Shown here: piece after piece, positions 1 to 64,000 of the stretch
Numbering within the stretch: the first letter of the stretch is position 1
Layout of the letters: each line of letters starts with the position of its first letter
IMG/VR virus record: IMGVR_UViG_2077657010_000001
Span: 34,323-98,322 of that record
DNA length: 64,000 bases
Reading direction: 5' to 3' (one strand)
Source of the DNA: a virus
The notes under the pieces: generated by a model
Databases searched by the model: none
What the model was told of the DNA's origin: nothing
What the model saw: only the letters and a program-made list of their open reading frames with translations
Position numbers and translations under genes: made by a program

Positions 1-167
1 ACTCGCAGTAACAATGTTATTTTTGTTACTGTTATGCGGGTCAAAATCATACGCAAATTGGGGCATATGTGTTACCTCTAAATAGTTAATCTTTATACCG
101 AGTGGCCTTTCCATCCGCACCACCCGCACCTACATATTATGACATCCACATTGCTTTTGGAGTACAC

Positions 168-1406
168 ATGGCGTCTAATTATACGATTGCAGACAGGCCT
201 GCAATTGCACGAGAAAGAAAGACAAAAAACTGGGTGGAGGTGTCAATCAGCGATGTCAATATTAGTCGCCTGTTTGAACTCTACCGACCTATTTATATAC
301 CATTAGATGACTTATTTGGTAAAGAATTAACACTTAACCTTTACGACTATGAAACAAGCATTGCACGTAAAGACTACCCTATCAGTGAGTGGTTAGAACT
401 CATTGGTGATATGGCATTAACTGTCAGTGAGGGTTACCCTGAACTTCACTTCGGTAAGGTGCATTACGTTCCATCGACTTACCATATCGGGACATCGCTT
501 AAGATGGCAAAACGTGATTACGATCCTAGCCATGATGTTGCCGTTGAGGATATGGACGATTTGATTATATCCTTACCTGATATCGATCCATACCATTTAG
601 CTAAGAATGTTCTGTTCAGTGTTGATGGGTTATTTGTTCCGGCTAAATACCAAGACTACGGAGCTAGGCTGTTAAATGCTGGGGAGATGATTCGATTCGG
701 TAAGAAGATTGAATTGGGTATGCTTAACTTTGAAGATGTGGGGCAGGTTGATGTTGAACCGATTACCGCTGACATGGTAGATAAAATCGATCCTGACAAG
801 TCATGGTTTGACCGATTAATTGTCCGTACTAAACAAGACGTAACCAATAAAACAGTTGGTGTGGTGATTGGTGGGTATTTACATTTACTTGACGGTACCG
901 TTAACGTACAAGGCCCTAACACGGTTACCTTATCTTTAGGTAACTATGATTTCCTAGAACGTGTTAACCAAACAAAAGACATCTTGGATCTATCGTTCAT
1001 GGAAATGGATAACCTAGACACTATCGGGTATGTCAACCGTTTCTTGACAGAAGATAATGCACACAAATACCTCACGTCAAAATACAGCTTTTTGGTGATT
1101 ATTGATAACCCTCACTTGATGCGTGAGTCTAGCGGTATTATGAATGTAGGCAAATTGGGTACCTACCTCATCCCGGAACAACATCATCTTGGTTGGTTAA
1201 TCGATCAATATGGGCGGGGATTAGAATACTGGCCTAAATACGAATGTGGGATGTGGGCACTGTCTACCTCTCGGTTTGAGTACCAAAGCTGGATGGCTGA
1301 GACAGTAGGCTGGGAGAAACTGATTGCTTTTAATGATGCGGCAGAGCCTTACACACCACATGAGGAAGTTGCACCTGAAATGGTCACCTTTTATGCTAAG
1401 GTCTAA
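168..1406 (+). CDS. Putative virion structural protein (phiKZ-like phage conserved)
   Basis: Long ORF (track 102..1406); likely start ATG168 after GGAG RBS; followed by a terminator; product inferred from context only. Confidence 0.5.
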   Translation: MASNYTIADRPAIARERKTKNWVEVSISDVNISRLFELYRPIYIPLDDLFGKELTLNLYDYETSIARKDYPISEWLELIGDMALTVSEGYPELHFGKVHYVPSTYHIGTSLKMAKRDYDPSHDVAVEDMDDLIISLPDIDPYHLAKNVLFSVDGLFVPAKYQDYGARLLNAGEMIRFGKKIELGMLNFEDVGQVDVEPITADMVDKIDPDKSWFDRLIVRTKQDVTNKTVGVVIGGYLHLLDGTVNVQGPNTVTLSLGNYDFLERVNQTKDILDLSFMEMDNLDTIGYVNRFLTEDNAHKYLTSKYSFLVIIDNPHLMRESSGIMNVGKLGTYLIPEQHHLGWLIDQYGRGLEYWPKYECGMWALSTSRFEYQSWMAETVGWEKLIAFNDAAEPYTPHEEVAPEMVTFYAKV

Positions 1407-1409
1407 TTG

Positions 1410-1431
1410 GGAGGCTACGGCCTCCTTTTTT
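1410..1431 (+). terminator. Rho-independent terminator
   Basis: GGAGGC-TACG-GCCTCC followed by a T-run. Confidence 0.85.
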
Positions 1432-1452
1432 ATTTGCCATGATTGTAAAAAA

Positions 1453-1500
1453 TTTCAGATATATATCATCGTAGTGAAGAGAGAAGACAATCCCTCTTCA
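1453..1500 (+). promoter_or_regulatory. Putative early (virion RNAP) promoter plus 5' stem-loop, copy 1
   Basis: TTTCAGATATATATCATcgtaGTGAAGAGAGAAGACAATCCCTCTTCA; near-identical copy at 63496-63543. Confidence 0.7.
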
Positions 1501-1544
1501 TCACGTGCATACTGCACAATGTTTTTACTATGGAGAATAAAATT

Positions 1545-2090
1545 ATGCGCAATATCACAGCGAGTCAAGCACTTCAGGTGCTTCTAGAGAAAGTCAATGC
1601 GGAAGGCATTGACTCATTACAAAACGCGCTGCAGTTCACTGTCACCAGTGAACATGACGCTGAGATTGCTATGCAAGTTGCTGATGCAATAAGCGACCGT
1701 AACGATGCTGTGCAAGATGCACAGCAGTTAAATGGTAAAGTGGTAGTTGTCCAGTTGGGCAACTATGGCGATAGCCAAGGTGCGGCCTTGGCTAAAGGCC
1801 AAGTGCTGTCCGCGATGTTTAACATGGGGGGCGGGGTGACATACCTCGTCGCCACACCGAAAGGTGTGGCTGCAGCTACACCCGTGCGGGGTGGTGGCAA
1901 TATGTACTCCACGCACTGTATGCCAGTCCCAGAGTATTCCGGTTGGATACTCCAAAACTGGGGACTTGACATAACTGATCATGAAGATGCTCTTAATGAG
2001 AGCACGCTTCTAGGTGATAACATCACCGACGATAGAGTGATGATGAAGTTAATCAAGGAAGCCTTAGAGGACTTCCTCTATGAAGGCTAA
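1545..2090 (+). CDS. Hypothetical early protein, paralog of 63122..63490
   Basis: GGAG RBS before ATG1545 (track start 1530); shares the GxxxDSxGxxxxxGxV and VxTPxGV blocks with the 63122 ORF. Confidence 0.75.
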   Translation: MRNITASQALQVLLEKVNAEGIDSLQNALQFTVTSEHDAEIAMQVADAISDRNDAVQDAQQLNGKVVVVQLGNYGDSQGAALAKGQVLSAMFNMGGGVTYLVATPKGVAAATPVRGGGNMYSTHCMPVPEYSGWILQNWGLDITDHEDALNESTLLGDNITDDRVMMKLIKEALEDFLYEG

Positions 2091-2100
2091 ATAATATAAA

Positions 2101-2130
2101 AGAGGGAGCATTAGCTCTCTCTTTTTTTTG
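2101..2130 (+). terminator. Terminator (duplicate copy 1)
   Basis: AGAGGGAGC-ATTA-GCTCTCTCT plus T-run; identical hairpin at 2927. Confidence 0.85.
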
Positions 2131-2155
2131 CGTATAATTCCTAAGGAGATTTAAC

Positions 2156-2914
2156 ATGACTACCAATATTAAAACTGAGGATCTTATTGCGTTCTCAACA
2201 CGCAACGAGTTTTACACTAACATTTACATTGGACGCCACATTGCAACCATTCGTTGTAACAGACTACCTAAAACTGCTGTGAAGGCACTAAAGCAGTGTG
2301 GTCTAATACCGCACAAGTTAATTGACTTAGATTTCAATATCGGACTGGCCATAGTGGGTGACAATTATGCCTTTGTGGATAAAGAATATCTCGACGATGA
2401 TCAATGGCGTGGTATTGTTGTCACCAAAGAGCAGCTGTGCGATGTGTTCTGTATTGATGATATAGACATGTATGTTGATCACTTAGATAGTGAGCACACT
2501 ATGAGACTGGCAACGTACGAATCAGAAGACTTTTCCAGTGCTGAACACCTCAACAGTACTGTGACCAAGGTATTCAATAACTTTAATATCATACACGCCA
2601 TGCTCAGCGGACACACCCCAGAAATGAATACTGAGGTGCTTGTTGACGTCAAAGACACAATCCTCGATAAATCCATTGCAGAAGGACACGGTCGCCTATG
2701 TTGGGGGCGTATCGTTGGACATTCCAATGATGAGGTTATTGTTCAAATCGACAATAAGCAATTCTACTGCGCTGCGGGTAACTCAGTTAACCATTTATTC
2801 GCAACGGAGTTGTACGTTAAGGATAAATGTCCAACAACCTACTATGAGGTCGGTGATGTATCCAACCATAAATCCCGCACAATGAATGCATTTCTTTCAT
2901 TGTGTAAACGTTAG
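2156..2914 (+). CDS. Hypothetical protein flanked by identical terminators
   Basis: 252 aa ORF, TAAGGAG RBS. Confidence 0.8.
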   Translation: MTTNIKTEDLIAFSTRNEFYTNIYIGRHIATIRCNRLPKTAVKALKQCGLIPHKLIDLDFNIGLAIVGDNYAFVDKEYLDDDQWRGIVVTKEQLCDVFCIDDIDMYVDHLDSEHTMRLATYESEDFSSAEHLNSTVTKVFNNFNIIHAMLSGHTPEMNTEVLVDVKDTILDKSIAEGHGRLCWGRIVGHSNDEVIVQIDNKQFYCAAGNSVNHLFATELYVKDKCPTTYYEVGDVSNHKSRTMNAFLSLCKR

Positions 2915-2926
2915 TATAAGCTATTA

Positions 2927-2957
2927 AGAGGGAGCATTAGCTCTCTCTTTTTTTTTG
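2927..2957 (+). terminator. Terminator (duplicate copy 2)
   Basis: Same 21 nt AGAGGGAGCATTAGCTCTCTC plus T-run as 2101. Confidence 0.85.
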
Positions 2958-2966
2958 CCTATTTTG

Positions 2967-3047
2967 TTTTCCCCTCACTCTTCTTCTCTTTCTCTTCCCC
3001 CCTTTAAAATCCCCCTTTCTCTATCTCTTCTTCTCTCTCCCCTTTCT
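2967..3047. repeat. Polypyrimidine/polypurine tract with internal repeats
   Basis: About 80 nt almost entirely C/T on + strand; CTCTTCTTCTCT at 2978 and 3025; CCCCTTT three times. Confidence 0.85.
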
Positions 3048-3149
3048 GGTCGCCTCTCCAGTCAGGGCCCCCCACATAGGGGCCCCCTTCCCAAGGAGCG
3101 GCTCAAAGGCGTCTTCAAAAGAAGACTAAGTGCGTAAAAAAATACAGGA

Positions 3150-3209
3150 AGTCTTCTAATCTCCCACGTATAAGATGTGGTATATACGTGGGTAGTAGAT
3201 TAGAAGACT
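3150..3209. other. Long interrupted inverted repeat
   Basis: AGTCTTCTAATCT/AGATTAGAAGACT (13 bp) plus CCCACGTATA/TATACGTGGG (10 bp). Confidence 0.85.
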
Positions 3210-3220
3210 CTATTTGGGTT

Positions 3221-4228
3221 TTAATGGTTACTTGATCCGTAATGAATGTAATCACATTTTATATTTTTTGCCATTAATTGGCCTGTCACTGACACATTCG
3301 ATCCAAATATTGCATCTCCTTGGACTTCACAGCCGCCTCCTGCTGATGCACCGCCGCCGCCGACTGATAGGGCGGCACATGACAAGAGTCCCGTACAAGC
3401 CGTTTTAGGGGCATTAGATGTTACCTTATCAGCATTGAATGTAATTTGCTTTCCATTGATGGTGGTGGTATCAGTCGTCGCTGTCCATGTTTTCGTTTTG
3501 AATGTCATGGATTTACTGGCTTCCACTTTAAAGTCTTTACACTTAAAGGAGATGGTATTGACTGCGGTATAATTGATACTGTCAGGGGCATAAGCATCAA
3601 TACACTTTTTATCCAACTTAAGGTAAGTGCCATTCTCATTCTTAAAGCCGATAACCGTTTCATCACTGTTCATGTACATGATGTTACCGACATTGTCTTG
3701 GAGGGTAAAGAAGCCTTCACCTGTATTGAGTTGTAAGGTGTATGAGAAAGGTTCACCGTTGGCCATGGAAGTTTTTAATGTAATGTGCTTATCATGGGTA
3801 GATAGCTCTAACCAGTATGCGTTAGAGAGGTCATCTTTGATTGGGTTATCGGGATCGGCTGACCATGCATACAGTTTGGTCTCTAATCGCTTCACATTGG
3901 AGATATTGAAATCTGTCCAAAAGTAGTTATCCGTATCCCCTAACCGCCATATCAACACATGGTCATTTCGACGCACATCTGGGGCAAGCATCGAATTAGA
4001 GTTGAGCTTTAACCATTTAGCTGGAATACTGTTGGTTCGTTTAACCTTGATGACTTCAGGTCCCTCATCCGTATCGTACTGGTCTTCCACCAAATCAACC
4101 ACATCCAATACATCCTCATCGATACTCATACGGTATTCGATAGGGAACACACGGATAGTTTTCGTGTTCCGAGGTTTATTTCTAGCAACCAACCCCCAAC
4201 TATGGAAATGTAATTGTGATAATTCCAC
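3221..4228 (-). CDS. Baseplate central spike-like protein (Gp5/GpV-like; phiKZ gp164-like)
   Basis: N-terminal region with APDVRRNDHVLIW; C-terminal short alternating beta-strand repeats typical of a beta-helix spike; divergent from SbcC as in phiKZ-like genomes; GGAG RBS before GTG. Confidence 0.6.
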   Translation of the reverse strand: MELSQLHFHSWGLVARNKPRNTKTIRVFPIEYRMSIDEDVLDVVDLVEDQYDTDEGPEVIKVKRTNSIPAKWLKLNSNSMLAPDVRRNDHVLIWRLGDTDNYFWTDFNISNVKRLETKLYAWSADPDNPIKDDLSNAYWLELSTHDKHITLKTSMANGEPFSYTLQLNTGEGFFTLQDNVGNIMYMNSDETVIGFKNENGTYLKLDKKCIDAYAPDSINYTAVNTISFKCKDFKVEASKSMTFKTKTWTATTDTTTINGKQITFNADKVTSNAPKTACTGLLSCAALSVGGGGASAGGGCEVQGDAIFGSNVSVTGQLMAKNIKCDYIHYGSSNH

Positions 4229-4312
4229 ACACTGCTCCTTAATTAGAATAAGTAAATAAATATTGATATCGCATTTATATGCGGACCCACTATAGGAATT
4301 ACAAGGATCAAA

Positions 4313-4447
4313 ATGAAATCTCTTGATGAGATGGCAAAAGCATTTAAGGATTTTGCCACCGGCCTGCGAAAATTACAAGTTTCCATCCAACACCGTAAGG
4401 AGAATACCTCACATGGAAATCACAGAAAAAACACACTTAAACAATAA
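4313..4447 (+). CDS. Small hypothetical protein (44 aa, not in ORF track)
   Basis: AAGGA RBS, MKSLDEMAKAFKDFATGLRKLQVSIQHRKENTSHGNHRKNTLKQ*. Confidence 0.35.
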   Translation: MKSLDEMAKAFKDFATGLRKLQVSIQHRKENTSHGNHRKNTLKQ

Positions 4448-4985
4448 AGCATTACGTGAATCTGCAACACTTATCACACGTTCCCCAATCAAATTAGCAC
4501 GCTTTTTGTTTGCACTTGGACAAATCCCACATAGCGGTTTTCATGTTAATGAAGCAGGCACTTCGACGGGCAATGCATTATCGTTTACCCATCAGCTTAC
4601 CAATGACGATATGTTGCATATGAGCTTTTGGCATGATGCTGCACGCGTACAAACAAAAGCCGGTGGTCTTAACTGGTTAAATGGTCAGTTATATATGGGC
4701 CATAGTCCCATTGTGTCTTTTGAATGGGATGTGTATGTGGATGTCCAAACGTTACAATACACACTGTATGGACAACTGCTGGAATTCCGGGGTACGGATA
4801 CGCATGATAAAGCAGTCCTATACTGCCAGGCGTTTCACCATTACGCTAACAAGTATATTGATGTCGGCGATGCTGTCTATGAACCCGAGCACGCGTTTCA
4901 GGTGAATGAACACTGGCATGAACTTCTAGGCAAAACTATCCCATTGACTGATGGTTTGTTAGAAGATTTAGGCGTAGTGCGCTAG
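4413..4985 (+). CDS. Hypothetical protein
   Basis: TAAGGAG RBS before ATG4413 (track start 4323); terminator follows. Confidence 0.75.
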   Translation: MEITEKTHLNNKALRESATLITRSPIKLARFLFALGQIPHSGFHVNEAGTSTGNALSFTHQLTNDDMLHMSFWHDAARVQTKAGGLNWLNGQLYMGHSPIVSFEWDVYVDVQTLQYTLYGQLLEFRGTDTHDKAVLYCQAFHHYANKYIDVGDAVYEPEHAFQVNEHWHELLGKTIPLTDGLLEDLGVVR

Positions 4986-5003
4986 TCACCTCCTACAATA
5001 CAT

Positions 5004-5036
5004 GAGTGCGCCTTTGGGTGCACTCTTTATTTTTTT
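5004..5036 (+). terminator. Rho-independent terminator
   Basis: GAGTGCGCC-TTTG-GGTGCACTC plus T-rich tail. Confidence 0.8.
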
Positions 5037-5088
5037 ATCTGTGTCCCTTTCCTATAGTAACGAATTATACATCAAATAGGAATATACA

Positions 5089-7587
5089 ATGAGTTTGACC
5101 TTTGAGAGTATTGAACTCATCGACTTTGACCGTATGGCCTTGAATGGTATCCGCCGATTTAAGTTGACATTAGATAAGATGATCACCCTTATCCTCGGTC
5201 GTAATGGCTGTGGTAAGTCTAGTCTTCTTGAACAGTTAACGTTAATGTGTCCCGATAAAGATGACTATAGTGTAGGCGGTGGCCGTGTTATCTGGTTTGT
5301 CTATAACGGCAGACGGTACCAATCTACTTGCATGCTAAAAGGTAAGTCGTTCAAATGCACCATCAGTGATGATACTGGTCATGTCTATTGTGATAACGTA
5401 AATCCAAAAGTCTATCACCTCACTATTGAAGATATGTTTAACTTCAATCGGATTATCAGTGATATCATCACTGGACGTTATTCCATCACGTCAATGAATA
5501 CCACTGAGCGTCGTAAACTCTTCACTGCGATTACTGAGTCCGACCTCACCTATGCGTTGAAGTTTTACAATAAAGCTAAATCCAAACTTAGAGATTCAAT
5601 CGGTACAACAAAGTGGCTTAAAAAAGAAATCGGCACATTGAAAACACAAATCATCAATGATGAAGATGAAATGAAAGCCACCAAGGAACGCATCGAAACC
5701 ATCAAAGGGGAAATTGTTAAGCTTGATGAGCAGATACAATACATTACCAGTTATATCCCCACGATTAAGCTATCGCCTGAGAATGCTGAGAAACAGCTTG
5801 AATCGCTCAATGACACGATGTTGGGTATAGATATACATTATCCCACATTAGTATCTGGCGTTGAACCTGATGCGATACAGAGCGAAATAGCCCGCATTGA
5901 CGGTAGCCTTTCTCAGATGAGTGAACAGTTGGAAGATTTGGACAGTCGTATACGTACTGCAAAAGAATATGACGCGACTGACGTGGACGCATTAAAGCGT
6001 GAATTGAATATCGTCAATACCTACCTTGTAGCATGGCCAGAAAAATGTGCTCCGTTTGATAATTTGCTTAATCTAAACGAAGATACACTCAAGATGGCCA
6101 GTAACCATTATGAGAATCTAACCGGCACGCTATATAATTATATTAATGCCTTGATGCCGTACAATGATATTATCGCAGATTGTGGCCAACAGCTTGATGT
6201 CAAATTCCAAGAACGTAATAAGGTATTAGCTGAACGTGACCGTATTGGGATGCAATGTAAAATGCTGCGCGAGGAGATTGAGCAGTTAAAGTCGGTGCAA
6301 GATGTCACGTGTGATAACTGTGGTAATATATTTAAGCCGGGGCACCGTAATGTTACCGTAGAAGATCATACTGAAAAGCTAAACACATTGATCGGTTATT
6401 ATGATGATTTGGACAATCAATATAAAACATTGTCTGAAGAAGTATCACGTCTTAATGAAGCCAAGCTATGTAAAGACAAGGTATTCTCACAAATCCATGA
6501 GATGTCTAAGTACCCAGCCTACAATAAACTTCTTGTCCAGCTACATACCGACACTGAAAAGTGGACTGCATTTAACATGACAGTCATCTCATCGACTATC
6601 AACCAGTTCGGAGATGCACTCGCGTGGGCGATGCGCATCAATGACTATAAAGCGAGGGAAACCAAACTTAAAAATGATATCGAGATTGCGGTTGCGACAC
6701 AAGTTGAAGATATCGATGCGTTAACTAAAAAGTATAATCAGGCCTCTGACCATTGTAGTGAATTACAACGTAAACGTAATTTACTGGTCACTGACATGAA
6801 TACCTACACACGCTATGCAGATAACCTTAACCGTGTTAATGATATTGGTGAGAGAATACAATCTCTTAGTGAGGAATGGCAGAAGGGTCATGTTAAGCAA
6901 AACTGTGAGGCGATTATCGGTAATCTTACCGAGCAGCGTGACTCATGGTGGACGGTGTTAGCTGAGGCCAATAAACGTTTCAATGAGATGGATGGCCAAC
7001 GCAAGAAGTTGTCCATGATGGAACAGCAGTTGGAAGATTCTACTGCTTCAGTTGAGCGTTTGACTAAAATCGTTAAGGCGATGTCACCTGACGAGGGTTT
7101 GCTCTCTAAATACCTTTACCAATCCATTCGTCGCATTGTCTCACTCATGTCTGAGTTTATCTCACACATTTGGGGATATGAGATGAAAGTATTGCCTTGT
7201 GATATCGAGGATGGTGAATTGGATTATAAATTCCCCTACGTGATACCCAGCAGCGGTGTAGAGCGTAAGGATATTGCAAAATCCTCTTCTGCACAATTAG
7301 GGGTGTTTGACTTTGTATTCATTCTTGCTACTTACCGCGTAATGGGTTTAAAAGGTTATCCATTGAAAGCGGATGAGACATTGTCTGCATTTGATGATGG
7401 TCACCGTGACAGTGCTATCAATTTTATTAAGACGATTGTAGCCCGAGGCGATCATAGTCAAAGTCTTATGGTTTCTCATGATGCAGATACCCACTTTAAA
7501 CTCACTAATGCAGATAACGTTGTGATTGACCCAGAAGGTATTGTACTACCACCGGAGTATAATGTAAATGTTGAAATCGACTACTAG
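5089..7587 (+). CDS. sbcC: SbcC/Rad50-like SMC ATPase (phiKZ gp165-like)
   Basis: Walker A GRNGCGKS, long coiled coil, zinc hook CDNC, signature-like SSAQ, Walker B/D-loop LKADETLSAFD, H-loop VSHD. Confidence 0.92.
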   Translation: MSLTFESIELIDFDRMALNGIRRFKLTLDKMITLILGRNGCGKSSLLEQLTLMCPDKDDYSVGGGRVIWFVYNGRRYQSTCMLKGKSFKCTISDDTGHVYCDNVNPKVYHLTIEDMFNFNRIISDIITGRYSITSMNTTERRKLFTAITESDLTYALKFYNKAKSKLRDSIGTTKWLKKEIGTLKTQIINDEDEMKATKERIETIKGEIVKLDEQIQYITSYIPTIKLSPENAEKQLESLNDTMLGIDIHYPTLVSGVEPDAIQSEIARIDGSLSQMSEQLEDLDSRIRTAKEYDATDVDALKRELNIVNTYLVAWPEKCAPFDNLLNLNEDTLKMASNHYENLTGTLYNYINALMPYNDIIADCGQQLDVKFQERNKVLAERDRIGMQCKMLREEIEQLKSVQDVTCDNCGNIFKPGHRNVTVEDHTEKLNTLIGYYDDLDNQYKTLSEEVSRLNEAKLCKDKVFSQIHEMSKYPAYNKLLVQLHTDTEKWTAFNMTVISSTINQFGDALAWAMRINDYKARETKLKNDIEIAVATQVEDIDALTKKYNQASDHCSELQRKRNLLVTDMNTYTRYADNLNRVNDIGERIQSLSEEWQKGHVKQNCEAIIGNLTEQRDSWWTVLAEANKRFNEMDGQRKKLSMMEQQLEDSTASVERLTKIVKAMSPDEGLLSKYLYQSIRRIVSLMSEFISHIWGYEMKVLPCDIEDGELDYKFPYVIPSSGVERKDIAKSSSAQLGVFDFVFILATYRVMGLKGYPLKADETLSAFDDGHRDSAINFIKTIVARGDHSQSLMVSHDADTHFKLTNADNVVIDPEGIVLPPEYNVNVEIDY

Positions 7588-7603
7588 TCAAAGAGGGAAT
7601 AAC

Positions 7604-7999
7604 ATGATCATCGACCTGACACAAAAAGAGGTCGGTGTGCGAATTGAGGCCTCCTCACATATTGAGGAATCAGCAATAAAGCGGGAGTTTGAAACGCATA
7701 TAAATTTTGATGTTTGTAGTGCAATATACTCGGCACTTCCAGATACACTGACACCCAATACACTCTACTTGTATATCAGGGATGGGAAGTTATGTGTCAT
7801 CGTAAGTGATGAGGAGGGTTATATTGCCCATATACACGGGTCACGTGGACTACTCCGATTTATGCGTACTCGCTTTACAATTTGTACAACGAAAACCGCA
7901 GCGGTATATATAAAGGAAAAAACGAAATACTTGCAGAGTATGTTACATTGGTATAACTACGAGGTGTGGGACATTGCTAACGGTAGCATCACGGGATAA
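7604..7999 (+). CDS. Hypothetical protein
   Basis: GAGGG RBS before ATG7604 (track start 7568). Confidence 0.7.
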   Translation: MIIDLTQKEVGVRIEASSHIEESAIKREFETHINFDVCSAIYSALPDTLTPNTLYLYIRDGKLCVIVSDEEGYIAHIHGSRGLLRFMRTRFTICTTKTAAVYIKEKTKYLQSMLHWYNYEVWDIANGSITG

Positions 8000-8435
8000 C
8001 TTATCTGAAAGATGTATCACAAATGCGCCTGAGCAGACTATTATCATTACGACTAACTGTGAGGGCGCTGCTGGTAGAGGGGTAGTTTTGGCTATGAGGA
8101 GTAAGTACCCTTCTGTTTATAAGAAGTATAAACGTTTATGTAAGGAGGGTATTTATCATCCCAACATGTTAGTTACTGCCGATATTGGTAACGGTAAACA
8201 ATTATTACTCTTCCCCACGAAAGTCCAATGGCGTAAGCCTTCTTATGTGGAAATGGTTTGTGACAACTTATACATACTTTTAGATAATATTGATGTCCTT
8301 AACATTGAGAGTATTGCTACGCCTAGCATGGGGATGGAGAATGGGTGGTTAAAAGGAGAGGATAAAATGCGGGTCAATGATACCATGACACGTGTGTTTG
8401 AAGAAGCCCATATACCGGTTACATGGTACCGCTAA
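7974..8435 (+). CDS. Macrodomain protein, DarG/TARG1-like ADP-ribose hydrolase
   Basis: TNCEGAAGRGVVLAMRSKYP, LLFPTKVQWRKPS (catalytic-type Lys), SIATPSMGMENG match the macrodomain pattern; TTG start after GAGG. Confidence 0.85.
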   Translation: MLTVASRDNLSERCITNAPEQTIIITTNCEGAAGRGVVLAMRSKYPSVYKKYKRLCKEGIYHPNMLVTADIGNGKQLLLFPTKVQWRKPSYVEMVCDNLYILLDNIDVLNIESIATPSMGMENGWLKGEDKMRVNDTMTRVFEEAHIPVTWYR

Positions 8436-8445
8436 CCAATCACCA

Positions 8446-8468
8446 TTCAGGCATATATCATGAATGTG
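8446..8468 (+). promoter_or_regulatory. Putative early promoter motif
   Basis: TTCAG-GCATATATCAT-GAAT-GTG fits the window consensus. Confidence 0.55.
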
Positions 8469-8501
8469 GTATTAGGTAATGTATCTTTTAAGGATGTTAT
8501 T

Positions 8502-8786
8502 ATGGAGTATTATCAAGAAGCGATTCGTCTTATCGAGAATGCGAGTATGTATGAGACCAAGCGTCAAAACAATATACCGTATAAGAAAATCCATGTGAAG
8601 ATTGTTCAGATGACGGCCGTCGGTATTAAAAAGGTGGCAGGTCTGGATGTGACTGATAAGGAGACCCTTTATCAGCTCAATGAAGCGTTAGATTCACAAG
8701 GATGGAATATCTTAAAATCGGATGGTAAGTATTGTCTTATTAGCCATGACCGAATCAAACACTGGCCAATGATCGGCAAGCAATAA
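8502..8786 (+). CDS. Hypothetical protein
   Basis: AAGGA RBS before ATG8502; track start 8460 lies inside the promoter motif. Confidence 0.7.
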   Translation: MEYYQEAIRLIENASMYETKRQNNIPYKKIHVKIVQMTAVGIKKVAGLDVTDKETLYQLNEALDSQGWNILKSDGKYCLISHDRIKHWPMIGKQ

Positions 8787-8806
8787 AGTTTTAAACGGAG
8801 TATAAA

Positions 8807-9655
8807 ATGAAAAACAATATGTTTAATGTAGTGATGGCAATTCTTCTGTTTCTTGCAACACTACTTATAACCGCACCAGAAAGTCACGCTTCAACTGGGT
8901 GGGATACGCATTCTGAGTTATTTGCTGAGGTGAGTCAGAAGACGGGTATTGATGTCCGTGAACTCACCGCTGTTGCTTCACTTGAGTCGTCCTTCAGACC
9001 ACATGTCAAAGCAAGTACATCCAGTGCAACCGGTTTGTTCCAATTTACTACACGTACCTGGCGTGTCACTTTAAAGACATACGGTCAAAAGTATTTACTT
9101 GATCCTAATGTATCAAGAAAAGACCCTTACGCCAATGCATTGATGGGTGCCGAATACATGAAGGAAAACCGTCGTGTATTGAAAAAGAAATTAGACAGAG
9201 AGCCAAACATCGTTGACGTTTATATGGCCCATCTGATTGCACCACGTCGGGTCGCAGCATTAGAAGACATTAACCCTAATGCAAAGCTAGCTTATATCTA
9301 TCCACGCATCGCAAGCGCTAACAAATCCTTGTTTTACGACGACAACGATTATCCATTATCCGTCTCACAATTTAAAACATTGATTAAGGATAAAGTGTAT
9401 GATGCATACTTTCAATATGAAGACCATGCATTGGCAGCTGTTGACAGTTACTACCAAAACATTTTAACAGATGCTGCTTACTCAGATTGTCTGGTACCAG
9501 CATGGACAGTGATGGATGTCAAACCTGTAGTGGCTGAATCCATTAAAATGGCCATCAATACCACCCCGATGTTAACTACGCCTAATAAGCGTAATTCCCC
9601 GAAAGATGACAAAGCTCAACGTATGGTGGTTGCTGACCGCCGTTGGACTGTATAA
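8807..9655 (+). CDS. Lytic transglycosylase (SLT; phiKZ gp144-like catalytic domain) with N-terminal signal peptide
   Basis: LESSF catalytic Glu, SSATGLFQF, DPYANALMGAEY, YMAH motifs; MKNN plus hydrophobic core plus SHA cleavage-like site. Confidence 0.9.
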   Translation: MKNNMFNVVMAILLFLATLLITAPESHASTGWDTHSELFAEVSQKTGIDVRELTAVASLESSFRPHVKASTSSATGLFQFTTRTWRVTLKTYGQKYLLDPNVSRKDPYANALMGAEYMKENRRVLKKKLDREPNIVDVYMAHLIAPRRVAALEDINPNAKLAYIYPRIASANKSLFYDDNDYPLSVSQFKTLIKDKVYDAYFQYEDHALAAVDSYYQNILTDAAYSDCLVPAWTVMDVKPVVAESIKMAINTTPMLTTPNKRNSPKDDKAQRMVVADRRWTV

Positions 9656-9669
9656 CTAAAGGAGTTTAG

Positions 9670-9939
9670 ATGAAAAAGCATAACGTTGTATTTGACATTG
9701 AAAAAATCAACGCTGTGAAGTACCCAGTCGCCCGTGTAGATGATAATGTCGTCGCCGCGATTGTCGGCGGGGTAGTGTATTTCCTATCCGCGTTCATGAC
9801 GTATGACAAGAAGGCCCAGGATAAAATCAGTGGCCGTGTCATTGCCAAGTATAAACGCACATATGGCGTATCGGGGCTTGTCGCATTCGAAGAATGCGAG
9901 TTAGGCGAGTTAGTTAACAAACTTGAATGTACTGAATAA
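9670..9939 (+). CDS. Hypothetical protein
   Basis: AAGGAG RBS, 89 aa. Confidence 0.75.
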   Translation: MKKHNVVFDIEKINAVKYPVARVDDNVVAAIVGGVVYFLSAFMTYDKKAQDKISGRVIAKYKRTYGVSGLVAFEECELGELVNKLECTE

Positions 9940-9941
9940 TC

Positions 9942-9972
9942 AGAGAGGTGGGCAAATGCCCACCTCTCTTTT
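9942..9972 (+). terminator. Rho-independent terminator
   Basis: AGAGAGGTGGGC-AAAT-GCCCACCTCTCT plus short T-run. Confidence 0.8.
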
Positions 9973-10002
9973 ATGTCTACCTATTAATCGGAGAATATAA
10001 TT

Positions 10003-10893
10003 ATGTATTACCCAAAATCATTAGATCATCAACTGCCCACTCAGGTTACGCGCCAAAACCACATTGACAAGCATGCAATGCTACGCATCAAAAGAGATGC
10101 GACAAACTTATTGTTAGGGGATAGCATCACAGAAAAGTCTGTGCAAGATACATTGCGCCTAATAACGCTGCCAAGTAATTCTGCCGATGAGTTATTACCT
10201 AGTGATAAAATATGCGGTTACTTGTCGGCACTGCATCGTGAGCTTATATACAATGAGTATACACATGAGCCTGTTGCCGAGAAAGTAAATCCTAACCAAT
10301 ACAACGGGACGTTCGTCCTTCAAGGTGACGTAGCGCAGTTGATAGACCTTGCTGTGAAGAAAGTCTACGGTTACACTAAGCTACTTACCGAACCGCCACG
10401 TGATTTGATTTCTGCACTTGATCAAATCACTGATATTGTGGTGGAGGATTTAAATGCCGTACTCATCCACAATGAAGCGATCAGGCGTGTGGTGCTGGAT
10501 AACGTTCCTATCAAAATGGAATACCTTACAGAGGGTAATTACAATAAGCGCTACACCATTGGCGCACTGGAGCATTTCAGTTATTGTGCCTACATTGGCG
10601 GTAAGATGTATATGGAATATATAGACCCTAACGATTCCAACACACAACCACCCGTAAATTTCAAGGTTCCATTCGCTTTACCTGAAGTGTACGGTTTGGT
10701 TTCACAGTGTGGGAATGACCTATTGAAACTTGCCACTAAATTAGAGTACAGTCAATGCCATCTAAAACCTCTAGTGCCCTACACGGTAGGTTTTGACAAC
10801 ACTGAAGTCCATAGTAAGTATGACGGTGTCGATGAGCTTAGACATCGCAGACAGTCGTCTAATCGTCGTGGTAATCGTCGCCGCATGTTTTAA
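10003..10893 (+). CDS. Hypothetical protein with Arg-rich C-terminus
   Basis: GGAG RBS, 296 aa. Confidence 0.8.
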   Translation: MYYPKSLDHQLPTQVTRQNHIDKHAMLRIKRDATNLLLGDSITEKSVQDTLRLITLPSNSADELLPSDKICGYLSALHRELIYNEYTHEPVAEKVNPNQYNGTFVLQGDVAQLIDLAVKKVYGYTKLLTEPPRDLISALDQITDIVVEDLNAVLIHNEAIRRVVLDNVPIKMEYLTEGNYNKRYTIGALEHFSYCAYIGGKMYMEYIDPNDSNTQPPVNFKVPFALPEVYGLVSQCGNDLLKLATKLEYSQCHLKPLVPYTVGFDNTEVHSKYDGVDELRHRRQSSNRRGNRRRMF

Positions 10894-11568
10894 ACAAAAA
10901 AAGAGAGGGGGCAATGCCCCCTCTTTATTTTTTGCCTCTAAGGCATCTTTATTATCTTCAAAGACAGATAACAATAACTCGTAATCTTCCCTTAACTGCG
11001 CATTTTCTTTCTCTAACTGTGTGACTTGTTCAGCCAAAGGTGTGTGACTATTGATTGCCGCACGACGAGAAGCCTCCAGCTCAACATGCTCCTCATGAGT
11101 GAGGGTGCCATCCATAGGCACTGTGGCGAGTTCAACATTCACCATCTCATCGCCAACGCCCGCCGCTTTCTTTACCATACTCGCAACATCTTCGACGATA
11201 TACTCAATATCCATCGTATTAGGTAATGGCCCCATATCAACGAGTACCAATTTACGTTCATAACGTATACCCGACATACCTGGATATGATTCAATATATG
11301 TATTAGGGATATACACATACTTATTATCGGAGGATATTAAGGTGACAATTGATGCCCCCTTATCAGTATCCTCTTCGTATATCGATGTGCTGATACCTAC
11401 CGGCTTGTAATACTGTCCGTAGACATCGATGTTCTTTTTTGCAAGCTCATCAATCGTTCGGATGGCATGACAGCGGTATGTTGTTTTTTCACGTAGCGTA
11501 TACGGCTGACTGACAATGAAGATGCCTGTCGCATTGACAGGCGGTGTAACTAATCGACGTTCTGACAT
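10771..11568 (-). CDS. Putative virion structural protein; C-terminus reads through the terminator
   Basis: Directly follows 11572..12909; C-terminal coiled coil; last ~55 codons run through the terminator and antisense into the neighbouring gene. Confidence 0.6.
   Translation of the reverse strand: MSERRLVTPPVNATGIFIVSQPYTLREKTTYRCHAIRTIDELAKKNIDVYGQYYKPVGISTSIYEEDTDKGASIVTLISSDNKYVYIPNTYIESYPGMSGIRYERKLVLVDMGPLPNTMDIEYIVEDVASMVKKAAGVGDEMVNVELATVPMDGTLTHEEHVELEASRRAAINSHTPLAEQVTQLEKENAQLREDYELLLSVFEDNKDALEAKNKEGALPPLFFCLKHAATITTTIRRLSAMSKLIDTVILTMDFSVVKTYRVGH
10896..10933. terminator. Bidirectional terminator
   Basis: A-run, AGAGGGGGCA/TGCCCCCTCT, T-run; between convergent genes. Confidence 0.85.
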
Positions 11569-11571
11569 ACC

Positions 11572-12909
11572 TTACACTCCATCTGAGGGCAATACTGCTT
11601 CTTCCATGGACGTGCGTGCCAATACGAGATAGAGTACGTTCTCGTAAGAGAATCCTACAAACATTAGTCCGTCACGTTCAACACGTGCATATTCAACATC
11701 TAAGTATGAATATTCATCCATCTCTTCAGCTGCAATCACGGCACCGTAGAGCATATGTACCCAATCAGTGGTACGCTTATCCATGCGGTTAAAGTCCCCG
11801 CTCATTGTTGGTGTGACAATGTATTTGGGGAAGTAATCGCTAAGCAAATATTTATTGTCGCGGTTTTCAACGCCCCCTGCAGTGACGAATGCCAGTGACT
11901 TATACTGGATTAACGACGACTGTAAATATTTTTTAACATGCCCACTCTTAGGGTACTTTATGTACTTTTGTGCCTTTTTTAGCACCTCATCATGTGATAG
12001 GATCGGGCTATACATCTGTCCACGTGCAGTTTCATCTGGCACACTACGTTTGTACCACATTGGCACAATAACGAATTCGGTAGATGTAAAGATGTCTGGG
12101 AAGACTGGTATCCAATCTTCGCGAACAAATGCAGAATGTGCGAGTATGTACTCCGCAATCGCTTCTTTGATCGCAAGTGGGTTCTTACCGGCCACCCCGT
12201 AAATGGCGACAGACCAAAACGTTTGTCGATGAGTTTCTTTATCTTCACGGTCATACCACGTGTATTCGTTGGTAACACGTTCAGAATAAGGATAACCATT
12301 GACTTTGTCTGTGGTCTTCTGGTCATGGTCTGGTAAGTTGAATGCGTCAAGTGCAGGGCCAACATACTGTATGGTTTTCATGAACGTATCGACTGGCTCT
12401 ACTGGCGGAATGACAACAATTTCATATTCGTCATATTGCGCCTTAAACGCTTCGTCGGCATACCAGATACGGATTTCGTTTTCTTCTTCACCGTCATCAA
12501 GATTCCACGTTAAAAACGATGGCATCCAGTTACCTCGTGCAGAAACAAGACGACCAATCTCAACATCCCCAATACTATCAGAAAACTCGGCAAGGAATAA
12601 TCGGCGGAACTGCTCTGGATCATCAGACAGTGCTCCTGATACTGAGTTGTTATACACCCATTGTGATATCTTTAGGATGTGTGTATAATACTTAGCAGGA
12701 ACGCTAACAATATCCTCTTCTTTCTTACATGAGAATGTGATTAACTCACAGTTTGGCGCATCGTTAATCGTGAAATATCCTTTCTCACGTGAGTAAGAAA
12801 GCGACATACTTGAGAGCTCACCTAATGGCGAGACGTTTTCTTTGTTACCATCGCTTGGCATGTTATCTGCCAACGCATTGATTTCAATGAAACCTTTTAT
12901 GTTGTACAT
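11572..12909 (-). CDS. Putative virion structural protein (phiKZ-like conserved)
   Basis: 445 aa ORF in the conserved position near RNase H; product inferred. Confidence 0.55.
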   Translation of the reverse strand: MYNIKGFIEINALADNMPSDGNKENVSPLGELSSMSLSYSREKGYFTINDAPNCELITFSCKKEEDIVSVPAKYYTHILKISQWVYNNSVSGALSDDPEQFRRLFLAEFSDSIGDVEIGRLVSARGNWMPSFLTWNLDDGEEENEIRIWYADEAFKAQYDEYEIVVIPPVEPVDTFMKTIQYVGPALDAFNLPDHDQKTTDKVNGYPYSERVTNEYTWYDREDKETHRQTFWSVAIYGVAGKNPLAIKEAIAEYILAHSAFVREDWIPVFPDIFTSTEFVIVPMWYKRSVPDETARGQMYSPILSHDEVLKKAQKYIKYPKSGHVKKYLQSSLIQYKSLAFVTAGGVENRDNKYLLSDYFPKYIVTPTMSGDFNRMDKRTTDWVHMLYGAVIAAEEMDEYSYLDVEYARVERDGLMFVGFSYENVLYLVLARTSMEEAVLPSDGV

Positions 12910-12976
12910 GTGGGTTCTCCGATTATTACCGTCACATAATAATTATAAATGTTTATTAGCGAAGGAGATTAAACAA

Positions 12977-13390
12977 ATGGGCTGGGTAAAAATATTGCTA
13001 CCAATAATCTTAGACTACTTTAAGGAAATACTACTTCCACACAAGGATGCCAAAAAGACAACATTACTTGAACGTGTGTTGAGTCTTTTGGTCATCATTA
13101 TGTTCGTGATGTTGTCTATCACAGGTGAACGATTCTTCAGTCTTTATGATCGCATGCAGGTATTGAACCGTGAAGCGGTTGTCGCCAAGACCAAATATGA
13201 TGTGGTTCATCGCAAATATTTGGAAATGGTTGAAGAATATAATGGTCTCAGAGCCAAATACCGTTCCCTTCAAGACAAACGGTGTGAAGTAGAAGCAACT
13301 ACATACGATGACGAAGAGGGCGAACATCAATCTAATGACGATGGATTAAAGTCCCTACGTTCAGAAATAATCAACCACATAAACAGTTAG
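12977..13390 (+). CDS. Candidate i-spanin (inner membrane anchor plus coiled coil)
   Basis: AAGGAG RBS at ATG12977; TM VLSLLVIIMFVMLSITG then heptad-rich helix; adjacent lipoprotein. Confidence 0.55.
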   Translation: MGWVKILLPIILDYFKEILLPHKDAKKTTLLERVLSLLVIIMFVMLSITGERFFSLYDRMQVLNREAVVAKTKYDVVHRKYLEMVEEYNGLRAKYRSLQDKRCEVEATTYDDEEGEHQSNDDGLKSLRSEIINHINS

Positions 13391-13398
13391 GCTAGCTA

Positions 13399-13917
13399 AT
13401 GAAGATTATCACTTCGTTGCTCCTGGCATTGCTTTTGGTAGGGTGCCAACTTCCTGACGCTGTATTTAAGACGCATAATCATCGCCTCACTGACGAGGAA
13501 GTGGCGCGTATTGTAAATATGGTCAAGGAGGATGGCAATAAGAATGAGGTATTCATGATGGAGTTAAAGGCACCGCCTGATATTTCCGATTATGAAAACC
13601 TGTTGAGCAATGAGCGTGTACTGCGTAAGTATTCTGATCATCTTAATTTATACTTTGAGCAGGTATTCGCTTATACCGCAACATTCAACCTCTATGCAAA
13701 AGAACGTGGGTGGAAGCCTCCTGAGCATCCACCTGTGTGTCGAATTCTTGATATAGATACGTTAGACGAATTACCTCCATTTGAGAATGTGGGTGAATCT
13801 AAAGACCTTAATTGGCAACTGGCCGATTATATCAAACGTCTTAAAGTGTTCTATGGCCAAGAATCCAATGAACAGGAAGTAACCAAAATTTTCCAACGTT
13901 TTTTATGCGTTTATTAA
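13399..13917 (+). CDS. Lipoprotein, candidate o-spanin
   Basis: MKIITSLLLALLLVG-C lipobox; Pro-rich segments (PPEHPPVC, ELPP). Confidence 0.6.
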   Translation: MKIITSLLLALLLVGCQLPDAVFKTHNHRLTDEEVARIVNMVKEDGNKNEVFMMELKAPPDISDYENLLSNERVLRKYSDHLNLYFEQVFAYTATFNLYAKERGWKPPEHPPVCRILDIDTLDELPPFENVGESKDLNWQLADYIKRLKVFYGQESNEQEVTKIFQRFLCVY

Positions 13918-13924
13918 AGTAAAA

Positions 13925-13968
13925 AAAATACAGGCGATGTGGCGTTCTCGCCATGTCCCTGTATTTTT
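13925..13968. terminator. Terminator-like hairpin
   Basis: AAAATACAGG..ATGTGGCG-TTCT-CGCCATGT..CCTGTATTTTT. Confidence 0.6.
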
Positions 13969-14009
13969 ATATGCATCTAGTATCCTTTGAGCAGTAAAAG
14001 GAGTACCTC

Positions 14010-14708
14010 ATGTTTGCAACTATAAACCCACCTACCGTCGTCGTTGGGCTGGATGTCGAGACAAAAGCCCTTGTTCCTAACTCATATATTTTATCCGTTG
14101 GACTTGCCGCTTACGACATTAAGACACTACGGTGTGTTGAATTTGCTGAATTCGTTTTCGACCCAAACGACCCAGAGCAAATTACACGTGCTATCGATAA
14201 AAACACCATTGAATGGTGGCACAATCATCAAGATAACAATCCACGTTACCCAACTAAGGCTGTCTTTGAACACACTTGGGGTGGTACATTGCCATTCTCA
14301 ACCGGCATGAGTAAATTGGCGTCAATACTTCGACCCTATAGCAAGCGCGATGATGTTGTCATGCCAATGCGTGGCCCTGACTTTGACATGCCTATTCTCA
14401 TTAATGCCCTTCAAGAAACAGGCAACCGTAAAGGTGCGCTCTATGCCCGCAATTTAGACTCACACCGTACAGTGGAAAAGGTCATTGCAAGTTTAGAGTT
14501 GCCTGCATTAACTGAAAAAGAAGTTATCGCCAATATTGGTGAGATTAAATTACATACTGCTGGGTTTGATGCTGCTGTCGAGGCGTACGATACTGCACGA
14601 ATGTACCATGGCCTGCATCTCATTAAAGAGTTAGGATATGAAAAGACCTACGCTTATTTCGAATCCCTAGCAAGTGGCGATAGCATTTCATTCCCGAATA
14701 CAAAATAA
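14010..14708 (+). CDS. DEDDh 3'-5' exonuclease
   Basis: ExoI LDVET, ExoII RGPDFD, ExoIII HTAGFDA. Confidence 0.85.
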   Translation: MFATINPPTVVVGLDVETKALVPNSYILSVGLAAYDIKTLRCVEFAEFVFDPNDPEQITRAIDKNTIEWWHNHQDNNPRYPTKAVFEHTWGGTLPFSTGMSKLASILRPYSKRDDVVMPMRGPDFDMPILINALQETGNRKGALYARNLDSHRTVEKVIASLELPALTEKEVIANIGEIKLHTAGFDAAVEAYDTARMYHGLHLIKELGYEKTYAYFESLASGDSISFPNTK

Positions 14709-14713
14709 ACAGA

Positions 14714-16315
14714 GTGACGACAATGCATTACAAATATGCTGTAATATATACTGATGGTGGTGAATATCAGAATATGGCCGGTGCAGGTATCCACGGATAC
14801 TTGTTTAATGATTTACCCGCAGTAAGGTTTTCAAAAGTACCTGCGATTATTACACCATCTGGGTATGAACCTAAGCCGTCAGGTGCGCAACTTAAAGATG
14901 AGGCATACAACCCTACTTATAAAGAGTGGGACGTGTCTGTTTCACTACGTGACACCAAAACAGCCATAGCGTCAGGTGCCGATGTGAAAATTGTTGATGG
15001 TTGGTTGCCTTTACCGGGCGGCACATCACAATACGCTGAGCTGACCGCTTTCCTTTGGTTATTCGAACAAACTGAGTTCACATTCGAACATCTCATTGTG
15101 TATAGCGATTCCAATTATCTTGTTAAGGGTATCTACGAGCACCTCAAACAATGGATAAAGCGTGGGTGGAAGAAGCGCGATGGAATGCCTATTGCAAATC
15201 CTGAACTGTGGGTTAAGATCAATGAGGTTGTAAATAACCCAGACTTCTCAGAAAGTCGTGTAGAAAAGATTGCTGCCCACAAAGGTCACTATGGTAATGA
15301 ATGTGCTGACCGAAACGCAACCATGGCACGCTACATGGCAGCTAATGGATACCATGATTGTAAAATCAATATCGCTGACGTTCACGACTTCGATTACTGG
15401 GAGCCTGTTAAAGATTTCCCACCACTTGCAAGTCAAAAGTGGCTAGTCAGCTTTAATGAACGTATTCGTGATAAAAGCGAAATTGATGGAGAAGTCTACA
15501 ACCATTACTTCTTTGCAGACCACACTAAGGAAAACAATCGTCCAGACTTGTTAGCGAAGTTCATTTCTGATGCGAACTATTGTCTGTACCTTTGCAAGGA
15601 ACGGATTAACTTCGTGGATGACATCATCGACAAACACCGTGAGATGATGTGGCGTGGTACGTGTGAGATGTATCAGTCTGAATTGGTTAATCTTGTTAAT
15701 ATGACCAACTTACAGATGCCTAAAAATCTATGGGAGCTTAAGCGTGGGCCTGCGGGTGCGATGGGTTTGTCTGAAGACCGTTGTGAACTAAAAGGGGCTA
15801 AGGCTGAAAATGTCATCTCACATGTCATCAATCCACCAAAACTCTCATATCGGGTAGAAGAATACGAACTTCAACACCGTGAGATTATACAAAGTTATCT
15901 GGCTAAGTCTGGTCGCCGCTTTACAGGTGACGATAACTTCCGTCCATTTAATATCGTTGTTAATGACATCACAGACATCTTGTATGATGATGCTGTTGAT
16001 AAGAAAGGGAATGTGTCGGGTAAAGTGTTATCCGATACATATGGGCAAGTGACTCGCATGTTGGATTTCCATGTCCATCATCCATATAGTGATAAGACTG
16101 CTAAAGTCATCTTAACCTCTAAAGAAGACTTACCAGAGCGTAGCCTTCTCACCAAAATTAAAGATATGAACCCTAAGGTTTCCATCATCACATGGATACA
16201 CACTGGGTACAAGATTAATTATGGTACATTGGTCGAGTATGACGACGGAATCGCACTGTGGACGGCATATGGCTCTACACGGGTACTGACTAAGGAAGAG
16301 CAAGGTATCGCTTAA
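14714..16315 (+). CDS. rnhA: Ribonuclease HI with long C-terminal extension (phiKZ gp155-like)
   Basis: YTDGG, QYAELTA, YSDSNY, WIKRGWK..IANPELW, AHKGHYGNECAD. Confidence 0.92.
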   Translation: MTTMHYKYAVIYTDGGEYQNMAGAGIHGYLFNDLPAVRFSKVPAIITPSGYEPKPSGAQLKDEAYNPTYKEWDVSVSLRDTKTAIASGADVKIVDGWLPLPGGTSQYAELTAFLWLFEQTEFTFEHLIVYSDSNYLVKGIYEHLKQWIKRGWKKRDGMPIANPELWVKINEVVNNPDFSESRVEKIAAHKGHYGNECADRNATMARYMAANGYHDCKINIADVHDFDYWEPVKDFPPLASQKWLVSFNERIRDKSEIDGEVYNHYFFADHTKENNRPDLLAKFISDANYCLYLCKERINFVDDIIDKHREMMWRGTCEMYQSELVNLVNMTNLQMPKNLWELKRGPAGAMGLSEDRCELKGAKAENVISHVINPPKLSYRVEEYELQHREIIQSYLAKSGRRFTGDDNFRPFNIVVNDITDILYDDAVDKKGNVSGKVLSDTYGQVTRMLDFHVHHPYSDKTAKVILTSKEDLPERSLLTKIKDMNPKVSIITWIHTGYKINYGTLVEYDDGIALWTAYGSTRVLTKEEQGIA

Positions 16316-16325
16316 TGGGGTATAG

Positions 16326-16631
16326 ATGCAATATGACAACAGTAATCTACTGGCGTTAGCACTTACGGTTTATGAAGAGGGTGTGCCAGTTTATGGCCCT
16401 CACGATTGGGTGTGGTATTACCAAGCCGAAGGGTATGGCCCTATCCCCATTCCACATCATGACTTTGGTGTATATGAACACCGAGATTATTACATTAGAG
16501 TATATCCTGGTGATTGTAATCATGGTGAATGGTCTATAAAGATTTCTTTTGATGGTTCTCATTATAGGGAACTCACTGACCATGAGCTATCATTGGCTTG
16601 TCTACGTAACCACATCATCCGAAAACTATAA
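16326..16631 (+). CDS. Hypothetical protein
   Basis: 101 aa ORF, terminator follows. Confidence 0.7.
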   Translation: MQYDNSNLLALALTVYEEGVPVYGPHDWVWYYQAEGYGPIPIPHHDFGVYEHRDYYIRVYPGDCNHGEWSIKISFDGSHYRELTDHELSLACLRNHIIRKL

Positions 16632-16639
16632 CCATCTAA

Positions 16640-16673
16640 TAGGGTAGGTCTCGTGCCTACCCTAGTTTATTTT
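16640..16673 (+). terminator. Rho-independent terminator
   Basis: TAGGGTAGG..CCTACCCTA plus T-rich tail. Confidence 0.7.
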
Positions 16674-16693
16674 GGGTATATATCACTGTGATG
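16671..16693 (+). promoter_or_regulatory. Putative early promoter motif
   Basis: TTTGG-GTATATATCAC-TGTG-ATG. Confidence 0.5.
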
Positions 16694-16703
16694 TAATGTA
16701 ATT

Positions 16704-17042
16704 ATGATGGAGATTATGATGGAGATTAAGATGGTGAAAGATGAGCTCTATATACGCAGTGGTGTGTTAGATGTTGAGGAAGGAATGGATGTGGAGTGGT
16801 GTAACTATGCCACAGGGCTATACCTTGCATGTAATTTGGGACAGTTGCTCCTTCTCAGTAAGTACGCTGGGTATAACCACTCGATGTGGCCAGTAGTGGT
16901 TAGTACTGTATCACACACACCAACATATCGGGAGTTCTTGGATAGAGTAATCACATACATAGAGCAAACAAACCATGTATTGGATAGGGTTGTGGCTAAT
17001 TACCCACATGGTGTTAAACTTATAGTAATCACGGAGGTATGA
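16704..17042 (+). CDS. Hypothetical protein
   Basis: ORF after promoter motif; start ambiguous (ATGATGGAGATT repeated twice). Confidence 0.65.
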   Translation: MMEIMMEIKMVKDELYIRSGVLDVEEGMDVEWCNYATGLYLACNLGQLLLLSKYAGYNHSMWPVVVSTVSHTPTYREFLDRVITYIEQTNHVLDRVVANYPHGVKLIVITEV

Positions 17043-17045
17043 CTA

Positions 17046-17675
17046 TTGCGTGGTTCGTTTATTAATTATTTGTACATCCCAAGTGGGCGTGTTAAAGATC
17101 AAATTAAACGTATGTGGAAAAACGCTTATGACGATAACCATATTCACTTACTACCACTATCTGACCAAATGATGCTCCAAAGTGTTTATTTGGAGTTCCT
17201 TAGCCTTTTGATTTCTTTTATCTTAGACGTTAACCGTAACTTGATAGACATTAATGAGAAGTACGTCTTTGACCACCTTGTCTTTAATGAGATGAATACT
17301 TTTGATAATTACTTTGACAATTACTTCACACAACCTGATGAGTTAATCGAATCTGCAAACGACTTAGGGGATGCAGTATTAGATGACTTTAGTAATTTCA
17401 ACCACCCTGTGGGTGATTTGATATGTATTTATCAGACGACATCCGATATTGAATATGAGCATGAATGGCAGGAGCTGATGAATAGGGCAAATAAAAATAT
17501 GGGTGATTTGTGGTACACCATGAATGACACACATTCACTGTACCGTGAGTTAGAGAGACATCTACATGATGACTTTTCCCGGCGTGGCATGTACCGAATC
17601 ACACATCCTATATCCTCGGTTGAGTTCCATCGAGGATGTGCGTCAAAATGCATCATCCGTTTCGATGACAAATAA
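17046..17675 (+). CDS. Hypothetical protein
   Basis: GGAGG RBS before TTG; 209 aa. Confidence 0.75.
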   Translation: MRGSFINYLYIPSGRVKDQIKRMWKNAYDDNHIHLLPLSDQMMLQSVYLEFLSLLISFILDVNRNLIDINEKYVFDHLVFNEMNTFDNYFDNYFTQPDELIESANDLGDAVLDDFSNFNHPVGDLICIYQTTSDIEYEHEWQELMNRANKNMGDLWYTMNDTHSLYRELERHLHDDFSRRGMYRITHPISSVEFHRGCASKCIIRFDDK

Positions 17676-17706
17676 AAAGAGGGGCACTTACCCCTCTCTT
17701 TTTTTT
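17674..17706. terminator. Bidirectional terminator
   Basis: A-run, AGAGGGG..CCCCTCT, T-run; convergent genes. Confidence 0.8.
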
Positions 17707-17708
17707 GC

Positions 17709-18623
17709 CTATTTTGATAGATCTTCAATCTTGTTTCGCGTATCTTCCAACGCTTTAGACACGACTTTGGCTTTCTGGCAGATGTGCCCATAGAACTCTA
17801 CCCATGCCGCCGCCATATACATACGGTCGGTCAACATATCAACAATCTTGTCATTGACATCTAACGACTCTGTATTAATCTGCTCTGCGATGTTTGTCGC
17901 ATAATCATGGATAGTTTTCATGCACTCACGTACACTGGTATGGTTGATACGGTTCAGATTGTCTTGTAGCTGCAACACACGTTCGGATGTAATGTTTAAG
18001 TCTTGATTTCGACTATACACTTTTTTGAACTTCTCTTTATCGGTACGCTGTCGCGGATCGAAACATTCACTGATGTCGCTAATTAATTTATCTAGTCGCT
18101 TTTGACTATACTCTGTTTTCGTTTTATTTTCCAACGGGAGTACTTTACGGCTATTGAGTAAATCAGGCTCGTTGACATACTTACCCATCAATGTACGTAA
18201 TGGAATTAGCAACCCATCATTAATATTCGCCAGATACTCTACTGACTCCTCCAGGGTTTCAATATATTCCAACATGCTAACTTTAAGACCCACTGGAACA
18301 TATACCGTGACATCCCCGATAGAGAGGTACGGATTGCGGTCTAGCCAATTGATAGAGGTCTTACCTAGACCATTTTGGTGTTCGAACTTGACCAGTTCTT
18401 TATTGCCACCAAATAGCGTTTGAAATATGGAATCTACACGTGCTGTGAGCATCGAGCGTAGACCGTCATTGAATGTTTCTTGGAAGTTGGCTTTTGTGTC
18501 ACCACGCTCCATGCCGATATAGCAAGTTTGGCGAGCTTGCTGGTGTTTGATGAGTACCGGCAACTCTGTCGTATTCGTATTCACAGGGACATACTCCATT
18601 ATTTTATTAAGACTGACAAGCAT
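17709..18623 (-). CDS. Putative virion (head) protein, phiKZ gp153-like by position
   Basis: 304 aa helical ORF divergent from UvsX; GME motif near N-terminus is a possible protease site. Confidence 0.5.
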   Translation of the reverse strand: MLVSLNKIMEYVPVNTNTTELPVLIKHQQARQTCYIGMERGDTKANFQETFNDGLRSMLTARVDSIFQTLFGGNKELVKFEHQNGLGKTSINWLDRNPYLSIGDVTVYVPVGLKVSMLEYIETLEESVEYLANINDGLLIPLRTLMGKYVNEPDLLNSRKVLPLENKTKTEYSQKRLDKLISDISECFDPRQRTDKEKFKKVYSRNQDLNITSERVLQLQDNLNRINHTSVRECMKTIHDYATNIAEQINTESLDVNDKIVDMLTDRMYMAAAWVEFYGHICQKAKVVSKALEDTRNKIEDLSK

Positions 18624-18728
18624 AGTATAGTTAGCGCATTATATATACATCCAGTTATTTTTAATTCAGCTGCCGATACTTTGACAGGTAGACTTATAGT
18701 TTGTAATTATCTTCTAAAAGGAGCAATC

Positions 18729-20189
18729 ATGGCCGGGCCAGCAAAACGAAAATTATCTAAAACTGTCCGTATTCGACTTAATTCATTTGGCCTATACGAT
18801 CATTTAACAGGTCGCTACTTAAAAGGGAAGCATGGTTTATATTATCTGAACGGTGGCCTTAGTACCGTATCTGGCTTTGGTGGTCGTGGTAACATGTTTA
18901 AGTCTGCGTTCTCAGGCACAGTTGGCGTTTCATCGTCATTGAAATACAATGTTGAGTTCACGGAGTTTTATGACAGTGAGCTAACGATGGATGTAGAACG
19001 CATTCAAGATTACATTAACTCAGTTGCCCTACACAACGGTTGGGAAGAAATCCCTCAGATTACTGACTTGTTGGAAGACGAGAAAACGACATGGAACATC
19101 ACCGCATCGGATGTGTCGTTTGTTGACGAGTGGTTCATGGATAACTGTCGGTCTGAAATCGGTAACCGTGAGAAAGTTAAACAGAAAGATATGTATGAGA
19201 CACCTTTTTATGATGTGAAAGGTGAACCTATCTACATTCCAAACCCGTGGATTTTTAACTGGGACTCTGTGTCAGAATCACGCATCTCGATTAACGATAA
19301 AAAGCTAGACAGTAACATGGTCGGGGATAAAGACCTCAACACTGAAGCGATGGATGATGCAAGGCATAAATCACAGCTCCTCCGACAGGTGCCTGCGGTA
19401 GCATCACGCGGTGGGATGTACTTCACTGCTGTTGCACATGCGGATGATGAGTTGAAGATGGATAAATACGATCCATCACAAAAGAAACTTCCTACACTAA
19501 AAGGTAATCTCAAGTTTAAAGGTGTACCTGGCCGTGCGTGGACGTTCCTAACCAATACCATCATGCTGGCAGTGCACAATGAAACGCTGCTTAACAAGCA
19601 AGATAAGATGTGTGAGTATCCACATCCTGAAATTCCAACAATGGTTGGCGATCCAGATTTGGTCAAAATACGGTATATTGAATGTCGTGGTAAAGGTGGC
19701 CCTACTGGTGCATATATCGACCTTATCTTCTCGCAACGTGAAGGGTTAGATGTTACACTGACGAATTACAACTATGTTGCTAAAGAGTTGAAGTCGTTTG
19801 GTCTTGATGAGAGCGGTTCCGGTAATGCCTTTAAACAATTGCAGATATACCCTGAGTATAAGTTCACTCGAAAAGATATCCGTAAGCATAAAGAAAACGA
19901 TCCTAAATTCCGACGGGCATTGGAACTCTTAGCGGGACTTGGATATATCTATTACAACTACCACGATGTTCCTGCAGAAATGAAAATTGACATTCCAGAA
20001 CTTTACACTAAAATAAAAGATGCTGGATTTGATTGGGATAAGATTCTGACAGACACCGTTGAGTATTGGCAGCCAGCCCATCTTGAACAGCAGAGTAAGA
20101 AAATCACACTGACTGCACGCACATTGCTTGGTATGGCGGTAGGTGAGTTTAAAGCTGACCACCCCGTGCTTAAAGCCCTAGCCAAATAA
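18729..20189 (+). CDS. uvsX: UvsX/RecA-like recombinase (phiKZ gp152-like)
   Basis: AAGGAG RBS at ATG18729; LNGGL..GRGNMFKS P-loop, YDSE, WDSVS Walker B. Confidence 0.85.
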   Translation: MAGPAKRKLSKTVRIRLNSFGLYDHLTGRYLKGKHGLYYLNGGLSTVSGFGGRGNMFKSAFSGTVGVSSSLKYNVEFTEFYDSELTMDVERIQDYINSVALHNGWEEIPQITDLLEDEKTTWNITASDVSFVDEWFMDNCRSEIGNREKVKQKDMYETPFYDVKGEPIYIPNPWIFNWDSVSESRISINDKKLDSNMVGDKDLNTEAMDDARHKSQLLRQVPAVASRGGMYFTAVAHADDELKMDKYDPSQKKLPTLKGNLKFKGVPGRAWTFLTNTIMLAVHNETLLNKQDKMCEYPHPEIPTMVGDPDLVKIRYIECRGKGGPTGAYIDLIFSQREGLDVTLTNYNYVAKELKSFGLDESGSGNAFKQLQIYPEYKFTRKDIRKHKENDPKFRRALELLAGLGYIYYNYHDVPAEMKIDIPELYTKIKDAGFDWDKILTDTVEYWQPAHLEQQSKKITLTARTLLGMAVGEFKADHPVLKALAK

Positions 20190-20244
20190 GTACCCTGTGG
20201 GGATGTCGTCCCCACATCTTGAACCTACAAGGAATATAATAATT

Positions 20245-20544
20245 ATGGGTGTATTTACAAAGCTCATCGATTCTATCGACCACGATGAGATCAAAGAACA
20301 CATCGACAACAATATTGACGCGGACTACACCTATACTGGTGACTGGTCTGGTGAGCAGCATCATGCTAACCTCTACCTCAATAAGTTGTTATCTTCCATG
20401 GCCAGAGGTCATGATGTATCCGCTAACGAAATGCGCCAAGCTCGACGCACATTAACGGTTGTTGAAACTGAAGAGCAACTAGATGATTGGATTGTCGACT
20501 TGCATGAAAACTATTTCCCATTACTCATGTCACTATGGGATTAA
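20245..20544 (+). CDS. Hypothetical protein
   Basis: AAGGA RBS before ATG20245 (track start 20197). Confidence 0.7.
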   Translation: MGVFTKLIDSIDHDEIKEHIDNNIDADYTYTGDWSGEQHHANLYLNKLLSSMARGHDVSANEMRQARRTLTVVETEEQLDDWIVDLHENYFPLLMSLWD

Positions 20545-20556
20545 CTATGGTGTGTT

Positions 20557-21123
20557 ATGGAACATGTAATAGAAACGGTGTTGTCACATGAACTATCATG
20601 TCCGACACTGTTTGCACATACAGACACGGATGAAGCCCGTGAGAAGTTAAAGGATATCGTTAAAAAGGATAAGTTGAATATCGCCATTGTGGGCAGTGCA
20701 TATGCTTATGACATTGCCCGTGTTACCCGTATAATCAATACGCTCATACGTCCCTTTAAAGACCCCGACTCGTTACGTGTCATCTTTTATGATAACTCAG
20801 AATTAGCTTATATCATCAAAAAGTGGGGGGAGCACAACAAGATTGAAATTGTCCCTTACGAGATAGAAAGTGAATACCGACTCAATGGCATGGATGAGGA
20901 AAGTCCTCATTATTGGCGAGCGAAAGCACTTCAAAATAAAGCGCTCATTAGAAGAGACCAACGCATGATGAACGATACGGATGTGCTCATTTATTTGCAT
21001 GTCACTGGTGAGGATGATAAGGCAATTGATAATATGTATCAAGAAGCAATCAGTAAAGGTAAATTCGTAACTAAGCGGAATATTAAAGGTGGCTCCCATG
21101 GCAAAAAGCGAAAAAAGGCGTAA
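20557..21123 (+). CDS. Divergent SLOG-fold (YspA/DUF2493-like) protein
   Basis: IAIVGS..YD, ALIRRDQRMMNDTDVLI, MYQEAISKG pattern; Gly-rich loop degenerate. Confidence 0.5.
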   Translation: MEHVIETVLSHELSCPTLFAHTDTDEAREKLKDIVKKDKLNIAIVGSAYAYDIARVTRIINTLIRPFKDPDSLRVIFYDNSELAYIIKKWGEHNKIEIVPYEIESEYRLNGMDEESPHYWRAKALQNKALIRRDQRMMNDTDVLIYLHVTGEDDKAIDNMYQEAISKGKFVTKRNIKGGSHGKKRKKA

Positions 21124-21763
21124 GACAGAAGCGTTCATTATCCAGATGTTGGATAAGGTGGATGTGAGCGGTACCAATAGCGACTTGTACAAAAAGGTGT
21201 TCGCTAAGATGGGTGATGGGGACTTCGTTAAGCTTATCTCCAAACCATTACCTATCTATGATCCAAATGGTGGTAAGGTCAAGATAGACCACATGCGGAA
21301 TATCAAAATCATGAGAGAGCTTGGGTATGAGCCTGAGCAGCACTTGTGGTTAACTGACCCCAAAACTGGGGTGATGTCTAAGACTGAGCGTAAACATCTG
21401 GTACTTAGACTACCTGTGCGTCGACAAACGCAGGATATCGATAAGAAAGCAAAGACGGCTGAACACAACCGAACGATAGACCCTACCACGGGTCAGACTG
21501 TAGGTTCGTCTAAAGGTTCTTCGTTTTCATTCCCGCAGATTTATGTCATGTATACCAAAGGGTATACCAATACCATCCAGGAGCTTATCAATGCTCGTGG
21601 TGGTAACGTTAAGGCCGGTAAAATCATTGACCGTGCTATCCGTCGTGATGGCCGTGGTAAACTCAATGAGGAAGGCACTGCGAATACAAACGTATCATCC
21701 AGTGTCAGCATCGGCAACATTTTTCGTGCAATGCACATTGACAACAATATAGGTAAATTATGA
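21098..21763 (+). CDS. Virion RNA polymerase beta subunit, C-terminal part (phiKZ gp149-like)
   Basis: LRLPVRRQTQDIDKK, DPTTGQTVGSSKGS, QELINARGGN resemble the RpoB C-terminal region. Confidence 0.8.
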   Translation: MAKSEKRRKTEAFIIQMLDKVDVSGTNSDLYKKVFAKMGDGDFVKLISKPLPIYDPNGGKVKIDHMRNIKIMRELGYEPEQHLWLTDPKTGVMSKTERKHLVLRLPVRRQTQDIDKKAKTAEHNRTIDPTTGQTVGSSKGSSFSFPQIYVMYTKGYTNTIQELINARGGNVKAGKIIDRAIRRDGRGKLNEEGTANTNVSSSVSIGNIFRAMHIDNNIGKL

Positions 21764-22203
21764 AACCTACATACTACACCGGACACACTCTATTAGATAG
21801 CGTCGCCGATTTTATCAAGCCTAACGTTCGTGCGTTATTGGGAAAAGAAAAAGGCTTGTTGGGTTTAAACCATACCATCGGTATCTTACCGCACAACCAC
21901 TTCCAAACGGATTGGGTATTGCTCATCGCCGAGGGGGAAAAAGCACCTGACCATGCGTCGGAGATTTTCGACCTAATCCAGTGTGCACATTTCTACCTGA
22001 CCACATTCCATGTCGATGACTTTGACCTCTTCCGAAAAAATGTCGAAGAAGTCATCAAGGATGTGAAAAGTTGTGGTTATTATGACGGCGAGCACGGTGA
22101 GCATTTTGTAGATGAATTGTACACGTACGATCTACGTATCACCGCATGTCTACTAAGCATGGTTTTTCCTTTCTTATTGGATGAGTTAACTAGCGGGGAT
22201 TAG
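21760..22203 (+). CDS. Hypothetical protein
   Basis: ATGA overlap with upstream gene. Confidence 0.75.
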   Translation: MKPTYYTGHTLLDSVADFIKPNVRALLGKEKGLLGLNHTIGILPHNHFQTDWVLLIAEGEKAPDHASEIFDLIQCAHFYLTTFHVDDFDLFRKNVEEVIKDVKSCGYYDGEHGEHFVDELYTYDLRITACLLSMVFPFLLDELTSGD

Positions 22204-22208
22204 TCAAT

Positions 22209-22928
22209 ATGTCCGAGGGTGTTAAGCAAAATACGCTCATTGACTTAGACTGTCTTGTTGATACACGGTTAGGGTTATTGTTCCAACACTATCGTAATCA
22301 TTATAACAAGCTGTCAGATGTTCAAATGAACGACATCATCCACCGGACACATGACACAATGTGGCAGTGGGCGTGTGTGTCGGAAGATGACTGGTGTGCC
22401 CAGTACGGTAAGCGTGATGTGGGTACCCTGAAACACAGTTTACCTACAGATATGATGATTAACTTAAAACCCATCATCATGAGTAAGTACGTTGAAGGAA
22501 AGACCAGTCCGGTACACCTCCCACTGCATTTATTCATTAACATATATCCTTATGTTTTGGATAATGAAGAATGTGAAGTGCTCGTTGATGCCATCAAAGA
22601 GTGTACGTTCGATGACTTAGATGTCGATGTCGTAAGACTGTCACCTGAATCATTGACACCGGGCAGTGTAAAAGATAGCTATCAAGTACTGTTCATGTAT
22701 GAGGGGGTGAAATGGCTCGAGTTGCACAAGCAAGAGTTGTTAGATTGCAAAATGCCACGAACCATTCTCAACTTGCCTGGTTACCTCATTGATAACAAAG
22801 AAGCAATGGAAGCGGCAGAGCAGGAAAATGTCGATCCATTTGAACGTGCTAAGGTGGCGATGTCTGAATTTATAACGTTAGAGTTTTTGTCGCCTAACTT
22901 TTTCAGTTTGTATATTGGAGACAAATAA
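22209..22928 (+). CDS. Conserved phiKZ-like hypothetical protein (HAD-like DxD N-terminus)
   Basis: LIDLDCLVDTRLG motif. Confidence 0.55.
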   Translation: MSEGVKQNTLIDLDCLVDTRLGLLFQHYRNHYNKLSDVQMNDIIHRTHDTMWQWACVSEDDWCAQYGKRDVGTLKHSLPTDMMINLKPIIMSKYVEGKTSPVHLPLHLFINIYPYVLDNEECEVLVDAIKECTFDDLDVDVVRLSPESLTPGSVKDSYQVLFMYEGVKWLELHKQELLDCKMPRTILNLPGYLIDNKEAMEAAEQENVDPFERAKVAMSEFITLEFLSPNFFSLYIGDK

Positions 22929-22952
22929 AAAAAGGGTGATTATTCACCCTTT
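22927..22952. terminator. Terminator hairpin between convergent genes
   Basis: A-run, AAAGGGTGA..TCACCCTTT; overlaps the stop of the minus gene. Confidence 0.6.
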
Positions 22953-23404
22953 AGTTCTTTTCTTTGTTCTTCGCGTATGCTATCAAGGTCGACAACTTCA
23001 CTACCAACACCAGAGATTTCACCTGGCTTTATATCAACATCAGGCAGCCGGTTGGGATCAATGTCAAGGTGGCGCTTACTGTGGACTTCTTCGACTTCAC
23101 CGTCGTAGGTTCTTCCATCACGGAGTACACCGACACAGTTGTCTTCGATTTTTGCAATGACTTCAGCTGCCATGGCATTGGTGTTTGCATTTTGTTGATC
23201 TACCTCAGTACGACGCTTACCAAATACAGATGCGTCTGAATCTTTGAGCATCTTCGCTAAGAAGTTTTTATCTTCTTTGTCTATAGGTATCGTGAATTTA
23301 CCGTTAGAGTCAGTAGTTACTTCACTGACTGCTTTGATGCGTACTTGTTGTGCCCATAACAACATATCGTCATCAGACATGACATCAGGCTCTTTTTTAT
23401 CCAT
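22940..23404 (-). CDS. Hypothetical acidic protein
   Basis: GGAG RBS, 154 aa. Confidence 0.75.
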   Translation of the reverse strand: MDKKEPDVMSDDDMLLWAQQVRIKAVSEVTTDSNGKFTIPIDKEDKNFLAKMLKDSDASVFGKRRTEVDQQNANTNAMAAEVIAKIEDNCVGVLRDGRTYDGEVEEVHSKRHLDIDPNRLPDVDIKPGEISGVGSEVVDLDSIREEQRKELKGE

Positions 23405-23424
23405 ATTAACTCCGGATTAAAAAA

Positions 23425-23934
23425 ATGTTTAGACATATATTATTGTGGTGTATCCATCGACTGCATGCCGTTGCAATGGATAACGGTGAACGTGACAGGA
23501 TGTTAAAATGTGTGCTAGCAATTGAGACATTGCAGAAGCGTCATAAGATTAACAAGACTGTAGCCAACCATAAGCGTCACAGAGCGATTAAAATAACTAT
23601 GCATAGTAAGTGTGCAAGTGAGTTATTAATGTCGTTAGAATCGATTATAGAGAGCACGCAGGCAAGACCTAACGTTCGTGGGATCAAACAAGACACACTG
23701 CCGTCTTTGAGTAAAGGGACGGTCAGTGTGGATGATTGGTTAACCGATAATAATGGTAATTATTTAAATGCCGATGATGTGCTTAATCGGATCAGTGACA
23801 ATTTAAAAACCATTCGTGAGTTATATCTTGATGGTGTAGATAACAGTAATTTGAAGGAGGTGTTATTCGACCACTATCAAAATAAACCCGACATCGTCTA
23901 TAATGACATTGAGACAATCGTCGATGTATTATAA
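23425..23934 (+). CDS. Hypothetical protein
   Basis: 169 aa ORF; true start may be ATG23476 or ATG23500. Confidence 0.65.
   Translation: MFRHILLWCIHRLHAVAMDNGERDRMLKCVLAIETLQKRHKINKTVANHKRHRAIKITMHSKCASELLMSLESIIESTQARPNVRGIKQDTLPSLSKGTVSVDDWLTDNNGNYLNADDVLNRISDNLKTIRELYLDGVDNSNLKEVLFDHYQNKPDIVYNDIETIVDVL
23428..23450 (+). promoter_or_regulatory. Putative early promoter motif (weaker match)
   Basis: TTTAG-ACATATATTAT-TGTG-GTG. Confidence 0.35.
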
Positions 23935-23960
23935 CCTGCACTGTTAAGTGAGGATTAGAA

Positions 23961-24359
23961 ATGAGCAAGAAAAAGCTACAAGATGCCGTAGCCAATCCCG
24001 TAGAGCAAGTGAAGCGTTCTACGAATAACTTACTGGGTCGAGTGTATTGGATACTTATCGATAAACTAGACCTTAGCATGGAGGCGATAACGTTATCGTT
24101 AAACCGATATGTGAGAGACCCGAGAAATGGGGTGGTACAAACCTCGCATAAGCGAAGTGAAAAGATTTCTAACTTAACGGGTGAGTTGACTAATCACAGT
24201 CGTATGAGTTGGAATAAATTCATCGAAGGGCTTAAAGTCATTGAGGTTACTAGGGTGCGTATAACCTTTGAAGTGTGGCGTGGTAAGCGTGATACTTACG
24301 CAAAGACTGTCATCGATCAGAAAATGTCCGACCTTGAAACCTCTGACGAAGAAAATTAA
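23961..24359 (+). CDS. Hypothetical basic protein
   Basis: GAGGA RBS, 132 aa. Confidence 0.75.
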   Translation: MSKKKLQDAVANPVEQVKRSTNNLLGRVYWILIDKLDLSMEAITLSLNRYVRDPRNGVVQTSHKRSEKISNLTGELTNHSRMSWNKFIEGLKVIEVTRVRITFEVWRGKRDTYAKTVIDQKMSDLETSDEEN

Positions 24360-24368
24360 GGAGTTAAC

Positions 24369-25376
24369 ATGAAAACGCCTACGGTTAAGCCGGGCACATT
24401 CGAGTCTGATCCAAGAGACCAGCGTCGGGCAGTTGAAGATGTTTACAGTGAACCTGTATTAGAAACCCGTAACAATATTACGGGAACGTCTGAAGAAGTT
24501 GAAAGTGCCAGTAGCTACATGTCTAGCATTGACTTTGATGTCGATGCTACTATGAAATCCATTACCGAGAATGTCGGTAAAGACAGTGGTGGTCTCACGT
24601 TTGATTTTACAGAAACGCGTAAGCGGATTGAAAGCGCAATGGGTGTCCCTGGTGTGTCAGCAGATATGGATATCATGCAGAAAAAATCCGTGGCTGATGC
24701 TATTGCTGACAACTCGGGTTATAACAGTAAGGTCGTCATTGATGGCGTCTCAACTGTTATCGATAAAGACATTGACAACATGTCTGTATCGGATTTCGTA
24801 AGTACGGTTAATTCCGTATCGGGTAATAGTGAATTGGTTAAGGTCTTAGATCTTAGTGGCCAGGCGGCATTTGTAAAAGGCATGTCAGACGTTGCTATTG
24901 GTTGGGGTATTCCTGAGCTGCTAGATAAGTTGATTGACAATGTTGATGATGATACCGTTAAGCGTGAGATTAATCTAGAGAATCTGCTTAAGGTATCTAG
25001 ACGTGGCGATCTTAACCAAGCTGTTCATATTGCTAGCAATCTCGGTAAATCAACGGTGTATGGTGTACACGGTGATGTCATTGAGTTATTGGTTAAGCGA
25101 TATAAACGTCCTAAGAATACCAATAAGTCTGACACTGAATTGGGTGTGCAGTTGTTAGCGTTTTTCGAATGGATGAACCCTAATTGGGATAAAGACCCTT
25201 ACGATACAAATATCACCTGCTTAAAATTTTACGCGTTGGCAAACCCTATAGTGACTGAGCTACTTACCCACACGGATAAGTATTGCTACAGTGCGTTAGG
25301 TTCTACTATAAACATAGAACCTCCCAAATCAACAATAAACCGAATCATACCAGAGATGGTCGGGTTTGGCGAATAA
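24369..25376 (+). CDS. Putative virion structural protein
   Basis: AAGGAG RBS, 335 aa; product inferred from phiKZ-like context. Confidence 0.5.
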   Translation: MKTPTVKPGTFESDPRDQRRAVEDVYSEPVLETRNNITGTSEEVESASSYMSSIDFDVDATMKSITENVGKDSGGLTFDFTETRKRIESAMGVPGVSADMDIMQKKSVADAIADNSGYNSKVVIDGVSTVIDKDIDNMSVSDFVSTVNSVSGNSELVKVLDLSGQAAFVKGMSDVAIGWGIPELLDKLIDNVDDDTVKREINLENLLKVSRRGDLNQAVHIASNLGKSTVYGVHGDVIELLVKRYKRPKNTNKSDTELGVQLLAFFEWMNPNWDKDPYDTNITCLKFYALANPIVTELLTHTDKYCYSALGSTINIEPPKSTINRIIPEMVGFGE

Positions 25377-25389
25377 ATAAGGAACAACA

Positions 25390-26154
25390 ATGTACGAGTT
25401 AGTATACGGCGATTTGACTTTCCACGTTTGTGAAAAGACCGATAAGATCAACCATGTATTGTATAAGTCTGAGCAAATGCTGGACTTTAGTGATGAGACC
25501 GCATTTCACCCTGTCACCATTAAACCCCATCGTGATGACAACGAAGACTTTGCGGGCCTTAACTTCATTATCAACTTCACGCGCAACCAGTCTATCATCG
25601 CGCAGTTCCGTGGGGTGGATGAGAACAGTGTGGCAGCGACTGCTAGCACCATGATCAAAATGGTTGAGTCACCTGCAGTCTTTTACAAAAAGATGCACAA
25701 TGTCATCTCCAAGCCCATGCGTGACCGCTACCGTTTACTGTTGTCTGAATACGGTTTAGTATTGTCGCGTGACATGGAACCTGAAAAACGTGATAAGCAT
25801 ACATCTGCTTTGCGTATCATTGCATCACTTGGAAGCACAGAGCATGCCGAGCTACTATCGGCCTATGAGAATGACGGTGATCTTATCAGTCTACTCGATA
25901 AGTATACGTCAGATGAACATTACCGCACACTGGCTCTTGACTTCCTTGAACTTTGTTACGGCATCGTCAATCGTGAAAAGCTCACGAATGAATGGTTAGA
26001 TGCCTTCCGTCTCGGGGAAGTCATGGAGAACATGCTACCGGAGCCTAATGTAACAGTCGACGCCTACACCGCAGGTATCATTACCCGTGAACAAACAGGT
26101 CTAAACGAATCCGTGCTAGACCAAATCGATAAGGCTAAAAACAACGGCGGTTAA
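25390..26154 (+). CDS. Hypothetical protein
   Basis: AAGGA RBS, 254 aa. Confidence 0.8.
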   Translation: MYELVYGDLTFHVCEKTDKINHVLYKSEQMLDFSDETAFHPVTIKPHRDDNEDFAGLNFIINFTRNQSIIAQFRGVDENSVAATASTMIKMVESPAVFYKKMHNVISKPMRDRYRLLLSEYGLVLSRDMEPEKRDKHTSALRIIASLGSTEHAELLSAYENDGDLISLLDKYTSDEHYRTLALDFLELCYGIVNREKLTNEWLDAFRLGEVMENMLPEPNVTVDAYTAGIITREQTGLNESVLDQIDKAKNNGG

Positions 26155-26156
26155 AT

Positions 26157-26672
26157 ATGCTTGAACTGGCCACTGGCCGTGTTCATTTGTACCGCTATGG
26201 TGTATCTGGTTTAGGGTACCTGTTCTCAGATACCACCGCTAAATCATCAAAGCCTAACACCATCGGACATGCCCTTTCACCTGATTGGGCGACGATGGTT
26301 GGCCCCTATAAGCGTGGTGAGATAGACGAATACGAATACGCGTACCGATACCTTACCATGCTGCATGAATTACCAGATACTATCTATGATGCATTAGAAG
26401 TCGCCTCCTCACAGGGGCGGCTTCGTATTATGCTGTTAGCGTGTTATTGTTCATGGCCTAAATTCTGTCATAGGCACTTAGCATGTCGGTATATTGCAGA
26501 CCGTATAACCGATGCGTACTATACTGGCGAGGCCTATACCGTGGATAATTTTGAAGGGCCTCTATTATCACCACGAGACAATGAACATGAGGCCTACATG
26601 GATGCTATTTACGAAGGAGTTATTAATGAAATCTGTCACTATCGATGGCCAGATTATACACCCGTCGGGTGA
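26157..26672 (+). CDS. DUF488-like protein
   Basis: LSPDW..YKRGEID..Y..RY and LACYC..FCHRHL motifs. Confidence 0.7.
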   Translation: MLELATGRVHLYRYGVSGLGYLFSDTTAKSSKPNTIGHALSPDWATMVGPYKRGEIDEYEYAYRYLTMLHELPDTIYDALEVASSQGRLRIMLLACYCSWPKFCHRHLACRYIADRITDAYYTGEAYTVDNFEGPLLSPRDNEHEAYMDAIYEGVINEICHYRWPDYTPVG

Positions 26673-27189
26673 TGGTGTCGACCATTTAAACATATATAGT
26701 CGCAGTAAATCAGAGCTGGGTCGGTGGATGTCCAACTTCAGTGAAACGAACACATCGGCTGGACATGGGACATTTAGAACACTTGAGGGGTATTACCACT
26801 ACCTTAAGATTGTGCTGAGTGTCATCGATGATGATGCAAATCCTTTAAGTCAAAAAGCTTACGATGACATTAACCAATATTTGGTTGACATCAAATCTGT
26901 TGATGGCGTGACTGCTAAAAAGCTTGGTAGCACGATGCGCACTATCTGTGAAGCCAATGAAGTGTCGGTGATGCGAAAGCCTACTGCTGAAATGGAAGAA
27001 TGGTTTACAGAGGCTGTTGAGCGTAAACTCAAAGATAACCAAGCCATGCTTGACCGCTTAAGAGACATCATTGAAGATGGTGTACCTCTAACCCACTATT
27101 ACGACTATGGTGATAGTGTTATCTACAAACCACATTTCAAGTGGTTGGTGGATGTTTATTACAATGCGATTAATAACATAGGAGAATAA
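26626..27189 (+). CDS. NADAR-like protein
   Basis: AAGGAG RBS at ATG26626; LGRWMSNF, FRTLEGYYHYLK, AKKLG motifs. Confidence 0.6.
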   Translation: MKSVTIDGQIIHPSGDGVDHLNIYSRSKSELGRWMSNFSETNTSAGHGTFRTLEGYYHYLKIVLSVIDDDANPLSQKAYDDINQYLVDIKSVDGVTAKKLGSTMRTICEANEVSVMRKPTAEMEEWFTEAVERKLKDNQAMLDRLRDIIEDGVPLTHYYDYGDSVIYKPHFKWLVDVYYNAINNIGE

Positions 27190-27192
27190 TTA

Positions 27193-27888
27193 ATGTCAAT
27201 TTCACTGTTTGGGCTAAGCGAGTATGAATATATTGACTATAAGGACTTAGTTAAACTGAGAAGCCTTGCGGCGGCATATCGCCGCAAGATACGTGAGCTA
27301 GGACGAAATAGTGGTACAGAAGAAGGGCTAGAACGTACTCGCTGTGCATACCTACGTCAACTCGAAAAGATGTATCGTAGTGTGTTGGTTAATAATGTAC
27401 TTAACAGTGACCACATCGATAATACATACACAGCGCCATCTACTGCCGTAGAAGTTGATGGGGATGTCACCAAGCTGTATAATTCAAACATTCTCACCCA
27501 CCACCAATTGACAGTTAATGATTTTGGTAAAGGTAAGTTGATATCTGTAGATATACCATTTAAGGTTCATGGTGTGATTGACTTTACTGTCAACCATCAC
27601 AGTGATGATTATACTGGATATATCAGTGTACGGATGTTAGGTGTTTTGAATGTTAAGGGGTATTATAAAGATGCATTAAACGCCTATAAATCTGGTAGTG
27701 TATCTGCGATTGGCAGTTACTTAAAACACATCCACGAGGTTGATTGCCTTAACATCTTCGATATACCGGACATTTTCACATTTGTCGGTGAAGAAGGTTA
27801 TGAAAAGATTACAGCACTGTGTGATCCGCTGTATGCCTACTTCATGATCAATGACTTCACTATCAAATATGAAGACATCGGCAAATAA
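27193..27888 (+). CDS. Hypothetical protein
   Basis: AGGAG RBS, 231 aa. Confidence 0.8.
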   Translation: MSISLFGLSEYEYIDYKDLVKLRSLAAAYRRKIRELGRNSGTEEGLERTRCAYLRQLEKMYRSVLVNNVLNSDHIDNTYTAPSTAVEVDGDVTKLYNSNILTHHQLTVNDFGKGKLISVDIPFKVHGVIDFTVNHHSDDYTGYISVRMLGVLNVKGYYKDALNAYKSGSVSAIGSYLKHIHEVDCLNIFDIPDIFTFVGEEGYEKITALCDPLYAYFMINDFTIKYEDIGK

Positions 27889-27920
27889 AAAAGGAGGGGC
27901 GCATGCCCCTCTTTTTTTTT
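27887..27920. terminator. Bidirectional terminator
   Basis: A-run, GAGGGGC-GCAT-GCCCCTC, T-run. Confidence 0.85.
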
Positions 27921-27923
27921 GTG

Positions 27924-30020
27924 TTACTCACCACGGTCTGGCAGTTTTGTAAATGCAGACAAACCACGTCCCACCCAGGTATTAGACAAGCTATTCGCAT
28001 GTCTACCTGACATGAATGCAGACTTCCAAGATTGCTTCCACCGGTTAAGGTTGAATACTACCTTTTCGAGCGCATAAGTCATTTGGTGTAAAGACGCACC
28101 TCCAATCGTTGCCATGTAATCGGTGTATTTGTTATCATCGTCAAAGATACTTGGATCGCGTATAATCGGCATGTGCATCGCACGCGACAAATCTCTGACG
28201 GTAATGGTCATCTCTGCCGCCAGCATCTTACCGTCCGGACGCCAACCCATATTACCTGTACCTCGAGTAAGCTGTATACTCTCAATGATACCTGTACGAA
28301 TTGCCATTCTTCCTTGGAAATAACACTCACACAACAACGGTGAGTTGTATGTTTGCTTACCTGTAGACATCGGTAACGCGCCTGCCAATCCTAATATAAT
28401 TGGAAGGGTAATGTCTTGGAAGCGTGACAAGTCGTTTCCATAGGGGCCACCTAACGGAATTGTAAAAGACTCTGTGGCTGTTTCTGCTGTTGACGACTCA
28501 TACACATCTTGGATATCTACATAGGAGCTTCCGTATATCGCCGCAAGTCCAGATATGTTGAGTGTCGACAATGCACCACCCATGAAATCTTTTATCCCTG
28601 TTGTGATGGAGTCGATGAGATCAAAGCCAGTCTTACCACCAGATGTGGATGCATCAATCGACCGAGCTGTCGCTGACATACTGTTTAACTTCTCAGCAAT
28701 CTCCGGTTGTTTGGTGGTATTACTGAATGAGTCAGAGACAGAGTTGTTACCATTCACTCTGAATGTCACCCACTGGCCACCATCTCTAAGTTCAGAGCCT
28801 AACGTATCACCCACGTCTTTAAAGTAGTTAAACATTGGGCCAAAGAAGCCAAAAATATCTTGATCTTCAGTAGGTTTACCATCTTGTTGTTTACTTGCCT
28901 CCGACACTTTAGCAGAGATTTGCTCATCGGTAATACCCTCAGCCGACATCCCTTTGCTGAACTTTTCTTTCAATGCCTTATGCACATCAGCCTGCGCACG
29001 CTCTTCTGAGTCACTAACACGGTATGCTGGGTTAGACGCATACGCTTGAATGACATGATGAAGAGACATTTCCTTTTCATCTATCTGCTGCTCCATGATA
29101 GATGTGTTTTTTGCCTGATTGATGTACTCATTCAGCATCCCTTGGAATTGCTCTTCGTTTGCTGAATTGCTATATAAGGATTCAAGTGTTTTGGCTTGAT
29201 AGTTTGCAAGGATTTGGAAGCGGTTAATTGCACGGAATAGATCAAACTTACCGCTTGATTTCCATATATCTGGAAGCATGCTATACACTTGCTCCATGTC
29301 TACCTTGCTTCCTTCCTCGCCTACTTCATTGTACCGGTCCTGACTAAACGGTTCCCACATGGGTAGCAGTTCTGCATACATCAATTGGGTATCTGCCATC
29401 GCCTGTGCAGATTGTAAGTATAAGTTCATTGCAGGTTTGAGGTAAAAATACCTCGAGGTCTTTTTAGATGCAATATAACCAAGCACCTTAGAGGATACCA
29501 GAAAGGGGATGATGACTGCTGCAGGCAGTGCCACAAACATCGCTGAAATACCTGCTATTTTACCTGCACCGCGCATCAATGACGTATACTCACCACGCTT
29601 TGCTAGTATCGCCGCATCACGACTATACATGTTTGCAAAGAAAGGTACTGTCCCGGAGTATTTAGGGACACCCCACCGAAAGTGGACATACTGAGCGACA
29701 TCATCATAGTTCTCTGAATAATCTCTACCTTGCCTGAAGCTACCCGCATTATCTTCAACAGCAAAGCCCTCACTTACATCGATTTGATCTTTTATATCTG
29801 GATTGTCCCTTGACAATAGACCCGTCGCCTTAATGTCAGCAAAACGAGTAAATTGGTAGGGTGGGTTGATGGCTTCATTACCACCGATGGTTGAATCTGC
29901 AAATTTAAAATCTGCAGTCGATTTTGGCGACCCACCAAAACTACTCCGACCGCGTTGGGATTTTGCGAGGCCAAACATGCCTCTCACCCATTGTTTGTCG
30001 AATGTTCTATTTACAGCCAT
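27924..30020 (-). CDS. Tail/baseplate structural protein (phiKZ gp182-like)
   Basis: 698 aa directly after the tape measure gene; GGNEAINPPYQFTRFADI motif; C-terminal tube-like strands. Confidence 0.7.
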   Translation of the reverse strand: MAVNRTFDKQWVRGMFGLAKSQRGRSSFGGSPKSTADFKFADSTIGGNEAINPPYQFTRFADIKATGLLSRDNPDIKDQIDVSEGFAVEDNAGSFRQGRDYSENYDDVAQYVHFRWGVPKYSGTVPFFANMYSRDAAILAKRGEYTSLMRGAGKIAGISAMFVALPAAVIIPFLVSSKVLGYIASKKTSRYFYLKPAMNLYLQSAQAMADTQLMYAELLPMWEPFSQDRYNEVGEEGSKVDMEQVYSMLPDIWKSSGKFDLFRAINRFQILANYQAKTLESLYSNSANEEQFQGMLNEYINQAKNTSIMEQQIDEKEMSLHHVIQAYASNPAYRVSDSEERAQADVHKALKEKFSKGMSAEGITDEQISAKVSEASKQQDGKPTEDQDIFGFFGPMFNYFKDVGDTLGSELRDGGQWVTFRVNGNNSVSDSFSNTTKQPEIAEKLNSMSATARSIDASTSGGKTGFDLIDSITTGIKDFMGGALSTLNISGLAAIYGSSYVDIQDVYESSTAETATESFTIPLGGPYGNDLSRFQDITLPIILGLAGALPMSTGKQTYNSPLLCECYFQGRMAIRTGIIESIQLTRGTGNMGWRPDGKMLAAEMTITVRDLSRAMHMPIIRDPSIFDDDNKYTDYMATIGGASLHQMTYALEKVVFNLNRWKQSWKSAFMSGRHANSLSNTWVGRGLSAFTKLPDRGE

Positions 30021-30036
30021 GTGTTAACTCCTAATC

Positions 30037-30067
30037 AAAAAAGACAAAGCGGGTCTAGATGACCCGC
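30037..30067 (-). terminator. Rho-independent terminator
   Basis: Minus strand GCGGGTC-ATCTA-GACCCGC-TTTGTCTTTTTT. Confidence 0.7.
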
Positions 30068-30082
30068 CCCATCTCCTTTTTA

Positions 30083-33000
30083 CTATGCACGCCGTTTACG
30101 TGACAACGATACTGGCCCTTTTGAATGGTTGATTTCATATTTATTTTTTGCCAACTGTGAGCGTTCAGCTTGCTGCTCACGCATGAGTTGTTCACGAGAT
30201 ACACCCTCTTCAGGTACATTCGTTTGCAACTCTTTCATGTGGCTCAATGTCAATGAAATCTCCTTTAGCACTTCGAGTTGTTTACTCAGGTACTGATTAG
30301 AGACACGTCCCTCTTCAAGATGTGCACCGGCAACGGATGCCCGCTCTCCTTCCAATTGACGTTCAGTCTCTTTGATCTTATCATCTACCTGACGTTGTGC
30401 TTCCCGCGTGTACGTCTCTAAACTGACATTACTCTGGGACGCTGCGGCAGTGACTTGTTTCTTCACTGTTTCATCCACATTCCTAGAAGCTTCCATATCA
30501 GAACGAGAGTACGTCGGTTTGTTTTCCATCGCTTTGTTAACAGAAGACTTATTAGTAAGGTCTTTTGCTAATTTCTGCGTGGCCACACGACTACGGTCTT
30601 CCTCGGGATTGATTTTTGCAACAGTACGATCATCATCTTTAACCACTGGAGTGAAATCGGGTTCCGCGTCAGTGTATTGTGAAACGTAACTGAATTTAGA
30701 CGACGCTTTACGTGTGAGCTTCTCATGCACTTCACGGTAGCTGATCGGTCTACCACGGCCTGTGAAGATAGCAGGATTCGCTGCTGCCGCTTGCGTAAAG
30801 TCCTCTGCTGCAATCGCGTCAGGGCGACTATACAGGTTAGACAAGAACTTAGACGCACCGCCATGTCCCAGGAAGTGTGCCAAATACAAATCAGCCGGGC
30901 CGGGCTTAACTCCCGTAGGCAATGAACCTTTAATGGATTGTGCACCACTGCGTAAGTACTCTGCACCCATCAGTGCGTTAGCAACTGGATCATAGGGGCT
31001 GGCATCTTTAGGTATGCCGTACTTATTACCGTGCTTCTCCAGCGTCTCATTCCATGTGGAATTGATAAACTGGTAGAGGCCTTTTGCTGAGCTTGTACTT
31101 GCCCCAGCTTTAGGGTTCAATGATGACTCCATCATGGCCACAGTTAACAAGAGCGATTCATCCACACCTGTAGACTGACTGACACGTTTTATCATCTCAG
31201 CCACAGAACCACGATCATTCCCTTCAAGCTTTATTTTACCATAAGCACTATCGGGGTCTGTCGCCTCCTTACTGATATCCCCCATGGGTATATTCGAGTC
31301 AGGTGTGTAACTATCATTGGCACTGTTCGTACCTTGATACTTACTGAGGATGTCGTTTGCTAACGAAGTACGTCCCTTAGGACGAGGTGGCCTTTTCGGT
31401 TTCTTCGTTGGCTTGTTACTGGTATCATTGGCTGACGCATCCGTATCAGTTGCCTTTTGTTCACTTGCCTCAGCCTGCTTTAGCAGTTTACGGAGGAACT
31501 TAAGATTATCTTCAACAGTTGATGGATCGTCATTTAACTGTGAGATATCCGGCCAAGGTGAATGTCTAACACTCCACACTGACACAAACTCACTACGTAC
31601 ACGTATCTTCTTATTCACCATGCCATTAGCTACATGAATAGCCCACGGTGAGGATGAAGACACATTGACCAACAATACGTTCGCTTGTGGCGAATACCGT
31701 TTCAGTTGTGTTAGGTACTCTACAAATACGGGTAAGAAACGATTCTTAAACCACGAAGACCACACATTATACTGTTCGATATTCTTAGCACTCATGCCAA
31801 AATTAGACATGTGTGTTTTTGCCATGTCGCTCACTTTGGTCTGTACACGGAACCCTTTTCCAGAGAAGCTTGTGTTCTTAACAATGGCTTCTTCAAGATC
31901 CCATAGCGCTTGGATTTTATCAACATCTAATGATTCCAAACCATACGTACGCACCCTTACCGCTTCAAGTGCCGTCAAGTCATTCGCTGACCTCACCTTA
32001 CGCGTTTTGGGTTCACCCTTAACAAGCTCAACTTCACCCTCTTTACCATCATCCCCAGTTTTGAGTTTACCATCCACACCAATACGTTTAGGTTTAGGTG
32101 CATCAGAACCAGGACGTGATGATTTAGGTTTATCTGCATCGCTTTCGGTTTCTTCCGTTGCGGTTGTATCCTCTCCTTTGTATTCCTTGACGAGCTCTTC
32201 AATCTCTTTGCGTGATTTAGGCTCAACCTCTTCTTTAATCTCCTTACCTGTCATTAGTTCACCTTGGAACCAATCGTCAAGCTCAAATGGAGACGTTAAC
32301 ACTTCAAAGCTTGGGTGGTCTGCAGGTAATACACACCCCTCCAAAATCTTTTTCATGTTCTTAGGTTGGACTTTCTTGATATTATCAAGTTCACCCAAAG
32401 ACACTTCAGCGGCATGTTGTTGGGCACGTGTTGCCCATAATAGATACACTTGCATATAACGGCGATAGAGCCAGACTTTAAATGACTCAACTTGTTCACC
32501 ATCTGATGTGTCGACACCAAACAGTTTTGCAATCGAAGTCATCTTATCTTCATCAATGCCCTTAACCGTTGCGATGCCTTTTGAATCATAGCTTGTATGT
32601 TTGGCCATAATAGACTCTAACTTAACAAGCTTTTCAACTTCATCATCATCGGGGTCATCGTACTCATGCGTACCATATTGCGCCATACGTAAGCGGGCAA
32701 GTGGGCCAAGCTCATCGCTTGTGAAGTACATGTATGCACCAACACCAACCGCAGCTGCACCAATAGCCAACCATGCAGGTGCTGACAATAGACCCAATGC
32801 GCCAACAGCAGCACCACGGACAGCAGTCCACATACCCTGCCTTGCAATGAAACCTCCGGCCGTTCTTAGACCAGTGCCCATCCTAGACATAAAGCTCGCC
32901 TTAGAGGCGGCATTAGCGGCACTTGTAGCGGCTTTCTTACCACTGAATGGGTTGAGTTTACTTAGCAGTGAACCAATCATCCCGTCAGCTTTAAATGCGC

Positions 33001-36000
33001 CTGAGATTTTAGCGAGTATGCCCGTCCCAATTGCACCGCCTAAGAGACCACTGATTTTGTCTATTGCGCCTGAGCCTAAACCAAAGATCTTGGATAGTGC
33101 ATCACTGCCTTTCTCTTTGGCTTTACCTGCCGCTTCTTTGATCTTTTCTTTACGTGCTTTACGTTTCCTTTCTTTCTCCGCTGCCTTTTCCTTGGCACGT
33201 TCAGCACGTTTTTGACGGATATCACGATAACTGTTATCGCGGATACCATCCCCATCAAAGTCCTCAGCATCCTCTTCAGGCTCTTCACTTTTGGTATCAT
33301 CAGCTGACACATCGTCTTCTGCGATTATCTCCTCACCGTCAGTGGCATCGTTATCACCCACACCAAACTGGTCACTAAGTAATACTCGGATTTCCTCCAA
33401 CTTGGCAACCACATCACTGTCTTTCTTAGTGATACCTAACTTGTCAAGGAATCGGGCGGCGATATCCGCAATGGAATCTACGCCTTTACCGAGCATTGAC
33501 TTCGTCCAGTCGACCATCCCAGTGAAGCCTTTCTTTATACTAGACAGTCCCCGTTTTCCATAATCCCAAGCAGCACTACCTACCGCTTTTACCTTTTGGA
33601 ATGTGGACTTAAACGGTTCGCCATTAGCATCAACCAATTCAAAGTCAGGGTTATCAAACTCACCGTAGTCAATGACCCACTCTTTGTGTTTGGTAATGAC
33701 TGGCCCTTTAATATCACCTGGCCCTTTGATGACTTTACCGGATGTCACATCAATGTAATGCCCACGATCAATAAGGAATGCTTTTAGTCGAGGCTCATCT
33801 TCCCCTTTGACATAGATACTTTCTGTTGGGAAGATCTCTTTGATTAACTTACTCCCCCCCTCCTTGATAGATTTCAGTACACGTGAAGGTAACGTAACAA
33901 CCGTTCTGGCTAACTTACCAGACAGCTTACCGAGACGTTGGCCCAGCGACTTCATCCCCGATTTGGTGTAGTAGGTAAAGCCATCAATTTTGTTGGCGAT
34001 CTCTTCTGTGCTAAGGAGCATCTCGCCATGCTCATCGTAGACCGCCCCATCGATATCATCGATGCTTTTTATCTGCTTACCCTCTTTGTTGTAATACTTA
34101 CCCAACTTCATCAGACGACCACTTAATACTAAGTTACCGTCCTCATCGTAGATGTTGGCCGTATCTGTTAAACCTTTCCACCCACTCTTAACAACATCCT
34201 TGGCTTGTCCTATCGAGTCAGTGGCAAACTTCTTGACACTCTCAAAGGTGGGGAGTTTACTTTTAATACGGTTGACGGTATTACCAACAAAGTTTTTGGC
34301 TCGTCCGTAAGCTTGACTTACATGTTCACCAAATTTGCCGAAATAGCCCGCACGCTCTTTACGGTCGCCATCAGACAGGTCAGCGGATTCGAATGACGGT
34401 ACACCATTAACAGCCATATCTTCTAAGATACCGATAATGTTTTGCATCTCAGGTCTAAGGTTGTTTTCTTCTAGCTGCTTAAGCACAGCATTGGTCAAAC
34501 GTTCCTTTTCCTTTTCTGCATTTTCACTACCTGCATTCGTACCTATATTCTCCAGTATGGTTTCAAGTCTCCTCTCATCACCGAAGAATGTATCTCGGAC
34601 ACCCGTAACCACCTCTTCACCCAACATGCTTAACGTGTTGCGCATCTCGTAGGTGTCTAACGCAATCGAGGTGATGTCTTCATCTGTCTGCTTATTCAAT
34701 ACAGCCGTGATGTGTTCAGGTGCGGGTGAACCACCCCCTGTTGGGCCAGGACCACCTGATGGTGGGGTAGGGCTAGGGGGTGGTGTATTTGGACCGTCAG
34801 GTGGTGGGTTGTTACCCGAGGCAGCGTCAATGACACTTTCCACCTTTTCTCTTGGAGATAGATAGTCGTAGCTACTCAAGAGATCTTTATTCATCCTTAA
34901 GTATTCACCATCACGGTCAAAGACCCCAGCACGTGCCACCGCTGCACCACTGTACTGGTTCTCCATCTCAGTCACTTTCTCTTGTGCTGAGCCAATACGT
35001 CTGCGTATCCCAGAAAGTCGGTCAGATACTAAGGCATTGATTTTCGCTTCCTGTGTCTTGTCATCACTGATGTCTCTGAACATTTTGTTAAGTTCAAAGA
35101 TATCGTCGATGTTCGCATCTTTAGAATAAGCGTCTTGGTTCTCCGCTAAATTCTTAACATTGAACTGTTTGACATTACGAATATGATCATCTAACGTCCT
35201 GCCTAATGACTCACGTTGAGATTCTGTCAGGTCACCCTTGGTGTCAATTTCATTGATGACCGAATCAATACCCTGACGAACAGACTCTTTAGTCTCAGGA
35301 TCTTCAATAAAGTCACGGATGCGGCTGTCAATTTCATCCTTGTCTACAAACGACATCGTGTTGTAGTCAAACGTTTCGTTGACTGGACCCTTACCGTTAC
35401 CCTCCATGATGGCACTATAGATGCGTGACAACCACTCTGGGATGACATCGTTAAGTGTCACGTCACTGCGACGTGTCCATGCAGAGGCTTCTGACAGTTC
35501 CGTGACAGTCGTATTTGAAAGTTCTGCACTATCACCGCCATATCTCGGTAGTATGGAGGTGAGTAAGTTAAGCAGCGGGTTTTCTGAGTTCCGGCCTGTA
35601 GCTGCATCATTCAAATACTCTGGGAGTGTGGTTAACCGATAACGGAGTTTAGCACCAAGTTTGGCGACCTCTGGATGTTCTTCCCCCTTTTCTTTAAGCA
35701 TCTTCTGATACTTTTTGATCATCGGCGCTAGATATTTATCGGTAAGGTAATCCCCCGCCATACCTGCAGCAGATTGAATATACTCACCACGTTGCTGGGC
35801 ATCCGTTTTTTCCACATCAGGTTCATTTTCCATTTCCTGAATCATGGAGTCTGCACCCATCTCAACCATACTTAGGTTAGAGCGTACTTTATCCCCTAGA
35901 CCCGATATGGCCTTTTTAGCATTCTCACCGAGATTACTTATATAGCTCCTTGCAAACTCGGCAGGTGAGGCATTACGGATGATCTCCCGTTTCATCAATG

Positions 36001-36820
36001 CTGATGTTATCTCACCAAACTGCTCTTTGGCATAATCAGGCAGCGCGGTATTCTTTACGATAGAGTCCATCGCTGGGATGATCTTATCCATCGATTCCTT
36101 TAGGGCACTTAGCGTATCAACCTGAACGTAATACTGTCGCCAGCTAACTTCGAGCATTTTTCTGCGGTATTTGTCGGTCACCCGATTATATGAAACAATG
36201 TTCGCCAGGTCACCTCTAATGCCGGATACAAGCTTATTCATGCCGTCTTGACGGACAGCATCAGCAGCAGTCTCAATGTCGGATTGCACCTTCTCTTCTA
36301 TCTGCTGCTCTTTGTCTTCTTCACGCTGCTCTTGTGACGCCTGAAACGTATCAGACAGCATGGCTTGTAAACCAGCTTCTCTAGGATCTTCCGTATTACG
36401 GTAGCTCCCAGACATACTGTCATCATCACTTGCCCATTGATCTACTTTTTCAGAAAAACGACTTGGCAAGTAACGTTTGACCAGCGGCATACTCTGCTTG
36501 GTAATCCGCTTGAGGTCACGTTTAGTTTCTTTTAACTGGTCAGCCGCTTCACGGTATACCTCACGACCCTCAGACGCAACTGTATCATATGCATCCGACG
36601 CTACTGTATAATCCTCAGGCAAAGAATCAAGTATGAGTCGTTTACGTTTATTTCGATCGCCTGCAATCTTTTTTGCGGCACTTGTAGCGGCAGTAACCGG
36701 AGCACTTGCAATGGCTTCACGGTCAGTCGGTATTTTTGGGGCCGGGGGATCGAAATCTAGATCGAGGTCTAACTCGTCATCTAGATCCCAATCATCTAAA
36801 TCTACTTTTTCTTCAGCCAT
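30083..36820 (-). CDS. Tape-measure / tail-associated protein with lytic transglycosylase domain (phiKZ gp181-like)
   Basis: 2245 aa, mostly helical; TM-like Gly/Ala segment; C-terminal SLT motifs MESSL, SSAKGLYQF, DPVANALMGAEY, LYLAHFLGHGGA. Confidence 0.92.
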   Translation of the reverse strand: MAEEKVDLDDWDLDDELDLDLDFDPPAPKIPTDREAIASAPVTAATSAAKKIAGDRNKRKRLILDSLPEDYTVASDAYDTVASEGREVYREAADQLKETKRDLKRITKQSMPLVKRYLPSRFSEKVDQWASDDDSMSGSYRNTEDPREAGLQAMLSDTFQASQEQREEDKEQQIEEKVQSDIETAADAVRQDGMNKLVSGIRGDLANIVSYNRVTDKYRRKMLEVSWRQYYVQVDTLSALKESMDKIIPAMDSIVKNTALPDYAKEQFGEITSALMKREIIRNASPAEFARSYISNLGENAKKAISGLGDKVRSNLSMVEMGADSMIQEMENEPDVEKTDAQQRGEYIQSAAGMAGDYLTDKYLAPMIKKYQKMLKEKGEEHPEVAKLGAKLRYRLTTLPEYLNDAATGRNSENPLLNLLTSILPRYGGDSAELSNTTVTELSEASAWTRRSDVTLNDVIPEWLSRIYSAIMEGNGKGPVNETFDYNTMSFVDKDEIDSRIRDFIEDPETKESVRQGIDSVINEIDTKGDLTESQRESLGRTLDDHIRNVKQFNVKNLAENQDAYSKDANIDDIFELNKMFRDISDDKTQEAKINALVSDRLSGIRRRIGSAQEKVTEMENQYSGAAVARAGVFDRDGEYLRMNKDLLSSYDYLSPREKVESVIDAASGNNPPPDGPNTPPPSPTPPSGGPGPTGGGSPAPEHITAVLNKQTDEDITSIALDTYEMRNTLSMLGEEVVTGVRDTFFGDERRLETILENIGTNAGSENAEKEKERLTNAVLKQLEENNLRPEMQNIIGILEDMAVNGVPSFESADLSDGDRKERAGYFGKFGEHVSQAYGRAKNFVGNTVNRIKSKLPTFESVKKFATDSIGQAKDVVKSGWKGLTDTANIYDEDGNLVLSGRLMKLGKYYNKEGKQIKSIDDIDGAVYDEHGEMLLSTEEIANKIDGFTYYTKSGMKSLGQRLGKLSGKLARTVVTLPSRVLKSIKEGGSKLIKEIFPTESIYVKGEDEPRLKAFLIDRGHYIDVTSGKVIKGPGDIKGPVITKHKEWVIDYGEFDNPDFELVDANGEPFKSTFQKVKAVGSAAWDYGKRGLSSIKKGFTGMVDWTKSMLGKGVDSIADIAARFLDKLGITKKDSDVVAKLEEIRVLLSDQFGVGDNDATDGEEIIAEDDVSADDTKSEEPEEDAEDFDGDGIRDNSYRDIRQKRAERAKEKAAEKERKRKARKEKIKEAAGKAKEKGSDALSKIFGLGSGAIDKISGLLGGAIGTGILAKISGAFKADGMIGSLLSKLNPFSGKKAATSAANAASKASFMSRMGTGLRTAGGFIARQGMWTAVRGAAVGALGLLSAPAWLAIGAAAVGVGAYMYFTSDELGPLARLRMAQYGTHEYDDPDDDEVEKLVKLESIMAKHTSYDSKGIATVKGIDEDKMTSIAKLFGVDTSDGEQVESFKVWLYRRYMQVYLLWATRAQQHAAEVSLGELDNIKKVQPKNMKKILEGCVLPADHPSFEVLTSPFELDDWFQGELMTGKEIKEEVEPKSRKEIEELVKEYKGEDTTATEETESDADKPKSSRPGSDAPKPKRIGVDGKLKTGDDGKEGEVELVKGEPKTRKVRSANDLTALEAVRVRTYGLESLDVDKIQALWDLEEAIVKNTSFSGKGFRVQTKVSDMAKTHMSNFGMSAKNIEQYNVWSSWFKNRFLPVFVEYLTQLKRYSPQANVLLVNVSSSSPWAIHVANGMVNKKIRVRSEFVSVWSVRHSPWPDISQLNDDPSTVEDNLKFLRKLLKQAEASEQKATDTDASANDTSNKPTKKPKRPPRPKGRTSLANDILSKYQGTNSANDSYTPDSNIPMGDISKEATDPDSAYGKIKLEGNDRGSVAEMIKRVSQSTGVDESLLLTVAMMESSLNPKAGASTSSAKGLYQFINSTWNETLEKHGNKYGIPKDASPYDPVANALMGAEYLRSGAQSIKGSLPTGVKPGPADLYLAHFLGHGGASKFLSNLYSRPDAIAAEDFTQAAAANPAIFTGRGRPISYREVHEKLTRKASSKFSYVSQYTDAEPDFTPVVKDDDRTVAKINPEEDRSRVATQKLAKDLTNKSSVNKAMENKPTYSRSDMEASRNVDETVKKQVTAAASQSNVSLETYTREAQRQVDDKIKETERQLEGERASVAGAHLEEGRVSNQYLSKQLEVLKEISLTLSHMKELQTNVPEEGVSREQLMREQQAERSQLAKNKYEINHSKGPVSLSRKRRA

Positions 36821-36841
36821 TTTAACCTCGGATATTCTTTT

Positions 36842-38533
36842 ATGTATGAATTAAATACACCCACACTCGTTGCTACTGAAGCGTATAACGGTGATAATAA
36901 AGGACCGTCACAGAACTGGATAAGTTTTGAACTGCTCAACGTCAACCAAAATGAAATAAAGCGTTTACGTCCAGTTACGGCATTGGACACCTATGTAGGT
37001 GCAACAAAAAACCTCCACCCTGATGGTTTATACTCCACTGAAACATTTGGCATTTTAGGGTCAGATGAAAGGTTTAATAAATTCGGTTATATTGATCTAG
37101 GTATCGAAATAATCTCTCCCGTTGTCGCCCATGCACTGTTTGACCTTAAACGTCTGTATAAAGAAATACTGAGCAGTTCACGTCATGCAGTATGGGATGC
37201 TGAAGAATGTGACTTCTTTCCAGCCTCCCCTGAAGACGACGGTGCCAGCACGGGGTACAGTTTTTTCATGGCCCATTACCATGAACTAAAACCTAAATCA
37301 ACTGACAGTCTCATCCGACAACAGAACATCGATGTCTTTAATGCGTTCCGTGATATCGCCATGAGTCGGTATGTGCTTGTATTACCTGCTGGGTATCGCG
37401 AAATCGAAATAAAAGACGCAGCAACAGGTGGCGGTAAAGAGCAGGAAGATGACATCAACCCGATGTACCGAAAACTCATCACTACCTCCAAATCGATCCC
37501 GCCACGCAGTGCTGGCAAAAATAGCCCACTATTAGACTCAGTACGCTGGAACTTACAAAAAGCATTCATCGATATTTACGAGTACCTATTTACAGGACTA
37601 GACGGCAAACAAGGCCGGATTCGCGGTAAGTGGACAAAACGTAACATCCAAAACGGTACACGTAACGTTATAAGCTCAATGGATGCATCGAGTGAGGTCA
37701 TGGGTCGTGAAGATGCCATGCGACCGACCGACACTGAGATGGGTCTTTATCAGGGCATCAAGTCACTGCTCCCTGTAGCCATCCATGCAATACGTACAAG
37801 ATATTTACCTGAAGTTGATGCAGGGAATGGGTCACTATACCTCATCGATCCTAAAACGTTAAAACGTGAAATGGTGAGCGTTAAACCTGAAAGTTATGAT
37901 TTGGTTACTACCGATGAGGGCATCGAAGAACTCATCAACAAATTCAAAGTCAGGGACAAACGCCATAAACCATTCACCATCGAAGGTAAGTATGTTGCAC
38001 TTATCTATGATGACGGTGAGTATTTCAAAGTCTTCTACGATATCAGCGAGCTGCCTGAGGATAAGGATAAGAAATATGTCAGTGGTATCACTATCACTGA
38101 ACTTCTCTATCTCAGTGGCTATGATAAGTGGAACGATTACTTTACTATTGTAACGCGCTACCCTGTCACCGGTGAGGGTAGTACTTATTCGTCAACTATA
38201 AGATTGACGACTACATCTACATCAAGCATGCGGTATGAGTTACTGGATGATTGGAAGAGTCAATATGACAAACCCGCCATCAGTTTCCCAGATAAGAGTA
38301 ACGATGAGTTTGTCACCAGCATGGCACCACACCCGAGTCGATTAGAGGCACTCGGAGCTGACTTCGATGGCGATACGGCATCAGGTGATTCACCATATAC
38401 CGTGGATGCCCTTGAAGAGAACAAGAAGATGATTAACAGTGTTTCATATTGGCTAAGCCCCAATGGTGAACTTAACCTCGATGTTGGCGTTGAGACAATT
38501 GAACGTGTTGCCACTATGCTATTAAAAGATTAA
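36842..38533 (+). CDS. Virion RNA polymerase beta' catalytic part (phiKZ gp180-like)
   Basis: LHPDGLYSTETFG, TRYP, catalytic ADFDGD. Confidence 0.95.
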   Translation: MYELNTPTLVATEAYNGDNKGPSQNWISFELLNVNQNEIKRLRPVTALDTYVGATKNLHPDGLYSTETFGILGSDERFNKFGYIDLGIEIISPVVAHALFDLKRLYKEILSSSRHAVWDAEECDFFPASPEDDGASTGYSFFMAHYHELKPKSTDSLIRQQNIDVFNAFRDIAMSRYVLVLPAGYREIEIKDAATGGGKEQEDDINPMYRKLITTSKSIPPRSAGKNSPLLDSVRWNLQKAFIDIYEYLFTGLDGKQGRIRGKWTKRNIQNGTRNVISSMDASSEVMGREDAMRPTDTEMGLYQGIKSLLPVAIHAIRTRYLPEVDAGNGSLYLIDPKTLKREMVSVKPESYDLVTTDEGIEELINKFKVRDKRHKPFTIEGKYVALIYDDGEYFKVFYDISELPEDKDKKYVSGITITELLYLSGYDKWNDYFTIVTRYPVTGEGSTYSSTIRLTTTSTSSMRYELLDDWKSQYDKPAISFPDKSNDEFVTSMAPHPSRLEALGADFDGDTASGDSPYTVDALEENKKMINSVSYWLSPNGELNLDVGVETIERVATMLLKD

Positions 38534-38542
38534 GGTCGAATT

Positions 38543-41500
38543 ATGTTATTACTTAAACAGTTTAACCGCAAGAATACCATTCGTCGTGTTGAACAATACG
38601 GCAACCCAAAAGTATCGAAATTTGCAGAGCTAGAGCTGCCTAAAGGTAGTATTCTCCACTATGTACCTATGCACGGTTATACTGAACTGGCACCGGCACA
38701 AACCATGCCAATGTTTGAGAATGCGCCTAAAGCGGTTCAGGTAAACCACATCACTGAAATGGAGATGCATGGTACCATAGGTCGACCACGTCGTGATAAT
38801 ACAGGTGTTGACCGTGAAATCATCCGTTATCACCGCATTAATAAGAAGATGCGTCGGATGCACAAAGAAACATTGGTGGAGCGAGACGACCGTACACTCT
38901 TGGTTGAGAACTATGCACCGTTAGGTAAAGCATACCGTTATCCACAGACGCTGACATCTTTCTACGACCGTTGGCATAACCTGACATTGACGATGATGCG
39001 TCAAATTACACGCGATGCTAATAAGTATAGCCGTCAGAACTATTTTATCATTGACCTTGCGGACTTCTTACCCTCTCGGACTAAGTTTGATTCGGCTACA
39101 CGTCGACGTGATGCCAGTTCGCTAGAGGCCTTTACTGAGCCAGCCAATTTGTTCTTGTTAGACATCTGGACATGGTTAGGTAAGTATCGTGATAAATCAT
39201 TGTTGTCGTGGATTGATTCACCTTTACTTAGCAAGGTCAATATCATTATTCAGTACAATGGTAAGTTCGTTAACTTAAACTTGGGCGAGTTAGACTTTTG
39301 GCGTGACGGTGAAGAAGACAAGGGCCGTATTAAGCCAAGAGATATGCAGTACCGTTTTTATGAAACGATCATTACTTTAGCAAAAGCCACTATACCAGAA
39401 GAAGAGGGTGGGGAAGAAGCTGAAGAAGAGACGGCACTTGTCCAAGTTGATCGTAGTGATGTTGACGAAGACCCAGGTGAAATCGACTTTGACGCAGATG
39501 TTGAAGACACATTCGATCCGTCACAGTCAGCTGTTGAAGATGACGAAGACTTCGAAATCCTCGCCACGGAAGACACAACAACTGAGAGCAGTCTCGATGA
39601 GGGAATTGCTGTTGATGAAGGTGTTGATGTGGCCTGTCAAAAATACATTGATGCCGGTGTGTTGACCACGAAAGAATATCAACGTATGCAAAACCTATCT
39701 GCTAAATACAAAGATATCCCTAACCCATTCGGCGAGGGTACATTAGCAGACATGGTTGAGGTCACGCCTGAAGAAGTCAAATTAGAGGAGACACAGCTGT
39801 TTGAAGATGACACTGTCATTGATCAATCTATTTTGAAGTCAACGACGGTAGGCTTCAATAAGAAGTACACGGAAAATGTCTTACCAAAAGATATTGTTTC
39901 TAGCGTTGTCTCCTTACAGCGTGCTGGTGTTGCTATCGATGATTACAAAGTTGACACTGTTGTCGATGCGGCCAATAAACATTTGGTGCACTCGTTACGT
40001 CTTATCCCTGTCAAGGGTCGACCCACGACTGTCCGATTTACTACACCGCTGGTTGACGAAGATGGTTGTTGGGTAGCCAATGACGTTAAGACGACCATGA
40101 AGAAGCAACGTGTCGATATACCTATTAGGAAGACTGGGCCGGACACGGTGGCACTCACCACGTTCTACGGTAAGAACTTCATTCGTCGCTGTGAAAAAGC
40201 AACCTACAATCGAACACGTTGGGTTACCAACCAGATTGTAAGTGCAGGTATCAATGACGACATCGCTATCAATGATGTGAAGACGGGTAATGTTTTCAAT
40301 CCAGCGGTGTATGCGCCAAGGGACTACACCACAGTGGCCAGTCGTGTGAGTAGTTTCCGAAGTGGTCGGTATATCTATTACTTTAATATTGACAAGGTGG
40401 ATGAAAACTTTGGTGCGGATGTCGTTAAGAAACTGCGCAAGCAAAAGTTAACACCGGTTGCTATTTCTAAGAACGATGTATTCGCAATGGATGAATATTC
40501 GATGATGTATCGAGTAATGGATACTGGCATTGAACAGATTGGCACGTTGCTTGAAGTGATTGGTATTCCAACTGAGAAAGAGCCGCGTGAATACGTCGAG
40601 TTATCCATGATGGGGGATAACATACCGCTAGGTGTTATCATGGCTTACTATATTGGTCTTGAGCCGTTATTGAAACAACTCAACGTGGACTACACCACGT
40701 TAGAGGCCAATGAGCGTGTACCTAAAGGTTCCGGTGACTTAACCATCAAGATGAAGGATGCGAAGTACGTTATCAACTATGATAACCATCAGCAAGCCAC
40801 CATCTTGAACGGGTTCATCCCCTATCTTAAAATCATGCGTGACTTCACACAACGTGACTTCGATAAACGGGATGTGTACCTGAATATCATCCAAAAGGAT
40901 GGTCTGGGTATTCGTTACCTCAATGAGTTAGATCTGATGGAAGCGTTATACGTTGACCCTATCAGTGAGCGTATCTTACAAGGTATGGGTGAACCCACAC
41001 ACTTCAAAGGTCTGATTCGTCGCGCCAATGAGATGTTAGCCAACGATATGCACAAAGATGAGGTGGATTTATCTGAGCAACACTTTTATGGACATCAACG
41101 TATTGCCGGGGCAGTTTATACGACCATGGTACGCGGCTTACGTAATTACAACAACAAGCCTGGCAGTAACAAGAAAATTGATATCCCTAATAGCGAAGTA
41201 TGGCGAGCAATCAGTGAGGATGCGACAACCATGCCTGCGGCAGGGGCTAACCCCATCCAATCTGTAAAAGAAAACGATGTGACGACATTCGGTGGTACGG
41301 GTGGTCGCTCTAATCGTTCGCTCGTTAAACGTACACGTCGTTATGATAAGTCTAATTTGGGCATTGTCTCTGGCGATACGGCAGACAGTGGTGATGCTGG
41401 TGCGGTTGCTCAGCTATCACTCAATCCTAAAATCACATCGTTGGATGGTATGGTTGAAACCAATGATGTTAAAGCTTTAGAGCCTGCCAATGTGTACTCA

Positions 41501-42679
41501 CTGCCCGTGATGCTTGCACCCGGTGCAATGTATGATGATGATAAGCGTAAAAACTTTATCGGAATACAACATGGCTCAGCCACTGCAGCAGATGGATACG
41601 TTGCCCCATCTTACCGTACTGGTGTGGAGAAGATTGTTGCACACCGCACAAATAGCGAGAATGCCTCCATCGCAGAAGCCGAAGGTACGGTTAAAGAGGT
41701 GAGTGAATTCGGCATTACGGTGGAATACAACACTGACCCAGTTAAGACTGAGACATACCAACTCGGTCGGTTGTATGGTAAATACGAAGGGGGTGTGTAT
41801 CCAAACCAAAAGGTGGCTAACTTCAAGGCGGGTGACAAGTTCAGTAAGGGTGCAGTACTTGCATACAACGATAAGTTCTTTGTCCCTGATGAGTTTAACC
41901 CTGAGCAGGTCAATTGGAAATTAGGTGTATATGCCACAGTTGCACTGCTTGAAGGTGTTGATACGCTGGAGGATTCCAGTGCAATCAGTAAAAACCTATC
42001 AGTTGCCTTGACGTCTGAAACTACCAAGATAAAAAACATCACAGTTGGTTTTAACCAAGCTGTGCATGACTTGGTTAAGATGGGCAGTTACCTAGAGTCG
42101 GATGATGAGCTTTGTGTGATTGAAAACGAACTCACTGCGGGTGATGATAAATTCAACGATGAGTCGCTAGATACATTGCGGAAGATATCGTCGCAGGTAC
42201 CACGATCTTCTAGTGGTGGTCGCGTAGAGCGTATTGAAGTTTTCTATAATGGGGATATTGAAGACATGTCGCCATCTATTGCTGAGATAGCAAAAGCGGG
42301 TGATCGCCGACGTAAGCGTGAGGCTAAACATAGTCAAGGTCTTAACGCTGAGACGGGTAGAATTGACTCGACCTTTAAGGTTGATGGTAATCCTGTAGAA
42401 ATGGACACTATGGTGATCCGTGTTTACACCACCAAGAAAACACCGGCTATTGGCGGCGATAAAGCTGTTTTTGCTAACCAAATGAAAACAACTTTCCGTC
42501 GTGTGATGACTGGCGTTAACCGTACAGATGGCGGTTTGGAATTAGACGCCATCTTCGGTCGTGTCTCCATCGACAACCGTATCGTACTCAGCGTGTATCG
42601 TATCGGTACGACTGTACTGCTGTGTGAACTTATTTCTGAAAAAGCACGTGAAATCTACGGGTTAGATGAAGCGGCTTAA
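38543..42679 (+). CDS. Virion RNA polymerase beta subunit, large N-terminal part (phiKZ gp178-like)
   Basis: 1378 aa; GGTGGRS, DDDKRKNFIGIQ, EDSSAIS, GGDKAVFANQMK RpoB-like motifs; adjacent to beta'. Confidence 0.92.
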   Translation: MLLLKQFNRKNTIRRVEQYGNPKVSKFAELELPKGSILHYVPMHGYTELAPAQTMPMFENAPKAVQVNHITEMEMHGTIGRPRRDNTGVDREIIRYHRINKKMRRMHKETLVERDDRTLLVENYAPLGKAYRYPQTLTSFYDRWHNLTLTMMRQITRDANKYSRQNYFIIDLADFLPSRTKFDSATRRRDASSLEAFTEPANLFLLDIWTWLGKYRDKSLLSWIDSPLLSKVNIIIQYNGKFVNLNLGELDFWRDGEEDKGRIKPRDMQYRFYETIITLAKATIPEEEGGEEAEEETALVQVDRSDVDEDPGEIDFDADVEDTFDPSQSAVEDDEDFEILATEDTTTESSLDEGIAVDEGVDVACQKYIDAGVLTTKEYQRMQNLSAKYKDIPNPFGEGTLADMVEVTPEEVKLEETQLFEDDTVIDQSILKSTTVGFNKKYTENVLPKDIVSSVVSLQRAGVAIDDYKVDTVVDAANKHLVHSLRLIPVKGRPTTVRFTTPLVDEDGCWVANDVKTTMKKQRVDIPIRKTGPDTVALTTFYGKNFIRRCEKATYNRTRWVTNQIVSAGINDDIAINDVKTGNVFNPAVYAPRDYTTVASRVSSFRSGRYIYYFNIDKVDENFGADVVKKLRKQKLTPVAISKNDVFAMDEYSMMYRVMDTGIEQIGTLLEVIGIPTEKEPREYVELSMMGDNIPLGVIMAYYIGLEPLLKQLNVDYTTLEANERVPKGSGDLTIKMKDAKYVINYDNHQQATILNGFIPYLKIMRDFTQRDFDKRDVYLNIIQKDGLGIRYLNELDLMEALYVDPISERILQGMGEPTHFKGLIRRANEMLANDMHKDEVDLSEQHFYGHQRIAGAVYTTMVRGLRNYNNKPGSNKKIDIPNSEVWRAISEDATTMPAAGANPIQSVKENDVTTFGGTGGRSNRSLVKRTRRYDKSNLGIVSGDTADSGDAGAVAQLSLNPKITSLDGMVETNDVKALEPANVYSLPVMLAPGAMYDDDKRKNFIGIQHGSATAADGYVAPSYRTGVEKIVAHRTNSENASIAEAEGTVKEVSEFGITVEYNTDPVKTETYQLGRLYGKYEGGVYPNQKVANFKAGDKFSKGAVLAYNDKFFVPDEFNPEQVNWKLGVYATVALLEGVDTLEDSSAISKNLSVALTSETTKIKNITVGFNQAVHDLVKMGSYLESDDELCVIENELTAGDDKFNDESLDTLRKISSQVPRSSSGGRVERIEVFYNGDIEDMSPSIAEIAKAGDRRRKREAKHSQGLNAETGRIDSTFKVDGNPVEMDTMVIRVYTTKKTPAIGGDKAVFANQMKTTFRRVMTGVNRTDGGLELDAIFGRVSIDNRIVLSVYRIGTTVLLCELISEKAREIYGLDEAA

Positions 42680-42683
42680 TGAT

Positions 42684-42704
42684 GTGGTGGGTCGCTCCCA
42701 CCAC
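42684..42704 (+). terminator. Intergenic hairpin, possible weak terminator
   Basis: GTGGTGGG-TCGCT-CCCACCAC, no strong T-run. Confidence 0.4.
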
Positions 42705-42733
42705 TATTAACTGAAACTCTGGAGTGTAACGTT

Positions 42734-42946
42734 ATGAATAATGACATGCCTATGGCAATTAAACGCCGTAATGAGGTGGCGTTGGCTAATGCCACAGAAG
42801 TGGGCACACGGGCTATCTTGAAAGTATTGGGTGGTAGTTGTTCTAAAACTATCTCTGGTCAAAGCATCGATCGCGCCACTGCATCCGATGCGATTGCAGC
42901 CCGTATCAATAACAAAGTCGATGACGCATTGCGAGGTCTGAAATGA
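42734..42946 (+). CDS. Small hypothetical protein
   Basis: GGAG RBS; ATGA overlap with next gene. Confidence 0.75.
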   Translation: MNNDMPMAIKRRNEVALANATEVGTRAILKVLGGSCSKTISGQSIDRATASDAIAARINNKVDDALRGLK

Positions 42947-44391
42947 TTTATACGAGTTCTTTTAATGCGACGTTAGTCATCGCTGAACGTCTGCAGGCGG
43001 CGAATGTGTCAATCACCGCGCACCCGTCATCTATCATCGGTAATATGGAAGATGTGGCCTACAGCCCCATCATCGATCAGTACCAAGGTAATGACTTCAT
43101 TGGCGATTATCAAACATCAATCAGTCGTGTCCCTGGACTAGGCCAAAGTGGTGGGTATGAGTTGAACAATGACGGTGAAGTAGAGATGCTTTTCCGCAAT
43201 TCATTGTACTCATCCTCTGCAGATGAAGCCTCCGACATTATCGCTGATTCTGTCAAACGCGCCTTAAACAAAGCACGTAATGTGGTTAGTCCAATCATCC
43301 GCACATCTATTGATTTGGTTAACAGCTATGTTCGTGTTGCAGAAACATCACGCGAACCGTACGATATCAACGATATCAATACACCTAAGCTGTGGGAAAT
43401 GCCTATCGTCATCTCGACGTTGGAAAAATACCAGTCTAAGGTGAGTACACTACGTCAAGGTGAACTTCCAACCATCCCACTGCCAGAAGGTCTTGAAGAA
43501 GCACTCACTACAGGGACATCTGATTTGGATGAGGCGTTTTCCATCTGTTTAAGCCAGACTGGGATGACCATTGGTGATGTATGGGATGAGGTTTTTGGCG
43601 GTAAGCCACGCATTCCGTCTGTAACGTCTCCTATTTATCTTAACCGCAATAAGACACTCATCAAGTTCCTGATGTGTTCTATTTTGCAAAGCGCACCATT
43701 ACCTGGCGTTAAACTGTCTAAGCTCCAATGGGAGTCGGCGATGGTTAAGGCGACTAACCTGTTCGGTGAAGCTTCTCGTTTCTTACTGGAAGAGATTGAA
43801 AATAACCGTAAAAACCGTATGTTAGTCTATGATATCGACCATGCCCAAAAAGTTATTTATGTCAATGGTGACATTTACGACGAGTGGTTAGATGCTGGTG
43901 GTAAGCCGGAAATCCTTATCGGTGCAGCATTGCAAGCGACTGTAAAACCAACGTCTTACTCTTATCAGGTGATGTTGGATAACGCTAGTCAGTATATGCG
44001 TTCGTGGACAAATTACCACGCGTCTATGCGTTCTAAAGATGAGTCTAAGCGTTTGGCTAACTTTAAAGATGGTCTGTACAATGCGTTGGTACGTGCCATT
44101 GATAACACTGACCATGATCACTTTGAAAACAACGTCACCAGTCAAGTGCTTAAAGAGCGAGCTGCGCAGTACACCAACGGTATCACATCAAGCAGCTTAA
44201 TCACCATGGAGACTGCGGTTGTTGATGGTGTTTGTGATGTATTATTCCCACACACGCCTGCAAAAGACATCCTGAAAAATATTGGCAAGTATGTTGATGA
44301 AGGGTATGCGCCTGAAGAAAGTGCTACCTTGGTCATGGTGGACTACATTGCTACATGGATTGCGGACAATATGTTGATCTCAAGAGCATAG
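42943..44391 (+). CDS. Virion head/ejection protein (phiKZ gp177-like by synteny)
   Basis: 482 aa between RNAP beta and the protease cluster. Confidence 0.6.
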   Translation: MIYTSSFNATLVIAERLQAANVSITAHPSSIIGNMEDVAYSPIIDQYQGNDFIGDYQTSISRVPGLGQSGGYELNNDGEVEMLFRNSLYSSSADEASDIIADSVKRALNKARNVVSPIIRTSIDLVNSYVRVAETSREPYDINDINTPKLWEMPIVISTLEKYQSKVSTLRQGELPTIPLPEGLEEALTTGTSDLDEAFSICLSQTGMTIGDVWDEVFGGKPRIPSVTSPIYLNRNKTLIKFLMCSILQSAPLPGVKLSKLQWESAMVKATNLFGEASRFLLEEIENNRKNRMLVYDIDHAQKVIYVNGDIYDEWLDAGGKPEILIGAALQATVKPTSYSYQVMLDNASQYMRSWTNYHASMRSKDESKRLANFKDGLYNALVRAIDNTDHDHFENNVTSQVLKERAAQYTNGITSSSLITMETAVVDGVCDVLFPHTPAKDILKNIGKYVDEGYAPEESATLVMVDYIATWIADNMLISRA

Positions 44392-44398
44392 GGGATTT

Positions 44399-45118
44399 AT
44401 GGATATCAAGAAGTTAGTGCGCCGACCAGAGGCGGTGCATGAGACACTCGTGAATAAAGACCATCAACTCATCACCAAGACAGGGTGTAAGATTCTTGTA
44501 CCTGAAGGTTATGTAGGTAAAGGTCTGGCATCTATTTCTTCGGAAGTCACCACGATTGGTATTTGGATGATGGTCATCAACGACAAGCATTATGCCGTCT
44601 CTATTGCAACTTCTATGATGAACCTGACCCCATCCTCTATTGAGATGGATACGATTGAAGAGGAGGACTTTTACGTCCTCCATTTCGACCCTGGCAGTGT
44701 AGTCATTCGAAATACCGAATTGGTTAAAGATAAGAAAATCGTTAACTACATCATGGACTACTTCACTGACTATGGGCACAGTCCGTGGTTCATTAATTAT
44801 ATCGACCACTCAGAACTATTCGTGGAGTGTCGAGGTTTCAATGACATCACCTTGGTAGAAAGTCAGGCCATGCTAGACATTGTTACGGCACATATCTCAC
44901 GTGACCCTAACGACATCAAGCAATACTACCGCCATACTCTCAAAGATAAGGCGGATATACATAAAAGGCCATTACTGCTACCTTTGCGTGATATTGCCAA
45001 TAACACCACGTCTAACTTAGCAAGGTTAAACGGCTCGGAAATGAAGCGTTCCATTAAAGCGTCCTTGACCAATGAACCAGTACGCGAAGAGCCGCTTGAA
45101 ACAATTATTGCAAGGTAA
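44399..45118 (+). CDS. phiKZ gp176-like protein, probable small virion RNAP subunit
   Basis: 239 aa directly upstream of the protease; C-terminus (LDIVTAHISR..TTSNLARL..IKASL..E) resembles the beta' C-terminal region. Confidence 0.6.
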   Translation: MDIKKLVRRPEAVHETLVNKDHQLITKTGCKILVPEGYVGKGLASISSEVTTIGIWMMVINDKHYAVSIATSMMNLTPSSIEMDTIEEEDFYVLHFDPGSVVIRNTELVKDKKIVNYIMDYFTDYGHSPWFINYIDHSELFVECRGFNDITLVESQAMLDIVTAHISRDPNDIKQYYRHTLKDKADIHKRPLLLPLRDIANNTTSNLARLNGSEMKRSIKASLTNEPVREEPLETIIAR

Positions 45119-45123
45119 AGAAA

Positions 45124-45885
45124 ATGAAAAAGTTAAAATATTCTTGTACGGCACTCGTCGGTACAAATAAAAAAGGGATATTGGAACCTGATGAGCATGG
45201 GTATTATTATCTGTGCTTAGGTGCGATGAATATCCACAATTCTCAAGGTATCTGGTATGACTGGGAAACCAGTAAATCTATCTTGGGTCGTTCGGCGACG
45301 TTCCGGCGTAAGGCTGAAAAAGCTGCACTGATGAGCGAAGAAGAACATCCTGATTGGGAAGCGGGATGGAGTCTTGAACAATATATTAGTCGCATCCGCA
45401 TATTCGATAAAGATCGTGTTTGTGCCTTTATCCGTGATGTTGAGATTGTTCAAGGCGAGAAAGTCGGCGGTGGAAAACACCGCATGTACTTTTACGCATG
45501 GGTTAAACCGTGGGGTGCACGTGGTGAACATCTTAAAGCTGCATTAGATGATCCCCATCAAAATGTTTACTTTAGCCTCCGTGCGCTTTGTGATGATAAC
45601 TGGGTCGGTGGACAGTGTGTTCGTACACTTGTTGAGTTCGTTACCTTTGACTGGGTGTCTGAAGGTGGGCTCCACGTTGCGAGCAAATACCACAGTCCTG
45701 CGCTTGAATCGCACGATATTGATGTACCGGTCAGTGTACTTCAAAATATCGTTGATAAACGTGGTTCGGAGACTCAGTGTATCGGTCTAGAGAGCGAAGA
45801 CTATGACAACATCCAGCGTGTCATTGACTATGCCAAAAATAGCGAGCAGGGTGTTGTTAGTAAGCCTAAATTTTTGAAATGGTAG
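45124..45885 (+). CDS. Prohead (head maturation) serine protease (phiKZ gp175-like)
   Basis: EEEHP, FSLRA, VTFDWVSEGG motifs; C-terminal SPALE/S autocleavage-like site. Confidence 0.88.
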   Translation: MKKLKYSCTALVGTNKKGILEPDEHGYYYLCLGAMNIHNSQGIWYDWETSKSILGRSATFRRKAEKAALMSEEEHPDWEAGWSLEQYISRIRIFDKDRVCAFIRDVEIVQGEKVGGGKHRMYFYAWVKPWGARGEHLKAALDDPHQNVYFSLRALCDDNWVGGQCVRTLVEFVTFDWVSEGGLHVASKYHSPALESHDIDVPVSVLQNIVDKRGSETQCIGLESEDYDNIQRVIDYAKNSEQGVVSKPKFLKW

Positions 45886-45898
45886 TTAGGGGGCAGTT

Positions 45899-46564
45899 TT
45901 GGGAAAAATACATAAGTACCTTGATATGCTTCCGAGTGGGATAAGTCGTGATATAAAAGTAGTGGGTAGTGATACCGACTTTTTACATATCTCGAATGAT
46001 CCCAACATCAAAAAGATGACACCGCGAATCGGCCATCGTCAACTGCTTTCAGAAGATCGTACCATACCACGTGTGTCTGGATGTGCTGACTTAAAAGGCT
46101 GCATCTATGGCCACTCAATGGTATACGCGTCATCTATTGATGGCGTGGATAAAGAAAAAGAGAAAGATTCTGATAAGACATTCTGGTATACAATCTACCG
46201 CATTACTGGGTATGAATTCGTTAAGCCGGGTAAACGTTTGCTACCTGATACTCACATGACGGACGAGTTATGGTTAATTGGGTATACGCCAGAAGCTTAC
46301 GACATCAAACCTGTTAAGGTAGGTATGCTCTTACCAGTAAGGTCTATGTTGGTATCTAACCATGGAAAGCAAGAGTCGTACAATTTGTTCTATCTATATG
46401 TCAAAGATGAACTGACCTTGGACGGTAATGTGTTGAAAAAGGGTTATTACTCATTCACACTCGACGGTGATCTCATCCCACAAGTTGGTGTACATAATGT
46501 GGAAAACCTTAAAACTATATCAAAGGAGACTTGGAAGTCTGCACTAAAAGAGATTGATGGCTAA
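45899..46564 (+). CDS. phiKZ gp174-like virion protein
   Basis: LHIS..PRIG.RQ..SEDRTIPRVS motif; position after the protease. Confidence 0.6.
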   Translation: MGKIHKYLDMLPSGISRDIKVVGSDTDFLHISNDPNIKKMTPRIGHRQLLSEDRTIPRVSGCADLKGCIYGHSMVYASSIDGVDKEKEKDSDKTFWYTIYRITGYEFVKPGKRLLPDTHMTDELWLIGYTPEAYDIKPVKVGMLLPVRSMLVSNHGKQESYNLFYLYVKDELTLDGNVLKKGYYSFTLDGDLIPQVGVHNVENLKTISKETWKSALKEIDG

Positions 46565-46623
46565 AACCGTTAATCGCATTAATGTCACAATGCGCACGTG
46601 TCTATTAATGTGAGGGTATATAC

Positions 46624-46938
46624 ATGCCAAATGTCTATAATCTAAAAATCCCTCCAACACTTTTAAGGTTAGGTACTGCTGCTGTCGAAAGGCTATTCAT
46701 AACCGGCTTACGTCGGCAGATAACCATTGATGATGTACAACACCTGATGGATAAACGCTATCCTGACCGTAAGCGTGCTGCAAACGCCCAAGTGAAGATA
46801 GTATCTGAAGGTGACCTTGCAGTATTCAATATGGACATTGAAAGTCTGTTGGATAAGGGTATCAGTCACAACACAAAGATGTCATTGGCATCATCATACA
46901 CACGCGGGTATTTAACTATCCGGGTTATTGATATATAA
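46624..46938 (+). CDS. Hypothetical protein
   Basis: GAGGG RBS, 104 aa. Confidence 0.7.
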   Translation: MPNVYNLKIPPTLLRLGTAAVERLFITGLRRQITIDDVQHLMDKRYPDRKRAANAQVKIVSEGDLAVFNMDIESLLDKGISHNTKMSLASSYTRGYLTIRVIDI

Positions 46939-46957
46939 CATTTAGTAGGAAGGTAAC

Positions 46958-47479
46958 ATGCTTGTTTTTAATATTGATTCAGACGGTGTAGCGGCTAATT
47001 GGGAAAAGTACATGCTGAATAACCATTTCACAGACATGGAAAATATTCGTGTGTTAAACAAGCACCCTGAACGCCGTAAGCTGATTGCTGAAGTTTATAA
47101 GAAGGACCCGCATGTTTTTCGTAAGCTTGAACCCATCCCACAATTCCGCCAGCTGTTAACGTGGTTAGATGATAATGACGTAAACTTTAGGATTTTAACC
47201 GCTTGTGGTGGCGATCATCCCGATTACGATCTCGTTGCTAAGGACAAGCGTGACTTCTTCATGGAGCATTACGGGATTGAAGCAGATAAAGTCATTGTGA
47301 CCGAAACGTCTGCGGATAAGTCTAACTACGCTGGTAGTGATCAGGTACTCATCGATGACTTCGATATGAACTGTGAAGCGTGGGAAGAAAACGGGGGTAT
47401 TGCAGTTGAAGTTGATCCTAACAACTACGATATCGATAAGCTGCTGTTCGTACTAAATGCCATTGTAGCTGATGAATAA
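46958..47479 (+). CDS. HAD-family 5'(3')-deoxyribonucleotidase (NT5C-like)
   Basis: IDSDGVAANW, ILTA, DK, LIDDF..N.EAW..GG motifs. Confidence 0.85.
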   Translation: MLVFNIDSDGVAANWEKYMLNNHFTDMENIRVLNKHPERRKLIAEVYKKDPHVFRKLEPIPQFRQLLTWLDDNDVNFRILTACGGDHPDYDLVAKDKRDFFMEHYGIEADKVIVTETSADKSNYAGSDQVLIDDFDMNCEAWEENGGIAVEVDPNNYDIDKLLFVLNAIVADE

Positions 47480-47487
47480 TACTGAGA

Positions 47488-47520
47488 CAGGTGTGGGGTA
47501 TATCCTCACACCTGCCTTAT
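47488..47520 (+). terminator. Terminator-like hairpin
   Basis: CAGGTGTGGGG-TATAT-CCTCACACCTG, weak T tail. Confidence 0.55.
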
Positions 47521-47643
47521 ATGCCTCTCAATGGATATGTGTGGTGTTTTAATAGGTATGGTAGTATGGTAGGGCAATTGTTTTATTTTGTGGCTGCATA
47601 CAGCTTTATAGGGATTATATTTATAGGTACCAATGAAACACAT

Positions 47644-47666
47644 TTTGGGTATATTTCATTACCGTG
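47644..47666 (+). promoter_or_regulatory. Putative early promoter motif
   Basis: TTTGG-GTATATTTCAT-TACC-GTG. Confidence 0.55.
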
Positions 47667-47749
47667 ATATGTGGCCATTAAAAATTAACTCGCTGTCACA
47701 TATTTTGAACACACGTTCCATTATTTATATTAGGTATTAAGGATTTAAA

Positions 47750-48175
47750 ATGAGCATTAAGAAATTAGACCTACTAGACGGCATTGATGTTAAGGTAACC
47801 AAGGACAACATGGTTGAACTTAAAAATGGTGATGTCATTCAGAAAGTCTATGATGAAAATGGATTTGACGGAGACCGTCTATCGCTATTGCGAGACATCA
47901 ATAGTGAGGTGTCTAAGAAGCTTACGAGCGTGGCGGGCAAGGCCATGACCACACACCTTCAGGCTGAAGGTAACGAAGACATTGAAGGTTTATCCTTCGA
48001 GCATGAGTTGCCACATGCCGACTTCGGTGTGGCGATTACACGCCCTGCCAAAAAGAAAGGTAAGAAGCTTGACCGTGATGAAGTCAAAGCGAATATCGCA
48101 TCTTATGTCAAGTCTAAGGGTCTTGACTCAACTAACGAGGTACGTGATGAATTAGCGTCGATGTGGGACGACTAA
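47750..48175 (+). CDS. Hypothetical protein
   Basis: TAAGGA RBS, 141 aa, own promoter motif and terminator. Confidence 0.8.
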   Translation: MSIKKLDLLDGIDVKVTKDNMVELKNGDVIQKVYDENGFDGDRLSLLRDINSEVSKKLTSVAGKAMTTHLQAEGNEDIEGLSFEHELPHADFGVAITRPAKKKGKKLDRDEVKANIASYVKSKGLDSTNEVRDELASMWDD

Positions 48176-48194
48176 TCACGGTGTTATGATTAAC

Positions 48195-48229
48195 GATGTA
48201 GTAGGGAAACCCCTACTACATCTTTTTTT
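48195..48229 (+). terminator. Rho-independent terminator
   Basis: GATGTAGTAGGG-AAAC-CCCTACTACATC plus T7. Confidence 0.9.
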
Positions 48230-48251
48230 GTCTTGTTAGATAGGAGCGGTT

Positions 48252-48476
48252 ATGTCATTATCGTACGATTATGGTAAGGATTGGTCTACCTCATCCCAAC
48301 ATGTTGCGGTGCCAGGAGTCTGCTTTGACTGCGGCGGTAAAGGCGTTAAGAAGCCATCCACTATCAGTAGTATTGTTTGGTTAATCATCTCACCACATAG
48401 TGGCTACACAGATTGCTTGTGTGAAGCGTGCATGCAATCACGATTATCATTCGTTGGGTTAACGCCTGACGTGTGA
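48252..48476 (+). CDS. Small Cys-rich (zinc-finger-like) protein
   Basis: AGGAG RBS; CFDC and CLCEAC. Confidence 0.6.
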   Translation: MSLSYDYGKDWSTSSQHVAVPGVCFDCGGKGVKKPSTISSIVWLIISPHSGYTDCLCEACMQSRLSFVGLTPDV

Positions 48477-48488
48477 GGCAAATAAAAT

Positions 48489-48518
48489 GAGGGAGCCGAA
48501 GCTCCCTCTATTTTTTTT
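48489..48518. terminator. Bidirectional terminator
   Basis: GAGGGAGC-CGAA-GCTCCCTC with A-rich and T-rich flanks. Confidence 0.85.
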
Positions 48519-48520
48519 GC

Positions 48521-49369
48521 TTAAATTTGGCTATTAGCGGCTTGCTCTGCAGTAGCGTTATAACCAACTTTGGTTGCCTCTACGTCTGGATCAGGCTCAG
48601 TAATGAACGCTTGGCGCGTAAATGTATTCAAGCCTAGACGGTTATGGCGATCGATTTCTTGCTTAGCCGCCTGAAGTGCACCGAAACCAGTTTGCTGGAG
48701 CGATGTCATTTGGATAGCAAGTTCGTTTTTCTCACCTGGTGCATCCAGCTGACGACGTGCGCCATCAGGACCATTTAGGCGAGGTGCCATGTTCGTGCAA
48801 ATCCATGCACGGAGAGGATACTTCTGAAGCGGATCCATTTCATAATACAATGCGGTCATTGAATAGAATGAAAGGAGCTGCTCTGTAACACTATCATCAA
48901 TAACCGACGCTAGTGGCACTTTAGCGATAGGATCCATCATACCGTAACGGATCCACGCTGATAGCATGTTCTGGTAGCCTAAGTTGTAGCTGTCTGGCCC
49001 AGTATGGGTGATATCAGACTGCTCTTCTTTAACATCAGTCAATTCAAACTGACGTTGGCCGCCACCACCGATGAGGGTTTCTGCGAATTCAGCGGTAAGT
49101 GCTTTATTCAACCCGTCAATCTGTGTGTGTGTTTCGAAGAATGTTTTGATAGCACGCTTCCAGTATTCTGGCTCTGGCATGCTCTCTACCCACTCTGGGA
49201 ACTCCAGAATCTTACACACCACATTACGTGATGTGTATGATGTATTGAGTGCTACAGTACTCAGGTCTGTAACCGGGCCGTTCTGACCCGCGATGAACGC
49301 ATTTGCCATCGGCGCAATGCTGTGCTTGCTCTCCGAGTTGGCAATCATGCGGTTTTTGATATCGGCCAT
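48521..49369 (-). CDS. Tail tube protein (phiKZ gp30-like)
   Basis: 282 aa directly after the sheath; WIRYGMMDPIAKVP, AWICTNMAP motifs. Confidence 0.85.
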   Translation of the reverse strand: MADIKNRMIANSESKHSIAPMANAFIAGQNGPVTDLSTVALNTSYTSRNVVCKILEFPEWVESMPEPEYWKRAIKTFFETHTQIDGLNKALTAEFAETLIGGGGQRQFELTDVKEEQSDITHTGPDSYNLGYQNMLSAWIRYGMMDPIAKVPLASVIDDSVTEQLLSFYSMTALYYEMDPLQKYPLRAWICTNMAPRLNGPDGARRQLDAPGEKNELAIQMTSLQQTGFGALQAAKQEIDRHNRLGLNTFTRQAFITEPDPDVEATKVGYNATAEQAANSQI

Positions 49370-49375
49370 ATCACA

Positions 49376-51421
49376 TTACCCCTCTTGGGTTTGGAAACGG
49401 TGAGCAACCAATGTAGTCTTAAAGACAGTTTTCATTGTTGCGCCGTAGAAGTGCACGTTCAATGAGATGCTATTGCCGTTAGCAATATCGATTTCACTGA
49501 AGTATGGTTCGAATTCCAGGTTGACAACACCGTCGTAGATGCCATCGGTCTTTTTGATAAGCTTATTGCGAACCATCTTGATGATTTCGCCGTTTGTCTT
49601 ATCAGACACACCTGACATTTCAGCCCACACACGCTCGGTGATCATCTGGAGGTTACCCACAACCATCGAAATCAACCAGCTGTTCAATACAGAACGGTCG
49701 TCTTGATACACTGAGTACAGTGCAGGGAAGTGATAACGGTACTGGTCAAATGCACGTAAGCTGATTAGGCCGGTATCCCAATCTGATACATAAACCGGGA
49801 AGGGTTTATAATCTAGGTTGAAATCATACCCTTCGTCAATGATGGTTAATTCACCACGACTGAAGCGGTACGCTGGCTTAAAGCGACCTTCCATAGAACC
49901 TGCATAAAGCGATGCTTTATTTGCAAGGCTGTATGAGACAGGTACACGCTCTTTGTACTGGCTATTGTTCAAGTACATTGAGTGGCCAACGATGTGTCCA
50001 CGCATCGTGCCTGTACCGTAGTACACTGACTCAGGCATTGAACGCAGCATGGCAGATAGTGCGACTTTCATCGCTTCTTCTGTCTGCATATCGTTAACAC
50101 CTTCGTTAAACACATGCGGAACCAAGATGAGGTTGGTGTGCTTATAACGACCGATGTAGTTACACATCTGCTCTTTGGTATCGGTTGAGAAACCAGAATC
50201 CCACAAGTAGCTATTCGGATACTTCAAGATAGCGTCATATTTTACAGTACCGTTACCGTAATTGCGCATCTCTTCACGAACCAACTTATCGAAGGTTTCG
50301 TTATCCATGGTACCATCGCTACCGCCAGACATGTAATGGACGTGGCCATCGGTGAGTAGCTCACCGCCCTGTTCGCCGCTATCGACCAGCAATCCATTAT
50401 ATGGGTTACCCTCAAGGTCAAGACCTGTGAAGATATCTACCATGTATGGGTTGTCTGCGACGTCTTCGTCGTCACGGATGACTTCAGCCGCATCGCCAAG
50501 TACCTTTTCGAGGTAATCGCGGTATACGTACATATCGCTACATGGGCCGAGTACTGGTGGCGTGCCATCCATTGTACTGCGATCGCGCCACGACTTCAGT
50601 GCGATATCTTCAAAGTCCAGCTCCATGCGCATTGGGCGATAATACGCATTCGGCTTAAAGCTGAATGAAATCGCATTTTGACCTTTCAAGGTTGGCATGA
50701 TGGAAGGTTTAACACCTTCTTCAACTTGCTCTAACCATTGCATGCCCATGATACGTCCGCCAACTGTACGGGCGATGTCTGGGTCAGATGACACGGTTGA
50801 CTTGGCATTCTGGCAGTAAAGTGATAACCCGTAATTATTTACGGATGCGCCAGGGTAAGGGCCCGGAATATCCATGATTGGATAGACGGTAGATTTACCT
50901 TGGTCAGTGGATACCGAACCTTCGAACGGAGTTGCTTGGCGGTACTTGCCTGACTCTTCGTTAATCTGACCAGTGCGCCAGATGATCAAAACACCGTCGA
51001 TTTCGCCTTTAACTTTTTTAACACCATTTTCATAAACAATGGAGCCGTCAAAGTTACGCTCGTACTGAGGAACCTTAGAGGGTACCACTTCAGCATAGAG
51101 ACGCATAGAGCCTGTCGAAGCATCCTGTGGTACAACCCGCTGAAACATAATCGGGTTAGCATTGCGGTTAAACAGCTCTGCGAAAGGTGTGTTAAAGGTG
51201 GTGTATGGACTCTTTAAGTTAAAGAGGTCGCCGTATAGTGACTTTGCAGTCGAACCATATACAACATGTGCCGCACCTACCTCGCCTTTGGGTGCGAAGT
51301 CAAAGATGAGCGGCAAGTGGATTGGAACGGGTACCTGCTCAACGACTGTAGGTGGAACGGACTGGTCGTCCACACCGTACTTGACGTTTTGCGCCGTACC
51401 ATTCTTGATAATAGTAGACAT
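49376..51421 (-). CDS. Contractile tail sheath protein (phiKZ gp29-like)
   Basis: 681 aa; PIHLPL..FAPKG, GGSDGTM, WDSGFS..TK motifs. Confidence 0.9.
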   Translation of the reverse strand: MSTIIKNGTAQNVKYGVDDQSVPPTVVEQVPVPIHLPLIFDFAPKGEVGAAHVVYGSTAKSLYGDLFNLKSPYTTFNTPFAELFNRNANPIMFQRVVPQDASTGSMRLYAEVVPSKVPQYERNFDGSIVYENGVKKVKGEIDGVLIIWRTGQINEESGKYRQATPFEGSVSTDQGKSTVYPIMDIPGPYPGASVNNYGLSLYCQNAKSTVSSDPDIARTVGGRIMGMQWLEQVEEGVKPSIMPTLKGQNAISFSFKPNAYYRPMRMELDFEDIALKSWRDRSTMDGTPPVLGPCSDMYVYRDYLEKVLGDAAEVIRDDEDVADNPYMVDIFTGLDLEGNPYNGLLVDSGEQGGELLTDGHVHYMSGGSDGTMDNETFDKLVREEMRNYGNGTVKYDAILKYPNSYLWDSGFSTDTKEQMCNYIGRYKHTNLILVPHVFNEGVNDMQTEEAMKVALSAMLRSMPESVYYGTGTMRGHIVGHSMYLNNSQYKERVPVSYSLANKASLYAGSMEGRFKPAYRFSRGELTIIDEGYDFNLDYKPFPVYVSDWDTGLISLRAFDQYRYHFPALYSVYQDDRSVLNSWLISMVVGNLQMITERVWAEMSGVSDKTNGEIIKMVRNKLIKKTDGIYDGVVNLEFEPYFSEIDIANGNSISLNVHFYGATMKTVFKTTLVAHRFQTQEG

Positions 51422-51493
51422 TTTCAGTCTCCTGTTGAGTTATGACGTCATGTCATATGTATTTACGCTTACAACATACCAATGGAGTAAATA

Positions 51494-52384
51494 ATGAGTC
51501 TTTCATCCGCATATGGATCAAAACTTTTAGTCGGATTCAATACCCGAGAGATTATCAATAGCATCAAACGGGCAGAAATCATCGAAAAGTGCCCACAGCC
51601 CCAAGATGGTGTTGCATACATTACTGAGAAGCACGAAGTTGCTCCTTTCAAGTACCCGATTGTCGACCATGTGACCAATACGGTTTACGTAGACTCTCGG
51701 CCATTTACATCAGTTGACCGAGACGGTTCATTAAAGATCCGTAACGAACTCGATGATAAATTACAACAGGTACTCGCTAAGTTGGAACTCGTGTGGTCGT
51801 TGTCAGAAGACAATAACCGTGTACAGCGGGCGCTACACTACAGTACCGAAGTGTTCGTAAAGTGGCTGTCTGGCATCCTAAAACGCCGCTATGGTCTTGA
51901 ACCACTTACAGGTTTACAAGTCCACACGGTAGTTGCGATGTATGGTATTGGCCAGTTCATAAACAATATTGATGAACGTGCAGCCACAAAGCACTTACAA
52001 AGTATTGCTAACGATCACCGCATTCCTAACGACATTGTCATGTCTGTTGGGGAACGTGTTGGTTATATTTTTCCACGTGACCTAAACGAGTTTGTTGAAG
52101 TGTTGGTCAATTCAGACTTATCACCACGCCTTAAAGATGTATCAACCCGTGGGCTATATGAAGCACTGGGTGGTTCATGGTGGGGGAATACTGATGCTAA
52201 ATTCTTGACTGGGCAAGCCTTGGAATATCCACCAACAATGGCGGGTCTTGTATGGATGGCTACAGAAAACAGTATGTTCAAAAAGACTGCGATCGGCGAT
52301 ATCGTTGATAACAGTAATCGTAACAATACACACTACAACTTCCAGCGTGGCCTTCAGCTCATTTTCGACACGTATTTGGATTAG
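51494..52384 (+). CDS. Virion structural protein (phiKZ gp28-like)
   Basis: Divergent from the sheath; ALEYPPT motif; synteny. Confidence 0.65.
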   Translation: MSLSSAYGSKLLVGFNTREIINSIKRAEIIEKCPQPQDGVAYITEKHEVAPFKYPIVDHVTNTVYVDSRPFTSVDRDGSLKIRNELDDKLQQVLAKLELVWSLSEDNNRVQRALHYSTEVFVKWLSGILKRRYGLEPLTGLQVHTVVAMYGIGQFINNIDERAATKHLQSIANDHRIPNDIVMSVGERVGYIFPRDLNEFVEVLVNSDLSPRLKDVSTRGLYEALGGSWWGNTDAKFLTGQALEYPPTMAGLVWMATENSMFKKTAIGDIVDNSNRNNTHYNFQRGLQLIFDTYLD

Positions 52385-52392
52385 GAGTTACC

Positions 52393-54927
52393 ATGGAAAA
52401 TTGGTTAGTTACACATGCACTTGAAAATGTATGGTGTAAACCGTATAACGATTTCCGTTGGTTGATCTCACCGACACGGATAACAAAAGAAACGGGTGAG
52501 CTTTACGGAGTGAACTCACAGGGCTACTCCGTACGTCTACCTAAAATGGATACATGGTTTCATGTATTTCATTTGGGTAAATTAAATCACGATGCAATCG
52601 GCATCGAATACTTATTCGACCAATGGATTCGAATTGACCGGCTAGTCAATCATTGGGGTGTGTTGGTTAAGCTTTACAACGAACTTGGCCGTACCTTTCC
52701 ATTGTCGTATGCGTGGTTACGGAAACAGCCTAACGGCAATGTGTTGATTTGTTTAGAGATGGTCACCAACCAAGCTGACTTTTCACACGAGCGTTTATTC
52801 GTTAGGTTCTACAACAGCTATTTCACTAAGACCGAGTCGTTTAATAGTGATTATGCCTCGTCGGTTACAGGTAACGTGGTTAGAAGCGACCCTGTAAGAA
52901 CCGACATGGTTAACTTGTTTCAATCACTCCAACAACGCGCGGGTGAACCTATTGCTTACGTTAATGGTTGGGAAGTCGATGTCTTGACAAAAGACGATAT
53001 TAAGATGTGGGATTTTGTTGAGGTCGTTTATGATGGTCTTGCAGAATCCATTCACTATTTTGATATCAAAGACTTACTTTCCTTTTATAGTGATTTAGAT
53101 GGTAAACGTAAGTATCTTTTACATCCACCTAAGCAGTTAGACACCATCAAGTTCATTAACGATATTGAAGTTAGTGTGCTTGAGGGGAATTACGGTGTAC
53201 ATTATCATCAACACCGTGCTGATTCATTCCGACAGGTAACCCACAACGATTATAGTCTGGACACATCTAGAATTTCTACTTATGTGGAAAATTCAGATCT
53301 ATTCAGTGATTCAACCAACATGACATTGAAAGTGACCGTACATCGCAGTGGGATGGATAGACCGATTATCTGGGAAGATAACCGCATCCATGAACTGTAT
53401 AAGCTATCTGATAATGATATTGTTAAATCGATGGCGGGGATGGATTCACATATTCCTGAGTGGCGTGCATCGCATTTAGAGCAGTCTGCTTATAATCGGA
53501 TTATGGCAAGCTCTTACCAGTCAATTGATAACCAGATAGCTACAGATTGTTACGGATACAATGCGATTGCTCGTTATTCCTCAGGGTCGCCTGTCTACAC
53601 CGAGGTGGTGGGTGGTGAGCTTGTCGCTAAATTGTCACCATTTCATGCGCGTAAATGTACGGCGTTTGAGTATAACTCAGATGGGCATTTGCTGGGCTAC
53701 TATCACCACACTGGTAAGGTCGATGCTTATTATCGTTGTCAGCATCAGAATTGCCATCTGGTGGAGACTGTAGAAGGTCACGGTGGGAAGGTTCTTGACA
53801 TCATAGAATCCAATGAACCATACGTACCAGAACATGGTGTCAATTACCGTGTTTATACCAATAAGCTTTTAAGTGGTACGCCTTCATTTGAATATGAAGA
53901 TATCACCGATAGTGATAAATACGGGAAAGATGAATCTGGTAAGTTAATCTGGAATCTCGACCTGACACGACGACTCCCAGTTATATGGACAGATAAGACA
54001 TTCTTGCTTTATGAATTTGACCATGACATCTATGATGGGCATATTAAGTTTAGCATCGATCACTGGACAGATGAGAACAACTATCGACCACTGAAGATGG
54101 AGCCTGAGACATTAGAAATTTGGCTTAATCGTCGGTTCCTTGTTGAGGGTGTGGACTATCATGTTGTCTGGCCGCAGGTTGTTATTTGTAACAAAAAGTA
54201 TCTTGAGGGTACTGGCGATGAGCGTCATAATGTTAACATCGTCGTACGGTGTCGTGGGTTAGCAGACAAGCGACGTATTCCCAAAACGGGCTTTGTTGTT
54301 AACGGATTGTTAAGTAACAATAGTGTTTATGACGTACGTGACGATAAGCCACTGCATATCTCCATGGGCGGTAGCGTGTGTCACCGTGGTGAGATTATGT
54401 TCCGTGAAGATGCACATGTTGGAGCGACGGATAAATATAACGGACTGCCGTATTCTGTAAATGATCCAACTGTCCCACTACGAGGGTTGACCGTGTCGGA
54501 CACTTACGACATTCGAGATAAGTCTCGAGATTTAGATGGTCGAATTGAAGACTATTTGACAAATAAGCTACCGACACCACCAGACATCGAGCATAACCCA
54601 TCTGGTCAATGGCATACATTGTTCAGTCCCATTATGAATAAAATCATACATGACATGATAAATGGTCACTTAGAGCCCGTGGCAGATGACGAATTGTATT
54701 ACATTAGCACTCGTCAGTTTGATACGCTCATGGAACCATACATGTACCTGTTGGATTATGAACCTGCATTGTCAGGCATCGACCTTCGTTATGTCCACAT
54801 TGCACCACATGATAATGATGATGTCATTGCATTAACACCTATAAAGTTAGCGCTAGTTGAGCGGTTAAATGACCGCTACCTAGACAATCGTGTTAATTTA
54901 ACCAAACACCTTAGGGTTGAGGAATAA
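52393..54927 (+). CDS. Virion structural protein (phiKZ gp27-like)
   Basis: 844 aa; HALENVWC.P..D, KRKYLLH, FRQVTHNDYS; synteny. Confidence 0.7.
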   Translation: MENWLVTHALENVWCKPYNDFRWLISPTRITKETGELYGVNSQGYSVRLPKMDTWFHVFHLGKLNHDAIGIEYLFDQWIRIDRLVNHWGVLVKLYNELGRTFPLSYAWLRKQPNGNVLICLEMVTNQADFSHERLFVRFYNSYFTKTESFNSDYASSVTGNVVRSDPVRTDMVNLFQSLQQRAGEPIAYVNGWEVDVLTKDDIKMWDFVEVVYDGLAESIHYFDIKDLLSFYSDLDGKRKYLLHPPKQLDTIKFINDIEVSVLEGNYGVHYHQHRADSFRQVTHNDYSLDTSRISTYVENSDLFSDSTNMTLKVTVHRSGMDRPIIWEDNRIHELYKLSDNDIVKSMAGMDSHIPEWRASHLEQSAYNRIMASSYQSIDNQIATDCYGYNAIARYSSGSPVYTEVVGGELVAKLSPFHARKCTAFEYNSDGHLLGYYHHTGKVDAYYRCQHQNCHLVETVEGHGGKVLDIIESNEPYVPEHGVNYRVYTNKLLSGTPSFEYEDITDSDKYGKDESGKLIWNLDLTRRLPVIWTDKTFLLYEFDHDIYDGHIKFSIDHWTDENNYRPLKMEPETLEIWLNRRFLVEGVDYHVVWPQVVICNKKYLEGTGDERHNVNIVVRCRGLADKRRIPKTGFVVNGLLSNNSVYDVRDDKPLHISMGGSVCHRGEIMFREDAHVGATDKYNGLPYSVNDPTVPLRGLTVSDTYDIRDKSRDLDGRIEDYLTNKLPTPPDIEHNPSGQWHTLFSPIMNKIIHDMINGHLEPVADDELYYISTRQFDTLMEPYMYLLDYEPALSGIDLRYVHIAPHDNDDVIALTPIKLALVERLNDRYLDNRVNLTKHLRVEE

Positions 54928-54929
54928 TC

Positions 54930-56609
54930 ATGCCTAATAGCGATCATAAAGGGCCTAGTGAAGGATATGGGGTACCGCGCCCCAATCCGTTACGTGGCTT
55001 TACTATCCATAACTACGCTGATATCTACTCCGGGCCTACCGGGAAAGGTTCAGCAATTGCTAATCCCGATGACCTGATTGTGGATTATCCCAATAAACAG
55101 TTGTGGCGTGTCATTGATACAGACTACACGAACTACACGTACGAGTTGGAAGACTTCACTCCAACGAATACCTACAATGCTGAAATACGTATTGGTGGTT
55201 GTGCACCGCACAAATCAGATACATTCCGTATACTTATCGACAAGTCCAAACATCCGGTATCGTTGCGATTTGATGGACGTAACACAGTGACTGGTTCAGA
55301 CATTACACATGTACGCGTATTCCGTGGTGAGCGTATTGACAGTGACGGTGAGGTTGTGTCTGGTTATTACCGTAACGGTACACTGGAATCTGACCTCATA
55401 CCACTTGTCCTTGCGAGTAAAGATGGGAACAAAACTGTAAAGACACCACTGCCTGGTGTGGCGACACGCGACATTGCAGATGGTGAGATGTTGACTGCCG
55501 TATTTTATAGCTCTGAGCGTGGTGTGGCAGCCATCGCCTATTACTACGCAGTAGACACCTCTATTGTCATGCCTATGGAGAAACCTGTTCGACAAGTGTT
55601 GGATGTTAAACTACGTTCACCCTTCATGTCTAAGAGTGATGACCGCACATTGAAGTTACCCGTCAACATTCCGATTGATGATATCCCACTACAAGCGGAT
55701 GTCCAATACACGGATGGTGTACGGACAATCAATGTGGACAACACGCGGGTAACGTTACATGGGCTTAAGAACAGTGGCTCACATGACACGTTCTACGTCA
55801 GTTCAAATGTAGGTTTGACACTACCGCTTACGTTAAGCTACCGACTGGGTCGTAACGAAGCGTACGTCGGTGACGATGTGGTAGAGAATGTGATTAACAA
55901 GCCATACTTCGCTACAACTGAGCAGATTGATGGTAGCTACAGTGTTAAGCTATTTGTAGCGCCGCGTTGGTTGGATGTAGACCGAGGATACCGCCTGAGC
56001 TATTACCTGTATGACTTAGAGCGTGGTAATGTCTTTGACGCAACACCTTATGTTGAGGCTGGTGAGAATAGTCAAGTCTTCGATCCTAAGTTGTATAATT
56101 ATAAACAGCGCATGATCGTTCGGGTTGACATGTCGAAGATTAATCAGAACTACACAGCCCATGTTCATCCACAATCTTTCCACATTTCACTGCAAAGTCC
56201 TGGCAATGAACCCGGTGATGATTTCTACATCGATTACATACCAGACGGTGAAACTTACGGGGAAGGGGTTCAAGCATTGTTCTATTACAGTGATGCGAAC
56301 TACTGGATGTTGGATGTCTCTTCTGGTTGTAAGAGTAAGGCGGAGTGGATTAAGAAGCTTTATGACAAGTCATACCCACTTTACGATAGACGTACTGAGT
56401 CTGAGCCACCAGAGCCAACACATGTGCAGGTGTTAGTTGGTGAAGAGACCTACACCATCCCTGTTGATGCGTGGCACCAGCCATTCAATATCAACTTTAA
56501 GGTGAGTGAAGGTCAGCAGATCTTATTGCGTTGGGTGCGCCGAACGCCTCAAGATGAATTGCATTTGGCGATGTCGCCGATGTTAGCACATCAGAAAAAG
56601 AACCTTTAA
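54930..56609 (+). CDS. Virion structural protein (phiKZ gp26-like)
   Basis: 559 aa beta-rich ORF upstream of the terminase; synteny. Confidence 0.65.
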   Translation: MPNSDHKGPSEGYGVPRPNPLRGFTIHNYADIYSGPTGKGSAIANPDDLIVDYPNKQLWRVIDTDYTNYTYELEDFTPTNTYNAEIRIGGCAPHKSDTFRILIDKSKHPVSLRFDGRNTVTGSDITHVRVFRGERIDSDGEVVSGYYRNGTLESDLIPLVLASKDGNKTVKTPLPGVATRDIADGEMLTAVFYSSERGVAAIAYYYAVDTSIVMPMEKPVRQVLDVKLRSPFMSKSDDRTLKLPVNIPIDDIPLQADVQYTDGVRTINVDNTRVTLHGLKNSGSHDTFYVSSNVGLTLPLTLSYRLGRNEAYVGDDVVENVINKPYFATTEQIDGSYSVKLFVAPRWLDVDRGYRLSYYLYDLERGNVFDATPYVEAGENSQVFDPKLYNYKQRMIVRVDMSKINQNYTAHVHPQSFHISLQSPGNEPGDDFYIDYIPDGETYGEGVQALFYYSDANYWMLDVSSGCKSKAEWIKKLYDKSYPLYDRRTESEPPEPTHVQVLVGEETYTIPVDAWHQPFNINFKVSEGQQILLRWVRRTPQDELHLAMSPMLAHQKKNL

Positions 56610-56650
56610 TTAATTGACATGGGTGGGACACTCCCACCCTTGGAGGGTTT

Positions 56651-58765
56651 ATGATATTAAGGGAAAATGACTGGTATCGGCCTGAATACAAAAATGCGAT
56701 CATCCACTACAGTACAAAGAACCAATCATTCTTGAAGCTAGCAGCGATTCACAGAAAGATGGGTGTTAAGCACTGGTACTGCTGTCTCGCACTTATCAAT
56801 CCTAACCTCGAGTTTATTGATCCACATAGTCCTGACTTGACACTTGACCAACAGACCGAAGTCGTTATTGAGATGTTGATAAACCCATGGTATTTTTTCC
56901 GTGAGTTTGTCAGGGTGCCCGTTGAAGGTGAGTATGTTCCCTTTGAAATTCATCGTGGGTCATTTACACTGATATGGGCATTTTTTAATAACATCGATAT
57001 TGCCCTACTGCTTATCCGTCAGCGTGGTAAAACTGTGACGGTTGCATGTCTATTGACTTACCTTAAGCGTATCTTGAAAGGTGCAAGGACAATCCTTATC
57101 ACTAAAGATAACACATTGCGTACTGAAACATTAACAAAGATGAAGAAGATACGTGATGGGTTGCCGGGGTATGCATGGAGAAGTAGTCGGGATGATGCAG
57201 ATAACAATGAAGTCTTTACCTATAAGGCGAGGGATAACGTATTAGTTACCGCTATCGCACAAGGCTCGATTGCAGCCGCTGAGAATGCGGGACGTGGACT
57301 TACATGTGCACGATTGTTTGGGGATGAGGTTGCCTTTATTCGATTCATTCGTAAAATGCTAGCAGCCGCACTCGCATCCGGCTCACGTGTACGTATCACA
57401 GCAGAGGAACGTGGTATTCCCTACGGTAACGTATTTACTACAACGCCGGGTAAGCGTGACAGTGAAGATGGGCGGTATATTTACGACATGTTCCATGCTG
57501 GGCGATATTGGGATGAGTCTATGCTGGATATACCGACACGAGGTGAGTTGATTGACCATATCAGCAAAAACTCTACCGGTGACCGTGTATTGATTCATGC
57601 GCCGTTTAACCACCGTCAGTTAGGTATGACAGACCGTGAGTTGTACCTCGCCATGGCTAACGCTGGTGGTACTCGTGAAGAGCAGCAACGTGACTTTGGT
57701 CTGCAGTGGACTGCAGGTACCATGTCATCGCCTATCAGTGCTGATGATTCTAAACGCATACGTGAAAGTGTATGTGATCCTATCCCCTATGTTGAGATTT
57801 TCAAAAACACCTATTGTATTAACTGGTATTACAAGCAACACGAAATCGATACAAAGATGCGTGCTAAACACATCATTGGTGTCGATACCTCGGATGCGGT
57901 AGGTCGAGATAATATTGCATTGGTAATGATTAACAGTGAGACGTTGGAGACAGCGGCTACCGCGATTGTCAATGAGTCTAACTTAATTGTATTTTCAAAC
58001 TGGTTATCTGACATTCTAGTTAAGTATGAGAATACTATCTTGGTTATTGAGCGTAAGTCTTCTGCGCCGACTATCATAGATTCCATGCTCATTACCTTAC
58101 CATCGCGGGGAGTTGACCCATCCCGTCGTATCTTTAACCGTGTTGTGCAAGAACGTGATGCGAACGATCCCGATCTTGCTGAATTTACCAAATGTAATCG
58201 TGTCAAAAGTGAGGCTTTCTATGAAGCATACCGCAAGTTCTTTGGCTTCATGACTACGGGTACAAAACGTAAATTACTCTACGGTGAAGTGTTGCAAACT
58301 GCTATTAACATGGCAGGGGATAAAATCAAAGACAAGATGTTAGCCGATGAATTACTTGCACTTGTGGTTAAGGACGGTCGTATTGACCACAAGACTAGCG
58401 GTAATGACGATACCGTAATCGCATGGTTATTAGCTGTATGGTTCATGCTATTTGGTAATCGTCTGAATCACTACGGGGTCTCTAACCGTATACTGATGCG
58501 TCGACATGAAGCAGAAGCAAACGGTGATGATTTCGATAGTGAGGACTATCAACGTCGAGTCAAAGAGCAGGATGAGCTCAGCTCTGAGGTTGATGATATT
58601 TGTATGAAAATAGGGACTTCCTCTAACCCTTACGAGTTAGCTAACTTAAGACGGTTATTAAGAGTTAAACTGGCCAAACTCGATATTGATACGTCACATG
58701 CTAAGACCGTTGGGGAGTTGCGGGAAATTATTGGAAATGAAAAACTTAAGTCGAGGTACATATGA
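56651..58765 (+). CDS. terL: Terminase large subunit (phiKZ gp25-like)
   Basis: NPWYFFRE, Walker A RQRGKT, Walker B FGDEVAF, TTTPG, nuclease IGVDTSDAVGRD and NDDTVIAW. Confidence 0.95.
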   Translation: MILRENDWYRPEYKNAIIHYSTKNQSFLKLAAIHRKMGVKHWYCCLALINPNLEFIDPHSPDLTLDQQTEVVIEMLINPWYFFREFVRVPVEGEYVPFEIHRGSFTLIWAFFNNIDIALLLIRQRGKTVTVACLLTYLKRILKGARTILITKDNTLRTETLTKMKKIRDGLPGYAWRSSRDDADNNEVFTYKARDNVLVTAIAQGSIAAAENAGRGLTCARLFGDEVAFIRFIRKMLAAALASGSRVRITAEERGIPYGNVFTTTPGKRDSEDGRYIYDMFHAGRYWDESMLDIPTRGELIDHISKNSTGDRVLIHAPFNHRQLGMTDRELYLAMANAGGTREEQQRDFGLQWTAGTMSSPISADDSKRIRESVCDPIPYVEIFKNTYCINWYYKQHEIDTKMRAKHIIGVDTSDAVGRDNIALVMINSETLETAATAIVNESNLIVFSNWLSDILVKYENTILVIERKSSAPTIIDSMLITLPSRGVDPSRRIFNRVVQERDANDPDLAEFTKCNRVKSEAFYEAYRKFFGFMTTGTKRKLLYGEVLQTAINMAGDKIKDKMLADELLALVVKDGRIDHKTSGNDDTVIAWLLAVWFMLFGNRLNHYGVSNRILMRRHEAEANGDDFDSEDYQRRVKEQDELSSEVDDICMKIGTSSNPYELANLRRLLRVKLAKLDIDTSHAKTVGELREIIGNEKLKSRYI

Positions 58766-58983
58766 CAGTATTCACAATTTGGCTAGCATTATTACTCTGT
58801 AATATTGCTATTGTCGCAGCGGGTAGCCACTTATATTACGGGATATTACAACGTATCTCTACAATGAGTGGTGGTCTAAAACTACAGATAGCGGTGATCA
58901 TGACTGCATTGACGTTTAGTGCAACTGCGACCGCTAGCACATACCTTTATAGCATTCTGGAGGTCGTGCGTACTGTCCAATGA
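58762..58983 (+). CDS. Small two-TM membrane protein
   Basis: ATGA overlap with terL; GAGG RBS; two hydrophobic helices. Confidence 0.65.
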   Translation: MTVFTIWLALLLCNIAIVAAGSHLYYGILQRISTMSGGLKLQIAVIMTALTFSATATASTYLYSILEVVRTVQ

Positions 58984-58986
58984 TAG

Positions 58987-59019
58987 GTAGGTAGGGCCAT
59001 TTGGCCCTACCTACTTTTT
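58987..59019 (+). terminator. Rho-independent terminator
   Basis: GTAGGTAGGGCC..GGCCCTACCTAC plus T5. Confidence 0.9.
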
Positions 59020-59031
59020 GTGCGATCACAC

Positions 59032-59069
59032 AAAAAAAAATGGCGGAGTGGTCAAAAGACCACCCACCA
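59032..59069 (-). terminator. Rho-independent terminator (minus strand)
   Basis: Minus TGGTGGGTGGTC-TTTT-GACCACTCCGCCA plus T9. Confidence 0.85.
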
Positions 59070-59393
59070 AAAGTATCAACGTGTAATTCAGTCATTCACT
59101 ACACTACAGCGACTGATGAGCCGCTGGGACATTGGCTTATAGTAAGCCATTGATTACATTTAATATTAAGTAGGCGTCCTCGTCTACACATCCCAATAAC
59201 GTGCGCATTTATACGACCGATCGTGGTCATCGCACGACGAGGACGTGCTCGCCTCACAGGTTCACTATATGTGGTCTCGCCTACTAAAGACCACAAAGAG
59301 GCTTCTATGTTATAAATATCATAAGTGCAGGACATCATTTTAGATGTGGAAAGTACACCAACAATGCCTGCAGATAATACAACAATATCCATA
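59032..59393 (-). ncRNA. Candidate structured ncRNA 1 (family unrecognised)
   Basis: Nine or more nested helices, a potential 8 nt pseudoknot, several G-U pairs favouring the minus strand, terminator at 3' end. Confidence 0.5.
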
Positions 59394-59428
59394 GGCCACC
59401 TCCACAATATATACGGTTATGTATTTTT

Positions 59429-60736
59429 TTAACTGTATATATTTGCAGATAATGCTCGCAGTAGTAGATACAACATGGTCGATGTACGTACTGAGGCAAT
59501 GGCAGTGTCTGCACGGAGAGTAGTATGCTTCTTCGCGTACTTCTCTAAGCGTTCACGTAGCTCCAATATAGTTTTATCTGATGAACGTGCTGCTGTATAA
59601 AGTGATTTCATTTTCCACAATATTCCACCAATATCGTTGAATCGGATACGTTCAGTTGAGATGTAATCAAAGGCATGTTGTAATGTCATGTCTATGATCT
59701 CTTCGATGTTTTGACGTTCCTTAACCGACTGCTCACGTGCCATTGCGGTCAATACATCAACAAGCGATTGACGTGATGTGGTTGACATGATGTCTAGGAT
59801 AACCTCAACCAACTCACGTTTAATGAAGCTGGACTCATTACCTGATACGTCGAGTAAGTAATTACGTGCGGTTGTGTACACGTTGGTGGTGTCACGTATG
59901 ATCATCTCACCGTCAACCATTGCGGTTGCAGAACGTGTTTCAATACGCGAATTATCATTACGTACTCTCTCAAGTACTTTGTAATGATCTTTTAATGACT
60001 TACGGATACGGGTTGAAATATCAGACAAGATATAAATGATCTCATCATCCGGACTGAAGTCATTGAACCCATCATAGTGAACGCTCTTACGGTCAATGAA
60101 AGACTCTGCACGCTGCCTTAACACCTCACCCCACGTACCATACTGTTTAATGGCGAACTTCATTGACAGCTGGCTATAGACCGCCTGTGCGGCTTCTTTA
60201 TCGACAAGCTTCTCAAACCAATGGCTGTATAATGATGTCATCAGTTTAAACTGCAACATGACAAGCGCTTCAATGGCTGATTTGTGTATGATAGGATCAC
60301 GCATATTCAACGTGGACATACATTTGTGCACATACCAGACTACTGACAAATTATAAACATCGCCCGTCACTTTCCAATCTTTTCCGATGCTGGGTACTTT
60401 TTCAATACAATCTTTGAGGTACTCTTCGTCGATTTCCAATACATCATCAAACCAGCGGTCTCTGTCTGTATCATAGAAAATGATGCGGTCAACGCCCATC
60501 AGGTTACCGCCAAAAAAGGAGGGGTTATCATCACGTGACGCGATGCTGTTGCTATAGCGTATCACACGTTTAGCCATTTTGGTGTCTGGCGTTACACCCC
60601 ACACGGCTTCATCAAATGCTTGGCCAATTGTAGGGTCTTTAATATCGTTAAAGTCTTCTAATGCAACATCGGGTGATGTATATGTGGGTTTAATTTTTAA
60701 TCTATTACTACGCAGTGGGAGATCATCATTTGACAT
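59429..60736 (-). CDS. Putative virion (head) protein, phiKZ gp32-like
   Basis: GGAG RBS; 435 aa helical; FFGGNLMGV motif; ALE protease-like site near N-terminus. Confidence 0.6.
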   Translation of the reverse strand: MSNDDLPLRSNRLKIKPTYTSPDVALEDFNDIKDPTIGQAFDEAVWGVTPDTKMAKRVIRYSNSIASRDDNPSFFGGNLMGVDRIIFYDTDRDRWFDDVLEIDEEYLKDCIEKVPSIGKDWKVTGDVYNLSVVWYVHKCMSTLNMRDPIIHKSAIEALVMLQFKLMTSLYSHWFEKLVDKEAAQAVYSQLSMKFAIKQYGTWGEVLRQRAESFIDRKSVHYDGFNDFSPDDEIIYILSDISTRIRKSLKDHYKVLERVRNDNSRIETRSATAMVDGEMIIRDTTNVYTTARNYLLDVSGNESSFIKRELVEVILDIMSTTSRQSLVDVLTAMAREQSVKERQNIEEIIDMTLQHAFDYISTERIRFNDIGGILWKMKSLYTAARSSDKTILELRERLEKYAKKHTTLRADTAIASVRTSTMLYLLLRALSANIYS

Positions 60737-60795
60737 GTTTATTTGCTCCGCATTTAAAAAAGGAATATGTCGACTAAGGTGTTAGTCAAATAAAG

Positions 60796-60818
60796 TTTAG
60801 GTATATGTCATTAACGTG
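60796..60818 (+). promoter_or_regulatory. Putative early promoter motif
   Basis: TTTAG-GTATATGTCAT-TAAC-GTG. Confidence 0.55.
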
Positions 60819-60852
60819 AACATAGGCAACTAAATTACTAAGGAGATTCACT

Positions 60853-61626
60853 ATGTATGCCCAAAAGCGTTCAACCTTTAATCGTAAATACAAAGACGGT
60901 CAGCTTGTAACATCGGCTGGTCGTGTTGAAGTAACACATGTACCTACAGGTGCGGCGTGCACTGTAGAACTGCTAGAAGACACAGCCATATTACGGAATG
61001 GCCGTATGACGCTCATTAACAATGAGTTGTCTGAAGTACTACATTTATGTGGCGCACAAGGTGATATCATCATTCACCACACTAAAATCAACTACGGGAT
61101 ACCTAAGTGGTTAACCTATAAGATTCACAACGAGCCGTTCAAGGAGTGGAAAGACGACATCGTCATTTACCTCACGGAGCCGCCCAAATGCCCACAATAT
61201 ATGGCCGAGAATCTACATGGTGTCAAAGTCATGGTATTGGAAAAAAGACAGCTCAAAGTAGAAGAGTTGACTGATGCCATTGTAGATAAATCTAAAAGTA
61301 TTTATTACGACGGGATGATTGTTAGTTGTAAGAACTTACAAGGAGAGGTGGAGAAGTTTCACTTCTTACCACAGCGCTATGCGCAAGGCCGTGTTGTAGA
61401 CATTGGGGAAGATTGGGTCATTGCTGAGGTTAAGCGTTCTGATGACGATCAACCCCACATTGTGAGGGTGCCATCATTATCCAATGCGGTGAGGAATTAT
61501 ATCGACAAAAATGAGAAAGACAACGTCATCGGTAGGATGTTGAAAGTACAATACACCTCATACATCCCAGGCGATCGTGTAGAGAACTTCTCATCCCCTG
61601 TCGCATTATTTATCATTAATCAATAG
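60853..61626 (+). CDS. Degenerate ATP-dependent DNA ligase-like protein
   Basis: Ligase-like ordered motifs (RNGR, QGDII, YDGMIV, IGRMLKVQY, FSSPV) but no KxDG. Confidence 0.45.
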   Translation: MYAQKRSTFNRKYKDGQLVTSAGRVEVTHVPTGAACTVELLEDTAILRNGRMTLINNELSEVLHLCGAQGDIIIHHTKINYGIPKWLTYKIHNEPFKEWKDDIVIYLTEPPKCPQYMAENLHGVKVMVLEKRQLKVEELTDAIVDKSKSIYYDGMIVSCKNLQGEVEKFHFLPQRYAQGRVVDIGEDWVIAEVKRSDDDQPHIVRVPSLSNAVRNYIDKNEKDNVIGRMLKVQYTSYIPGDRVENFSSPVALFIINQ

Positions 61627-61635
61627 GAGGCCAAC

Positions 61636-62055
61636 ATGGACCTTTCATTACGCTTTATTCGTAACGGTGACGTCGATGTTCGTCGCCGTAGTATCACTAT
61701 CATGAAACACCGTGACAGTGAGAGACCGATACTCTCTATGCAAGGTAAGCCTGAGTCGGGTGACTATGTCGCCCACCTTAGGTTGGCTGATGGCAAAGAG
61801 TTGCTGGTAAAGGCCAGCTCCGAATACGTATTCCGTCATTTGAGCCGACGTACGATCAAAAGCAACATCAACCAAGCCGTGGAGAAATACGGCGTGTCAG
61901 TGGTAGACTTCGGTCTACTGTATAACGATAATGGTGTTTATCACATTAACGGTAAACCAATCATGGTTGATGCTGATGACGAATCATCCAGTTTGGTGGT
62001 GCATTACTCTAACAAGCCAACCAACAAAAGCAGTTGGTTAGATAACCGTTTTTAA
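61636..62055 (+). CDS. Hypothetical protein
   Basis: AGGAGG RBS, 139 aa. Confidence 0.8.
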   Translation: MDLSLRFIRNGDVDVRRRSITIMKHRDSERPILSMQGKPESGDYVAHLRLADGKELLVKASSEYVFRHLSRRTIKSNINQAVEKYGVSVVDFGLLYNDNGVYHINGKPIMVDADDESSSLVVHYSNKPTNKSSWLDNRF

Positions 62056-62064
62056 GGAGTCGAA

Positions 62065-62334
62065 ATGGAAAGTGTCTATTGGAACCTGACAGAAAAGAAG
62101 CTGCCAGTAAAGACTGTAGGCCCGCTACCGAGCAACATCTCGGATGAACTGCACTTTGTATTACACGGTGGTGTTGCAAACAACACCATTCGTCTTGCAG
62201 AGATGATGGATATGGTCGGCGCAACACACGTTGTCGTCGACTATAATGTCTGTGATGACAGTGTACGGTATATCATCGATAACCTGAAGATCATCCGTCC
62301 AGGTGCGGTGATTGATGTCAATGACATCGTTTAA
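62065..62334 (+). CDS. Hypothetical protein
   Basis: AAGGAG RBS, 89 aa. Confidence 0.75.
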   Translation: MESVYWNLTEKKLPVKTVGPLPSNISDELHFVLHGGVANNTIRLAEMMDMVGATHVVVDYNVCDDSVRYIIDNLKIIRPGAVIDVNDIV

Positions 62335-62343
62335 CTATTGGCT

Positions 62344-62373
62344 AGAGTGTGGTAGACTCCACACTCTTTTTTT
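62344..62373 (+). terminator. Rho-independent terminator
   Basis: AGAGTGTGG-TAGACT-CCACACTCT plus T-run. Confidence 0.85.
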
Positions 62374-62395
62374 ATTTGTATCTAGGAGAACAACT

Positions 62396-62776
62396 ATGTC
62401 TTGGGAAGTACATTTCACGAACCTGCCGATTCAAGATGAATACGATGTTTGTGAGCATCTAAAGCATGCAAATACGGCACCACATATTGTCGGTGAAAAT
62501 GATTCGATGGGGCCAGTACATCGCATGGCAATGTGTCAGTCGTGTTATGACGAGCATGTGGCGAAACGTGATGCGGAACTAGAGCCTTGCCACGATTGCA
62601 ACACTTTATTACCTAACAGTAAGCTACACACATGGAAGTGGTATGAATTTGATCCACGTCAAGGCGATGAGCCGCTGTTAATCTGTGGCGTATGCTGGAA
62701 TATGGACAAACACCAGCAGCGCATCAAAGAGTCACGCAATGCTCGTATGATTGACAGTGAGGTCTATGGCGATTAA
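62396..62776 (+). CDS. Cys-rich zinc-finger-like protein
   Basis: AGGAG RBS at ATG62396; CEH, CQSC, CHDC, CGVC. Confidence 0.75.
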   Translation: MSWEVHFTNLPIQDEYDVCEHLKHANTAPHIVGENDSMGPVHRMAMCQSCYDEHVAKRDAELEPCHDCNTLLPNSKLHTWKWYEFDPRQGDEPLLICGVCWNMDKHQQRIKESRNARMIDSEVYGD

Positions 62777-62784
62777 AGGCAAAT

Positions 62785-62820
62785 AAAAAAAGGTACTGGG
62801 GAGGTTACCCTCCCCATACC
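62785..62820 (-). terminator. Rho-independent terminator (minus strand)
   Basis: Minus GGTATGGGGAGG-GTAA-CCTCCCCAGTACC plus T7. Confidence 0.8.
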
Positions 62821-63076
62821 ACCCGGTGAGACATTCCGGTTTACGAGTAGACGACTAATGGCAGAAGTCGTTTTACGTCGATAAACGATAGCTTGACTGG
62901 CAAGTGCTTGAGCATATCGTTATTAGGGGTTGGGGGGTGAGACACCGCGACCCCATGGGTGTATCGGAACCCGACAAAAAATCACCCCCCGTGTAGAAGT
63001 TTATAACAGCTTAGCTGACATGCTATCACGAATGGGAAATGAGCAAGAAACACATTCGTACTGTAACTTCTACATA
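62785..63076 (-). ncRNA. Candidate structured ncRNA 2 (family unrecognised)
   Basis: ORF-free ~290 nt of back-to-back helices; minus-strand TATG at the 5' edge and terminator at the 3' edge; no minus-strand gene upstream to explain the terminator. Confidence 0.6.
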
Positions 63077-63121
63077 ATAATAACCTACCTGTAAAAAATA
63101 CCATTAGTAAAGGAGTTTAAG

Positions 63122-63490
63122 ATGAGTGACGTACAAGTTAAAGATAAACCCACAATAGTGACAGTTGTGATGGGTGAAGTAACTGACAGTTTTGGTGTAG
63201 ATATACTCAATGGTGAGGTCATCACAACACGTGGTGATGAGGTGTGGGTATCAACACCAGAGGGTGTGATTGTAGGGCATCAAAAAGAAAACTATATCGT
63301 AGGTAAAGATGCATTCCCTATATTCATAGATGACGACATTCGTCACGATTGGTGTCAGTATGCTAAGATGTTACATGGTATAGATCTAACTGGTGTCAAA
63401 TCGGCGGGCGAGATAATGTACCAAGGCCTTGTCGATGAGGGGATTGTAAAAGCAGGGATAAAAGCGGCCAGGGTCTATGCCCTTAAATAA
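63122..63490 (+). CDS. Hypothetical protein, paralog of 1545..2090
   Basis: AAGGAG RBS; shared motif blocks. Confidence 0.8.
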   Translation: MSDVQVKDKPTIVTVVMGEVTDSFGVDILNGEVITTRGDEVWVSTPEGVIVGHQKENYIVGKDAFPIFIDDDIRHDWCQYAKMLHGIDLTGVKSAGEIMYQGLVDEGIVKAGIKAARVYALK

Positions 63491-63495
63491 AAAAG

Positions 63496-63546
63496 TTTCA
63501 GATATATATCATTAATGTGAAGAGAGAAGACAATCCCTCTTCACAT
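63496..63546 (+). promoter_or_regulatory. Putative early promoter plus 5' stem-loop, copy 2
   Basis: TTTCAGATATATATCATtaatGTGAAGAGAGAAGACAATCCCTCTTCACAT. Confidence 0.7.
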
Positions 63547-63569
63547 CATCATTAGTAAGGAGATTAGTT

Positions 63570-63944
63570 ATGAGAAAGTTACAGAATATCGTAATTGAAG
63601 CTGAATCTGTACTCAATACAATTCTACCAGTTATTGAATATAGCCCAGAATGGGCCAATGGTACAGGTTACCTTGATAATGCAGTTAAGGTCTCCATAGA
63701 AGTACCGTCCAAATTCTGGGATGATAAAAACCGTTTCGGGATTATCATTCCGCTAGGGGAGCGTGATAATCTGGTTGTCTTCGAGCGGTATAGTAACGGA
63801 GAAGACGACATCATTGTCTACAACGCCGCCACACGTTCTCCGTGGCGCAGTCTAATAGAGACCGCCATCGGCGGTCGTGTTGTGGCAGAAAAAGGTGAGC
63901 TCGTCACAGAGCTCATTGTAGCTATCACGCTACAAAACAAATAA
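63570..63944 (+). CDS. Hypothetical early protein
   Basis: TAAGGAG RBS, 124 aa. Confidence 0.8.
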   Translation: MRKLQNIVIEAESVLNTILPVIEYSPEWANGTGYLDNAVKVSIEVPSKFWDDKNRFGIIIPLGERDNLVVFERYSNGEDDIIVYNAATRSPWRSLIETAIGGRVVAEKGELVTELIVAITLQNK

Positions 63945-63950
63945 AAAACT

Positions 63951-63973
63951 GAGGGCTTCGGCCCTCTTTTTTT
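63951..63973 (+). terminator. Rho-independent terminator
   Basis: GAGGGC-TTCG-GCCCTC plus T7. Confidence 0.92.
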
Positions 63974-64000
63974 GCCTCAATGGAAAGTCGATCTCTCTCC

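Follow-up and report, generated by a model that had tools for sequence, protein, structure and literature searches.

A small orphan open reading frame with a predicted stable mRNA fold at the end of an operon in a phiKZ-like jumbo phage

Described systems closest to the element

The small accessory orphan genes (ORFans) that lie at the ends of operons of jumbo phages and other phages resemble the element that we analyzed, which is at positions 59032-59393 of the window (by which we mean the whole 64,000-nt stretch of DNA). Like them, the element has a Shine-Dalgarno sequence, an ATG, a short open reading frame (ORF), and an intrinsic terminator. It is also confined to a narrow clade, is missing from the isolates nearest to it, has neither a family nor a fold assigned, and shows mosaic divergence relative to a core neighbor gene. 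The element differs from ORFans in its atypical codon use and its random-looking amino acid replacements, in having an mRNA whose predicted stability is in the top 1-2%, and in showing hints of compensatory change.

Another set of comparisons is the dual-function or structured coding RNAs, such as the hok mRNA, RNAIII, SgrS, and the genomes of RNA phages. As in these RNAs, the ORF of the element lies within an extensive fold that has a helix closing the 5' end against the 3' end, and the start codon is predicted to be paired. It also appears that there is conservation at the level of the RNA alongside weak conservation of the peptide. In the hok/sok system, translation stays off until the mRNA, which is highly folded, has been processed. 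Unlike the hok mRNA, RNAIII, and SgrS, however, our element is a candidate from its sequence alone, with no known processing site, target, or antisense partner, and we do not count it as a member of this group.

Small RNAs have been described in jumbo phages as well. An ONT-cappable-seq study of phiKZ and 201phi2-1 reports 11 sRNAs, including one that is conserved upstream of a tail gene (PMC11512511). As described there, these sRNAs were filtered to be under 250 nt, and most of them derive from 5' UTRs by premature termination; none is reported beside terL in the part of the study that we consulted (PMC11512511). These sRNAs and our element are alike in being jumbo-phage transcripts that are bounded by a terminator, but the element is about 360 nt long, is at a 3' end, and contains a full ORF (PMC11512511).

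Finally, the phi29 pRNA is encoded close to packaging genes, as is our element, and the element contains a loop complement that could in principle mediate RNA-RNA contacts. On the other hand, phi29 is another type of phage, its pRNA does not match the element in sequence or in structure, and conservation of the element does not extend to relatives that share the terminase.

The operon and its last reading frame

The window is from a 98-kb IMG/VR record (the contig) with an estimated completeness of 42%, which we identify as a phiKZ-like jumbo phage. The features around the element are:

56651-58765, plus strand: terL (PHROG 2)
58762-58983, plus strand: 73-aa ORF in the terL operon
58985-59020, plus strand: intrinsic terminator of the terL operon, as read from the sequence
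59032-59069, minus strand: intrinsic terminator of the minus-strand unit, with a 12-pair stem (59041-59069) and then T9 (59032-59040)
59099-59392, minus strand: 97-codon ORF, which carries the helices (ATG at 59392-59390, TAG at 59101-59099)
59397-59403, minus strand: Shine-Dalgarno sequence GGAGGTG, a 7-nt match to the complement of the anti-Shine-Dalgarno
59429-60736, minus strand: upstream gene encoding 435 aa (PHROG 2921 match, 3.9e-142), in the same operon as the 97-codon ORF

PHROG 2921 is annotated as “putative virion structural protein” in SPN3US-like phages. The 435-aa protein has homologs in 290 phiKZ-like jumbo phages, and its best match from an isolate is in Vibrio phage pVa-21 (58% identity). 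Between the stop codon of this gene and the start of the 97-codon ORF there is a spacer of 36 nt (59393-59428), and we found no terminator between the two genes. The ORF occupies the gap between the upstream stop codon and the minus-strand terminator, in which the T9 run is preceded by a G+C-rich hairpin. The initial annotation had placed the element on the minus strand, convergent on the terL operon, and we agree: the element is on the other strand from terL and has its own intrinsic terminator, opposite in strand to that of terL, so the two units are convergent. ARAGORN identified no tRNA or tmRNA in the window.

On the plus strand, the 73-aa ORF overlaps the stop codon of terL by 4 nt (ATGA). 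Its product is hydrophobic, with only a weak SCAMP-like match in Pfam, and its codon score is low (-0.009). It probably encodes a small membrane protein that is co-translated with terL.

The element had been described as a non-coding RNA or a 3' UTR. This label is probably incorrect, as the element coincides with a 97-codon ORF that is led by a Shine-Dalgarno sequence and is open in three lineages. The ribosome-binding site is correctly spaced, with the GGAGG core 6 nt upstream of the ATG, and the 7-nt match is longer than that of any of the 50 long genes of the contig (which range from 0 to 6 nt). A Shine-Dalgarno match of at least 5 nt was seen for just 1 of 81 spurious (shadow) ORFs. Also, when the region is shuffled with its dinucleotides preserved, 0.48% of the shuffles contain an ATG-initiated ORF of at least 97 codons. 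Because the 97-codon frame is open and has an excellent ribosome-binding site, a small orphan gene seems more likely to us than a free-standing ncRNA. If we also count the possibility that this is an ordinary gene whose mRNA structure is incidental, then we infer with good confidence that the ORF is translated. The product would be a small, basic, arginine-rich orphan protein of 97 aa.

The TATG at 59393, at the edge of the element, had been taken for a late-promoter motif. It consists of a T and the start codon of the ORF. With 539 occurrences in the window, fewer than in shuffles, TATG is uninformative as a mark of promoters, and we rejected it as one.

Relatives of the ORF were found in three lineages. 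We know them solely as proteins from Logan contigs, and comparisons of their nucleotides rest on inferred codons. The relatives are encoded by six Logan contigs, of 4552, 1716, 92909, 24437, 23498, and 1944 nt. For each lineage, we assumed that the relative of the ORF and the copy of the neighbor gene came from the same contig, because their contigs are recorded with equal lengths:

Lineage A (P0002): ORF of 97 aa, 97% identity; neighbor gene 98.9% identity; Logan contig of 4552 nt
Lineage B (P0003-P0006): ORF of 70 aa, 70-71% identity; neighbor gene 98% identity; Logan contigs of 24437 and 92909 nt
Lineage C (P0050): ORF of 95 aa, 46% identity, with one codon-sized gap; neighbor gene 84% identity; Logan contig of 1944 nt

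The start codon and the frame are retained in all three lineages. In other words, a longer-than-chance frame has been kept open, although lineage B is truncated: all four variants have a stop at codon 71, with the loss of 27 residues. This stop is not a contig end, because the contigs reach 93 kb. The single indel in lineage C is in frame, and if its 51 changed codons were random codons at the same distance, the probability of there being no stop codon would be 0.079.

Outside of these lineages, we did not find similar DNA in the phage collection (using blastn), anything related in IMG/VR (in scans that used proteins, alignments, and DNA patterns), or relatives in scans of JGI metagenomes and of GTDB genomes. 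(A 16-mer had 55 matches in IMG/VR, but these were due to chance and did not extend.) At the protein level, a search turned up no forms of the ORF that were shorter and split. The element is also absent from the nearest isolates, pVa-21 and CR5, in which other genes occupy this position and similar DNA is lacking, so it appears to be an accessory module that is restricted to a clade.

We also considered whether pVa-21 has an analog of the element in the 697-nt gap by its terL, and rejected this, as the two share no similarity. The gap is an unannotated stretch downstream of terL (KY499642.1, 172881-173577) with a folding z of -4.45. It includes at least two small ORFs with Shine-Dalgarno sequences and two terminator-like hairpins. 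One of the ORFs (69 aa) is the counterpart of the window's 73-aa ORF and another (57 aa) is hydrophobic; these are probably small genes that were missed.

How the ORF diverges relative to its neighbor depends on the lineage. In lineage A, the ORF has diverged by 3% and the neighbor by 1.1%, while in lineage B, these values are 30% and 1.8%. Because the neighbor's divergence is similar in the two lineages and the ORF's divergence is 10-fold apart, we attribute the pattern to the exchange of a module and not to a steady rate of change. It is probable that the element has been swapped between related phages by recombination. Replacements in the ORF are 15-fold faster than in its neighbor, which could be read as neutral evolution; we rejected this reading given the discordance between lineages A and B. 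The discordance also suggests that a recombination boundary lies within or close to the 36-nt spacer.

The ORF does not have the codon usage of this genome. Its codon-usage score of -0.118 is below the 1st percentile of true coding windows (0.178 +/- 0.087) and below all of the roughly 40 likely small genes of the contig; spurious ORFs have a mean of -0.20 (sd 0.11). Nor are the replacements conservative. The mean BLOSUM62 score is -0.59 across 29 distinct replacements, mostly from lineage B, and it is -0.76 for the replacements in lineage C, of which 18% score as positive. As baselines, random single-nucleotide nonsynonymous changes average -0.51 and random pairs of residues average -1.2. For the neighbor protein, the averages are +0.5 (at 84% identity) and +0.29 (at 58% identity), and 41-49% of replacements are positive, with the 49% being at 58% identity. 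The replacements in the ORF are as radical as random mutation, and its peptide seems to be weakly constrained, except for three short blocks. The protein has no match in Pfam, PHROGs, NCBIfam, PADLOC, or the PDB. Its best look-alike in the ESM Atlas has a score of 0.86, which is below the useful range, and the AlphaFold2 model has a pLDDT of 42, with no confident fold.

The predicted fold and its conservation

When we read the sequence, we found all of the helices that had been listed, along with the 8-nt complement of a loop and the T9 terminator, where the initial annotation had put them. If the ORF is translated, then these helices would be structure within its mRNA. They are:

59082/59153, plus-strand coordinates: TGTAAT/ATTACA helix
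59107/59122, plus-strand coordinates: CAGCG/CGCTG helix
59133/59143, plus-strand coordinates: TGGCTTA/TAAGCCA helix
59278-85 and 59169-76, plus-strand coordinates: 8-nt loop complement, CGCCTACT and AGTAGGCG
59175-59245, minus strand: 10-bp helix CGTCCTCGTC/GACGAGGACG (arms at 59175/59236; ORF nt 148-157/209-218), which encloses two inner hairpins
59251-59302, minus strand: GCCTC/GAGGC helix, which encloses a hairpin with its loop at 59278-59285
59333-59366, minus strand: hairpin, with ORF nt 27-33 paired to 54-60 and 34-38 paired to 46-50

The TGTAAT/ATTACA helix is missing from the minimum-energy fold. The energy of the minus-strand fold is -127.3 kcal/mol, which corresponds to z = -5.96 relative to dinucleotide shuffles, or -5.17 without the terminator. 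The plus-strand fold has an energy of -102.6 kcal/mol and z = -4.66, so the minus strand is favored, as had been proposed from its G-U pairs. With z from -5.2 to -6.0, the folding energy of the minus strand is far below chance.

We also computed z for 123 tiles of 300 nt from this phage's genome, on both strands. The mean was -1.15 (sd 1.44), with values at or below -5 in 1.2% of cases and at or below -4 in 4.9%. The element's z is among the top 1-2% of tiles, and in this sense the multi-hairpin fold is unusually stable. This z is extreme but not unique, because some of the low-z tiles lie in genes with typical codon usage. Since such genes reach z of -4 to -5, coding and strong structure do coexist in this phage.

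An example is at 14101-15300 of the contig (-20221 to -19022 relative to the window), where four consecutive tiles of 300 nt have z from -4.1 to -5.3, and the last two of these have low z on both strands. These tiles sit in ORFs of 138 aa and 240 aa that have typical codon use, lack a PHROG match, and adjoin an endolysin-like gene. Within the window, the 3' end of a 172-aa ORF coincides with the tile at 13679-13978, for which the plus-strand z is -7.0, and the tile at 1979-2278 has z of -4.4 and -4.1.

A comparison to the covariance models of Rfam had been proposed for this candidate. It gave no match at the gathering score in the whole window, so no Rfam family, including phage pRNA, group I introns, ribozymes, and GOLLD/ROOL, matches the element. 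Even with a threshold of E <= 10, the best matches within 58500-60000 were at chance level and were on the terminators.

Is the fold conserved between relatives? The nucleotide changes were inferred from the amino acid changes by parsimony, and because of this, synonymous changes are invisible. For lineage B, there are 22 inferred changes, and the inferred sequence folds with an energy of -132 kcal/mol, as compared to -127 kcal/mol for the sequence from the window. As the null for this lineage, we used matched random nonsynonymous changes with the same base types. Their minimum free energy was -123.7 +/- 4.4 kcal/mol, and 5% of them fold as well as the inferred sequence does. If the window's structure is imposed on the inferred sequence, then its energy is -116 (versus -104 +/- 6.1 for the null), a value that 2% of nulls reach; for the two-sequence alifold energy, this share is 0.75%.

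For lineage C, the results are less clear. Of the 95 predicted pairs, 13 are impossible under any choice of codons (versus 20 for the null) and 25 are broken under parsimony (versus 31), with p of 0.02-0.04 for both counts. With a stricter null that keeps the types of base change, 27 of the 95 pairs are broken versus 32.8 +/- 3.4, and p is 0.05-0.25. As inferred from amino acids, then, the fit of the changes to the fold has p of 0.0075-0.05 for lineage B, and for lineage C the covariation is weak. In P0002, all 3 of 3 changes are compatible with the structure.

There are five apparent compensatory pairs among the inferred changes (ORF nt 32-55, 28-59, 128-134, 272-281, and 4-265). In lineage B, U32:A55 would have become C:G. 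In lineage C, the corresponding changes would be A28:U59 to G:C, G128:C134 to A:U, G272:U281 to C:G, and G4:C265 to A:U; the last of these pairs (4-265) would be G:U in P0002. Besides two compensatory pairs, the hairpin at 59333-59366 has inferred wobble changes at 29-58 and 35-49. The stop codon in lineage B is inferred to be CGA to TGA, which is the sole single-step route, and it would turn G155:C211 into G:U. As for the other helices, the 7-pair core of the 10-bp helix is unchanged at the visible positions, and lineage C has lost the two outer pairs of this helix. The GCCTC/GAGGC helix is invariant at the visible positions in lineage C, and its outer helix contains two mismatches in P0003. 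In lineage C, the first hairpin has not kept its outer part. Overall, these comparisons are suggestive of selection on parts of the fold, most strongly for the hairpin at ORF nt 27-60.

The 8-nt complement had been interpreted as a pseudoknot or a switch. The complement is indeed exact, but it is not significant: a perfect 8-nt complement between a loop and the sequence outside of it arises in 11 of 200 dinucleotide shuffles (p about 0.055). There is also an overlap with two pairs of the 10-bp helix, and what could form is therefore a 6-bp pseudoknot or a switch. The 3' partner cannot be seen in lineage B because it is beyond the stop codon. In lineage C, the pseudoknot is possible only under particular codon choices, and a swap of A108:U224 to U:A within it fits only if a Phe codon is UUU. 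We view the pseudoknot as suggestive.

Weighing the explanations

The explanation that we favor, and that we think has a somewhat better than even chance of being right as a whole, is that the element is a translated small orphan gene, at the end of its operon, with an mRNA that is structured and whose structure is possibly selected. This cistron, the last one in a minus-strand operon of a phiKZ-like jumbo phage, would run from a strong ribosome-binding site through the 97-codon ORF to the intrinsic terminator. The fold of its mRNA would be stable and appears to be partly maintained between relatives. It would probably protect the 3' end of the operon's transcript from decay, tune translation, or both; the AUG and the codons right after it are predicted to be mostly paired.

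It is unlikely, in our judgment, that the element is a free-standing structured ncRNA or the 3' UTR of the PHROG 2921 mRNA, with the ORF and its Shine-Dalgarno sequence being incidental or part of a helix. Such an RNA would fit with the preference for the minus strand and its z of -5.2 to -6.0, with codon use like that of spurious ORFs, and with amino acid replacements that are indistinguishable from random. It would also fit with the compatibility of lineage B with the structure (p 0.0075-0.05), with the five inferred compensatory pairs, and with a truncating change in lineage B that would keep a G:U pair. Also, the GGAGG can pair with CCUC at ORF nt 92-95 in an extended fold. But the joint chance of such an ORF (0.5%) and of a Shine-Dalgarno match of at least 5 nt (about 1%) is roughly 1e-4 or less, and the frame is open at 46% identity, with an indel that is in frame. 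Furthermore, there is no match in Rfam even at E <= 10, the covariation was derived solely from amino acids and is weak for lineage C, and the pseudoknot is not significant. A pure ncRNA keeps a minor share of our belief because selection on the protein is invisible in both the codon use and the pattern of replacements. We are similarly doubtful that the multi-domain fold of about 300 nt, perhaps together with the long-range pseudoknot, is itself what is selected (as a riboregulator or as an RNA that stabilizes transcripts or is associated with assembly, and that related phages exchange as a module), with the ORF being incidental or secondary. Another explanation to which we assign a low probability is an ordinary orphan gene that is fast-evolving, young, or decaying, with an mRNA structure that is incidental and not selected. 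The codon-typical genes at 14.1-15.3 kb, which also reach z of -4 to -5, are consistent with this, as are the 27 of 95 predicted pairs that are broken in lineage C and the p of 0.05-0.25 with the stricter null. Absence from pVa-21 and CR5 and divergence that is discordant with the neighbor's (30% vs. 1.8% and 3% vs. 1.1%) would be expected too. Yet, in preserving the fold, the changes of lineage B do better than 95-99% of random changes that were matched to them, several double changes restore pairs, and z is in the top 1-2% of tiles.

Two more specific functions seem far less probable. A type I toxin-like module, with a small toxic peptide and a folded mRNA that silences translation until it is processed, is very improbable. 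In its favor, the ORF is closed by long-range pairing between its nt 3-8 and 261-266, the closing pair G4:C265 is inferred to change to A:U in lineage C and to G:U in P0002, the AUG is mostly paired (its probability of being unpaired is 0.02-0.16 from the partition function), and residues 3-16 form a hydrophobic stretch. However, this stretch is about 15 residues long, has E13 or G13 along with P17 in lineage B, and has been replaced in lineage C, so there is no conserved small hydrophobic membrane peptide such as hok-like toxins have. No promoter for an antisense RNA stands out, no toxin family in Pfam matches, and 70-97 aa exceeds the size of typical type I toxins. The accessibility of the initiation region is also ordinary (0.37, as compared to 0.45 +/- 0.11 for the phage's genes, with 10 of 50 genes being less accessible). 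Because this is within the normal range, we make no claim that occlusion of the initiation region controls translation. An RNA for packaging or assembly, as had been hypothesized, would be analogous to the pRNA of phi29 and would oligomerize via the 8-nt loop complement; to this we give almost no credence. Its sole support is that complement and the position beside terL. The complement is at chance level (0.055), Rfam yields no matching family either at the gathering score or at E <= 10, related jumbo phages with the same terL (pVa-21 and CR5) lack the element, and the element is an ORF led by a Shine-Dalgarno sequence. We return to the small orphan gene as the best explanation.

If this is a simple small orphan gene, then it is ordinary, yet identifying it corrects what is likely to be a false call of an ncRNA. 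What would be less ordinary is the combination of a translatable frame, near-random replacement of amino acids, and hints that base pairs are preserved rather than residues. If that is true at the nucleotide level, then this would be a phage coding RNA in which structure outweighs the peptide. It would also provide a handle on mRNA stability or the control of translation in nucleus-forming jumbo phages.

A neighboring candidate from the initial annotation, at 62785-63076, is in a gap of about 345 nt inside an island of plus-strand genes. The gap has no ORF of more than 54 aa. On the minus strand there is a terminator near 62785-62815, with a GGGGAGG...CCTCCCC hairpin and then a run of T. The folding z is -3.7 for the minus strand and -5.0 for the plus strand. 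Because it is without a long ORF, this region is a better candidate for an ncRNA than the element at 59032-59393.

Follow-up and report, generated by a model that had tools for sequence, protein, structure and literature searches.

The window analysed here comprises 64,000 nucleotides, the final 64 kb of a 98,322-bp IMG/VR virus contig with an estimated completeness of 42%. Among the genes of the window are those for a large terminase and for a split multisubunit RNA polymerase of the phiKZ type, and it therefore derives from a giant phage that has RNA polymerases of its own. The source is an uncultured phiKZ/SPN3US-like giant (jumbo) phage, and its nearest cultured relatives are the Vibrio phages pVa-21 and pVp-JHP1101, with identities of 66-69% for the terminase, 58% for a 435-aa protein, and 50-53% for a 127-aa protein. 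For giant phages with their own RNA polymerases, we know of few non-coding RNAs and of none with an assigned function.

The gene for the 127-aa protein and a downstream gene for a 122-aa protein are separated by a 345-nt gap (62777-63121; Table 1). As the earlier note on this DNA had stated, both genes lie on the plus strand and the gap is without a credible ORF. The longest ORF (54 aa) starts with TTG and has no Shine-Dalgarno sequence, and stop codons interrupt every frame throughout. A PHROG scan of the seven frame segments of the gap gave no match, and tblastn of ~1,400 ORF translations (from the contig and from the corresponding pVa-21 and pVp-JHP1101 loci) against the gap gave noise only. 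A protein-coding gene or pseudogene was ruled out by the stops, the missing ribosome-binding site (RBS), and the lack of residual protein similarity. The gap also could not be assigned to tRNA, tmRNA, or another RNA family, in agreement with the earlier reading. The cmscan search against Rfam 15 returned nothing at E values up to 10 in the region 61500-64000 and nothing at the gathering score in the whole window, the pVa-21 and pVp-JHP1101 loci had no Rfam match either, and ARAGORN found no tRNA or tmRNA.

The 127-aa gene is bounded by terminators on both sides. A plus-strand terminator (62345-62366) ends 29 nt before its ATG, and a minus-strand terminator lies on its other side; a promoter of its own was not recognisable in the region 62345-62820. 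In pVa-21 and pVp-JHP1101, the homolog of this gene is found at a different locus, between the terminase and the 435-aa gene. The 127-aa gene therefore looks like a shuffled cassette. For the 122-aa protein, just two close relatives were found, P0001 (96% identity) and P0002 (85% identity). No plus-strand terminator was found between 62776 and 63490, and a bidirectional terminator is located at 63951-63966.

Table 1. Features of the gap, its surroundings, and the corresponding units of two Vibrio phages. Positions are those of the window unless another sequence is named.
Feature	Position	Strand	Description
Upstream flanking gene	62396..62776	+	126-127-aa Cys-rich protein, PHROG 8344
U7 tract	62785..62791	-	Then AUUUG (62784-62780); predicted RNA 3' end
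Terminator hairpin	62792..62820	-	12 bp, one bulged G, GUAA (GNRA) loop; -22 kcal/mol
Hairpin CCGG/CCGG	62823..62839 (62823-26/62836-39)	-	9-nt loop
Hairpin ACGACU/AGUCGU	62851..62871 (62851-56/62866-71)	-	Flanking pairs can extend the stem
Hairpin AACGAUA/UAUCGUU	62884..62921 (62884-90/62915-21)	-	Structured loop
Domain with 9-bp closing helix GGGGGGUGA/UCACCCCCC	62932..62990 (62932-40/62982-90)	-	Two inner stems
Three-way junction with 10-bp closing helix UGUAGAAGUU/AACUUCUACA	62992..63074 (62992-63001/63065-63074)	-	Inner hairpin 63028-34/63053-59
TATG, candidate phiKZ-type start	63073..63076	-	Read from the sequence
Boundary motif AATGGTATTTTTTAC (plus strand: GTAAAAAATACCATT)	63091..63105	-	15 nt, located 16 nt before the TGTA of the first helix
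Downstream flanking gene	63122..63490	+	122 aa, no family; Shine-Dalgarno 63110-15
GTA-A(6-8)-TAC copies	3133-3144, 13917-13929, 63091-63101; before the window -20715, -14729	+ (A-run)	
Early-promoter-like element (C)AGATATATATCA	63488-63543, 1453-1500, 60795-60830, 16670-16700, 8445-8475	+	Genes downstream
pVa-21 unit	L037 1978-2296 = KY499642 178777-179095	-	ORF-less, unannotated
pVp-JHP1101 unit	L038 1949-2265 = PQ451753 176148-176464	-	ORF-less, unannotated

The hairpin next to the 127-aa gene is an intrinsic terminator on the minus strand only, as had been proposed earlier. On this strand, the 12-bp stem is followed by the U7 tract, whereas in the plus-strand reading it is followed by ATACCACC, with no T-run. 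The 10-mer TTTTTATTTG occurs in 11 copies in the 98-kb contig, and nine of these directly follow a GC-rich hairpin. We therefore regard it as the terminator tail signature of this phage. Among the TTTTTATTTG sites, the hairpin at 62792-62820 is the most stable one. The other minus-strand terminators that the scan detected between plus-strand genes were all bidirectional hairpins with T-runs on both sides. The gap thus contains a minus-strand stop signal between two plus-strand genes that the annotated mRNAs do not explain, which upholds this part of the earlier note. No other single observation supports the finding as strongly as this minus-only terminator.

The remainder of the gap can form the helices that had been listed previously, and all of them are present in the minus-strand MFE fold. 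This fold has -96.6 kcal/mol (z -3.8 against dinucleotide shuffles), with 86 Watson-Crick and 2 G-U pairs; domains 1 and 2 alone fold with -51.3 kcal/mol (z -3.8 against shuffles). The plus strand folds into a more stable structure of -102.5 kcal/mol (z -5.5 against dinucleotide shuffles) with 6 G-U pairs. The earlier argument that G-U pairs favour the minus strand therefore fails, as there are more of them on the plus strand and this strand folds better. An exceptional structure was not supported either. The native sequence of this genome folds ~6 kcal/mol better than its dinucleotide shuffles, with a wide spread, and in a ranking of 654 native 300-nt windows by their folds the region is 17th for the plus strand and 36th for the minus strand. 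When the terminator was left out (62822-63076, 255 nt), the body was ordinary compared to native 255-nt windows, with z of -1.25 for the plus strand and -0.72 for the minus strand; 9% (plus) and 21% (minus) of the native windows fold as well. Judged by these ranks and z values, the helices alone are therefore no evidence for an RNA gene.

The 5' end of a minus-strand unit had been predicted from phiKZ. The non-virion RNA polymerase of phiKZ recognises late promoters with the sequence TATG, in which G is the +1 position and TATG is necessary, and middle promoters with the consensus AAanTTACc centred at ~-24 (PMC4666361). A TATG is indeed present on the minus strand at 63076-63073, overlapping the closing helix of the three-way junction, as the earlier note had stated. 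The motif shows, however, no enrichment before genes. Within the 100 nt preceding each of 70 genes, TATG was observed 40 times compared with 31 times expected, its reverse complement CATA was observed 38 times, and the genome has one TATG per ~225 nt on each strand. Moreover, pVa-21 and pVp-JHP1101 have TCTG where the window has TATG. The early-promoter motif (A/G)TATAT(A/G)TCA with its upstream A-tract is absent from the minus strand of 62816-63951, and none of the promoter classes that can be recognised in this genome is represented on the minus strand of the gap region. The 8-mer TTATTATG was rejected as a promoter motif. It occurs in 10 copies compared to ~6.5 expected by chance (a composition-based estimate), and its gene-proximal copies read TTATTATGGAG, so that TTATTATG mostly reflects RBS context. 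As a side observation, an early-promoter-like element consisting of an A-tract and (C)AGATATATATCA, often with a stem-loop after it, recurs upstream of plus-strand genes (Table 1). Its copy at 63488-63543 is multi-copy in the contigs of relatives (depth 146 vs 27), and similar elements also precede genes in pVa-21 and pVp-JHP1101.

Another candidate is the motif at the boundary between the gap and the 122-aa gene. Its consensus, AATGGTA(A)TTTTTTAC followed by 16 nt and TGTA, is common to the window, pVa-21, and pVp-JHP1101. On the minus strand, the final C of the TTAC core (63094-91) in TTTTTTAC lies 18 nt before the G of TATG, which is within 3 nt of the phiKZ middle-promoter spacing. The motif is quasi-palindromic, and its plus-strand reading, AAAAATACC, matches the phiKZ middle-promoter consensus at 8 of 9 positions. 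The pattern GTA-A(6-8)-TAC, an 11-13-mer, is present in five copies in the contig, far above the chance expectation, and the A-run is on the plus strand in all five. One of these copies (3133-3144) adjoins a polypyrimidine tract at 2941-3092. In each Vibrio phage, WTTTTTTACWG has four conserved copies, whereas the control pattern read backwards has none. The extended motif, with four to five copies per genome, is too rare to represent a promoter class of general use. When read in the A-run orientation, some copies lie directly upstream of an early-promoter core, and others precede a Shine-Dalgarno sequence by 5 nt (122-aa gene), ~14 nt (187-aa gene of locus L039), or ~21 nt (a gene in locus L003). 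Since the motif is quasi-palindromic and such copies exist, it may therefore serve the plus strand. It is possibly a promoter element of the minus-strand unit, or else of the plus-strand 122-aa gene. In pVa-21 and pVp-JHP1101, no plus-strand gene follows the copy of the motif that is located at the unit.

The homolog search that had been proposed earlier was negative. The blastn search with the gap had no match in 50,697 phage genomes, and searches for the helix pattern, the terminator 20-mer, and the motif-plus-spacing pattern in IMG/VR and the JGI metagenomes retrieved just chance hairpins and coding matches. The locus was likewise not retrieved with the 122-aa protein, the 127-aa protein, or a single 435-aa query, and none of the 39 jumbo-phage loci collected from the alignment of the 435-aa protein contains the unit. 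Close relatives were present in sequencing runs. A relative with ~93% identity covers 62302-63494 in one piece in three runs (X1-X3, from two studies, Logan contigs). The differences listed in or next to the gap are four single-base homopolymer indels (62784 +A, 62950 +C, 62975 +A, and 63092 +A). The first of these adds one T to the U-tract of the terminator, and the second and third are in homopolymers inside the 62932-62990 domain. A separate relative in run X7, whose 127-aa gene is ~85% identical, could be compared over 62785-62833 of the gap, as it has no contig over 62834-63116; this segment is identical at 48 of 49 positions. None of the runs listed as containing the sequence is on record as RNA.

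A unit of the same kind was found at the same place in pVa-21 and pVp-JHP1101 (Table 1). There, homologs of the 257-aa and 139-aa genes are followed by two small plus-strand genes, a plus-strand terminator, and the opposing ORF-less unit. In pVa-21, the terminator of the plus-strand operon faces the terminator of the unit, which is the classic convergent layout. In both phages, the terminator of the unit is unidirectional, with a GAAA (GNRA) loop and with TTTTTTATTTGCCTT as its tail. The sequence AATGGTAATTTTTTAC precedes this terminator by ~300 nt, and 16 nt after AATGGTAATTTTTTAC TGTA starts the first helix; in the window, AATGGTATTTTTTAC is likewise followed by 16 nt and by the TGTA with which the first helix starts. 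Motif and U-run are 306 nt apart in the window, compared to 299 nt in pVa-21 and 297 nt in pVp-JHP1101. The units of the Vibrio phages are thus like that of the window in their neighbourhood, opposing strand, lack of an ORF, 5' motif, length of ~300 nt, unidirectional GNRA terminator, and tail. They are unlike it in the body, which cannot be aligned, and in the predicted domain layout. Another difference is that in the window the 127-aa gene is inserted between the plus-strand terminator and the unit.

The two Vibrio phages differ from each other by a 1.18-kb indel, the end of which lies exactly at the 5' edge of the motif. The segment present in pVp-JHP1101 and absent from pVa-21 (L038 2268-3444; PQ451753 176467-177643) contains a 380-aa minus-strand gene that belongs to no known family. 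The product of pVp-JHP1101 gene 209 matched no Pfam or PHROG family. In pVa-21, the unit is part of a 1.5-kb stretch with no annotated CDS (L037 1863-3383; KY499642 178662-180182), which also carries a 130-nt minus-strand purine-rich tract and a second copy of TTTTTTTACTG in divergent orientation. One pVa-21 copy of the motif adjoins a purine/pyrimidine tract (L037 2340-2470).

Between pVa-21 and pVp-JHP1101, the body of the unit is 76.6% identical, compared to 65.7% at four-fold degenerate sites of the neighbouring genes (z ~2.4), and the identity is 85-90% in the terminator and in the first 80 nt at the 5' end. Indels of 1 nt and 2 nt between the two units exclude a coding function. The RNAalifold consensus of the pair was more stable on the minus strand (-66.0 kcal/mol) than on the plus strand (-47.3 kcal/mol), and the pVa-21 unit alone gave a fold z of -1.95 for the minus strand and -0.45 for the plus strand. 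In this comparison of two sequences only, 4 compensatory and 10 wobble-compatible pair changes were counted, concentrated in the hairpin at columns 199-229, the loop of which is invariant. Controls with slid partners gave 0-1 such changes, and 21 of 500 shuffles reached the observed score. The covariation within this pair can be regarded as suggestive but not as proof.

Beyond the 15-nt motif, the window unit is no more similar to the units of the Vibrio phages than shuffled sequence is. A covariance model built from the 5' half of the pVa-21 and pVp-JHP1101 units had its best match within 62000-64000 at 63004-63105 on the minus strand (10.4 bits, E 0.06), but the search of the whole window with this model did not find the site. 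In the opposite direction, a single-sequence covariance model of window domains 1-2 had no match in pVa-21, pVp-JHP1101, or the 39 loci. An 18-mer shared by pVa-21 and pVp-JHP1101 did not occur in IMG/VR, and the nearest relatives in IMG/VR (L039 and L040) carry the motif and lack the opposing terminator. We therefore regard the window unit and its counterparts in pVa-21 and pVp-JHP1101 as positional analogs rather than as proven homologs in the RNA body.

Since an equivalent unit lies at the same place in two cultured Vibrio phages, the gap probably contains a small non-coding RNA gene. Specifically, we see an even chance that it is a small convergent minus-strand non-coding transcription unit. 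Its predicted product is a non-coding RNA of ~290-310 nt from the minus strand of the gap. Its synthesis would begin within a few bases of 63073 on either side, downstream of the conserved motif (63091-63105), proceed through the five hairpin domains, and end at the hairpin 62792-62820 with its U-tract (62785-91). The RNA would be stabilised by its 5' stem and by the terminator hairpin at its 3' end, and it could then accumulate as a single discrete species of ~290 nt. Our preferred guess is that such a stable RNA would act in trans. Alternatively, it might pair with read-through plus-strand mRNA across the junction of the 127-aa and 122-aa genes, because there is no plus-strand terminator between them. 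An RNA-duplex search for targets among 94 translation-initiation regions had its best value at -43.7 kcal/mol, which is not convincing, as the minima of shuffled RNAs were -37.5 +/- 2.7 kcal/mol, with the lowest at -44.4 kcal/mol. A wider proposal, which we put forward tentatively and with some doubt, is that the units of the window, pVa-21, and pVp-JHP1101 belong to one fast-evolving family of stable ~300-nt non-coding RNAs in this lineage of giant phages, which encode multisubunit RNA polymerases, each RNA with its own promoter element AATGGTA(A)TTTTTTAC and terminator, located in the accessory region after the terminase module and acting in trans during infection. Members of such a family could be, for example, protein sponges, regulators of host or phage mRNAs, or counter-defence RNAs.

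The same features could be left from an orphaned 3' end, i.e., what was once the 3' UTR with the terminator of a minus-strand gene, the gene itself having been lost or replaced during cassette shuffling, or a mere stop for stray antisense transcription from downstream, with no discrete functional RNA. The region is hypervariable, as seen from the different location of the 127-aa gene in the relatives, and in pVp-JHP1101 the 380-aa minus-strand gene abuts the motif and would have the unit as its ~300-nt 3' UTR. The ordinary fold stability, the lack of a recognised promoter, and the absence of shared body sequence between the window and pVa-21 units point in the same direction. However, pVa-21 lacks the 380-aa gene and keeps the unit intact, the indel stops exactly at the motif, and the body of the unit is better conserved than synonymous sites. 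In addition, the gap holds no trace of protein homology, and the bidirectional terminator at 63951-63966 limits incoming minus-strand transcription. We consider an orphaned 3' end unlikely.

A function on the plus strand would not explain the presence of a minus-strand terminator that is strong, unidirectional, and of the type typical of this phage. The gap would then be a structured intercistronic spacer or 5' leader of a transcript from the 127-aa to the 122-aa gene, the motif would be the promoter/RBS module of the 122-aa gene, and the terminator would be incidental or an antisense guard. This is consistent with the better fold of the plus strand and its greater number of G-U pairs, with the lack of a plus-strand terminator up to 63490, with the A-run on the plus strand in every GTA-A(6-8)-TAC copy, and with the position of the A-run motif shortly before the Shine-Dalgarno sequences of the 122-aa, L039, and L003 genes. 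In pVa-21 and pVp-JHP1101, by contrast, no plus-strand gene follows the motif and the consensus fold favours the minus strand, and in the window the helices are clear of the Shine-Dalgarno sequence at 63110-15, so that a plus-strand role seems distinctly improbable. It is more improbable still that the gap is functionless non-coding DNA left between shuffled cassettes, with hairpins at the chance level of the genome. Such a remnant would agree with the 9-21% of native windows that fold as well as the body and with the absence of homologs in the phage genomes, IMG/VR, and the JGI metagenomes. It would not account for the quality of the terminator and its signature tail, the architecture conserved in three phages, the undisrupted gap in the ~93% relatives, the terminator segment kept in the run X7 relative, or the high gene density elsewhere.

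The minus-strand RNA gene that we favour would have documented parallels. In the giant Pseudomonas phages 201phi2-1 and phiKZ, ONT-cappable-seq mapped intergenic and 5'UTR-derived sRNAs, in which a start site is closely followed by an intrinsic terminator, with filtering to <250 nt (PMC11512511, PMC10914365). Like these sRNAs, some of which are intergenic, the window unit would be a short start-plus-terminator unit of a nucleus-forming jumbo phage. Unlike them, it is predicted from sequence, is ~300 nt long, and belongs to another phage lineage, whereas the sRNAs of 201phi2-1 and phiKZ were mapped experimentally and are <250 nt. Its layout of several hairpins and a terminator is also like that of Rfam families, tRNA, or tmRNA, with no family match. 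The candidate would join a documented kind of giant-phage intergenic sRNA, which has a start and a terminator of its own, and would be unrelated to any curated family. If the prediction is true, the accessory region of this lineage gains an RNA gene with its own transcription, and a candidate promoter element becomes available for a polymerase that lacks characterised promoters in the clade. The positional counterpart in two cultured Vibrio phages makes the prediction directly testable. If it is false, the gap is an example of the orphan terminators that are left by cassette shuffling.

Two other structured regions of the window coincide with ORFs. The most stable 300-nt folds of the contig, at 1580-2029 (-139 kcal/mol on the plus strand, z -4.8 against native windows), sit inside a 186-aa ORF at 1530-2090. 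The region 59032-59393, which is also among the best-folding windows of the genome and had been named candidate structured RNA 1, overlaps a 97-aa minus-strand ORF running from 59392 down to 59099. This ORF matched no Pfam or PHROG family. It has the strong Shine-Dalgarno sequence GTGGAGGTGG followed by ATG, and it lies between the 435-aa gene on its upstream side and a minus-strand terminator (59046-59065) on its downstream side. The region 59032-59393 may thus be a small gene instead of an RNA.
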